This document shows positions 1 to 64,000 of a stretch of 64,000 nt of DNA, piece after piece. The translations under genes and the position numbers were made by a program. The notes under the pieces are model-generated. The model was not told the origin of the DNA, did not search any database, and saw only the letters and a list, made by a program, of their open reading frames with translations. The first letter of the stretch is position 1. Each line of letters begins with the position of its first letter. The DNA comes from the human T2T-CHM13v2.0 reference genome, Homo sapiens, in NCBI RefSeq assembly GCF_009914755.1, contig NC_060939.1. One strand, 5' to 3'.

Positions 1-1815
1 ACAAATGGAAGGGGGAAGCTGGAGCTCTGTCCCTGTTGGTGGGAGTATAAACTGAACCAATCTTCCTGCACAATAATTTGAAAATGTCTATTAAAATCCC
101 TAAAACTGTTTTATATTATTTTCCTCCAGAAATTCTACTTCTATGAATTCAGTCATAAAATGCTTGCTCGAGTCCATTAAAATGTATATATGAGGAAATT
201 CACCTCTGGGGTGGCAATGATTAACTTAATATACATCCAGCTATTAAAAATGATGATGCCAGGATATATTTACTGCCATAGAAGCAAGCCCAAAATATAG
301 TAAGTGACAAAAGACTATATATTATGATTCTACTTTTTACAATGCTTATATGCATAAAGTATAAAAAGCAACAAACCAGAATGTTTTGAGTGGCAAAATT
401 GAAGATGTTTCTTTATATTTTGTCATCCAAATTATTACATAAAAAATGTGATTTCCTTCATAATCAGGAAGAAGTGTTATTTTCATTTACTTACATTTAA
501 ATTTCTTTCTCTTACTTTTTCTCGTGAACATATCCCATGTAGGCTAGAGAGGTAGAATCCCTGCCTCTTGAGGTCATTCAGTCCATTTTTGGAATGTGCA
601 CTACACAAAGCTGCCCCATCTTCCTTTTATTTTAAAATGTCTGGAAACATTTTTGTTTTAAATTGTTTTATTGTTCTCAGAGTGTTTTTAAAAAATATAT
701 GAAATAGAGGAAAAGGCAAAGGAAAGGCTGACTCCCCAACTTCCTGGGGCTGCTCTTCCAATTTTTGCTGCTATTGCTATGTATTAATATTCACTGGGTA
801 CTAAAAAGATGGGCAGCCCCTTAGATACTTTTTTCTTATCTCTTTCTCATAATCTCAATTCATTCCTTCATTCACTTATTCTTAAAGGGGTTATGTGTAC
901 AAATACATAGTTCAAAAAATTTAAAAATATAACTATAAAAGTATGTGGCAAAATCCCATTCATATCCTATTCTCCCTCCACAGCCAAACACTTTTAATTG
1001 GTTTCTTATGTATCATTTTGGAATTTATATTTGCAAATACACATGTATATTCTTATTCTACTCTTCTCTCTCAACACAGAAAGTAGCAGACCATATATAT
1101 TATACCATTCCTTGTTCCTTTTTAAAAACACACAAAATATATCTGAGTTCTTCTACATGAGTACATAGGTCTTTCTCATTCTTCTTTACAACTACACAGT
1201 ATTCCATCGTTTGGATGTACCATAGTTTATTGAACCAGTTCCCTGTTGGTGGACACTGAAGTCATCCTTATCATACTATCACAAACAATATTGGCAAGGC
1301 AAGCATAACCACCTACACACACCAAGTTCATTTCTGAATGTGCCTTTGATGAAGCTTCTGTTTAAATCTCCACAAGATCACAAGGCTGAAAAGTTAGCCC
1401 CTTTTTCAGTTTTCATTATGTACAGCAGTATGTAGCAAAAGACTCCCTTGAGCAAAGCAAATGTACTCTTTGAGGATTTATTTCATAAAATAAATGGATA
1501 AACAGAACACCCAGCATAACAATTTCTATTTAACAATGCATATGTATGTATACAATACATGCATATGCATAGAAAGTATAAAATAAATCCGTCAAAGCAT
1601 TAAGCATTGTCTCAGTATGCTGGACCTATGGAGTGCTTTATAGATTCCCCCTCCTTGTCTATCAGTTCTAATTTCACAACAGTGAATATGTACAATTTTT
1701 GCAATATAAAATTTCAAAAAATGTTAACTCACATTAAGCTGGATACATTCTTTCAGTCTGTCCTACATTTGTATAGTGCTCCAGTGTGTTCAAATATCAC
1801 TTCATTTTAAAATAT

Positions 1816-1951
1816 TTTTTTTCAAATATAGAGACAGACAGGGTCTTGCTCAGTCGACCAAGTTGGTCTTGAACTCCTAGATTCTCCTGGATCCTCCCAC
1901 CTCCGCCTCCCAAAGTGCTGGTATTACAAGTGTGAGCCATCACGCCCAACC
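1816..1951 (-). mobile_element. FLAM/AluJ left-monomer fragment
   Basis: Reverse-strand Alu left-arm motifs (...cctcccaaagtgctggtattacaagtgtgagccatcacgccc) preceded by a T-rich tail. Confidence 0.8.
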
Positions 1952-3990
1952 AGCTTCATTTGAGAAACCTTTCCCAAGCACTCCATATATTACTAATTAT
2001 TCCTTTCTTCATTTTTATATAGGATTTTCTTCATATCTCTATTACCTCACTTGTCACATGATAATCAGTTACTCACCCATCTGTCTCCCTTGATTGCTCG
2101 TGGGCTCCTTGAGCAATGTGCGACCTTGAACAGTGTGTGACACATACATGCTTCCTACACAGAGAAGGAAATGATTTCGCTACAGTGTCAATCATTACCA
2201 GAATTCAATACCTGTATTTCTAAATCGTTCTAGATACTCTGCCAACAACTTGAGAATGTTACGCTCTTTCCCTAAAACTTCCATCCATTCCAGCCATAGT
2301 TAACTCAATTGTGACATGCTCTCTGGCCAAGCCCATTTGTAGTTTTTTCTTTAGGTGATTTTTAATTTTAATTTTTGATTTTGATTGTTTGCTTTTTGGT
2401 ATTTTTTAATCTAGGAGTGTTTGGTAAACTTCACCATGTCTATATCTCTGTGTCTTTGCACCTGGTGGTCTCTGCTTGGAATGATGTCTCAAGGTTTTAT
2501 TCACCTGGAAAGAATTCCTACTCACCCTTAAAGACTCAGCTTAAATAACCCCTTCTCTGGTAAACCTTTATATTCTCCCATTCTTTCAGTAAGAGTTGAG
2601 AATTCCTCTACTCTTGAAATGTTTGTGCCTCTATTACTATGTATCAGGCAGTGAACTAAGCGTCTAGGATAGAAAGATGAAACGGTAGAACCTGCCCTCA
2701 TGGAGCGCATGGTCTAGTATGGAAAACAGCCATATGAACAAATAACCACACTATAATATTAAATGCAATACCAAAAGGGAAATGTATTGAATATTTGACA
2801 TGTGTCAATTACCTTGTTAGATACCTTATTAACAATTATCTATGATCATATTAGATACGTATTTGAATTGGACAGAAGGCCATGAAACTCTAGGACTGCT
2901 AGAGTTTGTTATGCTCTCAATTGTCTTCTAAAGAAACTGTCTCCTAATGGTTCTTTCTGAATATGCTATAGTCATACAACTATTGTGCAACTGTAGCATA
3001 CACAAAAAGCATATCTGTAGCATACTCATGTGACCAATAATGCATAAAACCAACCTTACTTCTTTGGCCACAAGTAACTGGACCAAGGCTCAGTGTTTCA
3101 GCTAAGGACAACATATAGGTTGAACTTCAGGGACAATCGCCAAGGACATGGCATGGCTCAAAATTCTCTCTAATAGGGGCCTTCCGTTTTTAGAAGGTGA
3201 CAGGCTAACCCAATCAGATATTCTCTCTTGGAAAATACAAATGTTGGGTGAACAAAGGAAAAGAGGGCAGGTTTTCAGAGCTCAAATCCTATCCTAAATA
3301 CTGCTAAATTAATGTTCTGTGAAGTTTTGAAAGTACTAGGGCCAAGAAACAATATGGCTACTTAGATGACTTCCCATCCAAGTTTACATTCGGCCCTCAT
3401 TACCAAAGGTGATAAGTGTGTGCCTCTTCCTTGCAACCCATCAGGGTCTAACACATCATATCGCCACTTCTGAAATTAGGAAATAGGCTCAGAAGTCCAA
3501 GAGCTTGACCAGAGTAATTCACTTGGTAGGTAGCAGAACCAGAATTCAAAGAGCAAGTCGGCGTGATTCTTCTCCAATATCCTGCCAGTTACATGGGCAA
3601 GTGGCCTCAAAATCAACAAAAGACAAGTAGAGGTTGACATGTGTCAATGGAAAGAGGCTCAAAAGGAAGAGTTTGTACACAAGAATAGAACAGAAACGTT
3701 CTGGAAGTATGTCTGGGGATGTGAAGTAGGAAGGGGCACACCAGGTTTCACCTTGGTCAAGTGACTGTCTAATTCCCCCGAGCTCCAGACTCAGCTATCT
3801 GTCTTTCTCACTCTAATATAAAATCCACAGGGCAGGACCTTAATCTCTAGCTTGTTCACCACAGATTAAAGCAGAGTCTGGCTTAATAGTAAGTGCTTAA
3901 TAAATATATGAATGAATAAATGAATGAACATTCCACATTGTTGGGGGAAGGGGTTATCATGAACCAGACCCTAGCAGTCACTTACAAATA

Positions 3991-4541
3991 CAGTTGATCC
4001 TCATTATTTGTGGATCCTATATTTGCAAATTTGCTTACTTGCTAAAATGTGTTTGTAATCTCCAAATTAATACTTGTGGAGCTTTCAAGGTGATTCATGG
4101 ACATACACACAGTAGTGAAAAATCTGTCACTCCTTATGCACGTTCCAAGCTAAGGTCAAATAAGGTGACCCTGGGCCTCCTTGTTTCAGCTCTCATACAA
4201 AGATGACCCAAGGACAGAGGCAACAGAGGGCAGTGCAGGGTAGTGCAAGAAGCTCTGGCTCTAGGACTAATTGGACGAGGTCTGAATCTTAACTCTGGCA
4301 CCTGTTAGTGAAGCAGCCTCAAGCAAATCACTTAATGCTTCTGTACTTCCTTTATTGTTTTGTAAATAAAGAAAATTCAATCTACCAAGATGAGTTGTTT
4401 TTAGGAATTAAGATTATAACCTATGTGAGATATGTGTATATGTGCATATTTTCCCTAGGAACAAGGGTTTAGTATTTCTTTAATTCAGTGTTCTAGGCAA
4501 CTTTACAGAATATAACTACTGCAAATAACGAGAATTGACTG
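3991..4541 (-). mobile_element. MER82-like TcMar-Tigger DNA transposon (non-autonomous)
   Basis: Terminal inverted repeats cagttgatcctcattatttg ... caaataacgagaattgactg flanked by TA on both sides; internal sequence resembles MER82 as I recall it. Confidence 0.7.
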
Positions 4542-5149
4542 TAATTATAAGGACATAACAGAGAAGTAGACACAACAATTATTTGGATGAGGTAGAGGCA
4601 GGCTTCAAGAAGATTTTGAAGAAATAGAATTTACCAGGCACATAAGGTATGGAAAAGGCTTGCAAGGAGAGAGAATGGCACCTACAGACAGAGGTCCAGA
4701 GGGCGGGAAAAAAAGGTCGGTTCAGGAAATGGCACTTCAGGAAGTCTAGAGCAGTAGAACATGAGGCCAGACACGGTGCCATAGTGCTTCTGCACCCTGT
4801 GTACACCCTGTACTGCAGAACCTCACTCTCTGCATTTAATCTTGGTTTCTAGTTCTCTCTTCTATTAAACTGTGAGCTCCTCAAGTTCAAAGTCTCTAAG
4901 AAATCAAAGCGAGAGTCCTCTAAATTTGCAAACAAGTTATTACTAAACACAAATACACCCAAAAAGACTGTACAAAAATAACTTTGGTTTTCAATTGCAG
5001 TCAGCAATTCACAACTGGTACACATTTGCAATTTGTCCAGGGTTTTTCGCTGATGACTGCTGTAACTCTGTCATAAACTCTTTTCATTGTTTCAGACACC
5101 CAGACATTTGTTAGAACAGTTTTAAGATCTTGCTCTTTTTAGTGTAATT

Positions 5150-5285
5150 GATTGATTGGTTGATTGACTGAGATGGGGTCTCATTATGTTGCCCAGGCTG
5201 GTTTTGAAATCCTAGGTTAAAGCAATCCTCCTGCCTCAGCCCTCCAAGTGGCTGGGATTACAGGCGCACACCGCTGCGCTGGGCT
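5150..5285 (-). mobile_element. FLAM/AluJ monomer with (GATT)n tail
   Basis: gagatggggtctcattatgttgcccaggctgg...ctgggattacaggcgc preceded by (tgat)n. Confidence 0.75.
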
Positions 5286-7425
5286 CTCGTGTGATTAATT
5301 AACAAGGCTTAAACATATGGTCCATTAGACAACGCTTCCACCTCAGAGTAAAGATTTCTTTTAATTCACTCTGACTTATTTCTCTATATGAGAGATACAA
5401 TTTACTATAGTAAAATACAAAGAAGCATATTGATATATATGTTACAAACAGGATAAGGAAAGCAAAATAATTTTTTCCACAAAAGCTTGCAAAATCCTGG
5501 CCAAAGCACAATAAACATGATGTTAAACTCACAGCTTACATTTCTCCACTGAGAGCTAGGAAAAAATAATGACAGTTTTTGTAAAGTCACAAAACTAAGC
5601 ACTGCAAGAATTTACAAGATTTTGTAAACTTGTATATTCTCCCCAACCCCATATACAACTAGCCAAAGGAGCCTATCAATCTCACCCCGATACTTCAATT
5701 TCCTCCAGCCTCCAAAATAAAACTCTCACTGTCCAATATCTCAATTTATATTTTCAAATGTCTAAAATCTTAAAATTAAGAGCAGTGCATTAGCTTTTCC
5801 CCATAAACATTTTTGGTATAATTTTACTTAGGCACAACATAGTTTGTACTGTTATCTAAAAACATATGGATAGAACCAACATGACTAGAAACCAAACGAA
5901 TATACTATGAAGACGAAAAGGGAATAGAAAATGTTGTTTTTAAACAGATTCAGTGCTGTTATTATCCACTCATAGGTTGGGTGTGATCAAATCACATTGT
6001 GCTGCACAGCTAAGTATGTCCTATATTTTATGACAAAGTAGGGTAACAAATTATTTATTGAGGGTCTGTTGGGTGCACAGAGGCATGCTAGAAGCTGTAA
6101 AAGATTTGATTCTTACCCTCAATAAACGTGCAATGTTATAGACCTACTCCCAAAACAAATAATGAGTGACGCTCTCTCAAATATATGTACAATCAAATGT
6201 GAAACGGAGGTAAAGATGGGGAAGATCTTAGGCTCAGAGATTGTATTCAGGCCTTTATGGTGGCAATCTTGATATAATTACGCATTTAAAAATAAATTGT
6301 CATCAGATCAGTCTGAAATTTATAGAGGCTTTTGTTGGTGAGAAACGTAGTTTACATAATTTACCCACAGGAATGTTTTTGATTAATGTTATCTATTAAA
6401 GACTGCAGTTCACAATATTTCCCCTGTTAATAGTACATATGTTTTTGGAGCTGATCTGGTGAAGTTCTTCCCAGAGTATCTGTATCCCGATTTTCAGATT
6501 CCATTTCATCAGTGGGGCAAATTTACAGGTCAGTATAGGACAAGTTTTAAGCATTAATGGAAAAGAGATTGTATTACATTTATATTGTCTTTCTAATCTG
6601 ACAGCCCTGAGTTTAATTTAGAAAATTCCTCTATTTTTAATTTACCTTTGTTTTGATATATTTTACTATTAGGGATCACATAAATAATTTTCCTCTTTTT
6701 CTTGACTTCCTTGTGAACTAATACATTTTCAAAAGCTTCTTGTTAACTTCTAATTACAGGTAAGTTCCGTTTTCTGTTTGCTTAACAAGCTCATTGACGT
6801 TTCATTTGCAAGCACCGTTCTTGCGTCAAATGGAAGATAACTAATGGAACATCTGTGCACAGAGGTCAATATAGGAAAGCTTAGCAGAGTGATTACTTAT
6901 TTGTTTTCTGTTAATGTCCATGCAGCTGCTCTGGGAATAAATGAAATGCAAGTACAGAGGACAAAATCATTCTAATTAGAGATTTACCTGGAACCTTTTT
7001 TAAAAATTCTATATACATGTCCTACTTCTCACCCCGCCAAAAGCTCCCCGACCTCCTTTTTTCCTTGATTCCCCACCAAATAATGGAAAAATCTGATGGG
7101 TTCATTTACTTAGTAAAAGAAAACCTTGTAAAACAAGGAGACAGAGAAACAATTTTAGTGCTAAGTATAACATGGCATATAAAAATATGTTCTACATGAT
7201 TTTAAAAGGCTTTATAAAATTATTTCTTGTTGTTTATGAAATTATTTCAAGTCTATTTGTTTTTTCAAATCTCACCATTAGAGACAAAAACTCAAAACGT
7301 GCACTGTGAATAAGGTACAAGCAAAATTTAAAAACCAATAAATTTATGAAAGATATTTTATATTTAACTTAAAAAACTTTTCAACTCAATACTCAAGTAT
7401 ATACTGAAATTACAACTATTCTTAC

Positions 7426-7539
7426 TTGAATAGATAAATATGTAACATTGTCAAAAGCATTAAGTATAGTCTGAAGATGTTTCGGAAGCAGCGAGTCATG
7501 ATTCTGATTGCATTTACCCACTTACAACAAGAACTCCAT
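7426..7539 (-). other. Candidate non-coding exon of a minus-strand duplicon transcript
   Basis: Minus strand gctctttatag|ATGGAGTTC ... TATTCAA|gtaag (canonical acceptor and donor) about 700 bp downstream of the UBE2Q2-derived exon; no recognisable protein match. Confidence 0.3.
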
Positions 7540-7823
7540 CTATAAAGAGCTGCCTTTAACTCAATCCCTAACCTAAGACCATTGATTTGGAGTAAGTAGA
7601 GTGGGTCATTCACTAATGTACTTAAAAAAACAAAATCTTGATTCTGACTCAGAGATACCTAGGTTAAGTGTACAGGACACAAAGATTTTGACTGAGGCAC
7701 AGTGTTAAAGATTCGTTAAAATATTTTGTATGCAGCACATGTTAAATTTTTTCACTATGGTAACCATACTTTTTAAGAAACTAAAGCAAAAACTGAAAAG
7801 TAAAACAGGGTAAATATCAATAC

Positions 7824-8176
7824 GGTATTAGTCTGTTTTCACGCCGCTGATAAAAGACATACCTGAGACTGGGAAGAAAAAGAGATTTAATTGGACTTAC
7901 AGTTCCACATGGCTGGGGAGGCCTCAGAATCATGGCAGGAGGCGAAAGGCACTTCTTACACAGGCAGTAAGAGAAAAATGAGGAAGAAGCAAAAGCGGAA
8001 ACCCATGATTAACCCATCAGATCTCGTGAGACTTATTCACTATCACGAAAATAGCATGGGAAAGACCGGCCCCGTGATTCAGTTACCTCCCCCTGGGTCC
8101 CTCCCACAACATGTGGGAGCTCTGGGAGATATAATTCAAGTTGAGATTTGAGTGGAGACACAGCCAAACCATATCA
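7824..8176 (-). mobile_element. THE1A-type (ERVL-MaLR) solo LTR
   Basis: Minus strand begins TGATATGGTTTGGCTGTGTCTCCACTCAAATCTCAACTTGAATT and ends ...GTGAAAACAGACTAATAC; about 350 bp. Confidence 0.9.
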
Positions 8177-8230
8177 AGAACATTATATGAAACATCCTAA
8201 ATGTCAATAAACACATTGTATTAAACATAC

Positions 8231-8297
8231 TATTTTTCTCATGTATCTGTACAATGGAATAATAGGATTGTTGGGCTCTTCCTAGATTATATGGATT
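8231..8297 (-). pseudogene. UBE2Q2P: UBE2Q2 pseudogene fragment: single 67-nt exon (penultimate coding exon of UBE2Q2), unprocessed duplicate
   Basis: Minus strand ctctttcag|AATCCATATAATCTAGGAAGAGCCCAACAATCCTATTATTCCATTGTACAGATACATGAGAAAAATA|gtatgt translates [22 protein letters not shown], versus the recalled UBE2Q2 C-terminus [25 protein letters not shown]/GT sites intact; neighbouring exons not found in the window. Confidence 0.88.
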
Positions 8298-8744
8298 CTG
8301 AAAGAGACATGTTAAATCAAAACTAATTAGGTGAAAATTATTACTATTTATGAATGCATTACCACTGTGCCTAAAAGTACACAGGAAACTGAATATTTCC
8401 ATTTCAAAAACAATTTTAACTTAATAGTCTTATTTCTCAATTATTCTCTACATTTTTATAAGAATAACAAAACCAAAATTGTACCCCAATAAAAATTAAC
8501 AAATCTAACAGTTCATTTTTATAAGTCTTCCTACCACTGGACAACTACAAAGCTTTCTGGTTCTAGAGCCTATCTCCATATTGAGAAATAAAGTTAAAGG
8601 ATGCAATCTGGATGTTAATGAAACTCAAACTCCCTTCCTCATAAATTCTATTAAAACTACAAAATATTACTTTCAGATAAGAAGATATTAAGCTTCCATG
8701 ACTACGCATATGAATGACATTTTAAGTTAGAAATCTAAAGAATG

Positions 8745-9268
<524 letters not shown>

Positions 9269-9599
9269 TAAAAATATACAATCATTTTAAGGAGCTAAAT
9301 CTAGGGTTAGTTTTGTCACCATAAGTACAACTAACCTGTACCTTAACTTCCAATTAATATACCATCAGCATTCTCTGTAGCAGTACACATCTATCTACTA
9401 TATTATGTCACAGAATTTTTTGCATAATAAATTCACACAGTACAACACTCAAAAATGTCTACATCCTAAGTGAAAACTCTCCCTTCTACTCTTGTCCCCA
9501 AACCACCCAGTTTCCTCTCATTCATTCTCCTTCCTCCACACAAGTTAACCACTATTCTTGTATGTTCTTCTTTAAGATTATACAAGAATATTCATACAT

Positions 9600-10190
9600 A
9601 GCCCATTGTTATTAGCCACTGTCCCCTGCTTTCCCTCACAAAGAGTTGCATGCTACAGACACTGGTCTGCCCCTTTTTTCATTTAACACATCTTGGAGAA
9701 TGTTCCATATCAGTACACAGAAAGCTTTACTTTTCTGTTTTAAACACTGAAATACTTCTATTATATGGATATTCAAATATTTAATCAGTCCCCTATTGGT
9801 GGACAACCACATTGTTGTCAGTATTTTGCTGTTTTACAATGTTGCAATGAGCAACATTGTACATATATCTGCTGAGTACTGGTAAAAACGTCCTAGAGTA
9901 GAGTTGCTGGGTCAAAAGATATATATGACTTTGTAATTTTGAGATATTGCTAAATTGCCCTCTACAGGACTGTATATTGTGTTTGCCCACCAGCCATCTA
10001 TAAGAGTGCCTCGATACAGCCTCACCAACACAGTACCTCAAACCTGTGTGATTTTTGACAATATTCTAAATGAAAGATGGACTCCCTGTATAGTTTTGAT
10101 TTGTATTTATACTACTGAGTGAGACTAAACATGTCTCCATTATGTTCATGAGCTATTTGTTTCTGTTTCTGTAAAGACTTTCAATATCCT
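9600..10190 (-). mobile_element. Ancient L1M (L1ME-like) 3' fragment
   Basis: Degenerate L1M 3'-end motifs (ccctattggtggaca, gagttgctgggtcaaaag, tttgcccaccagc). Confidence 0.55.
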
Positions 10191-10195
10191 TTTTC

Positions 10196-10493
10196 CTTTT
10201 TTTTTTTTTTTTTGAGGCAAAGTCTCTCTCTGTCTCCAGGCTGGACTGCAGTGGTGCGATCTCAGCTCACGGCAGCCTCCGCCTCCTGGGATTCAAACAA
10301 TTCTCCTGCCTCAGCCTCCTGAGTAGCTGGGACTACAGGCGCCCACCACCACGCCCAGTTAATTTTTGTATTTTTAGTAGAGACGGGGCTTCACCGTGTT
10401 GGCCAGGATGATCTTGATCTCCTGACTTCATGATCCACCCGCCTCGGCCTCCCAAAGTGCTGCGATTACAGGGGTGAGCCATTGCACCCAGCC
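10196..10493 (-). mobile_element. AluS
   Basis: polyT followed by a full reverse Alu dimer. Confidence 0.95.
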
Positions 10494-10929
10494 CCTTTTC
10501 CCTTTTTTTTTAAAAAAAACATGACATTACATTTACGTAAGCACTTTTCCTATTTTTCTACAGGGTAGTCCTTTTCAGCTTCTAAGAGCTCTTTAAACTA
10601 GTAAAGCCCTGCCATAATGCACCTAAAAAACTGAGATATAAAATGTGTAGTAACACATTTTCCTTAACATGAATGAAAAAGTGTTTTTTCAGTCAGTCTG
10701 TATTTTCACAAAAAGGACAAACATAAAAGATTCAGAAACAAACTGTGCATAAAAAGTACAAATACCCTGAAACTCCGAAATGATTGTGAAGCAGTCACTT
10801 CCCAACCCTACTGCCCATCACCCAAAACACTAGGAGAAAATAAGAATGTTGGCTTTTCCCAGTCTCCACCATCATTAGCAAGGTACACAAAGCCCAAGTT
10901 AAAGGAATGTTTCTGCAGAGGCTTTACTG

Positions 10930-12460
10930 TAATGTGGATTTAGCCCTTTCTATTTTTCTAACTCACTGATTTCTGCATGTATATCTTTAATAATTTCCCC
11001 CTTCTTCTTTCCTTCGGGTTTTTTGATTGTCCTCTCTGACAATGAGTTAAGAGGCTTTATTCATTTTCATTCTTTTCTTAATGACATAAGGATTTTAAGG
11101 CAATGAACATTCCTCAGAGCTCTCCTTTAGTCTCTAGTAAGTAATAATCGCATTATTGCTATTCTCTAGGTATTCTGCAGTTTTAATTTCAAATCCCTAT
11201 TTGAGCTAAGGGCTGTTGGCATGAGTTTTAAAATTCCACAAATATTTGTTTTCTGTTTTTTTTATTAACTTATAGATTTAACTAAGATCAGAGAATGACA
11301 TCTGTCCTTTTTCTACTTTTCAGTATTTGAGGTGTTCTTCATTGAAAAAGATTAGCTTCGTGAATGTTCCAGATAGGAAGAGGGGGAGAGAGAGGAATAG
11401 ATAGAAGTTTAGTATTTTAATTATGGTTCAATTCTAAGCATTTTAAAATTTCATTTGATTTTTTAAACTATGATTTACAAGGATGTTTAATTTCTAAATT
11501 CATGTAGATTTTTGTTAATCTCTTCATTATTGCCTTCTAACCTTAATTGCTTCATATTTAAATTATAAATTACATGGTGTGTATGGTACCAATTGTTTTT
11601 AAATCTTCTGAATTGCTTTATGGATTAATACATAATTAATTTTTCTCCCATAGTCCATATATGCTTGAGAAGAATATATAATATCTAATTATTGGGTACA
11701 GAGGTCTATATTTGTCCATTATACCATGCCCGTTAAATGGTTATTCAAATCTACATATGGACATTCTGTTTAACTTATTTATGGTAAGCAGGGTATGTTG
11801 AAATCTCTAAATATGATAATGGACTTGTCAATTTCTCCCTGCGGTTTTATCAGTTTTTCCTCTGTATTTTGAGGCTATTTTGATAGGTACATAAAATACA
11901 AAAATTGCTACATCCTCCTAATTAACAGACTTTTATCATCACATTGTTACTAATGCTTTCTGTTCCAAAATCCTATTTTGTTTGATACTAAAGCTACATC
12001 ACTTGTTTTTGGTTAATGTATACTGGCATATCATTATCACTCTCTCTCCTTTATAAAAACTTTCAATATTTTTGTATCCTTATATTTTAAATATAATAGA
12101 TTAAAACAGCTGGATTTTGTTTTACTAATTCAATCTTTCTAACTGGTAACTTTAGTCCATTTACATTTGTTGTGACTGATTTATGTGGACTTGCTTCTAT
12201 AACCCTTAGAGCTTCTATTTCTCTCACTTTCTAATATAATTTTATTATCTCCTCCTAGGATTCCACTAGGACATATTTTAGACCTCATTCTGCTCTCTCT
12301 CTCCCCATCTCCACCTCACCACCTTCTGCCCTATCATCTATCCTCATGTCTTGCTGTGTAACATTCTGACTTATTTTTTGGAGATGATTGTCTAATCAAT
12401 TAATTCTCTCTTCTGATGTCTAATCCATCTACTGAGTTTCTTATTTCAACAATTACATTT
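10930..12460 (-). mobile_element. Ancient L1M internal fragment
   Basis: T-rich degenerate reverse L1 body motifs (gcttgagaagaatatata, gtatgttgaaatctc, ggacttgtcaatttctcc, tttagtccatttacattt). Confidence 0.55.
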
Positions 12461-12464
12461 TGTA

Positions 12465-12805
12465 TTTATTTTATTTTGAGACAGAGTCTCACTCTGTCAC
12501 TCAGGCTGGACTACAGTGGCATGAACATGCCTCAGTGCAGCCTTGGTCTCCTGGGCTCCAACGATCCTCCTACCTCAGCCTCCTCACCTCCCACCTCAGT
12601 AGCTGGGACTACAGGCATGTGCCCCATACCAAGCTAATTTTTTTTTTCTTTTTTTGGCGACGGGGGGCAGGGTGGGAGTTATCTTTTATAGAAACGAGTT
12701 CTCACCACGTTCCCCAGGCTGGTCTCAAACTCCTGGTCTCAAGCCATCCTCCTGCCTCAGTCTCCCAAAGTGCTGGGATTACAAGTGTGAGCCACCATAC
12801 CCAGC
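12465..12805 (-). mobile_element. AluJ
   Basis: Reverse Alu dimer with J-type features (ctcctgggctc, aagccatcctcctgcctc). Confidence 0.9.
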
Positions 12806-15269
12806 TATATATTTTCATTTCTGTAAGTTCTATTTCATCCATTTTCTCTTCAGGTCTTCCTCGTCACTCCTGGTGGTCTTACTGCCTGCTCAATTTTGTG
12901 ATTCTTTTTTCTTTATATTAGATTCTGCATGTAACTATTTTCTCACAATTCTAATATCTGAAGTCTGTGTTCTGTATCTGATGATTCCAAAACCTACAGT
13001 CTTTGGGAAATATATCTATTCATTATTTCTGACAATTCTCAAACATATTGGGTTGACTACTTGAATGCTATGATTGACTGAATTCATACTTGCCTGCTTT
13101 TAATCTTTGGGAAAGCTACAGGCTTAAATTGGAGATGATTTTCCTACAAAAAGTATCTGTGTCTGCTTCTGATGAGAGCTGTAGAAACAACTAACATGAG
13201 ACCATTTTACCACCTTGCATAATCTCGAGATTCTCTTGGATTCTCTTGCAGAATCTCAGGATTACTCATGGTTCTCAGATTTGGCTCCCCATCCTTGCAC
13301 ATTTATAAACAGAAGACTAGACTGCTTAGTATAAGTGGTGACCACTTCCTCCTACCCTGGAAAAAACAAAAACAAAACAGATTTCTCATCTGAATGTGAT
13401 CACAGACTAGCGGATTCTGTAAGAGAATAACTGGAGGCTGAGGACAGCAGGAAAAATAGGTGTCTTTCCTGACCATAGAAATAGGTTACTAGCTGCCCTA
13501 AAGGCTGTGTGCTCCAGAGTTTCACTATTTAACTCAACTACCATTCCCTCCATAATAGTGAATGGAAGCTGTATAAGAACTGTGTAAGTACAAGATATTA
13601 CTTCAGCACTATTTCCTACAACTCCTCTACATGAATCCTACCCTCCTTGTGTTATAGTTCAAACTGGTCTGGTATACTCTGAATAACTCATTCTCTTTCC
13701 TAGATACCCAAATGTGTTTACTTTTCACCTATGTAAATAAGTTTCCTTCAACCTCCACCAGCTGACCAAACCCCACTCACATTTCACCGCCCCGCTGAGA
13801 TCCCACCTACTTCATGAAGTCTTCAGGTCACTATTGGCAGAGCAACTTTTTGCTGCTTTAAAGAGAAATTAAGTCCATGCTTAGCATTTAATAATCAATG
13901 GAGTACTCAGTAGTTTTAATCCCCTCTGATACAGCTGGCATTTGGTATAATGAAAAACACTTTATTAGGAATCAGAAGATTTATTTGGGTAGATCACAAG
14001 CTGACTTATTCTAATTATTCATTTGGATAATGACAACACACTATGTCAAAAAAAGAATGAAGAAACTTAACGGATTTTAAGACTGAAAATGGCATTATTC
14101 ATAACTTCATGTATTTGTCTCTATTCTAGGTGGTAAACTAAGATCATAAACTTAAATTCTTGGGATTCTTATAACAAAATGTTGAAAAGCTATACTGGTC
14201 AATTTTATAATCACATTTAAAAACGGTTTTAGACATTTATCCTGAATTTGCAGATTTTTTTCCAAATCTTTTCTTTGATCATTTTTTTTTCTCTCAAATA
14301 AGGTTCTGAACAAAAAATGACCTGTCTTCCTTTTCCAGTGCTTATGGGAATACTGAGTCAACATACACAATTTTATAAACAAGCACATAAAACTGAAGCA
14401 CAATAGTTATGTCTTTTCTCCCCAATCAGTAAGGGCTTCATTAAAAAGATATTTTAACATTAAACGATGAAAAACATAAGAATTATGGCTTGGTAGCTAG
14501 TAAAAGGCTGGTGTGAGCAAGAGACACAAAGGTTAAAAATTTACTATTTTTCAGTCTTGTGTTTATTTTGGATATGTAAATATGTGGCTGGGTTACCTAA
14601 CACCCAACTTCCAAAACTGATCATGAGGTTTTATGACAAGAGAAGGACTTTTATAGCAATTTTACTGCCTAATCGAAAACAGTCTAGGGAAGCTTTAAAG
14701 GTAACAAAATGAAACTTTACACAATTATAAACAACTCTGTTTCACACCCAACCTGGCACTTCCACTCACTGTAATAGTATATTTGTGATCAACTTTGTAA
14801 CAACCTGTCAAAAGAGAGCTCTAACATCTGCCCACTAGGGATCACATCAGCCTTTCCGGCTCTGCAGCAGAAAACACATGGGAGTCACTCAGAACTCCGG
14901 ATTTCCAACAAAGTAGCATTTCCCAGAGAGTAAGCCAGAGGACACCATCCTCTGAGACGCTGTCGGGTAGATTATTAAACAAATTTGGGAAAAATAGAAA
15001 GTAGCATTAAGGCTCCAAGAGGTGCTTTAGTAAAAGATATTTCGAACCTGGCTTCCCCAAAACCTTGCAATCCCCGCAAAGCAAACATCTATTAACATAC
15101 CACTATATTTAGCACTCACAGAACATTTTGGGAGATATGGCAAAAATTAGGCTGCAGGTGTCAGCAAAGTAAACTCTTAAAAAACAATATTGAAAAAAAT
15201 TAAGATTTTAAAAAAACAAAAAAGCAAAAGCAAAAGATAAGTAAATAAATCAAATTTTTAACCAATATT

Positions 15270-15575
15270 GGATAGGCACAGTGGCTCACACATGTAATCC
15301 TAATATTTTGCAAGGACCAGGTGGATGGATCACTTCAGCCCAGGAGTTCGAGACCACCATGAGCAACATGGCGAAACCCCTGTCTCTACCAAAAATACAA
15401 AAATTAGCCAGGTGTGGTGGCATGCACCTGTGGCTCTAGCTACTTAGGAGGCTGAGGTGGGAGGATGGCTGGGGCTTGGGAGGCAGAGATTGTAGTGAGC
15501 CATGATTGCACCACTGCACTCCAGCCTGGGCAACAGAGCAAGACCTTGTCTCAATAAACACATAAATAAAAATAA
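15270..15575 (+). mobile_element. AluJ
   Basis: Full dimer (cacttcagcccaggagttcgagacc; gagccatgattgcaccactgc) with A-rich tail. Confidence 0.9.
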
Positions 15576-16533
15576 AAAACAATATTACTTTACCATGTGG
15601 CAGCACATGGTAAATGAGCTCAGCACATCCATACGTAATACTAAGTTTTTTTTTTTTATAAAAAGAACACTTTTTGTTTCTCTGAGCTTTACAGATGAAC
15701 ATCACACCCAGATAACTATTCTGTGGTATCAACACCACAGTTAACATGTATTCTGACTATACAGGAATGATTCTTAAAAGGATGTTAGCCCCCAAAACAC
15801 ATATATAAGCATGTAAAGCAAATGTAACTAATAATAACCATAGAAACAAAGAACTTCTGGAGGAAGTTCTGAAGTTGTAAATCGACACTCATATTTTTAC
15901 CCTAAATGCAACTATTACTATCTCAGCCATAGAAATTATCAAAGTAAGGACCGAATATATTTAGATTTTAATCACCATAATGTGGATTATGTCACATAAT
16001 AGAATTAGTCATCTGAGTGTTTGAAAATTCTCGTTAAATTGCTCATAATTTGAGGGTATACAGAACATTTCATAACTAACCTAACAAATTGTGATCTTTT
16101 CCCCTCCTTCTGTAAGACTTCCAATCACAAAAAAGAAGCAATACAAACTTCAGTAAAACTGCATAACAATTACCATTTGAGTCTACTAAACTGCAACTAT
16201 TACCTCTACAAGTAATTAGACAGTCAGCTTCATAGGTCCATGAGATTTCCTATGATTATTCCTATAAGTATCAATTATGATCACAGGCATGTGGGGACCC
16301 ATCTGTAATCGTAACATTCTCTAAACCCTCTATCACAATTTACATTTGAAAAACGTTTGTTTTTTTATGGTAAAAAAATATATATATATGTGTGTGTATA
16401 TAAATATATGTATGGGTGTGTGTATATATATATGAATCATTAAAACTCTACCTATCAACAACAACAATGGTTTATAACCAATGGTTCCAGATCCTCTTCC
16501 ATAACCCTGGAATGGCAATGGTTCCATATGCTA

Positions 16534-16777
<244 letters not shown>

Positions 16778-17867
16778 AGGTTGAGGGTGAGTGACTGTTA
16801 AAATGAAGTTTGAGTTACCCTAGTACGTGTTAACTCAGAAACAGACTCTTAGGCTCTACAATGATCTCAGGAAGTTATATGATTTCTCATTTAACATCTC
16901 AGCCTTCTAAGTTATTAAGGATGAGGAACATTCTATTTTTTAAAGACTACATCACCAGATGGCTCTAAATAATTACAAATTACTTCCTTATATTGAGTTG
17001 AAAATCACCTCTTTGTAATTTGACTTATTAGTTCTAGTTTTATGCCTTGTGTTCACCAAAAACAAATAAAAACTAATGCTTCCATATATGTACTCCTTCA
17101 AGTAGTTGAAGACAAGCTATCGTGAACCCCCATGTTTTCCTCTCTGAATCCACAGTAATTTAACCAGCTATCCTTGGATACAGAATAGAATCTCTTCCCA
17201 ATCCTGGCTATTATTCTCTAAATGAACCTAAATTTATCTGAACACACCCTTCTTAAAGTGCTACCACAGAATTCAATTCAGTAATTCACATGTTGCCTGA
17301 AACATCAGAAAACAACTTCCTTGAAAGCATAGCAAGTTGGATTTACCCAGTTGCTGACCAGATCCCATCCCCTCCTGCCCCCATTCCCATCTTTGTGTTA
17401 TGCTTTATCTCAAGTTCCATTTTGCTTATTATTCATGACTCTCAAGTTGTCACTGTGGACATCAGAGGCCATAAATATATACGGTTCTGGCTCATTGCTG
17501 TAAATCCTTCTGAGTCATACCTGCCATCCTCCAAAGTCTGTGAATCCCAAGATTAATAACTTGGCAATTCAGTTTAAGGTCCTTTTCATAAGGCGAGTTA
17601 GCTCAAGGCAATCACATTCTTCCAGGCCTCTTAAGAAATACTCCAACCCCAGAAAAGGCCCTTCTTTCTGGTATCAGGAGCTATAGGCCACAAACACAAA
17701 TCCAGTGGAATTTCAGCTATTTACCTCCCAGATCATCCCCTCCGTGAAGTTCTACCTAGAGCAGGAAAAAATAATGAAAACACCACCTGCAGTCACAAAT
17801 CCTCCAGTTTCCTGGCCAAGATTTCATATTCCCTTCAAGATACCTCCAAAAAAAAAAAAAAAAAAAA

Positions 17868-18983
17868 AGCTCTCAGATTCATTGATTTTTTTGAAGGGTT
17901 TTTCATGTCTCTGTCTCCTTGAGTTCTGCTCTGATCTTAGTTATTTCTCATCTTCTGCTAGCTTTTGAATTTGTTTGCCCTTGTTTCTCCAGTTCTTTTA
18001 ATTGTGATGTTGGGGTGTCGATTTTGGATCATTCTTTCTCTTGTGGCCATTTAGTGCTATAAATTTCCCTCCACACCCTGCTTTAAATGTGTTCCAGAGA
18101 TTCTGGTACATTGTGTCTTTGTTCTCATTGGTTTCATTATTTGTGCCTTCATTTCGTTATTTACCCAGTAGTCATTCAGGAGCAGGTTGTTCAGTTTCCA
18201 TGTAGTTGTGCAGTTTTGAGTGAGTTTCTTAATCCTGAGTTCTAATTTCATTGCACTGTGGTCTGAGAGACTGTTTTGTTACGATTTCCGTTCTTTTGCA
18301 TTTGCTGAGGAGTGTTTTACTTCCAATTAAATGGTCAATTTTAGAATAAGTGGGATGTTGTGCTGAGAAGAATGTATATTCTACTGATTTGGGGTGGAGA
18401 GTTCTGTAGATGTCTATTAGGTTCACTTGGTGCGGAGCTGAGTTCAAGTCCTGGATATCCTTGTTAACTTTCTGTCTCATTGATCTGTCTAATATTGACA
18501 GTGGGGTGTTAAAGTCTCCCAGTATTATTGTGTAGGAGTCAAAGTCTCTTTGTAGGTCTCTAAGAACTTGCTTTATGAATCTGGGTGTTCCTGTATTGGG
18601 TGCGTATATATTTAGAATAGTTAGTTCTTCTTGTTGAATTGATCCCTTTACCATTATGTAATGCCTTCTTTGGCTCTTTTGATCTTTGTTGGTTTAAAGT
18701 CTGTTTTATCAGAGACTAGGATTGCAACCCCTGCTTTTTTTTTGCTTTCCATTTGCTTGGTAGCTCTTCCTCCATCCCTTTATTTTGAGCCTATGTGTGT
18801 CTTTGCACATGACATAGGTCTCCTGAATACAGCACACTGATGGGTCTTGACTCTTTATCCAACTTGCCAGTCTATGTATTTTAATTGGGGCATTTAGCCC
18901 ATTTACATTTCAGGTTAATATTGTTATGTGTAAATCTGATCCTGTCATTATGATGCTAGCTGTTTATTTTGCCCGTTAGTTGA
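17868..18983 (-). mobile_element. L1PA 5'-inverted segment (ORF2 endonuclease region)
   Basis: ORF 18229-18654 MVKGSIQQEELTILNIYAPNTG... is the L1 ORF2 EN domain; multiple stops and frameshifts. Confidence 0.95.
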
Positions 18984-20451
<1,468 letters not shown>

Positions 20452-20454
20452 TAG

Positions 20455-20594
20455 CCCATCTAATTTTTGTATTTCTAGTAGAGACGGGGTTTCACCATGT
20501 TGGTCAGGCTGGTCTCGAACTCCTGACCTTGTGATCTGCCCGCCTCAGCCTCCCAAAGTGCTGGGATTACAGGCATGAGCCACCATGCCCGGCC
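20455..20594 (-). mobile_element. Alu left monomer (right half missing)
   Basis: ctaatttttgtatttctagtagagacgggg...ccatgcccggcc directly abutting the broken L1. Confidence 0.9.
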
Positions 20595-21222
20595 TTCATT
20601 TTGCTTTCTTATGTCTACTTTCTTTCTTACCACCCCATCGCCCTCTCTTCCTCAGCAAGATGTCAGTTAAGCAGTGTTAATTATGACTGCAACAGGCACC
20701 AGTGCCCAACACATGCAGCCCTACCATCATCCCTATCTCATTTTATAAACCTTTAAAGTGGATTCACTTTCTGTTATTTAACCTCCATAAATGTACATGT
20801 ACCTGTGTCTTATCTACATTTTAACTTGGAAGACTGTTGTACTGGCATGGAGCTGACCATGATGCTGGGGTCACATCACAGCCCCCACCCTTTCTAAGTT
20901 GACATATGGCCATCCCATTAGCTGGAATCCACAGATAGACCTAAGCCTGTGGCACTGAGACAGAATAGATTTTGCATTTGAGAGGTATCTTCTGTGTGAC
21001 TCTTGTTTGAAGGAGGTGGTGATGGTGGGGAGAGGTGACAGAGGTAGGGAGTGCCCTCCAAATGCAAAAATAACAAATACAATGATTGACCATCTGGGAA
21101 TTCTCATACCTTGATTTGTTTTTTAAGCTGTTGCCACAAACCCCCTTTTGTAGCTTTTGCTTTGGGTGGAGGTAGGAGGTAAGGTTTATTCAATCCTGCC
21201 CTGGGTAGGGAGAAAGTTAATC

Positions 21223-21667
21223 TGTAGCAGGACAAGCCGCAGACAAAACCCCTCAGACACTGAGTTAAAGAAGAAAGGGCTTTATTCGGCCAGGAGCTTC
21301 ATTCAGCAAGACTCACATCTCCAAAAACCAAGCTCCCCAAGTGAGCAATTTCTGTCCCTTTTAAAGGCTCACAACTCTTAAGGAGGTCCGCGTGAGAGGG
21401 TCGTGATCGATTGAGCAAGCACCGGGTACATGACTGGGGGCTGCATACGCCGGTAATTAGAACCGAACACAACAGGACAGGGATCTTCACAGTGCTTTTT
21501 TTATGCAAATAATCGACTAGGTCAGGGCTTGATCTTTAACTACCAGGCCCAGGGTGTGACGCCGGGCTGTCTGCTTGTCGATTTCATTTCTGCCTTTTAG
21601 TTTTTACTTCTTTCTTTGGAGGCAGAAATTGGGCATAAGACAATATGAGGGATGGTCTCCTCCCTTA
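21223..21667 (-). mobile_element. LTR2-family (HERV-E/Harlequin) solo LTR
   Basis: Minus strand TAAGGGAGGAGACCATCCCTCATATTGTCTTATGCCCAATTTCTGCCTCC ... GAATAAAGCCC ... GTCCTGCTACA; 4-bp TSD aatc (21219-21222 / 21668-21671). Confidence 0.93.
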
Positions 21668-21935
21668 AATCTAGCCATGTGATTTTTCACAAAAGTAAAT
21701 GGAGCATGCTGCCTTTTCACTTCTGTCAGTGCTTCCACATGGAAACAAAATGCAACACAATTTTTCCAAAACCTGTTCTGATTTAACTCTCCTCTCTGGC
21801 AGTGTTACCCTTAGGGGATAGCCGACTGTCCACAGTCTACTGGAGTTTTCTCTGGTTCGGTGTTTATTTCATTGCTCCTTCTCTTGAATGAGGCTATCTT
21901 ATTCTTTTGGTTTTAAAGGAGTTTATGGTGCCTGT

Positions 21936-21936
<1 letters not shown>

Positions 21937-21979
<43 letters not shown>

Positions 21980-22242
21980 AGATGGAGTCTCACTCTGTTG
22001 CCCAGGCTGGAACGCAATGGTGCGATCTCGGCTCACTGCAACCTCCACCTTTTGAATTCAACCAATTCTCATGCCTCAGCCTTCCAAATAGCCACCATGC
22101 CCGGCTAATTTTTGTGTTTTTTAGTAGAGACAGGTTTTCGCCATGTTGGCCAGGCTGGTCTACAACTCCTGACCTCAAGCCATCCACCCACCTCGGCCTC
22201 CCAAAGTGCTGGGATTACAGGCATGAGCCACTGCACCCAGCC
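21937..22242 (-). mobile_element. AluS with about 40-nt polyT tail and small internal deletion
   Basis: Reverse Alu dimer; degenerate TSD tatggt(g/c)cct(g/c)tcct. Confidence 0.93.
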
Positions 22243-22501
22243 TATGGTCCCTCTCCTGAATTGGCTTACCCCACCAGGTCTGTCTCCTTTGCTTTCTGCA
22301 GCCTGAATCGATTCCTTTGTGTTGATGGGCTTTCCTAAGAGCTTTTCTGAGTTAGTTAACTTTAACTCACCTCTTCGGTGCTCTTCATGCTCTACAGGCA
22401 AGGCTGAGATGCTAAGATTTAAAAAAAGAATGCTGTTTCAGATCAAGTTGATAGCATTTGTTTTCAATATGCATTTTTAAAACATTTTTAAATTTACGGT
22501 T

Positions 22502-22905
22502 TGTCAGGCCTCTGAGCCGAAGCTAAACCATCATATCCCCTGTGACCTGCACATACACATCCAGATGGCCGGTTCCTGCCTTAACTGATGACATTCCACC
22601 ACAAAAGAAATGAAAATGGCCTGTTCCTGCCTTAACTGATGACATTATCTTGTGAAATTCCTTCTCCTGGCTCATCCTGGCTCAAAAGCTCCCCTACTGA
22701 GCACCTTGTGACCCCCACTCCCGCCTGCCAGAGAACAACCCCCCTTTTTCCTTTACCTACCCAAATCCTATGAAACGGCCCCACCCCTATCTCCCTTCGC
22801 TGACTCTCTTTTCGGACTCAGCCCGCCTGCACCCAGGTGAAATAAACAGCTTTATTGCTCACGCAAAGCCTGTTTGGTGGTCTCTTCACACGGATGCGAG
22901 GGAAA
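22502..22905 (+). mobile_element. LTR7 (HERV-H) solo LTR
   Basis: TGTCAGGCCTCTGAGCC... duplicated block gttcctgccttaactgatgacatt x2, aataaa at about 22840, ends ...ggtctcttcacacggatgcgagggaaa; 5-bp TSD cggtt (22497-22501 / 22906-22910). Confidence 0.96.
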
Positions 22906-23852
22906 CGGTTCACTTAGGTATATGAAAGAAGTGTGATTGTATTCAATGACTACAGCAGCACTGTAGCTCTGGCCCTCCCCTAGGGGAGAGAGGTTGATAA
23001 TACTCCATCTTCAAGGGCATTCTTTACAGTGCGCCAGGTTAGTTGTTTTCCCACTGGCATTTCTAAGGAATGCAGTCAGTAGTGATGGAGATGCATTGAA
23101 TTTTATTTCTGAGTCCTAAAAATAGAAATGAATCCTTTAAACTTGTGCATAGTATGTTTACCTTTCCCATAGAGTGGGGTTCCTTCAGACATCCCTTAGG
23201 ATTCTACCTCTGGGTTTTTATAGGCCTTTGGCTAGAAAGAATGAATGTTCCTCAGCTCTCAAGCCAGCTGCACTCAGAAGATAGGAATACCTCAAGGCTC
23301 CTCGCATTTTTCCTATTCCGTTTTCACTGAGACTGATAACATTTTGCTGAGGGCACAGTGACAGAGGAATGTGGCCGTCATTTGCAGCCCATTGATTGGT
23401 TCCCAGCTGGTTCCCACGCAGGAAGAAAAAGCACCCCTGAGCTCTCCTCAGTATTTCCAGATGTAATGAAAGAGGACCTCTTTCTGCACAAAGGCAGCCC
23501 CAGCTTTTGGCTTGGGCAGAGGAGTTCTGATAGTGCTGATTGGTGCATTCATGGGAAATGAATGAGTAGAAGCCACAGTCTTTCAGAACCTGGGCTCTGG
23601 GGAGTGGGAGTGAAAAATAAAGATGCACCTTGTTGGTTTAGTTGATCCCCAGGTTTCTTTCCTTCTGTCAACTTCAGGTTTGTGATCATAGCAACCAGAC
23701 TGAATATGCAAAAGGCTTAGGCGCAAGCAAATCTATAATCTATGCATATTTGAATGGGCTTGGTGACATCATGTACACAAAGTACATTTGGGTAGAAGTG
23801 CATGTGCTAAGTCTCCTTTTCATACTATACTGTCCTTTTCATACTGTACTTC

Positions 23853-24146
23853 TTTTTTGTTTGAGACAAGGTCTTGCTGTGTCTCCCAGGCTGGAGTGCA
23901 GTGGCACAATCACAGCTCCCTGCAGCCTTGAACTCCTGGGCTCAAGTGCTCCTTGTGCCTTGGCCTCCTTGTGTCTAGGGCTACAGGCATGTACCATCAT
24001 GCCTAGCTATTTTTTTTTTTTATTTTTTAATAGTCAGGGTCTCACTATGTTGCCCAGGCCAGTCCCAAATGCCTGGCCTCAAGCAATCGTCCTGCCTCAG
24101 CCTCCCAGAGTGCTGGGATTACAGGTATGAGCCACTGTGCCCAGCC
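23853..24146 (-). mobile_element. AluJ
   Basis: Reverse dimer (gagacaaggtcttgc...gccttgaactcctgggctcaag). Confidence 0.9.
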
Positions 24147-24271
24147 CTGTACTTCCCCTCTTGAAAGAGCCCAAAATATTACCAGCTTTTGGTCATGTGG
24201 CTAGGCCGCTTAGGTAGTTAGAATCCACCAACCCCGGATGCAGAAACCTTTCAGGTGGGGTAAATTTGCGT

Positions 24272-24365
24272 GTTTGTTTGTTTGTTTGTTTGTTTTGAGA
24301 CAGAGTCCCATTCTGTCACCCAGGCTGGAGTGCAGTGGCACAATCTCAGCTCACTGCAACCTCAC
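24272..24365 (-). mobile_element. Short Alu 3' fragment with (TTTG)n tail
   Basis: (tttg)n-gagacagagtcccattctgtcacccaggctggagtgcagtggc. Confidence 0.85.
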
Positions 24366-24604
24366 GTGAAGTAAATTAACAAACATTTTAAACACCTGTG
24401 TGAGTTTGGAATCACACAGAAACTCCTCTCTGCGAGGCTGGGTGGGGCTTTCCCAGCCAGACTAATGGATTTTTTATTTCTCTCTTTTCAAGACTTGCAG
24501 CACATCAGCTTAAAGGGTGAGCCAGCCAGTAGAGAGAAGGGGCCCCATCTAGGAGCCCGTAAATATCAAAGAAATGTGGAGAGACTTTGCTAGAATCCTC
24601 CTCA

Positions 24605-25078
24605 AGGTTGCTTTTCTTGAGGTCCCCAGACCAACAACATCAACATCCATCGGCATCACCTGAGAACTGGTCAGAAAGGCACATTCTTGGCTGGGCGCTG
24701 TAGCTCACATCTGTAATCCCAGCGCTTTGGGAGGCTGAGGTGGGTGGATCATTTGAGGTCAGGTTCAAGACCAGCCTGGACAACATGGTGAGCCAGGCAT
24801 GGTGGCAAGAGCCTGTAATCCCAGCTACTACAGAAATCGAGGCAAAAGAATGGTTTGAACCAGGGAGGCAGAGGTTGCAGTGAGCCGAGTTGCACCACTG
24901 CACTCCAGCCTGGGCAACAGAGCGAGACTGTCTCAAAAAAAAAAAAAAAAGAAAAGAAAAGAAATGCATGTTCCCAGTCCCCACTCCAGGCCTACTGAAC
25001 CAGAAACTGAGAGTGGGGCCCAGCAGTTGGTATTTTAACAGCCTCCAGGTGATTCTGACTAACTCTCAAGTTTGAAAA
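24605..25078. mobile_element. MER5A (hAT-Charlie) split by an Alu (+, about 24689-24961)
   Basis: MER5A motifs catcacctgagaactggtcagaaa... and cctactgaaccagaaactgagagtggggcccagcagttggtattttaacagcctccaggtgattctga on either side of an Alu. Confidence 0.75.
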
Positions 25079-26395
25079 TCCACTTGGGGCTTGCAGGGGT
25101 CACACTCCAGGTGGCCCCTGATGCCCGCTGGTGATATGGGTCCTGTGTGCTGCTGAGCTCAGCATTGTGCAGTCGAGTGGGCTGACTGTGAGACTGGCAT
25201 ATGCTCCCACTGCTGAGAAGCCGCTGAGACCTCCTTCCCTCATCATCTGCGGCCTCCCCAACAAATGACTGCCAAGACATCAGTGAAAAGTCTGTATGAA
25301 GTGGATCCAAATTATTAGCCTGCCTACCACTCCTTGTGCGTCTCATCAATTGAACCCATCCCTAGACCAAGGGCCCTTTAGGTGAAGAACCAGCCCAGAA
25401 GGGAAAGAGAAAAGAGTAGAACCAATGGACCTCCAGATGGGAGCGGCGGTCAGTGAGTAGTTTAGAGCCAGGTACATGTTAGCACCCTGGATACGTGCAC
25501 ATGCCCTGATCTTTGCTTCCCATCTGTGAACTTCAACACCCACGTGGCTTTTTCTTATATCCTTTAAATACATATCTGACTTAGTATCACCTCATAAAAG
25601 ATAAAGAATCATAGTGAAGCAGAAACAAGCCACAGACCAGTGTACACTCAAACTGAAATCCTCTTTTTCCCACCCTCTCCCTCAAGAAAACATCCCTGCC
25701 GACTTGAGCAGTATGATGGCCATAGCGAAGCAGAGTGGCCCCCAGGGATCCCGCTCTGTCCTCGCACACGCGCACACACGAAGAGCAAATGAAGCGGATC
25801 CAAGGAGTGATGACAAGCGCTGCACAGGAATGTTTGCCAAAACTCTTCTGGGGGATCCGAGTGCTCTACCAAGGACATGAGTATGCCCTGAATTTCTGCA
25901 GCTAAGGCCATATAGTCTGGTGACCAAGCATTTGGTTCCTAGCTTCAGTCTTTGGTTCAAATCCCTGCTTGGCAACTTACTACCACACCTTACTACCAAA
26001 ATGTGACCTTGAGCAGTAACTTCCTTAAGCCTCAGTTTTCTCATCTGTAAAACGGGGATGATAATCTAAATCATGAAGTTGATGGAAGGATTAAACGAGG
26101 GTAATAAATGTGAATGTATAGTGTCTGGCTATGGTATGGCTTTATAAATGTTACCTGTGTTAGAGCTGTGCTTTTCAAACCATGGATCGCAACCATTCAC
26201 GGTTTGCAACCAGCATTTTTTTCAAGAAAAATTTTTAATGCATTACATATTGCAGGATAAGTATTGTTTTATGAAACTTTGGGGGTTGCGTGTATATGTG
26301 TTCTGGAATGCAACAGAAAAATATTTCCTCTTGTGAGTTACAATATAGAAGTATGAAATCTCATTTTATAAAAACAGAAAAAAATAACCAACAGA

Positions 26396-26690
26396 TACTA
26401 GGCTTAATCCTGGGTGATGAAATAATCTGTACAAGAAACCCCCATGACACAAGTTTACCTATATAACAAACCTGCATATGTACCCCTGAACTTAAAATAA
26501 AAGTTAAAAACAAAAATTCAAACAAAAAAATAAAAATTAGCTAGGGATGGTGGTGTGTGCCTACAATTGCAGCTACTCAGGAGGCTAAGCTAGGAGGATC
26601 ACTTGAGACCAGGTCAAGGCTGCAGTGAGCTATGATCATGCCACTGCACTCCAGCCTGGGCAAGAGAGCAAGACCCTGTCTCAAAAAAAA
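26396..26690 (+). mobile_element. L1 3'-end fragment followed by an Alu right monomer (FRAM/AluJ)
   Basis: cctgggtgatgaaataatctgtac...aacctgcatatgtacccctgaacttaaaataaaag, then aaattagctagggatggtgg...polyA. Confidence 0.8.
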
Positions 26691-26749
26691 AGTATTTATT
26701 ATTTTTAGGCGACAGATAACACTGTATGTTTTATTGTATAGAACAGTAT

Positions 26750-27830
26750 GTTCTGAAGAACATTTACGTCGTAGAATGGTTAAAGCCATCTTCTAGTACA
26801 TTTCTGAGGGTGAGGATGGTCTTGCAGACCTGATACAGTTTTTCAATTCCCTCTCATCCAAAACCCTGTTAGCTCTCTTGAACAAATGCAGCTGACTCTT
26901 TAAACAATCCATAGAAGCCTATTAATTTCTAGTTCCTAATTTTTAATATCTCTTTTAGCAATAGGATCATGCAAACTGAAGAAAACAGTGTTATTGAAGT
27001 ACTCCAGAGCTTAAAAGAACTTCTTGAGTACATTAAAGAAAATATTGACCAAAAATTATCCCTTTAAGTGTCAAGGCTGTTCTTAAAAAAACAATATTAC
27101 TTAAGAACGGGAAAATAAATTCCTACTTAAAGTGGATAATTATTATGGCACTTGCCATGACTATCTTTTGAAATGGTATCAGCCCTTGGAGAACTCTATT
27201 CTTTTACATGGACTTCTGGCCTGTGAGCAAGTGAAGTTTTTATATGTAGCATTGAAGAAGAGGAAAATAAAAGTTGATATCAATGCTCTTTTTTGTCAGT
27301 GGATTATTTAAAAGTTGTTGATGAAGAGATGCAATGTAATCCTAAAGAGTAGGAAAGCAATACCATGAAAGATGGTATTATATACTTCAACAAATCATAT
27401 TTGAAGAGAAGCTCTCTGGGTTGTTAACTTTATGCCAGTACATGCCCAGTATACCGGCTCATCATGCTAATGTTGCGTATGTTTTCTCATTAATGAAGGT
27501 TCAGTGGACAAAAGAATAAAGTGAGTTGCATATGATAACTGTAGAAGCTGTGTTGCAATGTAAATGGAACTTAGACTGTAACTGTAAGGAATTTTATAAG
27601 CACATTCTACGAAACAAAGAACCATTAATGAGAGCCAAATCATTGGAGAAATACAATTAAAGAGGTATGTAATTTAGATACTGATATTTTATTTCAAATA
27701 AACAAGTAATTGTTAAAGTATGTTCTGTACAATATTTTCTTATTATCTGAGTGCATATATGCATGGACAATTAGAAATTCTGATGTAATTAGGCATCCTG
27801 TATTTTTATTTGCTAAGTCTGACAACCCTT
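26750..27830 (+). mobile_element. hAT DNA transposon fossil: transposase C-terminus plus MER53-like right end
   Basis: 27361-27660 reads YHERWYYILQQIIFEEKLSGLLTLCQYMPSIPAHHANVAYVFSLMKVQWTKE*SELHMITVEAVLQCKWNLDCNCKEFYKHILRNKEPLMRAKSLEKYN*, matching the hAT dimerisation motif SIP-x-x-x-A-x-x-ER-x-FS; terminus catcctgtatttttatttgctaagtctgacaaccct. Confidence 0.8.
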
Positions 27831-29798
27831 GACACATAGGTTACTTGTCCAGAGACGCAGCTAGTAAGTGACTGAGCCAGGATTTAGCAGCACAAAACGG
27901 ACTAAGACAAGTATATGAGAAGGACAGGGTGATGGCAGCATCATGTAAGATAAATACATCCTCATCTACCATAAGATGCCATGAATTTTTGTATTAAATA
28001 AATGAATCGAGAGATATAAAGACATTGCATTGTTTCAACATGCTCTGAAACATGCCTGCCACTAATTACCTGTTCCCATCAATGGATTATCTTCCATTTT
28101 AATAGTTAGTTGCTTTCTCCCTGTCTCTGAGTGCTGTGTCCTGTCCTGTGTTCTCCTGTGTCCTGCTAGTACTACTACAGAGTTAATTATCAAATATTTA
28201 ATGAGTTCCGGTTACAAGTCAGACTCTTTTAATTATACTCCCTTTGACAGAAAACAGTTACCTCCTGATGGGATCAGAGTTGAAACATGGGTTTCTTCTC
28301 CCCTCCATCCCTCATTCACGCACACCAAATCACCCTACAGGGAGCAGGTAAAGGATCCAGACATCAGAGACAGCCCCAGCGATGGAAGGGGTCATTCTTT
28401 CCTCTTCCTGGAGCCTCAGTCCTGGTCTTCCATACTCTGGCCCCAGGAGCTGTCTGAAGTGCTCTCCTAGAGAGCCAATCCCACTGTCTATTTTTAGTCC
28501 TTAGTTTTATTTGAATATTGTGTAATCTCAGATTGGAGTTGGCCCTCTAACAACCTCAGCCCCAGAGAACCTTCACCAGCTGGGAAAGCTTCCCACCCCC
28601 CAGCAGGAAGGAATTACTCTCAAAAACTCTTACTCTGTATTTCTGTTTTACAGGCTTTACTGTGCTCAGAGAATATCTATATATAAGGTTCAACAACTCT
28701 ACAAGGCAGGCAGCCTGGATATTATCCCCATTCTGCAGATTAGGAACAGAACCATGGAAAGGTTATACGTGGCCATTATGCACTAGTGTAGCCATACCAA
28801 TTGTTAAAAAAAAAAAAAAAAAATCCAAACCAGGTGATAAATAACTGTTGCCCCAAATCTTCTGAGTTATTCTGCTAATAGTTATTCAAGCTTTTGTCCC
28901 AAAGCCTCTCTTTGCCCCTGGCTGTCCTAGACCTTCTCCCAGGACATCCTAGACCTCACTACAATTCACCAACTGAAGAATTAATGCCTAGCACAGCAGG
29001 AATCTTGGGGACCATCCCTCTGATGGGTCAGAACCTGCCGCATATTAGAATATATTTTCATACTTTCCCTGGTTGTATGACTGACCCTAGATTACATGAG
29101 TAAATAACAGAAATAGGAAATTTATACTGAGGCAACTCAGTATAAATTTAATGGGGCAGAGAAATGGACTAAATAAAGCCTGCCTTGGCCAGTGTTTGTC
29201 TTCCCTTAGTCTTCTTCTTAGAACATTTTAACATTACATGTGTTTGAAGCCATCTGATGATAATCCAAATTCTTTTTTAAAGTCTTATAAATATTCATAT
29301 ACCTTCCTCATAATCAAAGGCATAGCTGGAGAGTTAGAGCTGGGCTCTGTTACCTTTACCCTATCAGGGCTAGAGGCTTTGTATTTCCAATATTTAGCTT
29401 ATCATCTGATGCAATGCTCTGGAACAACTCCTAATTATTTCTGATGTCAAGGTGTCAGGAGCTACCAGGTCTCCTCACAGACATTTCCAGTGCTCATAGA
29501 GGCAGGTGTGTGACAAATCACATGCACCCACAGGAAGAAAACATAACCAAATGAAACATGAAAGAACACACATGTCTGAATTGGGGATGAAGATCACATC
29601 CCCACTTCTCCTCTAAATAATGCCTTCTTGCTTATCCTTGTGTCTGGGTTATTATGATGATGGAAGTGAAGTTTAGCTAGGATGCGGTTGTGAGGAGTTT
29701 TCAATATGGCACATGGGCTTTCGGCTACATTAAACCTGTGACAAAAAGCGCTCATTTGAGTCAGGCTGTCACTGTAGCTAACCATGCATCCAGTGAAG

Positions 29799-29874
29799 TT
29801 TCCTAAATTGTTGCAAGCTGAACTGATCAACTCATGAGTCCTAAGATCAGTTCAGCTTGCAACAGTTTAGGAAA
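29799..29874. repeat. Near-perfect inverted repeat (30-bp arms, 16-nt spacer)
   Basis: tttcctaaattgttgcaagctgaactgatc-aactcatgagtcctaa-gatcagttcagcttgcaacagtttaggaaa; one mismatch (U.G wobble on the + strand). Confidence 0.95.
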
Positions 29875-29989
29875 GGACTCCAGAGGCCACAACCACTAAT
29901 GCAGATGTGGAACGGGCTCTTGAAACCCCCAGAGGTGACCAGCAGAACCATAGCCAGACTCAGACTAAAAAGGGCATAAAGCACTACTT

Positions 29990-30690
29990 TAGATACCGCA
30001 TATAAGAGGAATCATATAATGATTGTCGTTTTGTGACTGGCTTATTTCATTTAACATCTTCAAGTTTCATCCATGTTGTAGCATTTACAGAATTTACAGA
30101 ATTTCCTTCCTTTTTAATGCTAAAAATATTCCACTGCATGTATATACTACATTTTGGTTATCCATTCATGCATCAATGAATATCTGGGTTGCTTCTATCT
30201 CTTGGCTATTTTGAATGATACTGTTATGAACATGGGTGTGCAAATATCTCTTTGAGACACTGCTTTCAATTGTTTTGGATATACACCCAGAAGTGAGATT
30301 GCTTGATCACATGGTAGTTCTATTTTTAATATTTTGAGGAATCACAATAGTTCATTAATTTTGATTGCTGAACAATGTTCTGTGGATATACTATATTTTG
30401 TTTATTCATACATCAGTTGATAGACATTTGACTTGTTACCACTTTTTGCCCATTAAAAGCGATGCTGCTACGAACATTCATGGGCAGGTCTTTGTGTGGA
30501 CATATGTCTTTATGTCTCCTGGGTAGTTACGAGTGGAATTTCTGAGTTGTATGATAAATTTATCTGTAACTTTTAAAGAAATAGACACACTATTTTTCCA
30601 GAGCGGCTGCACCATTTTGCATTCCCACCAGCAATATATGAGGGTTCCCATTTCTCCACACCTTTGCTAACACTTGTCTGTCTTTTTCAT
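29990..30690 (-). mobile_element. L1M (L1MB/ME-like) 3' fragments
   Basis: ttgtgactggcttatttcatttaac, gatatacacccagaagtgagattgct, cattttgcattcccaccagcaatatatgaggg. Confidence 0.75.
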
Positions 30691-30699
30691 TACTGGCTG

Positions 30700-30770
30700 A
30701 AAGTCTCAAGAAAGACTGTGCACTCAGGATCATCTTTATGACTAAGTTTACAGTTTCTAGGAAACACAGA
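30700..30770 (-). ncRNA. MIR8067: microRNA hairpin; mature sequence 30740-30761 matches recalled hsa-miR-8067
   Basis: Minus strand CCTAGAAACTGTAAACTTAGTC, matched to miR-8067 from memory; folds with downstream ...ATGATCCTGAGTGCACAGTCTTTCTTG (AGAAA-CUGU/ACAG..UUUCU, ACUUAG/CUGAGU, UCAU/AUGA). Precursor limits approximate. Confidence 0.7.
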
Positions 30771-30904
30771 AGGATAGTAGGGCAAGTTTTAAGACATCAG
30801 AGGAAACCAACAGACAAATCCAGAATAAGGGACATTCCATAATGTGTAAGACAATTGAAGCATGGTCTCTTCAAAGAGTCTTTTTTTTTTTACAAAGAAC
30901 TGTT

Positions 30905-31210
<306 letters not shown>

Positions 31211-31930
31211 ACTCTCCTATATTAAAAGAGACTAAAGAGATGTGGCAACCAATGAACCAATGCATGAGTTTTAATTGGATGCTAGTTTCAGAGGGAAAAC
31301 ATCTTTAAGAGATATTTTGGGAACACACAGGTAGACAAAGCAAATGTGGCAAAATATTAGCAACTGTTGAATCTTCCTGTTGGAAATATGCATGTTTATT
31401 ATACTATTCTTGTATGTTGACAATTTTTATGAATAACTTTTTAAAATCTCATTTGAAGACAGACAAAAAATAACTCCAGAGCCAATATATCCTGCTGGGC
31501 AGAAATATCAAGAAAATATCTTTGGTCAGCCAGTATGCTAGCCTCTACTTCTGTCACATTTTCTAAGTCCTCTTCCAGGTATTATTACCTTCTTGTCGGT
31601 AACATCCTTCCTGGAACCCCAGGGATAAGCAATGATGTGACCACTGATCCTCCTTTCCCTCCCACCTCTTTGAGAACTTCAGACAATTTAAAAAGAATAA
31701 ATGGTGACTGAACATAGATAACCCTCTGGGAGAGAATTCTACAGAGTTCTCTCCGACCTCATAATGCAGCGTTCTAGTTGAGAATCCACAAGGTGAAATT
31801 TCCATATTCAGCACACATTCCTTGTCCTGTCCAACCTTTGGCTCATAACTTGTTACTTTTCATGTATTTGTGTATTTGCCCCCCTTACCAACCTCCATGA
31901 GACGGGAATTCATCTTTAAATCGCCTATAG

Positions 31931-32227
31931 GGCCGGGGGCAGTGGCTCGCGCCTGTAATCCCAGCACTTTGGGAGGCCAAGGTGGGTGGATCACCTGAGG
32001 TCAGTATTTAGAGATCAGCCTGGCCAACATGGTGAAACCCCATCTCTACTAAAAATACAAAAATTAGCTGGGTGTGGTGGCACGTGCCTGTAATCTCAGC
32101 TACTCAGGAGGCTGAGGCAGGAGAATTGCTTGAACCTGGGAGGCGGAGGTTGCAGTAAGCCGAGATCGTGCCACTGTACTACAGCCTGGGTGACAGGGCG
32201 AGACTTCGTCTCAATCAATCAATCAAT
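31931..32227 (+). mobile_element. AluSx-like with (AATC)n tail
   Basis: Full dimer. Confidence 0.95.
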
Positions 32228-33124
32228 AACTATAGCATGTAGCATATGTACTGTACACAAAGTAGGTGTAAATATTTCTACTGAATGAGTGAATGAATGA
32301 GTGAATGAATGAATGGATGAAATTCTGAAGTTCGGGGAGGACTTACCCAGGAAGAACACAGTGGGCAACACAGAAGGAGCTGATACAAAGAAGCAGAGAG
32401 ATTTTTCTGAAGATATCTGAAGGTACCGTCTATGTACACATAGATCTTAGAATCGGGAACCAAAGGACACTGAGAGCCCTTGGAAACCATTAACCTTTCT
32501 TGCCCGCCCGCAGCACAGCTGGTGTAAGCTCTTTCGACTCAGTGAGAAATATCCCTTTCTTAGCTTTGAGGACAATGCTTGTTTTTCCCATTCATTAAAA
32601 TGCATACACCTGCAAAAATCAATTTTTTTTGATGATGGTGCAGTCAGGATCGGAACACCATTAAACTGTTCCTGCTGCTGCTAATTAGAATTAACTCATT
32701 AGCACAGAGGGCTAAGCTGGAGGTGCCAACAGCTCAGCTTCCTGCTTCACCTCTCTCTCTGCTGACAGACCAGGAAGGAAATGAAATATACTTAGTTGAA
32801 ACGATCTAGTGGCTTCGCAGGAAACGGGTCTTGCCAGATTTCAGGGCCTTCTGCTCTTCACTGACCTGGAAGAAAAGAGTTCCACTCATGAATTCTAAGG
32901 AAATTTATCCTCAAAATGGGAACTTGGAAGAGACAACCAGAAAACACCAGTACTTATAACGCTCTTTGGAAGACGTCACTCATCTGGGTCAGGCGCAGTC
33001 GTTCTAGCTTAACTCATGTACACTGGTAACCTAGTGCTCCCAGGCCTTGCGGAGCAGTCCTGCACAAGGCCCTTAGGAGACGGAGGTTACAGGAAAGGCC
33101 GGCAGCTTTATTTTGTAAGACTAG

Positions 33125-33143
33125 CAGAGCCACCTTGTGGTTG
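33125..33143 (-). promoter_or_regulatory. Candidate CTCF motif
   Basis: Minus strand CAACCACAAGGTGGCTCTG resembles the CTCF core CCASYAGRKGGC; lies in a non-repeat, relatively CpG-containing patch. Confidence 0.35.
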
Positions 33144-34697
33144 CTTTAGAAAATTGTGTTTGAGACTGCGGTCTCAAACACTAGAAACAGCATTAAATGA
33201 TGACCCCAGAGGCAGGAGACGCAAAAAGGAGGAAAGCAGCCAGTATTACCAAGGAAACTTGGAAGCAGAGATAGTAGCATTAAAAAAATTAGTTCTGTTG
33301 ACAACTATGTTTAAGCAATTTTGAGTTAAAGTTAAAACAACTTCCTCCTCAGACCCTCTAAGATGTTCTCATTGATTGTGAAGCTCTAACAGCAGTATAT
33401 TCAGCAGTATTTTAAGGATTAGTATGTGTGATCTGAATTTGATAAACACTCTTTAGAGCCACATGGTGAATTACACAAAAATCACACCTGTCAGTACATG
33501 AAAATGTTCCTCCATTATTAGAGAAATCTAGTTACTAGAAAACAGTAATGTTCTTTGATGACACTAGCCTGGAAGGCTCAAGTGTGGATTCTTTCAGCTG
33601 TACAGTTCCTTCAGGTGTATTTGATCTAATTCAAGCAGGGCATTCCCTTCCAACACTCCTGAAAGATGGTCACACAGGCAGTGGCTGACAATGCCGCGGG
33701 CCCCAGCATGTTTGGAGCTCATCAATGTGAAGTGACTCATTCCCTCTGTGTTCAACTCTGTAGGAATTTCTTATATTGGGCTGAAGTCAGCCTCTATGCC
33801 TTACATGAATTGGTCTTAGTTCTGCTATTTGAAGCTCCACAGAGTGACTAATCTTTTTCCTTCATGACAATCTTTCAGGAATTTGAAGAGTTGTTATGTC
33901 ATCTCATCTCAAAATCATCTCCAAGGAAAGCTACCCCAGCATTTTCTATCACCTATAATAGTACCTGGATGTGGTTTTCAGACTCTTCAACCTCCTGGTT
34001 ACCCTCCTAAAAGCACTTCCTCTGCCTCAGTGTCCCACTTAAAAAGTGTGTGACTTGGAATTGGATACAGCACTTCAGAGCAATGGGCAGTGGGACTACC
34101 CCGATATTATATACACAGAGAAAATATTTAATGAACTCTATAATTTTATCAAGGTGTTGAGCTTTTTGAGCACCAACATCTTGAGTAAAAAAAAAAAATC
34201 TTTTTACATAGTTGCTAAGCCAGGATTCCCACATTCTCTATGTTTGTACGTACATTGTTTTTTATAACATAAATGTCACACTTCATTCAGTCCTACTTAA
34301 TTCAATTGGTGGTAACCCATCACTTTAGCTTCTGGAGATATTCTTCCCAACCACTGATTTATCTATTTGTTCACCCTTCCATTCATTCAATAAAGATTTA
34401 TTGAACAGCTTTTATGTATTAATCATTTCTTAGGCTCTGGGGATTCAAAGACAGTGTCTGTTGCAAAGGAGCTTACTACCATCTAGTAAGAGAGCATTGG
34501 TAATTGTTTCTATAATGTCACTGGGTCCTATAGTTGTCACTGGAAACCTTTCTCCAAAATTAGACTGACCCACACCACAACTGTTTAGTTGGGGTACTTC
34601 TAGCAGATAAAACTTTATCTGAAGTTATCATGAGAAATTTATCAGTTGTCTTGCTGAAAACAAGATTAGGCCTACACTATTAAACCAGTAAAATGTT

Positions 34698-35010
<313 letters not shown>

Positions 35011-35895
35011 TCAAAATGGATCAAACCCTAACATTAAATGCAGACACAAGTCAATTTAATTGTATATCAAATTGCTAACATAACACCAGAGAAAGTATAA
35101 TCAATTCAAGTAATTTTTGAAAATAACATAATCTAAGTGAGTAACATCTTGTGGCCACAAATAACTGCAAAAAATCTTGAATTCACATAGTAGGTTTGTT
35201 GTTAGTAAAGCAACAAGTATAATTCTGAAACTATTTTGTATATAATTGCAGGATAAAACAAATAAATATATTGATATTTTGGAGAAGAAAATATCAAGCC
35301 TCTCACTGTAGGAGAATTTGGAATGAGTGTAGATGAAAAAGAACCCTGTAGTATTGGATTTGAATTGGAGATGTAATATAAAATCAATATTTTTAAAAAA
35401 TATAGCATATACTGCAGGTATACCCACTGAAAGGGCTTCAAAGCAATGATATCCCAGTAACTGGGGCACTTGCAAGCATCATGACACTTCACCTCTGCAT
35501 GTTTCGGCATGTATCTCCCAAGAACAAAGATATTCTCCTAAGGAACCACAATATCATTATGACATATAAGGATTTAATATTGATTCCTCTTTAAAAAGAA
35601 TCAGGGCTTTTTAGAGCAATGGATGATTCCAGGAAAGTATAAGATGAGCCTGGAAAGTCTTACAATTCTAGAAGGTGAGGATACGTTCAAAGACTGATGG
35701 AGACATGCCAAAAGGACACAAGAGCCAGGTTCAGGAGGCTCCCATGGTCAACTTCAGGGCAGTTTGAGCACCAAAATCAATAATGAAGTAAAGGATTATA
35801 ATGGACTAGATAAAAAGGAATCCATTTGTGTAGATACTATAAAACCGGGCTGGAGGGGAAGAGAAGAGATTCTTTTTTACTAAAGAATATCAGTT

Positions 35896-38800
35896 AATTT
35901 CCTAAGCACATAGATCATTCTCAAGGATAAACCATATGTTAGGTCACAAAACAAGTCTTAAAAGATCCAAAAATTGAAATTTGTCAATCATCTTCTCTGA
36001 CCACAATGGAATAAAACTAGAAGTTAACAACAAGTGGAATTTTGGAGACTATACAAACACATGAAAATTAAACAATATGCTCCTGAATGACCAGTGGGTC
36101 AGTGAAGAAATTAAGAAGAAAACTGAAAAATTTCTTAAAACAAATGATAATGGAAACACAACATACCAAAACGTAGCAAGTAAAGCAAAAGCAACAATAC
36201 TAAGAGGAAAGTTTATAGCTATAAATGTCTACATCAAAAAAGAGGAAAAACTTCAAATAAACAATCTAATGATTCATCTTAAAGAAGTAGAGAAGCAAGA
36301 GTAAACCAAACTTAAAATTAGTGGAAGAAATAAACATCAGAGCAGAAGTAAATGAAACTGAAATTTAAAAATAAAAAAAATCAATTAAACAAAAAGTTGG
36401 TTTCTTGAAAAGTTAAATAAAATTGACAAACCTTTAGCCAGACTAAGAAAAAGAGAGAGAAGATCCAAATAAAATCAGAAATGAAAAAGAAGACATTACA
36501 ACTGATACTGCAGAAATTTACAGAATCATTAGTGGCTACTGTGATGTGAACAACTATATGCCAATAAATTAGGAAATCCAGAAGAAATGGACAAATTCCT
36601 AGACACACACAACCTATTACGGTTGAACCAGGAAGAAATCCAAAACCTGAACAGACCAATAAGAAGTAATGAAATTGAAGTTGTAAAAAAAGAGTCCCAG
36701 TAAAGAAAAGCCTAGGACCTGATGGCTTCTCTGCTGAATTCTACCAAACATTTAAGGAAGAACTGATACCAATTCTATTCAAACTATTCCAAAAAATAGA
36801 GGAGGAGGGAATACTTTCAAACTCATTCTAAGAGGCCAGTATTAACCTGTTATGAAAACCAGACAAAGATATGCCAAAAAAGAAAAATACAGGCCAATAT
36901 CTGGTAAATATTGATGCAAAAATCCTTGTCAAAATACTAGCAAACCAAATTCAACAATTAGAAAATTCATTCATCATGACCATGTGGGATTTATCCCTGG
37001 AATGAAAGGATGGTTCAACACACACAAATCAATCAATGTGATACATCATATCAACAGAATTAAGGATAAAAACATATGATCATCTCAACTGATGCTGGAA
37101 AAGCATTTGATAAAATCCAACATTCCTTCATGATAAAACCTCTCACAAACTGGGGATAGAAGAAACATATCTCAACATAATCAAAGCCATATATGACAAA
37201 CCTACAGCTAGTATCATACTGAATAGGAAAAAACTGAAAGCCTTTCCTCTAAGATCTGGAACACAACAAGGATGCCAACTGTCATTATTGTTATTCAACA
37301 TAGTACTGGAAATCCTAGCTAGAGCGATCAGACAAGAGAATGATAGTAAAGGGCATCCATATTGGAAAGGAAGAAGTCAAATTATCCTTGTTTGCAGATG
37401 ATAAGGTCTTATATTTGGAAAAACCTAAAGACTCCACAAAAAAACTATTAGGACTGATAAGAAAACTCAGTAAAGTTGCAGGATACAAAATCAACATACA
37501 AAAATCAGTAGTATTTCTATATGCCCACAGTGAACAAGGGGAAAAAGAAATTTTTAAAAATCTCATTTACAATAGTCACATATATAATTAAATAGCTAGA
37601 AATTTGCTTAACTGAAGAAGTGAAAGATCTCTACAATGAAAACTATAAAACATTGATGAAAGAAATTGAAAAGGACACCAAAAAATGGAAAAATATGCCA
37701 TATTCATGGATTGGAAGAATTGATTATTAAAATGTCCATACTACCCAAGGCAATCTACAGATTCCATGCAATCCCTAGCAAAATACCAATGACACTCTTC
37801 ATAGAAATAGAAAAAAATCATAAAATTTATATGGAACCACAAAAGACCCAGAATAGCCAAAGCCGTCCTGAGCAAAAATAACAAAACTGGAGGAATCACA
37901 TTACCTGACTTCAAATTATACTACAGAGCTATAGTAACCAAAACAGCATGGTACTGGCATAAAAACAGACATAGATGAATGCAGCAAAGTAGAGAACCCA
38001 GAAACAAATCCACACACGTAAAGTGAACTCATTTTCAACAAAGGTGCCAAAAACATGCACTGGGGAAAAGACAGTCTTTTCAATAAATGGTGCTGGAAAA
38101 ACTGGATATCCATATATAGAAGAGTAAAACTAGACCCCTATCTCTCACCTTACACAAAACTCAAATCAAAATGGATTAAAGACTTAAATCTAAGACTTCA
38201 AACCATAAAACTACTACAAGAAAACACGGGGAAAAATCTCTAGGACATTGGTCTGAGCAAAAATTTCTTGAGCAATCCCTCACAAGCACAGGCAACCAAA
38301 GTAAACATAAGCAGATGGGATCACATCAACTTAAAAAGCTTCTGAGCAGATGGGATCACATCAACTTAAAAAGCTTCTGCACAGCAAAGGAAACGATCAA
38401 CAAAGTGACTAGACAACCCACAGAATGTGAGACAATATTTGCAAACTACTCATTTGACGAAGGATTAATAACCAGAATATATGAGGAACTCAAACAACTC
38501 TACAGGAAAAAATCTAATAATCCAATCAAAAGATGAGCAAAATGTCTCAATAGACATTTCTCAGAAGAAGACATACAAATGGCAAACAGGTTTATGAAAA
38601 GGTGCTTGACATCATTGATCATCAAAGACATGCAACTCAAAACAACGAGATATCATCTCACTCCAGTTAAAATGGCTTATATCAAAAAGACAGGCAATAA
38701 CAAATGCTGGCAAGGATGTGGAGAAAAGGGAACCCCTGTACACTGTGGGTGGGAATGTAAGTTAGTACAACCACTATGGAGAACGTTTAGATGTTCCTCA

Positions 38801-39485
38801 AAAAAACACTAAAAATTGAGCTACCATATGATCCAGCAATCCCACTGCTGGATATATACCCAAAGAAAAGAAAATCAGTATATTAAAGAGATATCTGCAT
38901 TCCTATGTTTTTTGCAGCACTATTTACAGTAGTTAAAATTTGGAAGCAACCTAAGTGTCCATCAACAGATGAATGAATAAAAAAAGTTTTACAGATACAC
39001 AATGGAGTACTATTCAGCTATAAAAAAGAATGAGATCCTGTCATCTGCAACAACATGGATGGAACTGGAGATCATTATGTTAAGTGATCACACATTCTCA
39101 CTTATTTGAGGGATCTAAACATCAAAACAATTGAACTCTTGGACTAAGAGAGTAGGATAGTTATCAGAGGCTGGGAAGGGTAGTTGGGGGTTGTGGGGGA
39201 GGTGGGGATTGTTAAGGGGTATAAAAAGTAGAAGGAATAAGCCCTACTATTTGATAGCACAACAGGGTGACTATAGTAAATAATAACTCTACATTTTAAA
39301 ATAACTTAAAGAGTGTAATGGGATTGTTTGCAACTCAACGGATAAATGCTTGAGGAGATGGATAACCTATTCTTCATGATGTGCTTATTTCACATTGCAT
39401 GCCTGTATCAAAACACCTCATGTGCCCCATAAATATATACATCTATTATGTGCCCACAAAAATAAAAAATAAAGCAATATTTTAA
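35896..39485 (+). mobile_element. 5'-truncated L1MA1/2-like LINE (about 3.6 kb) nested in an older L1M
   Basis: Degenerate ORF2 ([19 protein letters not shown]; [12 protein letters not shown]), L1MA-type 3'UTR, 14-bp TSD aaagaatatcagtt (35882-35895 / 39486-39499). Confidence 0.93.
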
Positions 39486-39739
39486 AAAGAATATCAGTTC
39501 ATAAATGTAGAAAAAGAATTTTCTTAAATACTTATTTTGCAATCACCAGTGTAATAATTAATTCAGGGAAATATTATTCAGAGATGCCAAAGCCACTGAG
39601 TGAAATAAAATAGAATATGCACATGACCTCAAGGTATTGCCCACAAATATATTATCTGTTGATGACAGAGGTAAAAAGGAATATTTACAATAGAAAGAGC
39701 TGGTGGACACCACTGTACCATATAATTAGCATCACCCTA

Positions 39740-40385
39740 CCATAAGATTCCATTACACATCTACTAGAAAGGTTAAAATTTAAAAGACTGACAATACTGA
39801 GTTCTGGCAAGGATGTGGTACAACTAGAATTTTCATGTATTGCTAGTGGGAACGCAAAATGGTACAGCCACTGAAAAAAATAGTTTAGCAGATTCTTATA
39901 AAGTTAAGAACACATTTACTATACAACCCAGTAGTCCCATTCCTAAGTATTTATTCAAGAGAAATGTAAATAGGTCTACACAGAGGTCCACAGGAGCTTG
40001 ATTCATAACTAAAAGCTTGAAACAACCCAAATGTCCATCAACTGTTGGTGAATAAACATCTTTTGCTATATGCATACAATGTAATGCTAATCAACAAAAA
40101 GGAACGAACTATTGATACATGCAACAGCATGGGTAAATCCCAAACTTATTATGCTAAATGGAAGAAGCAAGATACAAAAGGTTACATAGTGCATGATTCC
40201 ATTTATTTTACATGAATGAAAAGTCAAAACTACACTGGCAGAAATTGATTCTGTGGTTTCCTGGATTTGGGGGTGTGAAGAGGGGATTGAGTACAAAGGG
40301 GCATGAGAACTTTTGGGGACGGTAGAAATATTTTCCATCTAGATTGAAGTGATAGTTAGGCAACCATAAGCATTTATTAAAAAGT
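39740..40385 (+). mobile_element. Ancient L1M 3' end fragment
   Basis: aaagactgacaatac...ggcaaggatgtgg, aacaacccaaatgtccatcaac, gcatgattccatttat. Confidence 0.75.
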
Positions 40386-40390
40386 CATGG

Positions 40391-40985
40391 GGTTGGCACA
40401 GAGGCTCACGCCTGTAATCCCAGCACTTTAGGAGGCTGAGGTGGGTGGATCACCTGAGGTCAGGAGTTCGAGACCAGCCCAGTCAACATGGTGAAGCCCC
40501 GTCTCTATTAAAAACACACAAAAAATTGGACGGGCACGGTGGCTCATGCTTGCAATCGCAGCACTTTGGGAGGCTGAGGCAGGCAGATCGCCTGAGGTCA
40601 GGAGTTCGAGACCAGCCTGTGTCTACTAAAAATACAAAAAATTAGCTGAGTGTGGTGGTGGGCACCTGTAATCCCAGCTGCTTGGGAGGCTGAGGCAGGG
40701 AGAATCGCTTGAACCTGGTAGGCGGAGGTTGCAGTCAGCTAAGATCATGCCATTGCACTCCAGCCTTGGCAACAGAGCGAGACTTAGTCTCAAACAAACA
40801 AACAAACAAACAAACAAAAAACAAATTAGCTGGGAGTGGTGGCAGGTGCCTGTAGTCCCAGCTACTCCAGAGGCAGGAGAATCGCTTGAATCTAGGAGGC
40901 GGAGGTTGCAGTGAGCCAAGATCACGCCACTGCACTCCAGGCTGGGCAGCAGAGTGAAACTCCATTTCGAAAAAAAAAAAAAAAG
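40391..40985 (+). mobile_element. Alu-in-Alu nest
   Basis: Left monomer (40391-40527), complete inner Alu with (AAAC)n tail (40528-40823), then the outer right monomer. Confidence 0.9.
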
Positions 40986-42535
40986 GTAATGGAACTATAC
41001 ACTAAAAAGGATAGATTATATGATATATAAATTATACCTTAATAAATCTGATCAAAGAAATAGCATCACCAATAATGGGAGAGAAATGACATCATGTGCT
41101 TCCTGATATGATGCAAGGGAAATATCACCTCAATAATATTCTTGCCAAAAAGTAACCTAAATCTACCCATGAGGAAACAATCAAACAATCCAGCCAATGA
41201 GACATTCTGCAGCACAACTGGCCTGGACTCTAAGGGTCAATTTCTTACAAGACAAAAAAAATTGAGGGTCAGGGCAAAGGAGAGGTTACCTGTTCTAAAT
41301 CTTAAAAAGCATTACAACTAATGCAATGGGGAATTTACTTGAATACCAGATTTTTAAATAAAAACTAACTATAAAGGACATTTTGGGGCTTAATTGAATA
41401 TGAGTATATAATAGATGATTTTCTATTGAATCAATATTAAATTCTTATATGTGATAACGGTATTGTGGTTCCTTAGGAGGATATCTTTGTTCTTCGGAGA
41501 TGCATGCCGAAACATACAGTGGTGAAGTATCATGATGCTTGCAAGCTGTTTCCCAATGATTCAATCCAAAAAATATATATGGGGTGAGGGGGAGGCAGAT
41601 ATGACAAAAACATTAATAACTGGTGAATCTTGAAGAAGGTGCTCATATTTTATGTGCTTTCATTACACTAGTCTTTTACATTTATATAGATTTGAAATTT
41701 TTCAAAATAAAATGATGGGGAGAGAAAACAGTTAATTTTTTTAAAGATTTAGACATTTAATTGGCCTAAACTTCAGTTATGTGGAAAATCCATATATTCA
41801 TATAGAACAACTTACTATAGACAAATGAGGGTTTTTTTTTAACATGTTCACCCATTACTTACTTTAAAGAAAATGGTTCAGCTAAGGCTTACCTACTTTT
41901 TTCTTTTTAAAACAGCCTAGGATAATTTGAAATGCTGAAACAATCATTTTCTTGACCTCAACTCCATTATTGAGCCCTGGCTAACTTTGGCTGATGATAT
42001 AAAGCAAAAATATATGCAGCAAAAATTGACTGCCCAAGAGAAATGGACAAATCTGCCATCATAGTGATATGAGTATCCTTCTCTCTGTAATTGACAGATC
42101 AGGCATATGAAAAACAATCAGCAAGTATATAGAAGATTTGGGAGGACAATAATATAGAACATCGTACCCACAAAACTGAAGAAAAGGCTTTTTCAAGCGC
42201 ATAGAGAACATTTATAAAAATTGGCCATGTAGTAAGTCACAAAACAAGTCTCAATAAATTTCAAAGAATCAGTACTGAACAGAAAAAAACCTCTAATCTC
42301 AATATAACTAAGATAGAGATCAATAACAAAAAAGATAACTTTCAAAATCTACAAAATATAAACACATACAAATAATTGATAGGTCAATGCAACATAATAG
42401 TGAAAATTAGGAAAGTCTTAGAACTCTCCATTCCACAAAAACAAAAAAACCTGCAAATCGAAATATATTGAGTTACAGCTAATGAAGGTGCTGAAAAGAA
42501 AATGTATAGCTGTAAATGTTTATAATGGAATCAAA

Positions 42536-42900
42536 GTGTCTTACCCTGGGATTCCCAGAAAGCACAGCCAACTAAGGCATAGCATTGTATTGGAGAGTGA
42601 CCCCAGGGAGCAAGTAAGAACAAGGGAACAAAGCAGGGAAGGAGTGAGAGCAACATGAGGGTGCATTCTGTGTGCTGCCAGAGGTGCTGTGATTCCTGGG
42701 TCCTCACTGAGAAGCAGTACAAAATGCATCTCTAGGTTGTACATGGTGAAGAGAAAAGGAGAGGCAGCATTTATTCATAGCCTTCACGTACCATCAGTTA
42801 GAGGCTTCCCCCAAAGGGAGCAAACTCTTCCACATTTTAGAATTAAGCACCTAGGGCAGGAGGTAAGAGGTTAGTGCCACAGGTCTGAGGCAAGGCACTA
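42536..42900. mobile_element. MLT1-type (ERVL-MaLR) LTR, degenerate
   Basis: tgtcttaccctgggattcccagaaagcacagcc...ttggagagtgaccccagggagcaag. Confidence 0.4.
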
Positions 42901-43408
42901 GCAAGGTTCACTCACACTAAGCTGGCTGGAACCCAGCTGGCACAATCACACAATGGAAATGGAATACAATGAAACTAAATAAACTACAAATTCATCTCAA
43001 ACACATCTCAAAAGTAATGTTGAAACAAAAAAAGTTAACAGAAAAACATGCAGTGTGATTCCATTTATATAAAGGTCTACAACATACCAAGCTAAACAAA
43101 ATATTGTTGTAGTCTCCATACTTAGATGTAAGGCTATAAAGAAAAGCAAATGAGTAACTGATACAAATTCTGGGATATCTGTTATATCTTAAGAGAGAGG
43201 AAAGGATGTAATGGAGGTAGGAGGGGGAATTCAGAGGGTGGGTCTTCAACAGTACTAGAAATATCCTATTTCTAACGCTGAGTGCAGAGGACGCAGGAGT
43301 GTGCTTCAATTTTATTCTTCGAACTTTACACAGCATTTCTGTTCTCAGTTGTAATATACTTCACAACAATAATTTTGAAAAATTGTTTTTAAAAAGATTC
43401 ATGAACTA

Positions 43409-43507
43409 TTAAGTTGGTGCAAAGGTAATTGCAGGTTTTGCCATTAAAAGTAACGGCAAAAACTCCAACGAATAGCAGAAACTGCAATTACTTTTGCACC
43501 AACCTAA
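43409..43507. mobile_element. MADE1 (Hsmar1-derived MITE) with internal extra sequence
   Basis: TA-ttaagttggtgcaaaggtaattgc ... gcaattacttttgcaccaacctaa-TA palindromic termini. Confidence 0.9.
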
Positions 43508-43564
43508 TATCAACACCCTTTCCTTTTCTCAACCTCACACTGAGCAAAAAAAGTATGAGTAATC

Positions 43565-43862
43565 GTCCAGGCACAGTGGCTCATGCTTGTAATCCCAGCA
43601 CTTTGGGAGACTGAGCTGGGCGGATCACGAGGTCAGGAGTTCGAGATCAGCCTGGCCAACACCGTGAAACCCCGTCTCTACTAAAAATACAAAAATTAGT
43701 TGGGCGTGGTGGTGGGCGCCTGTAATCCCAGCTACTTGGGAGTCTGAGGCAGGAGAATTGCTTGATCCCAGGAAGCGGAGGATGGGTGCAGTGAGCCAAG
43801 ATTGTGCCACTGCACTCCAGCCTGGGCAACAGAGCTAGACTCCATCTCAAAAAAAAAAAAAA
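43565..43862 (+). mobile_element. AluS
   Basis: Full dimer, polyA, short TSD gagtaatc. Confidence 0.95.
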
Positions 43863-44154
43863 GAGTAATCACATACATCTAGGACTTTAACTTGCAACTA
43901 GATTTCCTTGCATTTTAAAAACAAAACTCTACAATATCAACCCTAAGTACTGATTTAACTTAATACTACATTCTTTGCGCTTTGGTCCCAGACTGTTTAA
44001 CATAAATGTGAATTGATTCCACTTATTCAGACTTTTCAACTTCTACCATCACTTCTCACTCATGCCTCAAGGTGTACATTGTTCGCATCTCTTGCCCTGC
44101 TCAAATCAAACGTGTTCCCTTTATGTTCCATAAATGATACTGGTTCACACATAA

Positions 44155-44340
44155 CTTTATACACATATATGTTATATATGTATATATAAAAGTTATAGAC
44201 ATGTTATATATGTATATATAAAAGTTATAGACATATGTTATATATGTATATATAAAAGTTATAGACATATGTTATATATATATAAAAGTTATATATATGC
44301 TATATATGTATATATAAGTTATATATACACACATATATGT
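44155..44340. repeat. AT-rich minisatellite (about 31-33-bp unit)
   Basis: Unit about catatgttatatatgtatatataaaagttataga repeated about 4-5 times with decay. Confidence 0.9.
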
Positions 44341-44963
44341 ATAAAATGTAAACATGCATGACATAGGTGTTTATGTCTCATATATCTATAATGGAGCAAT
44401 AATCATATAGTTAAGAATAAAACACCTGTGTGCCTAGAGGAAAAGACCATTTGCTAAAAGCATTTGTTTTACTAAAAGGATTTTTAAAATTACTGCTATA
44501 GGCTATGATACTAAGATAGTGGAAAACATTGCAAAAATTATTAAAATAATTCAGCCTTGAACTTCTAATTTGCAATTTCATTCTTATCAGATTGGAGTAA
44601 TGGTAAAAAGTTGCCAGAAATATGGGTAGCTCTTCTGCTTTGAAATCATAGCCTAGGACCCTGACGGTCCCCCTAGTTGTCTGCAGATAATTGACAGAGC
44701 CCCTTCTCTGAGCCAGGGATGTACTTGGGGCTCCATCGCAATGGGCGAAGGCAGCCCTCGGCAAAGTTTTCCTCAGCTCCAGGATGCTCCTCTCACCCTC
44801 CGATCCATAAAGCCCTAAGAGCCTTGGCCTGTTTCCGGAGAGTGCCCTACACCAAGGAGACTTTCTCCAGAGAGTGAAAAAACGCTGCAACTTACCAATA
44901 CTAAATTCAGTTTTGTCAAGGCCAGCTCTTTGCTGGCACTACTATTATTAAAAGATCAGAGCT

Positions 44964-45305
<342 letters not shown>

Positions 45306-45358
45306 TTACCATCATAAAGCACTATTGTCTCAGGGATACCTGGATTTTAAAAACTGCC

Positions 45359-45770
45359 TGTCTTAAGTTGGGTTCCCCAGAAGCAGATGCTGAGAGGAGA
45401 ATTCAGGAGCAAATGATTTATTAAAGAAGTGCTTCCAGGGGAAACGGGAAAGGGAACTGGAAAGCAGGACAGGGAAAGGTTCGATCTCAGCCAAATCCTA
45501 CAGAGGCAGCTTCAATCTGTTTTTGCAGAGGAGCTCTAGAGGATGAGTTATGCCTCAGAGTCTGTCCAGAGCTTAGGCAAGGGAACCAGGATCCAGACCC
45601 AGACACCACTCAGTCGTTGGCTGAGGGCTGCAGGGATGGAATGTCCCAGGCATTTCTGACTCTCCATATCCATGTGATCAAATGACCCCAGCAACTCAAA
45701 GCAGTCCTCCAAAGAAGAGTTACACATACCAGTAGTAAAAGCACACCAAGGCTGGGGAGGGGCACATCAT
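45359..45770. mobile_element. MLT1-type (ERVL-MaLR) LTR, degenerate
   Basis: tgtcttaagttgggttccccagaagcagatgctgaga...gatttattaaagaagtgcttccagg. Confidence 0.55.
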
Positions 45771-46917
45771 CACGTGGATCCCCAGAGGTGTCCCACCTGT
45801 CCATCAGGGGCTTTACCTGGAAAGGATAGATGGTGCGAGAATTCAAGGTGATGGAGCAGGTGCAGATGCTTGGGGTTCAGTTGAACCAGCCAGGACCCTG
45901 ACGAGCCTGTGCCTGGCCAGCCTGCCGTCTCTTAGTTATGATGCTGTTCGTGCCTCTTGATTCGCTCTCTGGCTTTCCCCTCAAGGCCTTTGGCATGGAT
46001 GCCTAAAACCAAAGCTCCCTGAGTTGTTCAGCCCTCCTGCCAGGACGACTGAGACAGAATTCACCTCCAAACCTGGAAAGTGTATGTGGTCTAAGTCTGG
46101 TCGACTTGGTTAAAGTTTATCAGGTTTCAAACTCTGTTTGGAATCGCAGGATCAGAGAACCTAAGAAAACTAAGTGACCATATTTTAGACAGAGACGTAT
46201 CATCCACCTTAACATCTCTATGAGTTCTCTTAATTCACTGGTGCTAAATGATGTCAAAAAATCCAGGCTCTCCTCACCTTCAGCCTTTCCTCTGCCGCCA
46301 ACTCCCCGTCATTTTTGCTTCCCTTTCCCCCTCCTCCCTGTTTTTGCATTTCTGACCCCACTGTCCTTCTCCCAGCTGGATGGCCAGTTGTTGGAGCTGG
46401 CACAACTGTGACACAGGTGAAGCCACCTGTTTTCTGCCAGGCCTTTCTCTCCCACCTCCAGCAGCTGTTAGCTGGGCATTTCAAAGGCCCATTGAAAGGA
46501 AGGGAAACAGGAGAGGGCAAAGCAGGCTCTGCCAGGCCAGCCAGAGTGCTGGCCAGCAGCCGTCATCAGCCTGTGCTGGAAAAACAGATTGGGAATTTTC
46601 AGCCAAATCCAAATCATGGCTCCTATTAAGAATCATCCAGACTCAAATTCCAAGTTATGTTTGCATCTCTGGAGCCACAGGGTAAGCTAAGCCTGTTTAC
46701 ACATGAACAAACAGAAATTTTTTAAAAGATCCTCTTTCTTTTATAGCTGATTTAACTTTAGCATTAAAAAGAAAAAAAGCAAGCAAGCAAACTTTTCTGT
46801 GAGCCATGGTTCTATACCGTTCACTAGAAATATAAAGGGTTCCTGGGATGTGCATGGAGGCTGGCTCGGGTTCCCCTCCATATTCAGGAGGCCATTTGGC
46901 ACACAGAACATTGCATC

Positions 46918-46977
46918 ATGTTGATGCAAAAGTAATTGCGGTTTTTGCAATTACTTTCAATTTTGCACCAACTTAAT
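46918..46977. mobile_element. MADE1 internally deleted copy
   Basis: gttgatgcaaaagtaattgcggtttttgcaattactttcaattttgcaccaacttaata. Confidence 0.85.
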
Positions 46978-47127
46978 ATTACTCCAGTTATTATCCTGCA
47001 GCTTAAAGCATAAAGACATATGCTATGCTTTTTAAAATTTCCTTGTGGACTTTGGTTATTTTTACTTAGCAGGTTAAGGTGAGTGTTGCATTTAAATATA
47101 AACGTGGAAAGCATTAAAGAATTCCTT

Positions 47128-47730
<603 letters not shown>

Positions 47731-47743
47731 ATTCCTTAATCCA

Positions 47744-48057
<314 letters not shown>

Positions 48058-48647
48058 TTAATCCCTGGACATTTTGTGAGGAAAAGCAGTTTCTAGGGGA
48101 GATGCTGTCAATAATATTGTGCTGCCAGCATTGGCTAAAGAAGCCACATACTCACTATTTATGCAACTTATATTGCATAAGGAAATGTTTATGAAATTAA
48201 AAAACCAAGCCAAATATGGCATAGAGTGAAATGTGTATTCATTGTTACAATTCCTTTAATCCAAAAAACAGCAATAGCTATTTAGGGATAGTGATAAAAT
48301 TATGTGTGCATGTGTGTATGTTAAGCAGTGGATTAAAGAAAATAATTCTTGCAAAATGCCTGGTCAATAATAAGTTCTAAAATATGGCAATTTACTATTG
48401 ATAAACAGGAAAAAAAAATCCCATGATCAACTAAATTTTGGAAAGTTTTATTTAAACAAAATTAAGCAGGTACCTTTACTGCAAGCTCTCAGAGCCACTT
48501 ATATGCTAATAGCTTTGTGACTTGCCAAGAGAAATAGTAAAATACACTCTAAATCCCAGACTTACATGAACACAGAATCCCTCTTTCTTCCCTAAGTAAA
48601 GACCAGAGTTCTACAAAAGCATTTTGGAAAACTCCTATTCACACTAA

Positions 48648-49214
<567 letters not shown>

Positions 49215-49871
49215 TAACACATATGTACATATAACCCAAATATGTATATCTCCATATTTAAACAGGGTACCAATATAAGTTTTTCTTCTGAATGGCTTAC
49301 TGATGGGTACCTTGCTAGATATCTCAGAGAGGATCTACTACAGGCAACTCATTACTACAGTGTTGAAAAGGCTGAAAGAACAAAAGGGGAAGATGAGATA
49401 ACCCACATATTAGGAATGTGAGGAAATACTATCTCTCCTGGGGCTGTGGAATAAAAGGAGGGGAAAGGGTTACCAGGCGTATCCTCTGTACTCTGCTGCT
49501 GGGTTGTCCTGCACTGTCTTGGGTGCACCAGGGAGCAGCCACAGACTAATGCTGAAACTGCCAAATGCTGCAAGCCCTGAGCACCAGCGCGCGGACCTGA
49601 GGAATCCCCATCCCCCTGTCCCAGCGCCTCAGAAGCCTGAAGCAAGCTCTCCTCTGCCTGACTCCCAGTCTCCTGTCAGGGCTTCCCAGGGAGGAACCTA
49701 ACAGAAAGCCATCTGACAAGAGTGTATGGGAAATGAAATTTCCAGCTTCCTAAAATACACCTCAGGGAACAGAAGGGAAGGAACAGAAGCTAAGGACCCA
49801 CAAAGGACCAGTATATTGGCAGAAAGATATTTAAAAAGCAATCATATATGTAAATTTTAAAATAAAGTCAT

Positions 49872-50177
49872 TTCTTTTTCTTTTTTTTTCTTTTTTGAGA
49901 CACAGTCTAGCTCTGTCGCCCGGGCTGGAGTGCAGTGGCACCATCTCGGCTCACTGCAACCTCCGCCTCCCAAGTTCAAGCACTTCTTCTGCCTCGGTCT
50001 CCCAAGTAGCTGGGATTACAGGCACCTGCCACCACGCCCAGCTAATTTCTGTATTTTAGTAGAATCAGTGTTTCACCGTGTTGGCCAGGTTGGTCTCGAA
50101 CTCCTGACCTCAGGTGATCCGCCCTCCTCAGCCAGCCAAAGTGCCGGGATTACAGGCGTGAGCCACCACGCACAGCC
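49872..50177 (-). mobile_element. AluSx-like
   Basis: Reverse dimer; TSD aataaa(g/c)tcatttctttt. Confidence 0.95.
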
Positions 50178-52754
50178 AGAATAAACTCATTTCTTTTTCC
50201 TCGTACAATCGAGAGAGAAACTGGTTTCTTTTAACTTTGCAAATTTGAATTAATAATGAAGACACTAAATTAGCACTGAACTAAGGTAATTTGGGGGAAA
50301 TAAGGACTTTTTTTAAAAAGAAAATTCTTTCAACTCAGTTTTGAAGGAATGAGAACATGAAATAAAATTTTCATAATTTATAGACTTAAATTTCTCTAAA
50401 ATATGTGTACTTGATTTGGCCAGGCATGAAATTTTAATTAGTGCTAAGTACATCATCTCATGTCACTCCCTTTTTAAAAATGTTTTTGCTTTTTGCAAAT
50501 TTCACTCCTTGCTCAGGTTCTCAGGGCTATTAATATTCACCCCTGGGCTCTTCACATGGCAAACACTGCAGCCTGGTCGACTGTGCTGTACACGTGCTCA
50601 GTAACTAAGACTACAACTCAGTTGCAGCACAGTGAAACTTGTGGCTCTAAATGATGAGCCTGAAGCCCTCAAATTCCTGAGCTGCTTTTGAAATTATTAA
50701 AGAACGATTGAATTGCGTCTGGTTAAATTTTTTGCATAACATTTCCCAAAATATAGTCTACAAAACTCAAGTTCCTTAGGCTATTAACAGAGTACTTTAG
50801 TACGGTTTCTTTGATCTAGTAAGTCTCGGAAAAATGGTTTAAACCAGTGCTTTTCGAACTCCCTGTGGTAAAGGACCAGTTTTTTGTTTTAATTTTCAAT
50901 TTGTCTCAGACCAATTTTTTTGCAAAATACAATAAAACTAATTTTTGAATAAATGAAATGTTAAAAAACAAAAAGAAATACTACCCCAGCTTTTTAAATT
51001 AGTAGTGTCAACAAGCATTAAATTATTCTAATTTCTCTAAACTTTCTAAATGCTTACCTAGTTCATTTCAGTACTTGTCACAGACCAACAAAAACAATTC
51101 AAACATTCAGTTGAATAAGTTTTCATACCACACTTTACATTGAAACAAAATGTAAATGTTTCATTACTAAAGTACTTCTCCAATATTTTAATTTGCTAAT
51201 GGGCACTGGAAATTTATAAGAGATAGATACCACTTGCAACATAAAGGATATTTGTTCAATTAAATAAAGGCAGAACCTCTTCTTTTGGTTGGTTGGTTTT
51301 ACCAGCACATCCTATGGAATCTCTGTTGCATATAACAGGCTTTGAGAAACACTTTTTAGTATGTTTTGTTAAACTCTAATTCTCTAAAAATTGTAGCTCC
51401 ACACATGTTGCATAGGTTAAGTTTCCTTCCCAGCACACCTGTATTTTCAGGGAATTCCAAATTAGAGAGAGAGAAAGAGAGAGAGAGGAAGGAGGAGGAG
51501 GGAGGGAAGGAAAGAAGAAAAAAAGGGAGAGAGTATTATCTTGCATAAGCAGGTATTAATATATGTATGTGTAACTGATAAAAAGAGCCTAAGGGTTAAA
51601 AATCTTTCAAAAGTTGCTTCTGTCTTAGACAATTTTCTTTCTTAAATTTTCTTTCTTTTTTAAATTTTGAAAAGTCATTGCCATATATCCAGACAAGTGG
51701 TGCTCACCATGGAACCCACTTGTGTTTTGGAGGGAGCTGCCCTGCCAGCCCCAGGAAAGTACTCATTCATAAGGAGGGGAGGCTCGTAGGCTGATCCCTC
51801 AGGCTGTGACATTCACAAGGTTAAACGTGGGGGCGGCTAGCAAGCCAGGCTTGAGTATGCTTTCTATTATACTTCCCTAGGCAACAGGGTGGGTTCCTGT
51901 GCTATCCTCTCTTCTAACTTCCCACCACTGAGACCTCAGCGACGATGGCAGCTGCTGACATCACCACAAAACACGGCCTTCTTGCCATCCCTTGTAGTCT
52001 GTGGATTCCTAAAGATACACAAAGAAGGTGTAGGCGGGAATGTCAAAGCCTCCTCAGCGGGAATATTTAAGGATGCAGACGGTTGGAGAACTCACGTGCC
52101 TTGGATTGCCTCTACCAATTGGTACAGGGCACCCAGTCTGCATGCCAGTCCCAGAGCCCTTGGACTGAGAAGTTCTGGGTTCCAGCAGCCTTAATGCTGT
52201 GTCTCCTTGGACAACTTAATCAACCTCTGTAGACCACAGTTCTTCCTCTGTAAAATAATACTAGACGACCACTATGGCTCTTTTCAGGATATAATTATGT
52301 AACCTTAAATAAAGAAATAGGCCTAAGGCAAATATAAGATTATAAAAGTATCTACACTACAATCTACTGTTATACATAGATTGATAGGCCTAATTTGCAC
52401 ATTCTTAATTATGTGGATAATTCACAATGAAAGTATGTATTTGAGGCAAATGTGAAAGTGGAGATTCCACGAAGAGCCATCTTTTATATAGAATTAAGTT
52501 GACAAGTGACTGTTGATGTGACTTCATAACCCAGGAAGGTCTCCTTACACAAAACAAATACATTGCACAACTGTTTGCTGAGGCTCTAAGCTCTGTTCAT
52601 AGCACACACAACCTCTCATTTCCCAGAGATCAGGATGGAATCATGCTACGATGAAGTGCCTGAAAGACAATCTTCCCTGAGAGAAGATTTTATCGTGGGT
52701 CCCAGCTCAGAAAGTACCTAGTTAGGCAAATTAATATGACCTAAGCTCTCAGTA

Positions 52755-52890
52755 CTCAATAAGCCATCCAAAGACCAGCAGCATCAGCATCTATTAGGAG
52801 CATGTTAGAAATGCAGACTCTCATGCCCAACCCCAGACCTACTGAATTGGAATCTGCATTTTTACCGGACCTTAAAGTTTGAGAAGCCCA
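52755..52890. mobile_element. MER5A fragment
   Basis: accagcagcatcagcatc...gttagaaatgcagactctcatgcccaaccccagacctactgaattggaatctgcatttt. Confidence 0.75.
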
Positions 52891-54134
52891 GAGCTAACAG
52901 GAAACTGCATTCTGAGTGCTTTGTGCATACAATTGTGAATAAATATGAATTACTCAGCCTTGAGGGCTTCTGGTAAATCAAATTGAGGCTGGTTTGGGTG
53001 CAAGCCAGTAAATCTGAGAGGGGAAAACTACAGCAAGGGAACCTGAGTGTGGACAGACATAATTTATCTGCTACATTTGCATAGAATTGGATTACCTCTT
53101 TGTTATTTTTCCTCAATTTGATTTTTTAAATGGAGCCATTATGATCCAGGTCTAAGGGATTCAGAGTCATCCACCAAAGTGGTGCTGAGAATTAAGAAAG
53201 TGCCTGCCTCTTCCCTTTTAACATTTCGCCCGCTTTTAGGGGGAAGGGAGGTATATACATTCCCAACTTGCCCAGATCAGGGGTCCTTAACGAGTGGTCT
53301 GTGATCTGGCCGTGGCATGGTGGGAGACGTCACATCTCCAGTGTCCAACTACCCTGGGTTGTAATCTAAAGTCTGCACTTTGCCAGCCATGTAGTTTCAG
53401 GCAATTTCATCTCTAAGAGTCTTCATTTCATCTGTGGTAAAATGAGAATACTGATACTTACACTGTCCTCACAAGCAATTCAAAGATATAGAGAATCTAA
53501 AGCACCTACCTGGGATTAGGCAATCATGCTCATGTAGCAAATGTGAATGTCTTTTCCAGTTCCAGTGTACCAGGGCGCTTTAGCCCAACCACCCTCTTCC
53601 AAAGCCCCACTCCCACCAGCTCCTCGTCCAGTGGTTTGACGAACGTATATTTAGGGCCTTGGGTGAGCCAGGCAAATTAATAAATAACAGAGCCTTCCCT
53701 GTGGAGGTCTTCATCCAGTAAGAGGTTCATATGGAGTTCAATGATTCTGAGACTTTCAGATTTCACAAGTCATTAAAATTACAAAAATAATTTAGGGCAG
53801 TGATAGAGGGTTGCCAACTTTTGTGTGTGTGCGATTGTTGAGAAAATTGTTTTGAAACTTTCATTGTTTCTAAAAGAAAAGCCTATTTTAACATCAAAAA
53901 AGTAGGATATTATTGAAGGGAACCCTTTTTATAAGAATGAATGAATTTAACTCTTTGAAAAATATTGCATTGTGCTTTTTTTTTTAAATCTCAATGTAAA
54001 GAAATGAAAATCTCTTCATGAGCCTGTGGCATTTGGTACCCACTCCTTTTTAAAACGGCAGAAGGGTAAGGGGATAATTTTATCTAGAAGTTGCCAGAAA
54101 GTCTTGAGGCCTGAAGTTTGCTGATCATATCTAA

Positions 54135-54466
<332 letters not shown>

Positions 54467-54671
54467 GAATATGTTTTATTTGCATAAAACAATGCTTTCT
54501 GTAGGTCCTGGTTATAGTTGGGCTTTGGGAGGGAGCTGAAGACTCTAGCAGATATTAACCAATGAAATTGTTTTATTTAATACACTTAGCAAATATATGT
54601 TTCTAAAAGAACTGAAAGGAACCAGATCCATATGTAGGCAGATGCTATTGCGAGTTGAGTGTGATTATAGA

Positions 54672-54980
<309 letters not shown>

Positions 54981-55178
54981 TACAGATTATTTTTATGTAC
55001 TTTGAACTTTTCACTACTTTCCACCTTTCCCCCAAGAATATGTATTATTTATACAATAAGAAAAAAGGAGTTATCTTGAAAAAAAACAAGAGTGTAAAAA
55101 TTCTGGACTATGGGTCTGGGGATCCCTGGAATTGTGCAGTATATTACCTGTCCAGCCATATGCAATGTGCCTGCATGA

Positions 55179-55574
<396 letters not shown>

Positions 55575-56678
55575 TAATTGATTAATTTTGGAAATGTTTG
55601 GGATACTCAAAGGGGAATTCCTGCATAGTGAGGTTTACCTCATTTTCTACGTACCCTTGTGAAACCCCACCCAACCCTCCCCATCTTTGGGCCTTGAGAG
55701 TCTCCTCCTGTGGCCACCTGACTGGGTAGCAGGTGCCACCCCAATTAGACAGGGTAGAAGATGTGATTATCTTATCTGGCAGTGTGGCCTGGCCTGGCTT
55801 GATTGTTACAATTAGGGTTACAAATCACAAATCAAAACAAAGGTCACTTCAAAAGTCCAGTGCTAACCAAAGCATGATGCTATATGAGAAAGTTAGGTGA
55901 AAAAGAAAAAGAGCTTTTCAAAACCAGGCCACAGATGACTGAGTGGACAGAACTCTGGGGCCTTCTGGGGCCTGTCTCAGGTCTTTAAGGTAAGCTGAAC
56001 ATTACTACTCATTAGTAAATTTTGAGATGAAAGCTTTTTTGCTCACCTGATTACCATTTTTTCCAAAGCATCTGCTTCTGGGAGAAGATTAATTAGTTGA
56101 CTATTCCTGAAGGATGGATTTGAGGAGCTCAAAGGCCTGCAAAATGTAATGGAGAGAGAACCAAACTGTGGAAATGTTCTCTTTGGAGGAATGAAGATGA
56201 GAATGCGTTGTAGGAACATCACTATGAGTAAGCTTTGCATTGATTTGCTTTCTTTTGTTTCAGAAAAAAGAGGCCCCTACCAGGATACAAATACTTAACT
56301 TATACTGTATTTTATTAGCCTTCTCGTTGCAGGACTTATACCTAAAAATGTTCTCTCTCTCTTTGGATAAACACCTCGGAGTGGTATTCTATCTAAGACT
56401 AGATGCACAGACCTTTTAGATACTTAGTATGAAAAACACAAAACTCAAGGATGGCTTCCTTATGTGCACCTCAAATGTTTCCTCATTTTGATTCACCAGA
56501 ACTTTTCCTTATAAATTTAAATAACTCAACCAACAAATATATATTGAAAGTCTGTGCAAGTTTACCCTACGCCTGTGCAGACACCTTGGGCTCAGAAACC
56601 CGGCTTGCCAGTGTCCCTGTCCCTAGCCCATGGGACTCTGCTCCTCCACCACTTTTCTTTTCCTTTTTGAAACATTGT

Positions 56679-56968
<290 letters not shown>

Positions 56969-57085
56969 TTGTCATAGCATTTATGTTGTAATTTGATAAC
57001 TACATATATTTGGTAGAAATTTTAGAAAATGTAGGAAATTTTAAATTATTCCTAAGTTCAACATTCAGAAATAATTGCTATTAGT

Positions 57086-58988
<1,903 letters not shown>

Positions 58989-59394
58989 TGAAATGATTCT
59001 TACAATGCATGCCAATCACATTTCATCCAAATATTGCTTGACACTTAGCTAAGCATTTCCATATACAATGGCCTTCAAAATGATCAACTGAGCCCACTCT
59101 ATGGGTCATCAGGACCACCATGGGTTACTCTGTACTACACCAGACATAGACATGTGTCTGGAGGGGATCTGGATGCTGCAGGGAGGCCTCCATCAGGGCC
59201 TCAGGGCTCTTCTGAGAGACAATGCCTTTCACCCCATTCCCCACTAATGAATAAATTTGTGGCTGCGATGTTGGCCTCTTCTACTCTAAATCAAAGGGAA
59301 GCCCTTGTGTTTCCTATATGGCTGTGGATGGAGCTCCATGTTAGAGTAAGTAAATGATTTTCTACCATGTTCTGGAGAAGTCCTCATTCCAGTT

Positions 59395-61300
59395 ATTTTA
59401 TACCTTCAGATGATTTCCTATTACTCATTAATTACCTTTACTTTCAGATTGAATAACTCCCTTTAGCATTTCTTGTAGGACAGGTCTGGTGTTGATAACA
59501 ATGTCTCAGCTTTCGTTTGTCTGGAAAAGTCTTTATTTCTTATTCATGTTTCAAGGATAACTTTGCTAGATAACTATTCTAGGATAAAAGTTTATTTCCT
59601 TCAGCACTTTAAATATGTCATCCCACTCTCTCCTAGACTGTAACGTTTCTGCTAAGAAGTCTGCTTTCAGAAGTATTGAAACTCTTTTGTATGTAATTTG
59701 CTTTTTTCTTGCTGCTTTTAGGATCCTTTCTTTATCTTTGATCTTTGTAGTTTGATTATTAAATGCCTTGAGGGGGTCTTCTTTGGGTTAAACCTACTTG
59801 CTGTTCTATACCCTTCTTGTACTTGAATATTGGTATCTCTCTCTAGGTTTGTAAAGTTCTTTGTTATTATTCCTTTGAATAAACTTTCTACCCATATCTC
59901 TCTCTCTACCTCCTCTTTAAGATCAATAACTCTTACATTTGCCCATTTGAGGATATTTTTTACATCTTGGAGGCATGCTTTGTTCTTTTTAATTCTCTTT
60001 TATTTCGTCTGCTCTGACTGTATTTTCAAATAGCCTGTCTTCAAGCTCAATAATTGTTTCTTCTGCTTTATCCGTTCTGCCATTGAGAGACTCTGATGCA
60101 TTCTTCAGTATGTCAGTTAAAGTTTTCACCTCCAAAATTTCTGCTTGATTTTTTAACATTTTTCAATCTGTTTGTTAAATTTATCTGATAGGATTCAGAA
60201 TTCCTTCTCTATGTTATAGTGAATTTAATTTAGCTTCCTCAAAACAGCTATTTTGAAATCTCTGTCTAAAAGGTCACATGTCTCTGTTTCTCCAAGATTG
60301 GTCCCTGGTGACTTATTTAGTTCATTTGGTGAGGTCATGTTTGTCTGGGTGATCTTGATGCTTATAGATGTCTGACTGTGCCTGGGCATTAAAGAGTTAG
60401 ACATTTACTGCAGTCTTCACAGTCTGGACTTGTTTGTACCTGTCCTTCTTGGGGAGGCTTTCCAAGTATTCAAAAGGAATTGAGTGTTGTGATCTAAATC
60501 TTTGGTCACTGCAGCTGTATCTGGATTAGGGGACACCCCAAGCTCAGTAACACTGTGACTCTTGCAGATTGTAGAGTTACCACCTGGGTGGTCTGAGATA
60601 ATTCCTTGGATTGCCAGGTAGAGGCTCTTGTTCTCTTCCTTTACTTTCCCCAAAACAAACGGAGTCTCTCTCTCCATGCCGCACTGCCTGGAGCTGGTGG
60701 AGATGTAACACAAGCACCCTTGTGGCCACCAACACTGGGACCGCACTGGGTCAGACCAGAAGCCAGCACAGCATTGGGTCTTGCCCAAGGCCTATGGTGA
60801 CCGCTGCCTGGCTATCACCAATGTTTTCAAGGCCCAAGCGCTCTTCAGTCAGCAGGTGGCAAATCCAGACATGCTTGTGTCCTTCCCTTCAGGGTGATGA
60901 GCTCCCCACCGGCCCAGGGTGGATCCAGAAATGCTATCCAGAAACCAGGGCTTGGAGTCAGAACCTTAGGAATCTACCTGGTGCTCTAGTCTACTGTGGC
61001 TGAGCTGGGACCCAAGCTGCAAGACAAAGATTTTTCCCACTCTTCCCTTTCCTTTCTATATATAGAAGGAGTCTCTCCCCATGGCCACCACCACCCCAGG
61101 CCCTTGGCAAGTACAACCTGGCTACGGCTGATGTTCACTCAAGGCCCAAGGGCTCTCCAGTCAGCTTGTGGGTGAACAATGTCAGGCCTGGGACTCACCC
61201 TGCAGGGCAGCAGGCTTCTCTCTGGCCCAGGATGGGTCCAGAAATGCCATCCAGGAGCCAAAAACCTGGAATTAGGGACCCCAGGAGCCCATTTTGTTGA
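59395..61300 (-). mobile_element. Old L1 (L1M/L1PB-type) 5'UTR and ORF1 region
   Basis: Reverse L1 ORF1-region motifs (ctttagcatttcttgtaggacaggtctggtg; cagcactttaaatatgtcatcccactctc; tcaaatagcctgtcttcaagctc) followed by GC-richer 5'UTR-like repeats (caaggcccaag x2). Confidence 0.8.
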
Positions 61301-61459
61301 GACTCTAGATTCTGGAAACCCCGGCTTCTCCTGTTTTTCCCTCTCACCCTACAGGCAGTAGCTGCTTCCTGCAGTGTTGCTTTCTATGTTCACTCAACAT
61401 TGCCTTTTCACTTTTGCAGTCCTCCAGCACCAATTTAACCGATTCCCTTTATTAAATTA

Positions 61460-62203
<744 letters not shown>

Positions 62204-63042
62204 CTGTTAAATGAATAGCCAGTGGGTTTCTATTTTCCTGACTTATAAAGAAATTAAATAATTTACTCAAGGACATGCAACAAGGAAATGACAGAATTAG
62301 AATTCAAACTAGCTCCACTGAACTTCAGAGGTCCAGCTGTCACCTCCCACCCTGAGAGCTGCTCTGTGGCTGGCTTAGAGGCTGTGAGAGAAAAGAGACA
62401 CATGTCTGTCTGCATCACATCTCTGTCACTAGCTTTATTCTAGAATCCTCTTTCAAAGACAAAAATATCTTTACAATAATTAAAAACAACCTTAAAGAAA
62501 AAATGACTACTGGCATGTGAAATGGTTTAAGTATGGTACATTCCAAAAGTGCTTGAGGGTGATTACTTTTAATGCTAATTAAAAGTAATCTGAATTCTTG
62601 AAACAAGAATATTTCTTATAGGCCAGTACAGTCATTAGAATGAAGTTACATTTCACAGTATTCAATATTTTAAGGGAAAATTCATAACTTTATACTAATG
62701 CACGTATTTATAGTATACTCCAGATCATAATTAGTTGCCTAAAGGAGAAATAGCTTAAAGATCTATGTGATAGATATTGTATAGCTTCTCCAGCTTATGC
62801 ACTTTAGAATGTGGGAAACCTAGAGTGCAGTATGGTGTCGAATAAAGCATTGCAGAGAAAAGCTGAAGCTTTTATCTCATCTGGATCTAGAATGGGAGCC
62901 CTGTTCCACTTCCCACTTCTCCACCAAGCCTGGAGCCTATTTCATCTGTCAATACCTACTTCATAGTCTTAAAAGTGAGGCCTATGAATGGACAATGGCT
63001 AACACAGAGAAGACACTTAATGTATTTTATAGTTATTCTTAT

Positions 63043-63072
63043 GCACACACACACACACACACACACACACAC
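63043..63072. repeat. (CA)n microsatellite
   Basis: About 14 CA units. Confidence 0.95.
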
Positions 63073-63271
63073 CACCAAATGTTTTGTAAAGTATAAAAGT
63101 CATATTGAATGAAACATACCATGTACAGGATGAGGAGATAAATTATTCTAAAGATGCAACTCTTTATTAAGTTCCTGTTGAAATTTAATGCAACCCAAAT
63201 AAAAATTTCAAAGAATTTCTGTAGCATTCAGTAATCCCATTTTTTAAATGGGATTACCGAATGTGCATTAC

Positions 63272-63545
63272 AGCAGCTCACACCAGTAATTCCAGCACTT
63301 TGGAAGACCAAGGAAGGAGGATCGCCTGAAGTCAGGAGTTTGAGACCAGCCTGGGCAGCAAAACAAGACCCTATCTCTACAAGAAAATAGCTGTGTGCGG
63401 TGGTACGTACCTGTAAGTCCCAGCTACTTGGGAGGCTGAGGCGGGAGGATCACTTCAGCTTAGGAGTTCAAGGCTGCAGTGAGCTATGATCATACCACTG
63501 CACTCCAGCCTGGGCAACGGAGCAAGACCTTATCTCAAAAACAAA
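63272..63545 (+). mobile_element. AluJ
   Basis: ggaggatcgcctgaagtcaggagtttgagacc; gagttcaaggctgcagtgagctatgatc. Confidence 0.88.
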
Positions 63546-64000
63546 GTTCTTTAAAGTGCTAATTAAGAGGGAAATACCCAAAGCAGAAAGATAAAGCCCT
63601 CTCTAATCCTATCTGCTAGAAGTAACCACTGTTAACCGACTGGCAAATACTCTTAGACTTTTCTCTATATATACACAAATACACCTGTAACCTCATCTGT
63701 AGCTATTATTGTAGGAGGGTGAGTTTGTTCCACCTATAACCACAGGGTTTCTATTACGCATTAAGCACATATGAATCATCCAGAACTGTGTGTAAAGAGT
63801 CCTGGATCTGAGCAGGGAACCCGTAAACCTAGAAGCATCCTTATCCTCTTTCTCCACACCCCTGCCCAAACACGCACATGGCACAGTGGAACCCTTCTGC
63901 TCCCAGTGGGATCAGCCTGGACTCTGGGAGTTAAGTGATCAGTCACCAGTGTGTGGCCTGGGTTTTGGCTTCTCTGTTCTACTGATAAAAGCCACTACAT

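What the first reader, a model, noticed from the sequence alone, without database searches (positions are those of the whole stretch)
21223..22905. Back-to-back divergent ERV LTR cassette (LTR2 minus / LTR7 plus) inside the orphan 3'UTR: candidate bidirectional pluripotency promoter/enhancer
Seen: two intact solo LTRs with perfect TSDs, 834 bp apart and pointing away from each other. LTR2 carries a perfect octamer ATGCAAAT (21503-21510) after a T-run resembling a SOX-OCT composite. LTR7 has the duplicated block and ACAAAAGA (22601-22608). Known: LTR7/HERV-H drives lncRNAs in human pluripotent cells, and ACAAAAGA is the SOX2/3-type motif described for the ESC-active LTR7 subgroup. Inference: LTR7 could transcribe the CBX5-like UTR in sense. 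LTR2 could transcribe it antisense and continue toward the same-strand UBE2Q2P exon and GOLGA duplicon. That would be ERV-driven RNA homologous to the mRNA of a heterochromatin factor that silences retroelements. Caveat: the LTR7 TATA position reads TATGAAA (22769-22775) rather than TATAAAA.
Basis: partly seen in the sequence, partly recalled or inferred. Interest (0 to 1): 0.7.

Follow-up and report, generated by a model that had tools for sequence, protein, structure and literature searches.

The report
Two old solo retroviral LTRs
Two unrelated, long-dead retrovirus remnants (a HERV-E LTR2 and a HERV-H LTR7 solo LTR) sit back to back in a copy of a ZDHHC3 mRNA tail; they are ordinary, except that the older one is already listed publicly as a stem-cell enhancer bound by OCT4 and NANOG.

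Summary
There are two complete solo LTRs with perfect target-site duplications, 834 bp apart, pointing away from each other.

- **Element A** (21223-21667, minus strand) is a HERV-E LTR of the LTR2 subgroup, roughly 25-45 My old.
- **Element B** (22502-22905, plus strand) is a HERV-H LTR7-type LTR, roughly 8-19 My old.
- **Independent insertions:** a paralogous empty site in ZDHHC3 on chr3 confirms both ends of A and its duplicated AATC; at B the parent is diverged and only consistent with one copy of the duplicated site.

- **The host is not CBX5-like.** It is a 5'-truncated copy of the ZDHHC3 3'UTR.
- **The LTR2 octamer is inherited.** It is intact in 24 of 39 relatives. RefSeq lists an "OCT4-NANOG-H3K27ac hESC enhancer" over almost exactly this LTR, so the OCT4 guess has public support.
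- **The LTR7 copy is probably not the stem-cell-active type.** It lacks a 38-bp unit present in the ESRG LTR, and its TATA position departs from 35 of 38 relatives. No enhancer or promoter is listed on its U3.
- **No transcript or CAGE cluster is annotated on either strand.**

The "bidirectional promoter" and "CBX5-homologous RNA" ideas are unsupported. This is known biology of low novelty.

The parts
20599..26362 (+). Host sequence: a 5'-truncated copy of the last exon/3'UTR of ZDHHC3 (not CBX5), interrupted by the two LTRs and by Alus
   Evidence: Colinear BLAST blocks to chr3:44,937,122-44,941,624 at 83.0-89.1% identity. The genome-wide search of the flanks finds only chr3 and chr5. The chr5 ZDHHC3 pseudogene lacks a 2.47-kb chr3 intron, so this chr3 stretch is mature-mRNA sequence. 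CBX5 matches only Alu to Alu.
21219..21222 (.). Left target-site duplication of element A (AATC)
   Evidence: The chr3 paralog carries AATC once.
21223..21667 (-). Solo LTR of HERV-E, LTR2 subgroup, 445 bp. On its own strand the TATA-like box is at 21356-21367 and the AATAAA at 21281-21286.
   Evidence: 39 relatives at 86-91% identity. The same ends and 4-bp TSDs occur in relatives. 6 of 6 related 5' LTRs adjoin a tRNA-Glu primer site. It aligns full-length to print-labelled LTR2 copies and only partially to LTR2B/2C copies.
21503..21510 (-). Octamer (ATGCAAAT on the + strand, ATTTGCAT in LTR sense)
   Evidence: Intact at the aligned column in 24 of 39 relatives. As a bare 8-mer it is not above chance in the window.
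21205..21718 (.). RefSeq functional element 'OCT4-NANOG-H3K27ac hESC enhancer'
   Evidence: Public annotation file. It covers the whole LTR2 plus 18 and 51 bp of flank.
21668..21671 (.). Right target-site duplication of element A (AATC)
21938..22242 (-). Alu insertion with a 41-T run. Its 14-bp duplication lies at 21924-21937 and 22243-22256 and matches 12 of 14.
   Evidence: Absent from the chr3 paralog. The T run is confirmed by TRF.
22497..22501 (.). Left target-site duplication of element B (CGGTT)
22502..22905 (+). Solo LTR of HERV-H (LTR7 type), in the 404-bp structural form lacking a 38-bp unit of the ESRG-type LTR. AATAAA is at 22841-22846.
   Evidence: 38 relatives at 94-97% identity. 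Relatives share the TGTCAGG...GAAA ends and 5-bp TSDs. 6 of 6 related 5' LTRs adjoin a tRNA-His primer site. Alignment with the ESRG 5' LTR is. The same junction occurs in 784 genomic copies.
22567..22646 (+). Duplicated block: 29-nt units at 22567-22595 and 22618-22646 (28 of 29 identical), with ACAAAAGA at 22601-22608 between them
   Evidence: 35 of 38 relatives read ACAAAAGA there. 24 of 38 carry the published AAAAGAAG, and 11 of 38 share the window's AAAAGAAA.
22769..22775 (+). TATA position of the LTR7, reading TATGAAA
   Evidence: 35 of 38 relatives carry a canonical TATA heptamer at this column, and 1 of 38 shares the window's reading.
22906..22910 (.). Right target-site duplication of element B (CGGTT)
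22841..23135 (.). RefSeq functional element 'silencer, tiled region #8292; HepG2 Repressive'. It overlaps the last 65 bp of the LTR7.
   Evidence: Public annotation file.

Best explanation
Two unrelated gammaretrovirus-like proviruses inserted at different times into an old, 5'-truncated retrocopy of the ZDHHC3 3'UTR. Each later collapsed to a solo LTR by recombination between its own two LTRs, which is why each keeps one perfect target-site duplication.

- **The older element** is a HERV-E LTR2, about 25-45 My old.
- **The younger element** is a HERV-H LTR7 of the 404-bp form, about 8-19 My old. It most likely belongs to the published 7d1/7d2 group, which is inactive in stem cells.
- **The back-to-back arrangement** is a coincidence of two independent insertions, with an Alu landing between them.
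- **The LTR2** still carries its family's inherited octamer, TATA-like box and poly(A) signal. In human embryonic stem cells it behaves as an OCT4/NANOG-bound, H3K27ac-marked element with reporter enhancer activity. This comes from public annotation. That the octamer is the OCT4 contact is my inference.
- **The LTR7 copy** is most likely transcriptionally inert.

Nothing indicates a bidirectional promoter. Any RNA made here would be ZDHHC3-like, not CBX5-like.
For: **Identity and boundaries**
-.

**Family**
- The 18-nt site after 6 of 6 related 5' LTRs matches tRNA-Glu(CTC) with 0-2 mismatches for A. It matches tRNA-His with 0-3 mismatches for B.
- A aligns over its full 445 bp to copies labelled LTR2 in PMC4379568 Table 1: 4q35.1 85.9%, CD5 84.0%, EDNRB 80.1%, and APOC1 83% in two blocks that leave positions 333-379 unaligned.
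- A aligns only over positions 120-445 or 174-445 (78-79%) to LTR2B copies, and over 220-445 (72%) to LTR2C copies.
- Its 30-nt U3 stretch has 438 genomic matches.

**Host**
-.

**Age**
- Star-decomposition branch lengths are 0.057 (all sites) and 0.039 (non-CpG) for A, and 0.023 and 0.012 for B.
- Related provirus LTR pairs differ by 0.069 for A, and by 0.030 and 0.068 for B.
- In print, LTR2 integration lies mostly before the hominoid/Old World monkey split (PMC4379568, section 2.1.1). LTR7 waves are dated in PMC8912925.

**Function**
- The RefSeq enhancer lies at 21205-21718.
- OCT4-named elements cover 0.156% of chr15.
- The octamer is intact in 24 of 39 relatives.

**LTR7 inert**
-. No element lies over its U3.
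Against: - The enhancer label comes from a plasmid reporter screen combined with ChIP (PMC6084406, passages read). I infer that paper as the source from the element's name, and I could not see the per-region activity table. Chromosomal enhancer function is therefore not shown.
- The LTR7 subfamily call is indirect. The copy does carry the block ACAAAAGAAATG, one base off the published SOX2/3-associated 8-mer. The text of PMC8912925 does not let me map its 'block 2a/2b' onto the units I see, so 7u1 (85% NANOG-bound) is not excluded.
- Both LTRs keep more CpG sites than about 70% of their relatives. This is mildly suggestive of germline hypomethylation and hence of some activity.
- Absence of a RefSeq transcript does not show absence of transcription in embryos or tumours.
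- The relatives were chosen as the best matches to the window copies, which biases the branch-length ages downwards.
Confidence: 0.75

Rival explanations
1. The pair forms a bidirectional pluripotency promoter. The LTR7 transcribes the host UTR in sense. The LTR2 transcribes it antisense and on towards the UBE2Q2-like exon and the GOLGA duplicon, giving RNA homologous to CBX5 mRNA.
For: - The orientation is divergent.
- The LTR2 keeps a TATA-like box, and both LTRs keep AATAAA.
- A RefSeq OCT4-NANOG-H3K27ac element lies on the LTR2.
- A UBE2Q2-derived exon lies on the minus strand at about 8233-8299.
- GOLGA2P11 is a transcribed pseudogene on the minus strand 37 kb further on.
Against: - The host is ZDHHC3-derived. 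CBX5 shares only Alus with it.
- No transcript, promoter or CAGE cluster is annotated here.
- The LTR7 TATA position departs from 35 of 38 relatives.
- The LTR7 structural form differs from the ESRG-type LTR.
- PMC8912925 reports that strong ESC promoter activity is confined to 7up, and that a 7d consensus was only weakly active.
- Each solo LTR meets its own AATAAA shortly after its presumed start site.
Confidence: 0.05
2. Both LTRs are silent relics in the chromosome. On this view the RefSeq enhancer call reflects what the LTR2 fragment can do on a plasmid, not what it does in place.
For: - ChIP-STARR-seq scores activity from plasmids (PMC6084406).
- The neighbourhood is gene-poor. The nearest genes are MIR8067 at 30695-30771 and pseudogenes.
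- No transcript is annotated.
- The one other chr15 relative examined (L027, with a mutated octamer) has no element.
Against: - The element's name implies recovery from OCT4, NANOG and H3K27ac ChIP libraries, that is, chromatin occupancy at the native locus.
- The copy is only 86-91% identical to its nearest relatives, so reads should map uniquely. The paper kept only pairs with MAPQ of at least 30.
Confidence: 0.2
3. The LTR7 copy is a 7u1- or 7up-like element that keeps the SOX2/3-associated block. It contributes NANOG/SOX binding, so that the two LTRs act together as one composite enhancer.
For: - ACAAAAGAAATG is present, one base off the published 8-mer.
- The tandem units are present.
- 7u1 loci are 85% NANOG-bound, and 7d1/7d2 loci 32-45%.
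- CpG retention is slightly above that of relatives.
Against: - The RefSeq enhancer stops at 21718 and does not reach the LTR7. The only element touching the LTR7 is a HepG2 'silencer' tile.
- The same junction form occurs in 784 genomic LTR copies. That fits the 550-element 7d1/2 group better than 7u1, since all non-7up LTR7 elements together number about 850 by my arithmetic.
- SOX2 binds only 1-3% of non-7up LTR7.
Confidence: 0.12

Closest known systems
HERV-E LTR2 solo LTRs, for example those at APOC1, CD5 and EDNRB (PMC4379568)
   Same: - The sequence is 80-86% identical over the whole LTR.
- It has the same TA...CA ends and 4-bp duplication.
- Relatives use a tRNA-Glu primer site.
- Solo LTRs are the commonest HERV-E form: 29 of 46 in that review's table.
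   Different: - Here the LTR is not known to drive any host gene.
- Its listed activity is as an OCT4/NANOG-bound hESC enhancer. My two literature searches did not find that role described for LTR2 in main texts.
HERV-H LTR7 of the ESC-active 7up type, for example the ESRG 5' LTR (PMC8912925)
   Same: - The ends are the same.
- Relatives use a tRNA-His primer site.
- U3/R/U5 are colinear.
- The block ACAAAAGAA.TG and the tandem TTAACTGATGACATT units are present.
   Different: - It lacks a 38-bp unit and a 9-bp stretch of the ESRG LTR, at 404 against about 446 bp.
- The 8-mer is one base off.
- The TATA position is altered.
- It is solo, not proviral.
- It appears older.
- No activity mark is annotated on it.
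LTR7 7d1/7d2 ('down') subfamilies (PMC8912925)
   Same: - It lacks one copy of the unit that is duplicated in the ESRG LTR (the 7d link is my mapping of the paper's 'block 2b').
- It belongs to a very large class: 784 LTR copies share its junction, against 550 elements reported.
- Its divergence fits the 9-20 My wave.
ChIP-STARR-seq hESC enhancers carried by LTRs, such as LTR7 and LTR9B (PMC6084406)
   Same: It is an LTR-borne element named for OCT4, NANOG and H3K27ac in RefSeq.
   Different: The carrier is LTR2. That family is not named among the enriched families in the passages I read.

Membership tests
HERV-E (LTR2 subgroup) | Proviruses of the family use a tRNA-Glu primer-binding site | tested here: met
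   This cannot be tested in a solo LTR itself. In 6 of 6 related copies that are 5' LTRs, the 18 nt starting 5 nt after the LTR match the complement of the tRNA-Glu(CTC) 3' end with 0, 1, 1, 1, 2 and 2 mismatches. The same sites show 4-5 mismatches to tRNA-His.
HERV-E (LTR2 subgroup) | Closer to LTR2 than to LTR2B or LTR2C | tested here: met
   - It aligns over its full length at 80-86% to three print-labelled LTR2 copies, and at 83% in two blocks to a fourth (APOC1).
- It aligns only partially at 78-79% to two LTR2B copies.
- It aligns only over R/U5 at 72% to two LTR2C copies (labels from PMC4379568 Table 1).
- Five of the eight comparison loci were placed by my own hg38-to-T2T offsets from recalled gene coordinates. 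An LTR was found at each expected place.
HERV-E (LTR2 subgroup) | Match to the curated Dfam/Repbase LTR2 model (463 bp) | not testable with these tools
   No repeat library was available. The element is 445 bp long, against quoted lengths of 463, 483 and 501 bp for LTR2, LTR2B and LTR2C.
HERV-E (LTR2 subgroup) | Integration hallmarks: short target-site duplication and family-typical ends | tested here: met
   The AATC duplication is perfect, and the empty site is present in the chr3 paralog. Relatives show 4-bp duplications and the same TAAGGG...GCTACA ends.
HERV-H (LTR7 group) | Proviruses use a tRNA-His primer-binding site | tested here: met
   6 of 6 related 5' LTRs are followed, after TT in 5 of the 6 (one carries a short extra insert first), by a site matching tRNA-His with 0, 1, 1, 1, 1 and 3 mismatches.
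HERV-H (LTR7 group) | Homology to a named HERV-H LTR, and integration hallmarks | tested here: met
   It aligns end to end with the ESRG 5' LTR, at 80.5% identity counting gaps. The 5-bp CGGTT duplication is perfect, and 5-bp duplications occur in 10 solo relatives that I read.
LTR7up (ESC-active subgroup) | The 8-bp AAAAGAAG insertion carrying the SOX2/3 motif | tested here: inconclusive
   The window reads AAAAGAAA, matching 7 of 8. Among relatives, 24 of 38 read AAAAGAAG and 11 of 38 read as the window does. I cannot tell from the paper's text whether this unit is its 'block 2b'.
LTR7up (ESC-active subgroup) | The same block structure as transcribed 7up loci | tested here: not met
   - It lacks a 38-bp unit and 9 bp that the ESRG 5' LTR has.
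- None of the 39 best ESRG-type copies is among its 38 best relatives.
- That ESRG is 7up is my inference from the paper calling it the most highly transcribed locus.
LTR7up (ESC-active subgroup) | Young age (4-10 My) | tested here: inconclusive
   The branch length of 0.012-0.023 gives 8-19 My depending on rate and sites. This overlaps the upper edge of the young wave.
LTR7up (ESC-active subgroup) | Promoter marks and transcription in hESC | not testable with these tools
   No expression or ChIP data were available. RefSeq lists no enhancer, promoter or transcript over 22502-22840.
SOX-OCT composite element | A canonical SOX core directly beside the octamer | tested here: not met
   The octamer is present, but the adjoining bases read AAAAAAAG in the window and AAGAAAAG or AAAAAAAG in relatives. 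None has the C of the SOX core. The SOX consensus is recalled, not taken from a tool.
Bidirectional promoter | Start sites on both strands | tested here: not met
   Only public annotation could be consulted. There is no transcript, promoter or CAGE cluster in 21000-23300. Absence from RefSeq is weak evidence.
hESC enhancer (ChIP-STARR-seq class) | Listed as bound and active in hESC | tested here: met
   RefSeq lists the element 'OCT4-NANOG-H3K27ac hESC enhancer' at 21205-21718. This applies to the LTR2 only.

The most novel reading that the evidence does not exclude
The octamer is an ancestral feature of the HERV-E LTR2 family, intact in 24 of 39 relatives. LTR2 solo LTRs may therefore be an under-described pool of OCT4/NANOG-bound enhancers in human pluripotent cells. 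This copy, perhaps helped by the neighbouring LTR7, could be a working primate-specific enhancer for a gene in the C2CD4B-TLN2 interval or for MIR8067.
Probability: 0.12. Interest if true: 0.4.

Novelty: already known. Interest (0 to 1): 0.18.

Why it matters
It matters little beyond bookkeeping.

- Both LTRs belong to well-described families.
- The stem-cell enhancer call on the LTR2 is already in RefSeq.
- One modest point remains. The LTR2 octamer is a family-wide inheritance, and at least this copy is listed as OCT4/NANOG-bound. A family-level look at LTR2 in pluripotent cells could therefore be worthwhile.

Tried and rejected
**Rejected readings**
- **CBX5 parentage.** The genome-wide search of both unique flanks gave only chr3 (ZDHHC3) and chr5. 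The 20 kb at the 3' end of the CBX5 locus gave only Alu-to-Alu matches inside 20599-26362.
- **The octamer as a chance-beating motif.** There are 3 in 64 kb against 5.0 expected.

**Steps that did not settle the question**
- **TRF for the 51-bp duplication.** It was not called at score 30. I relied on direct reading.
- **Assigning the LTR7 copy to a Carter et al. subfamily from the paper's text**. The text gives no block sequences, and the supplements and Dfam models were not available. I used junction counts instead: 784 copies of the window-type junction and 1456 of the ESRG-type. That argument is indirect.
- **CpG retention as a sign of germline activity.** The excess is only modest: A keeps 10 of 17 sites against a median of 8, and B keeps 7 of 10 against a median of 6.
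- **All-site star branch for A.** It is inflated because parallel CpG decay in relatives is charged to the window copy. I therefore give non-CpG values too.
- **Family-level test of LTR2 against OCT4 enhancers.** It was not possible. Annotation was held for chr15 only, and only one other chr15 relative was in hand.

**Literature**
- Two searches for LTR2 with OCT4/NANOG/POU5F1 listed no paper whose title or abstract describes LTR2 as OCT4-bound. I opened only one of them, and supplements were closed.

**What I saw of each paper**
- PMC8912925: outline, sections 5, 6, 7, 9 and 11, and passages.
- PMC4379568: passages and part 1 of section 5.
- PMC6084406: passages only.
- PMC12228294: passages only.
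- All others: search listing only.
Full report
**What is there**

Reading 20900-23300 shows two LTR-like blocks.
- Block A starts TGTAGCAGG on the + strand. On the minus strand it carries AATAAA near its 3' end.
- Block B starts TGTCAGGCCTCTGAGCC on the + strand.

Both are dispersed repeats in this genome.
- A found 1248 first-look candidates. Of these, 40 were scored, and 39 relatives were 86-91% identical over about 440 bp.
- B found 2899 candidates. Of these, 39 were scored, and 38 relatives were 94-97% identical over about 395 bp.
- Same-strand pairs 8.3 kb apart (A relatives) and 5.2 kb apart (B relatives) show that some relatives still flank proviruses.

**Boundaries and target-site duplications**

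The unique flanks match only two other places: chr3:44.94 Mb at 86-90%, and chr5:98.24 Mb at 83%.

The chr3 sequence is colinear with window 20599-26362. It lacks A, an Alu and B, so it serves as an empty site, cleanly for A and less so for B.
- At A, chr3 reads GTTAATCTAGCC once. The window has AATC on both sides of 21223-21667.
- At B, the chr3 sequence is diverged at that point, so it is consistent with a single copy of the site rather than proof of it. The window has CGGTT on both sides of 22502-22905.
- The ends agree with relatives. A-type copies all run TAAGGG...GCTACA with 4-bp duplications. B-type copies run TGTCAGG...GAAA with 5-bp duplications.

An Alu with a 41-T run occupies 21938-22242.

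**Family of A**

A solo LTR has no primer-binding site, so I read the junction in relatives.
- In 6 of 6 related 5' LTRs, the 18 nt beginning 5 nt after the LTR match the complement of the tRNA-Glu(CTC) 3' end with 0-2 mismatches. That is the defining trait of HERV-E (PMC4379568, passages; PMC12228294 table, which equates HERV-E with LTR2/2B/2C).
- A aligns over its full length with copies labelled LTR2 in Table 1 of PMC4379568: 4q35.1 at 85.9%, CD5 at 84.0%, EDNRB at 80.1%. APOC1 aligns at 83% in two blocks that leave positions 333-379 unaligned.
- It aligns only over positions 120-445 or 174-445 with LTR2B copies (78-79%).
- It aligns only over 220-445 with LTR2C copies (72%).
- A 30-nt U3 stretch has 438 genomic matches at up to 3 mismatches. 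That exceeds the 302 and 223 copies quoted for LTR2B and LTR2C.

Caveat: I placed five of the comparison loci by offsets from recalled hg38 gene coordinates. An LTR was found at each expected spot.

**Family of B**

- In 6 of 6 related 5' LTRs, a site follows the LTR, directly after TT in 5 of the 6 (one carries a short extra insert first), and matches tRNA-His with 0-3 mismatches. That makes B HERV-H.
- B aligns end to end with the 5' LTR at the ESRG start site. However, B and its nearest relatives lack a 38-bp unit and a further 9 bp that the ESRG LTR has.
- The window-type junction occurs 784 times in the genome at up to 2 mismatches. The ESRG-type junction occurs 1456 times.

PMC8912925 states the following.
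- 7d1/2, 7o and 7bc lack 'block 2b', which is a tandem duplicate in 7up/7u1.
- 7d1/2 comprise 550 elements.
- 7up comprises about 267 loci, by my arithmetic from '33% ... 88 loci'.
- Strong promoter activity in ESC is confined to 7up.

The size of the window's structural class fits 7d1/2 best. 7u1 is not excluded.

**Motifs**

- **Octamer.** In LTR sense it reads ATTTGCAT. It is intact at the same column in 24 of 39 relatives, and most of the rest differ by one base. It is therefore inherited, not a local accident. As a bare 8-mer it is not enriched in the window.
- **Bases next to the octamer.** They are A-rich and lack the SOX core C in every copy. The 'composite' reading is weak. The SOX consensus is recalled.
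- **Other LTR2 signals.** A keeps a TATA-like box one base off the form that 32 of 39 relatives carry. It also keeps AATAAA, which 37 of 39 relatives have.
- **LTR7 block.** In B, ACAAAAGA is a family feature, present in 35 of 38 relatives. The published 8-mer AAAAGAAG is present in 24 of 38. The window's AAAAGAAA is shared by 11 of 38.
- **LTR7 TATA position.** It reads TATGAAA, whereas 35 of 38 relatives carry a canonical TATA heptamer and 1 of 38 shares the window's reading. AATAAA is intact.

**Age**

I used pairwise K2P distances and a star decomposition, which estimates the branch leading to one copy alone.
- **A:** 0.057 over all sites and 0.039 over non-CpG sites.
- **B:** 0.023 and 0.012.
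- **With the 0.3%/My pair rate quoted in PMC4379568**, that is 0.15%/My per lineage, A comes to 26-38 My and B to 8-15 My.
- **With a recalled ape/monkey neutral rate** of 1.0-1.2e-9 per year, A comes to about 39-47 My and B to about 12-19 My.
- **Related provirus LTR pairs** differ by 0.069 (A type) and by 0.030 and 0.068 (B type).
- **In print**, LTR2 integrated mostly before the hominoid/Old World monkey split. The LTR7 intermediate wave is dated 9-20 My and the 7up wave 4-10 My.
- **The host copy** differs from ZDHHC3 by 11-17% and lacks neither partner's insertions. It therefore predates both LTRs.

Biases:
- Relatives were the best matches to the window copies, which shortens the window's branch.
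- Source-lineage differences lengthen it.
- Parallel CpG decay in relatives inflates the all-site value for A.

**The host**

- The chr3 match lies inside ZDHHC3.
- The chr5 ZDHHC3 pseudogene LOC391813 joins a 123-bp chr3 exon directly to chr3:44,942,570 and onward, skipping 2.47 kb. That point is therefore the start of a terminal exon.
- The window copy begins 946 nt into that exon. It runs to chr3:44,937,122 and is followed by an A-rich stretch.
- It is a 5'-truncated copy of the ZDHHC3 3'UTR. The retrocopy origin is inferred.
- The 20 kb at the 3' end of the CBX5 locus shares only Alus with it.

**Function**

The public annotation held for scripts lists 'OCT4-NANOG-H3K27ac hESC enhancer' at 21205-21718. 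That is the LTR2 plus 18 and 51 bp of flank.
- Such OCT4-named elements number 238 on chr15 and cover 0.156% of it, so the overlap is not chance.
- The name matches the ChIP-STARR-seq study of H9 cells (PMC6084406, passages read). That study scored plasmid activity of fragments recovered by ChIP and kept only uniquely mapping pairs. That this paper is the source is my inference from the name.
- A second element, a HepG2 reporter 'silencer' tile, covers 22841-23135, which includes the last 65 bp of the LTR7.
- No transcript, promoter or CAGE cluster is annotated between 21000 and 23300.

The best-supported reading is this.
- The LTR2 acts as an OCT4/NANOG-occupied enhancer-type element in hESC. 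The occupancy and the reporter activity come from annotation. The octamer as the contact point is inferred.
- The LTR7 is inert.
- There is no evidence for a bidirectional promoter.

**Known or new**

Both LTRs are ordinary members of described families. The enhancer is already in RefSeq. My two searches did not find a main-text description of LTR2 as an OCT4-bound family. Supplementary tables, which I could not open, may well hold it.

**Verdict**

The CBX5 part is wrong and the promoter part unsupported. The OCT4 guess for LTR2 is borne out by public annotation. Interest is low.

Noticed in passing
window 20599-26362: A 5'-truncated copy of the ZDHHC3 terminal exon/3'UTR, 83-89% identical to chr3:44,937,122-44,941,624. 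An A-rich stretch follows directly after 26362. It is not annotated as a pseudogene in the RefSeq table given.
   Followed up: yes
window 7600-8740 (minus strand): A genomic fragment of UBE2Q2 (chr15:73.767 Mb, 81-86% identity). It includes the counterpart of a 67-bp coding exon at about window 8233-8299. A dispersed repeat of about 355 bp sits at about 7825-8178, with many copies at 89-91% identity.
   Followed up: partly
window 21223-21667 and loci L005-L043: All LTR2-type copies examined begin TAAGGG, that is TA rather than the usual TG. The window copy belongs to a minority variant of a 30-nt U3 stretch (ATC rather than ATT) within 438 genomic matches.
   Followed up: partly
window 21223-21667 and 22502-22905: Both LTRs keep more CpG sites than about 70% of their nearest relatives. 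A keeps 10 of 17 sites against a median of 8. B keeps 7 of 10 against a median of 6. This is a mild hint of low germline methylation.
   Followed up: partly
L021 (chrX:89.23 Mb) and L037 (chrY:4.04 Mb): Two LTR2 copies with identical flanks differ by K2P 0.021. They are evidently one insertion carried in an X-to-Y transposed block.
   Followed up: no
L096/L097 (chr19:47,738,664-47,739,119), L100 (chr11:61.045 Mb): The RefSeq gene starts of APOC1 and CD5 in T2T fall inside or next to HERV-E LTR2 copies. This is consistent with the LTR-driven alternative transcripts described in print.
   Followed up: no
window 22841-23135: A RefSeq 'silencer' tile (HepG2 reporter assay) overlaps the R/U5 end of the LTR7 and 230 bp of the ZDHHC3-like sequence.
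   Followed up: no
window 21938-21978: The Alu between the LTRs keeps an uninterrupted run of 41 T. This is unusually long for an old insertion. Its 14-bp duplication matches at 12 of 14.
   Followed up: no
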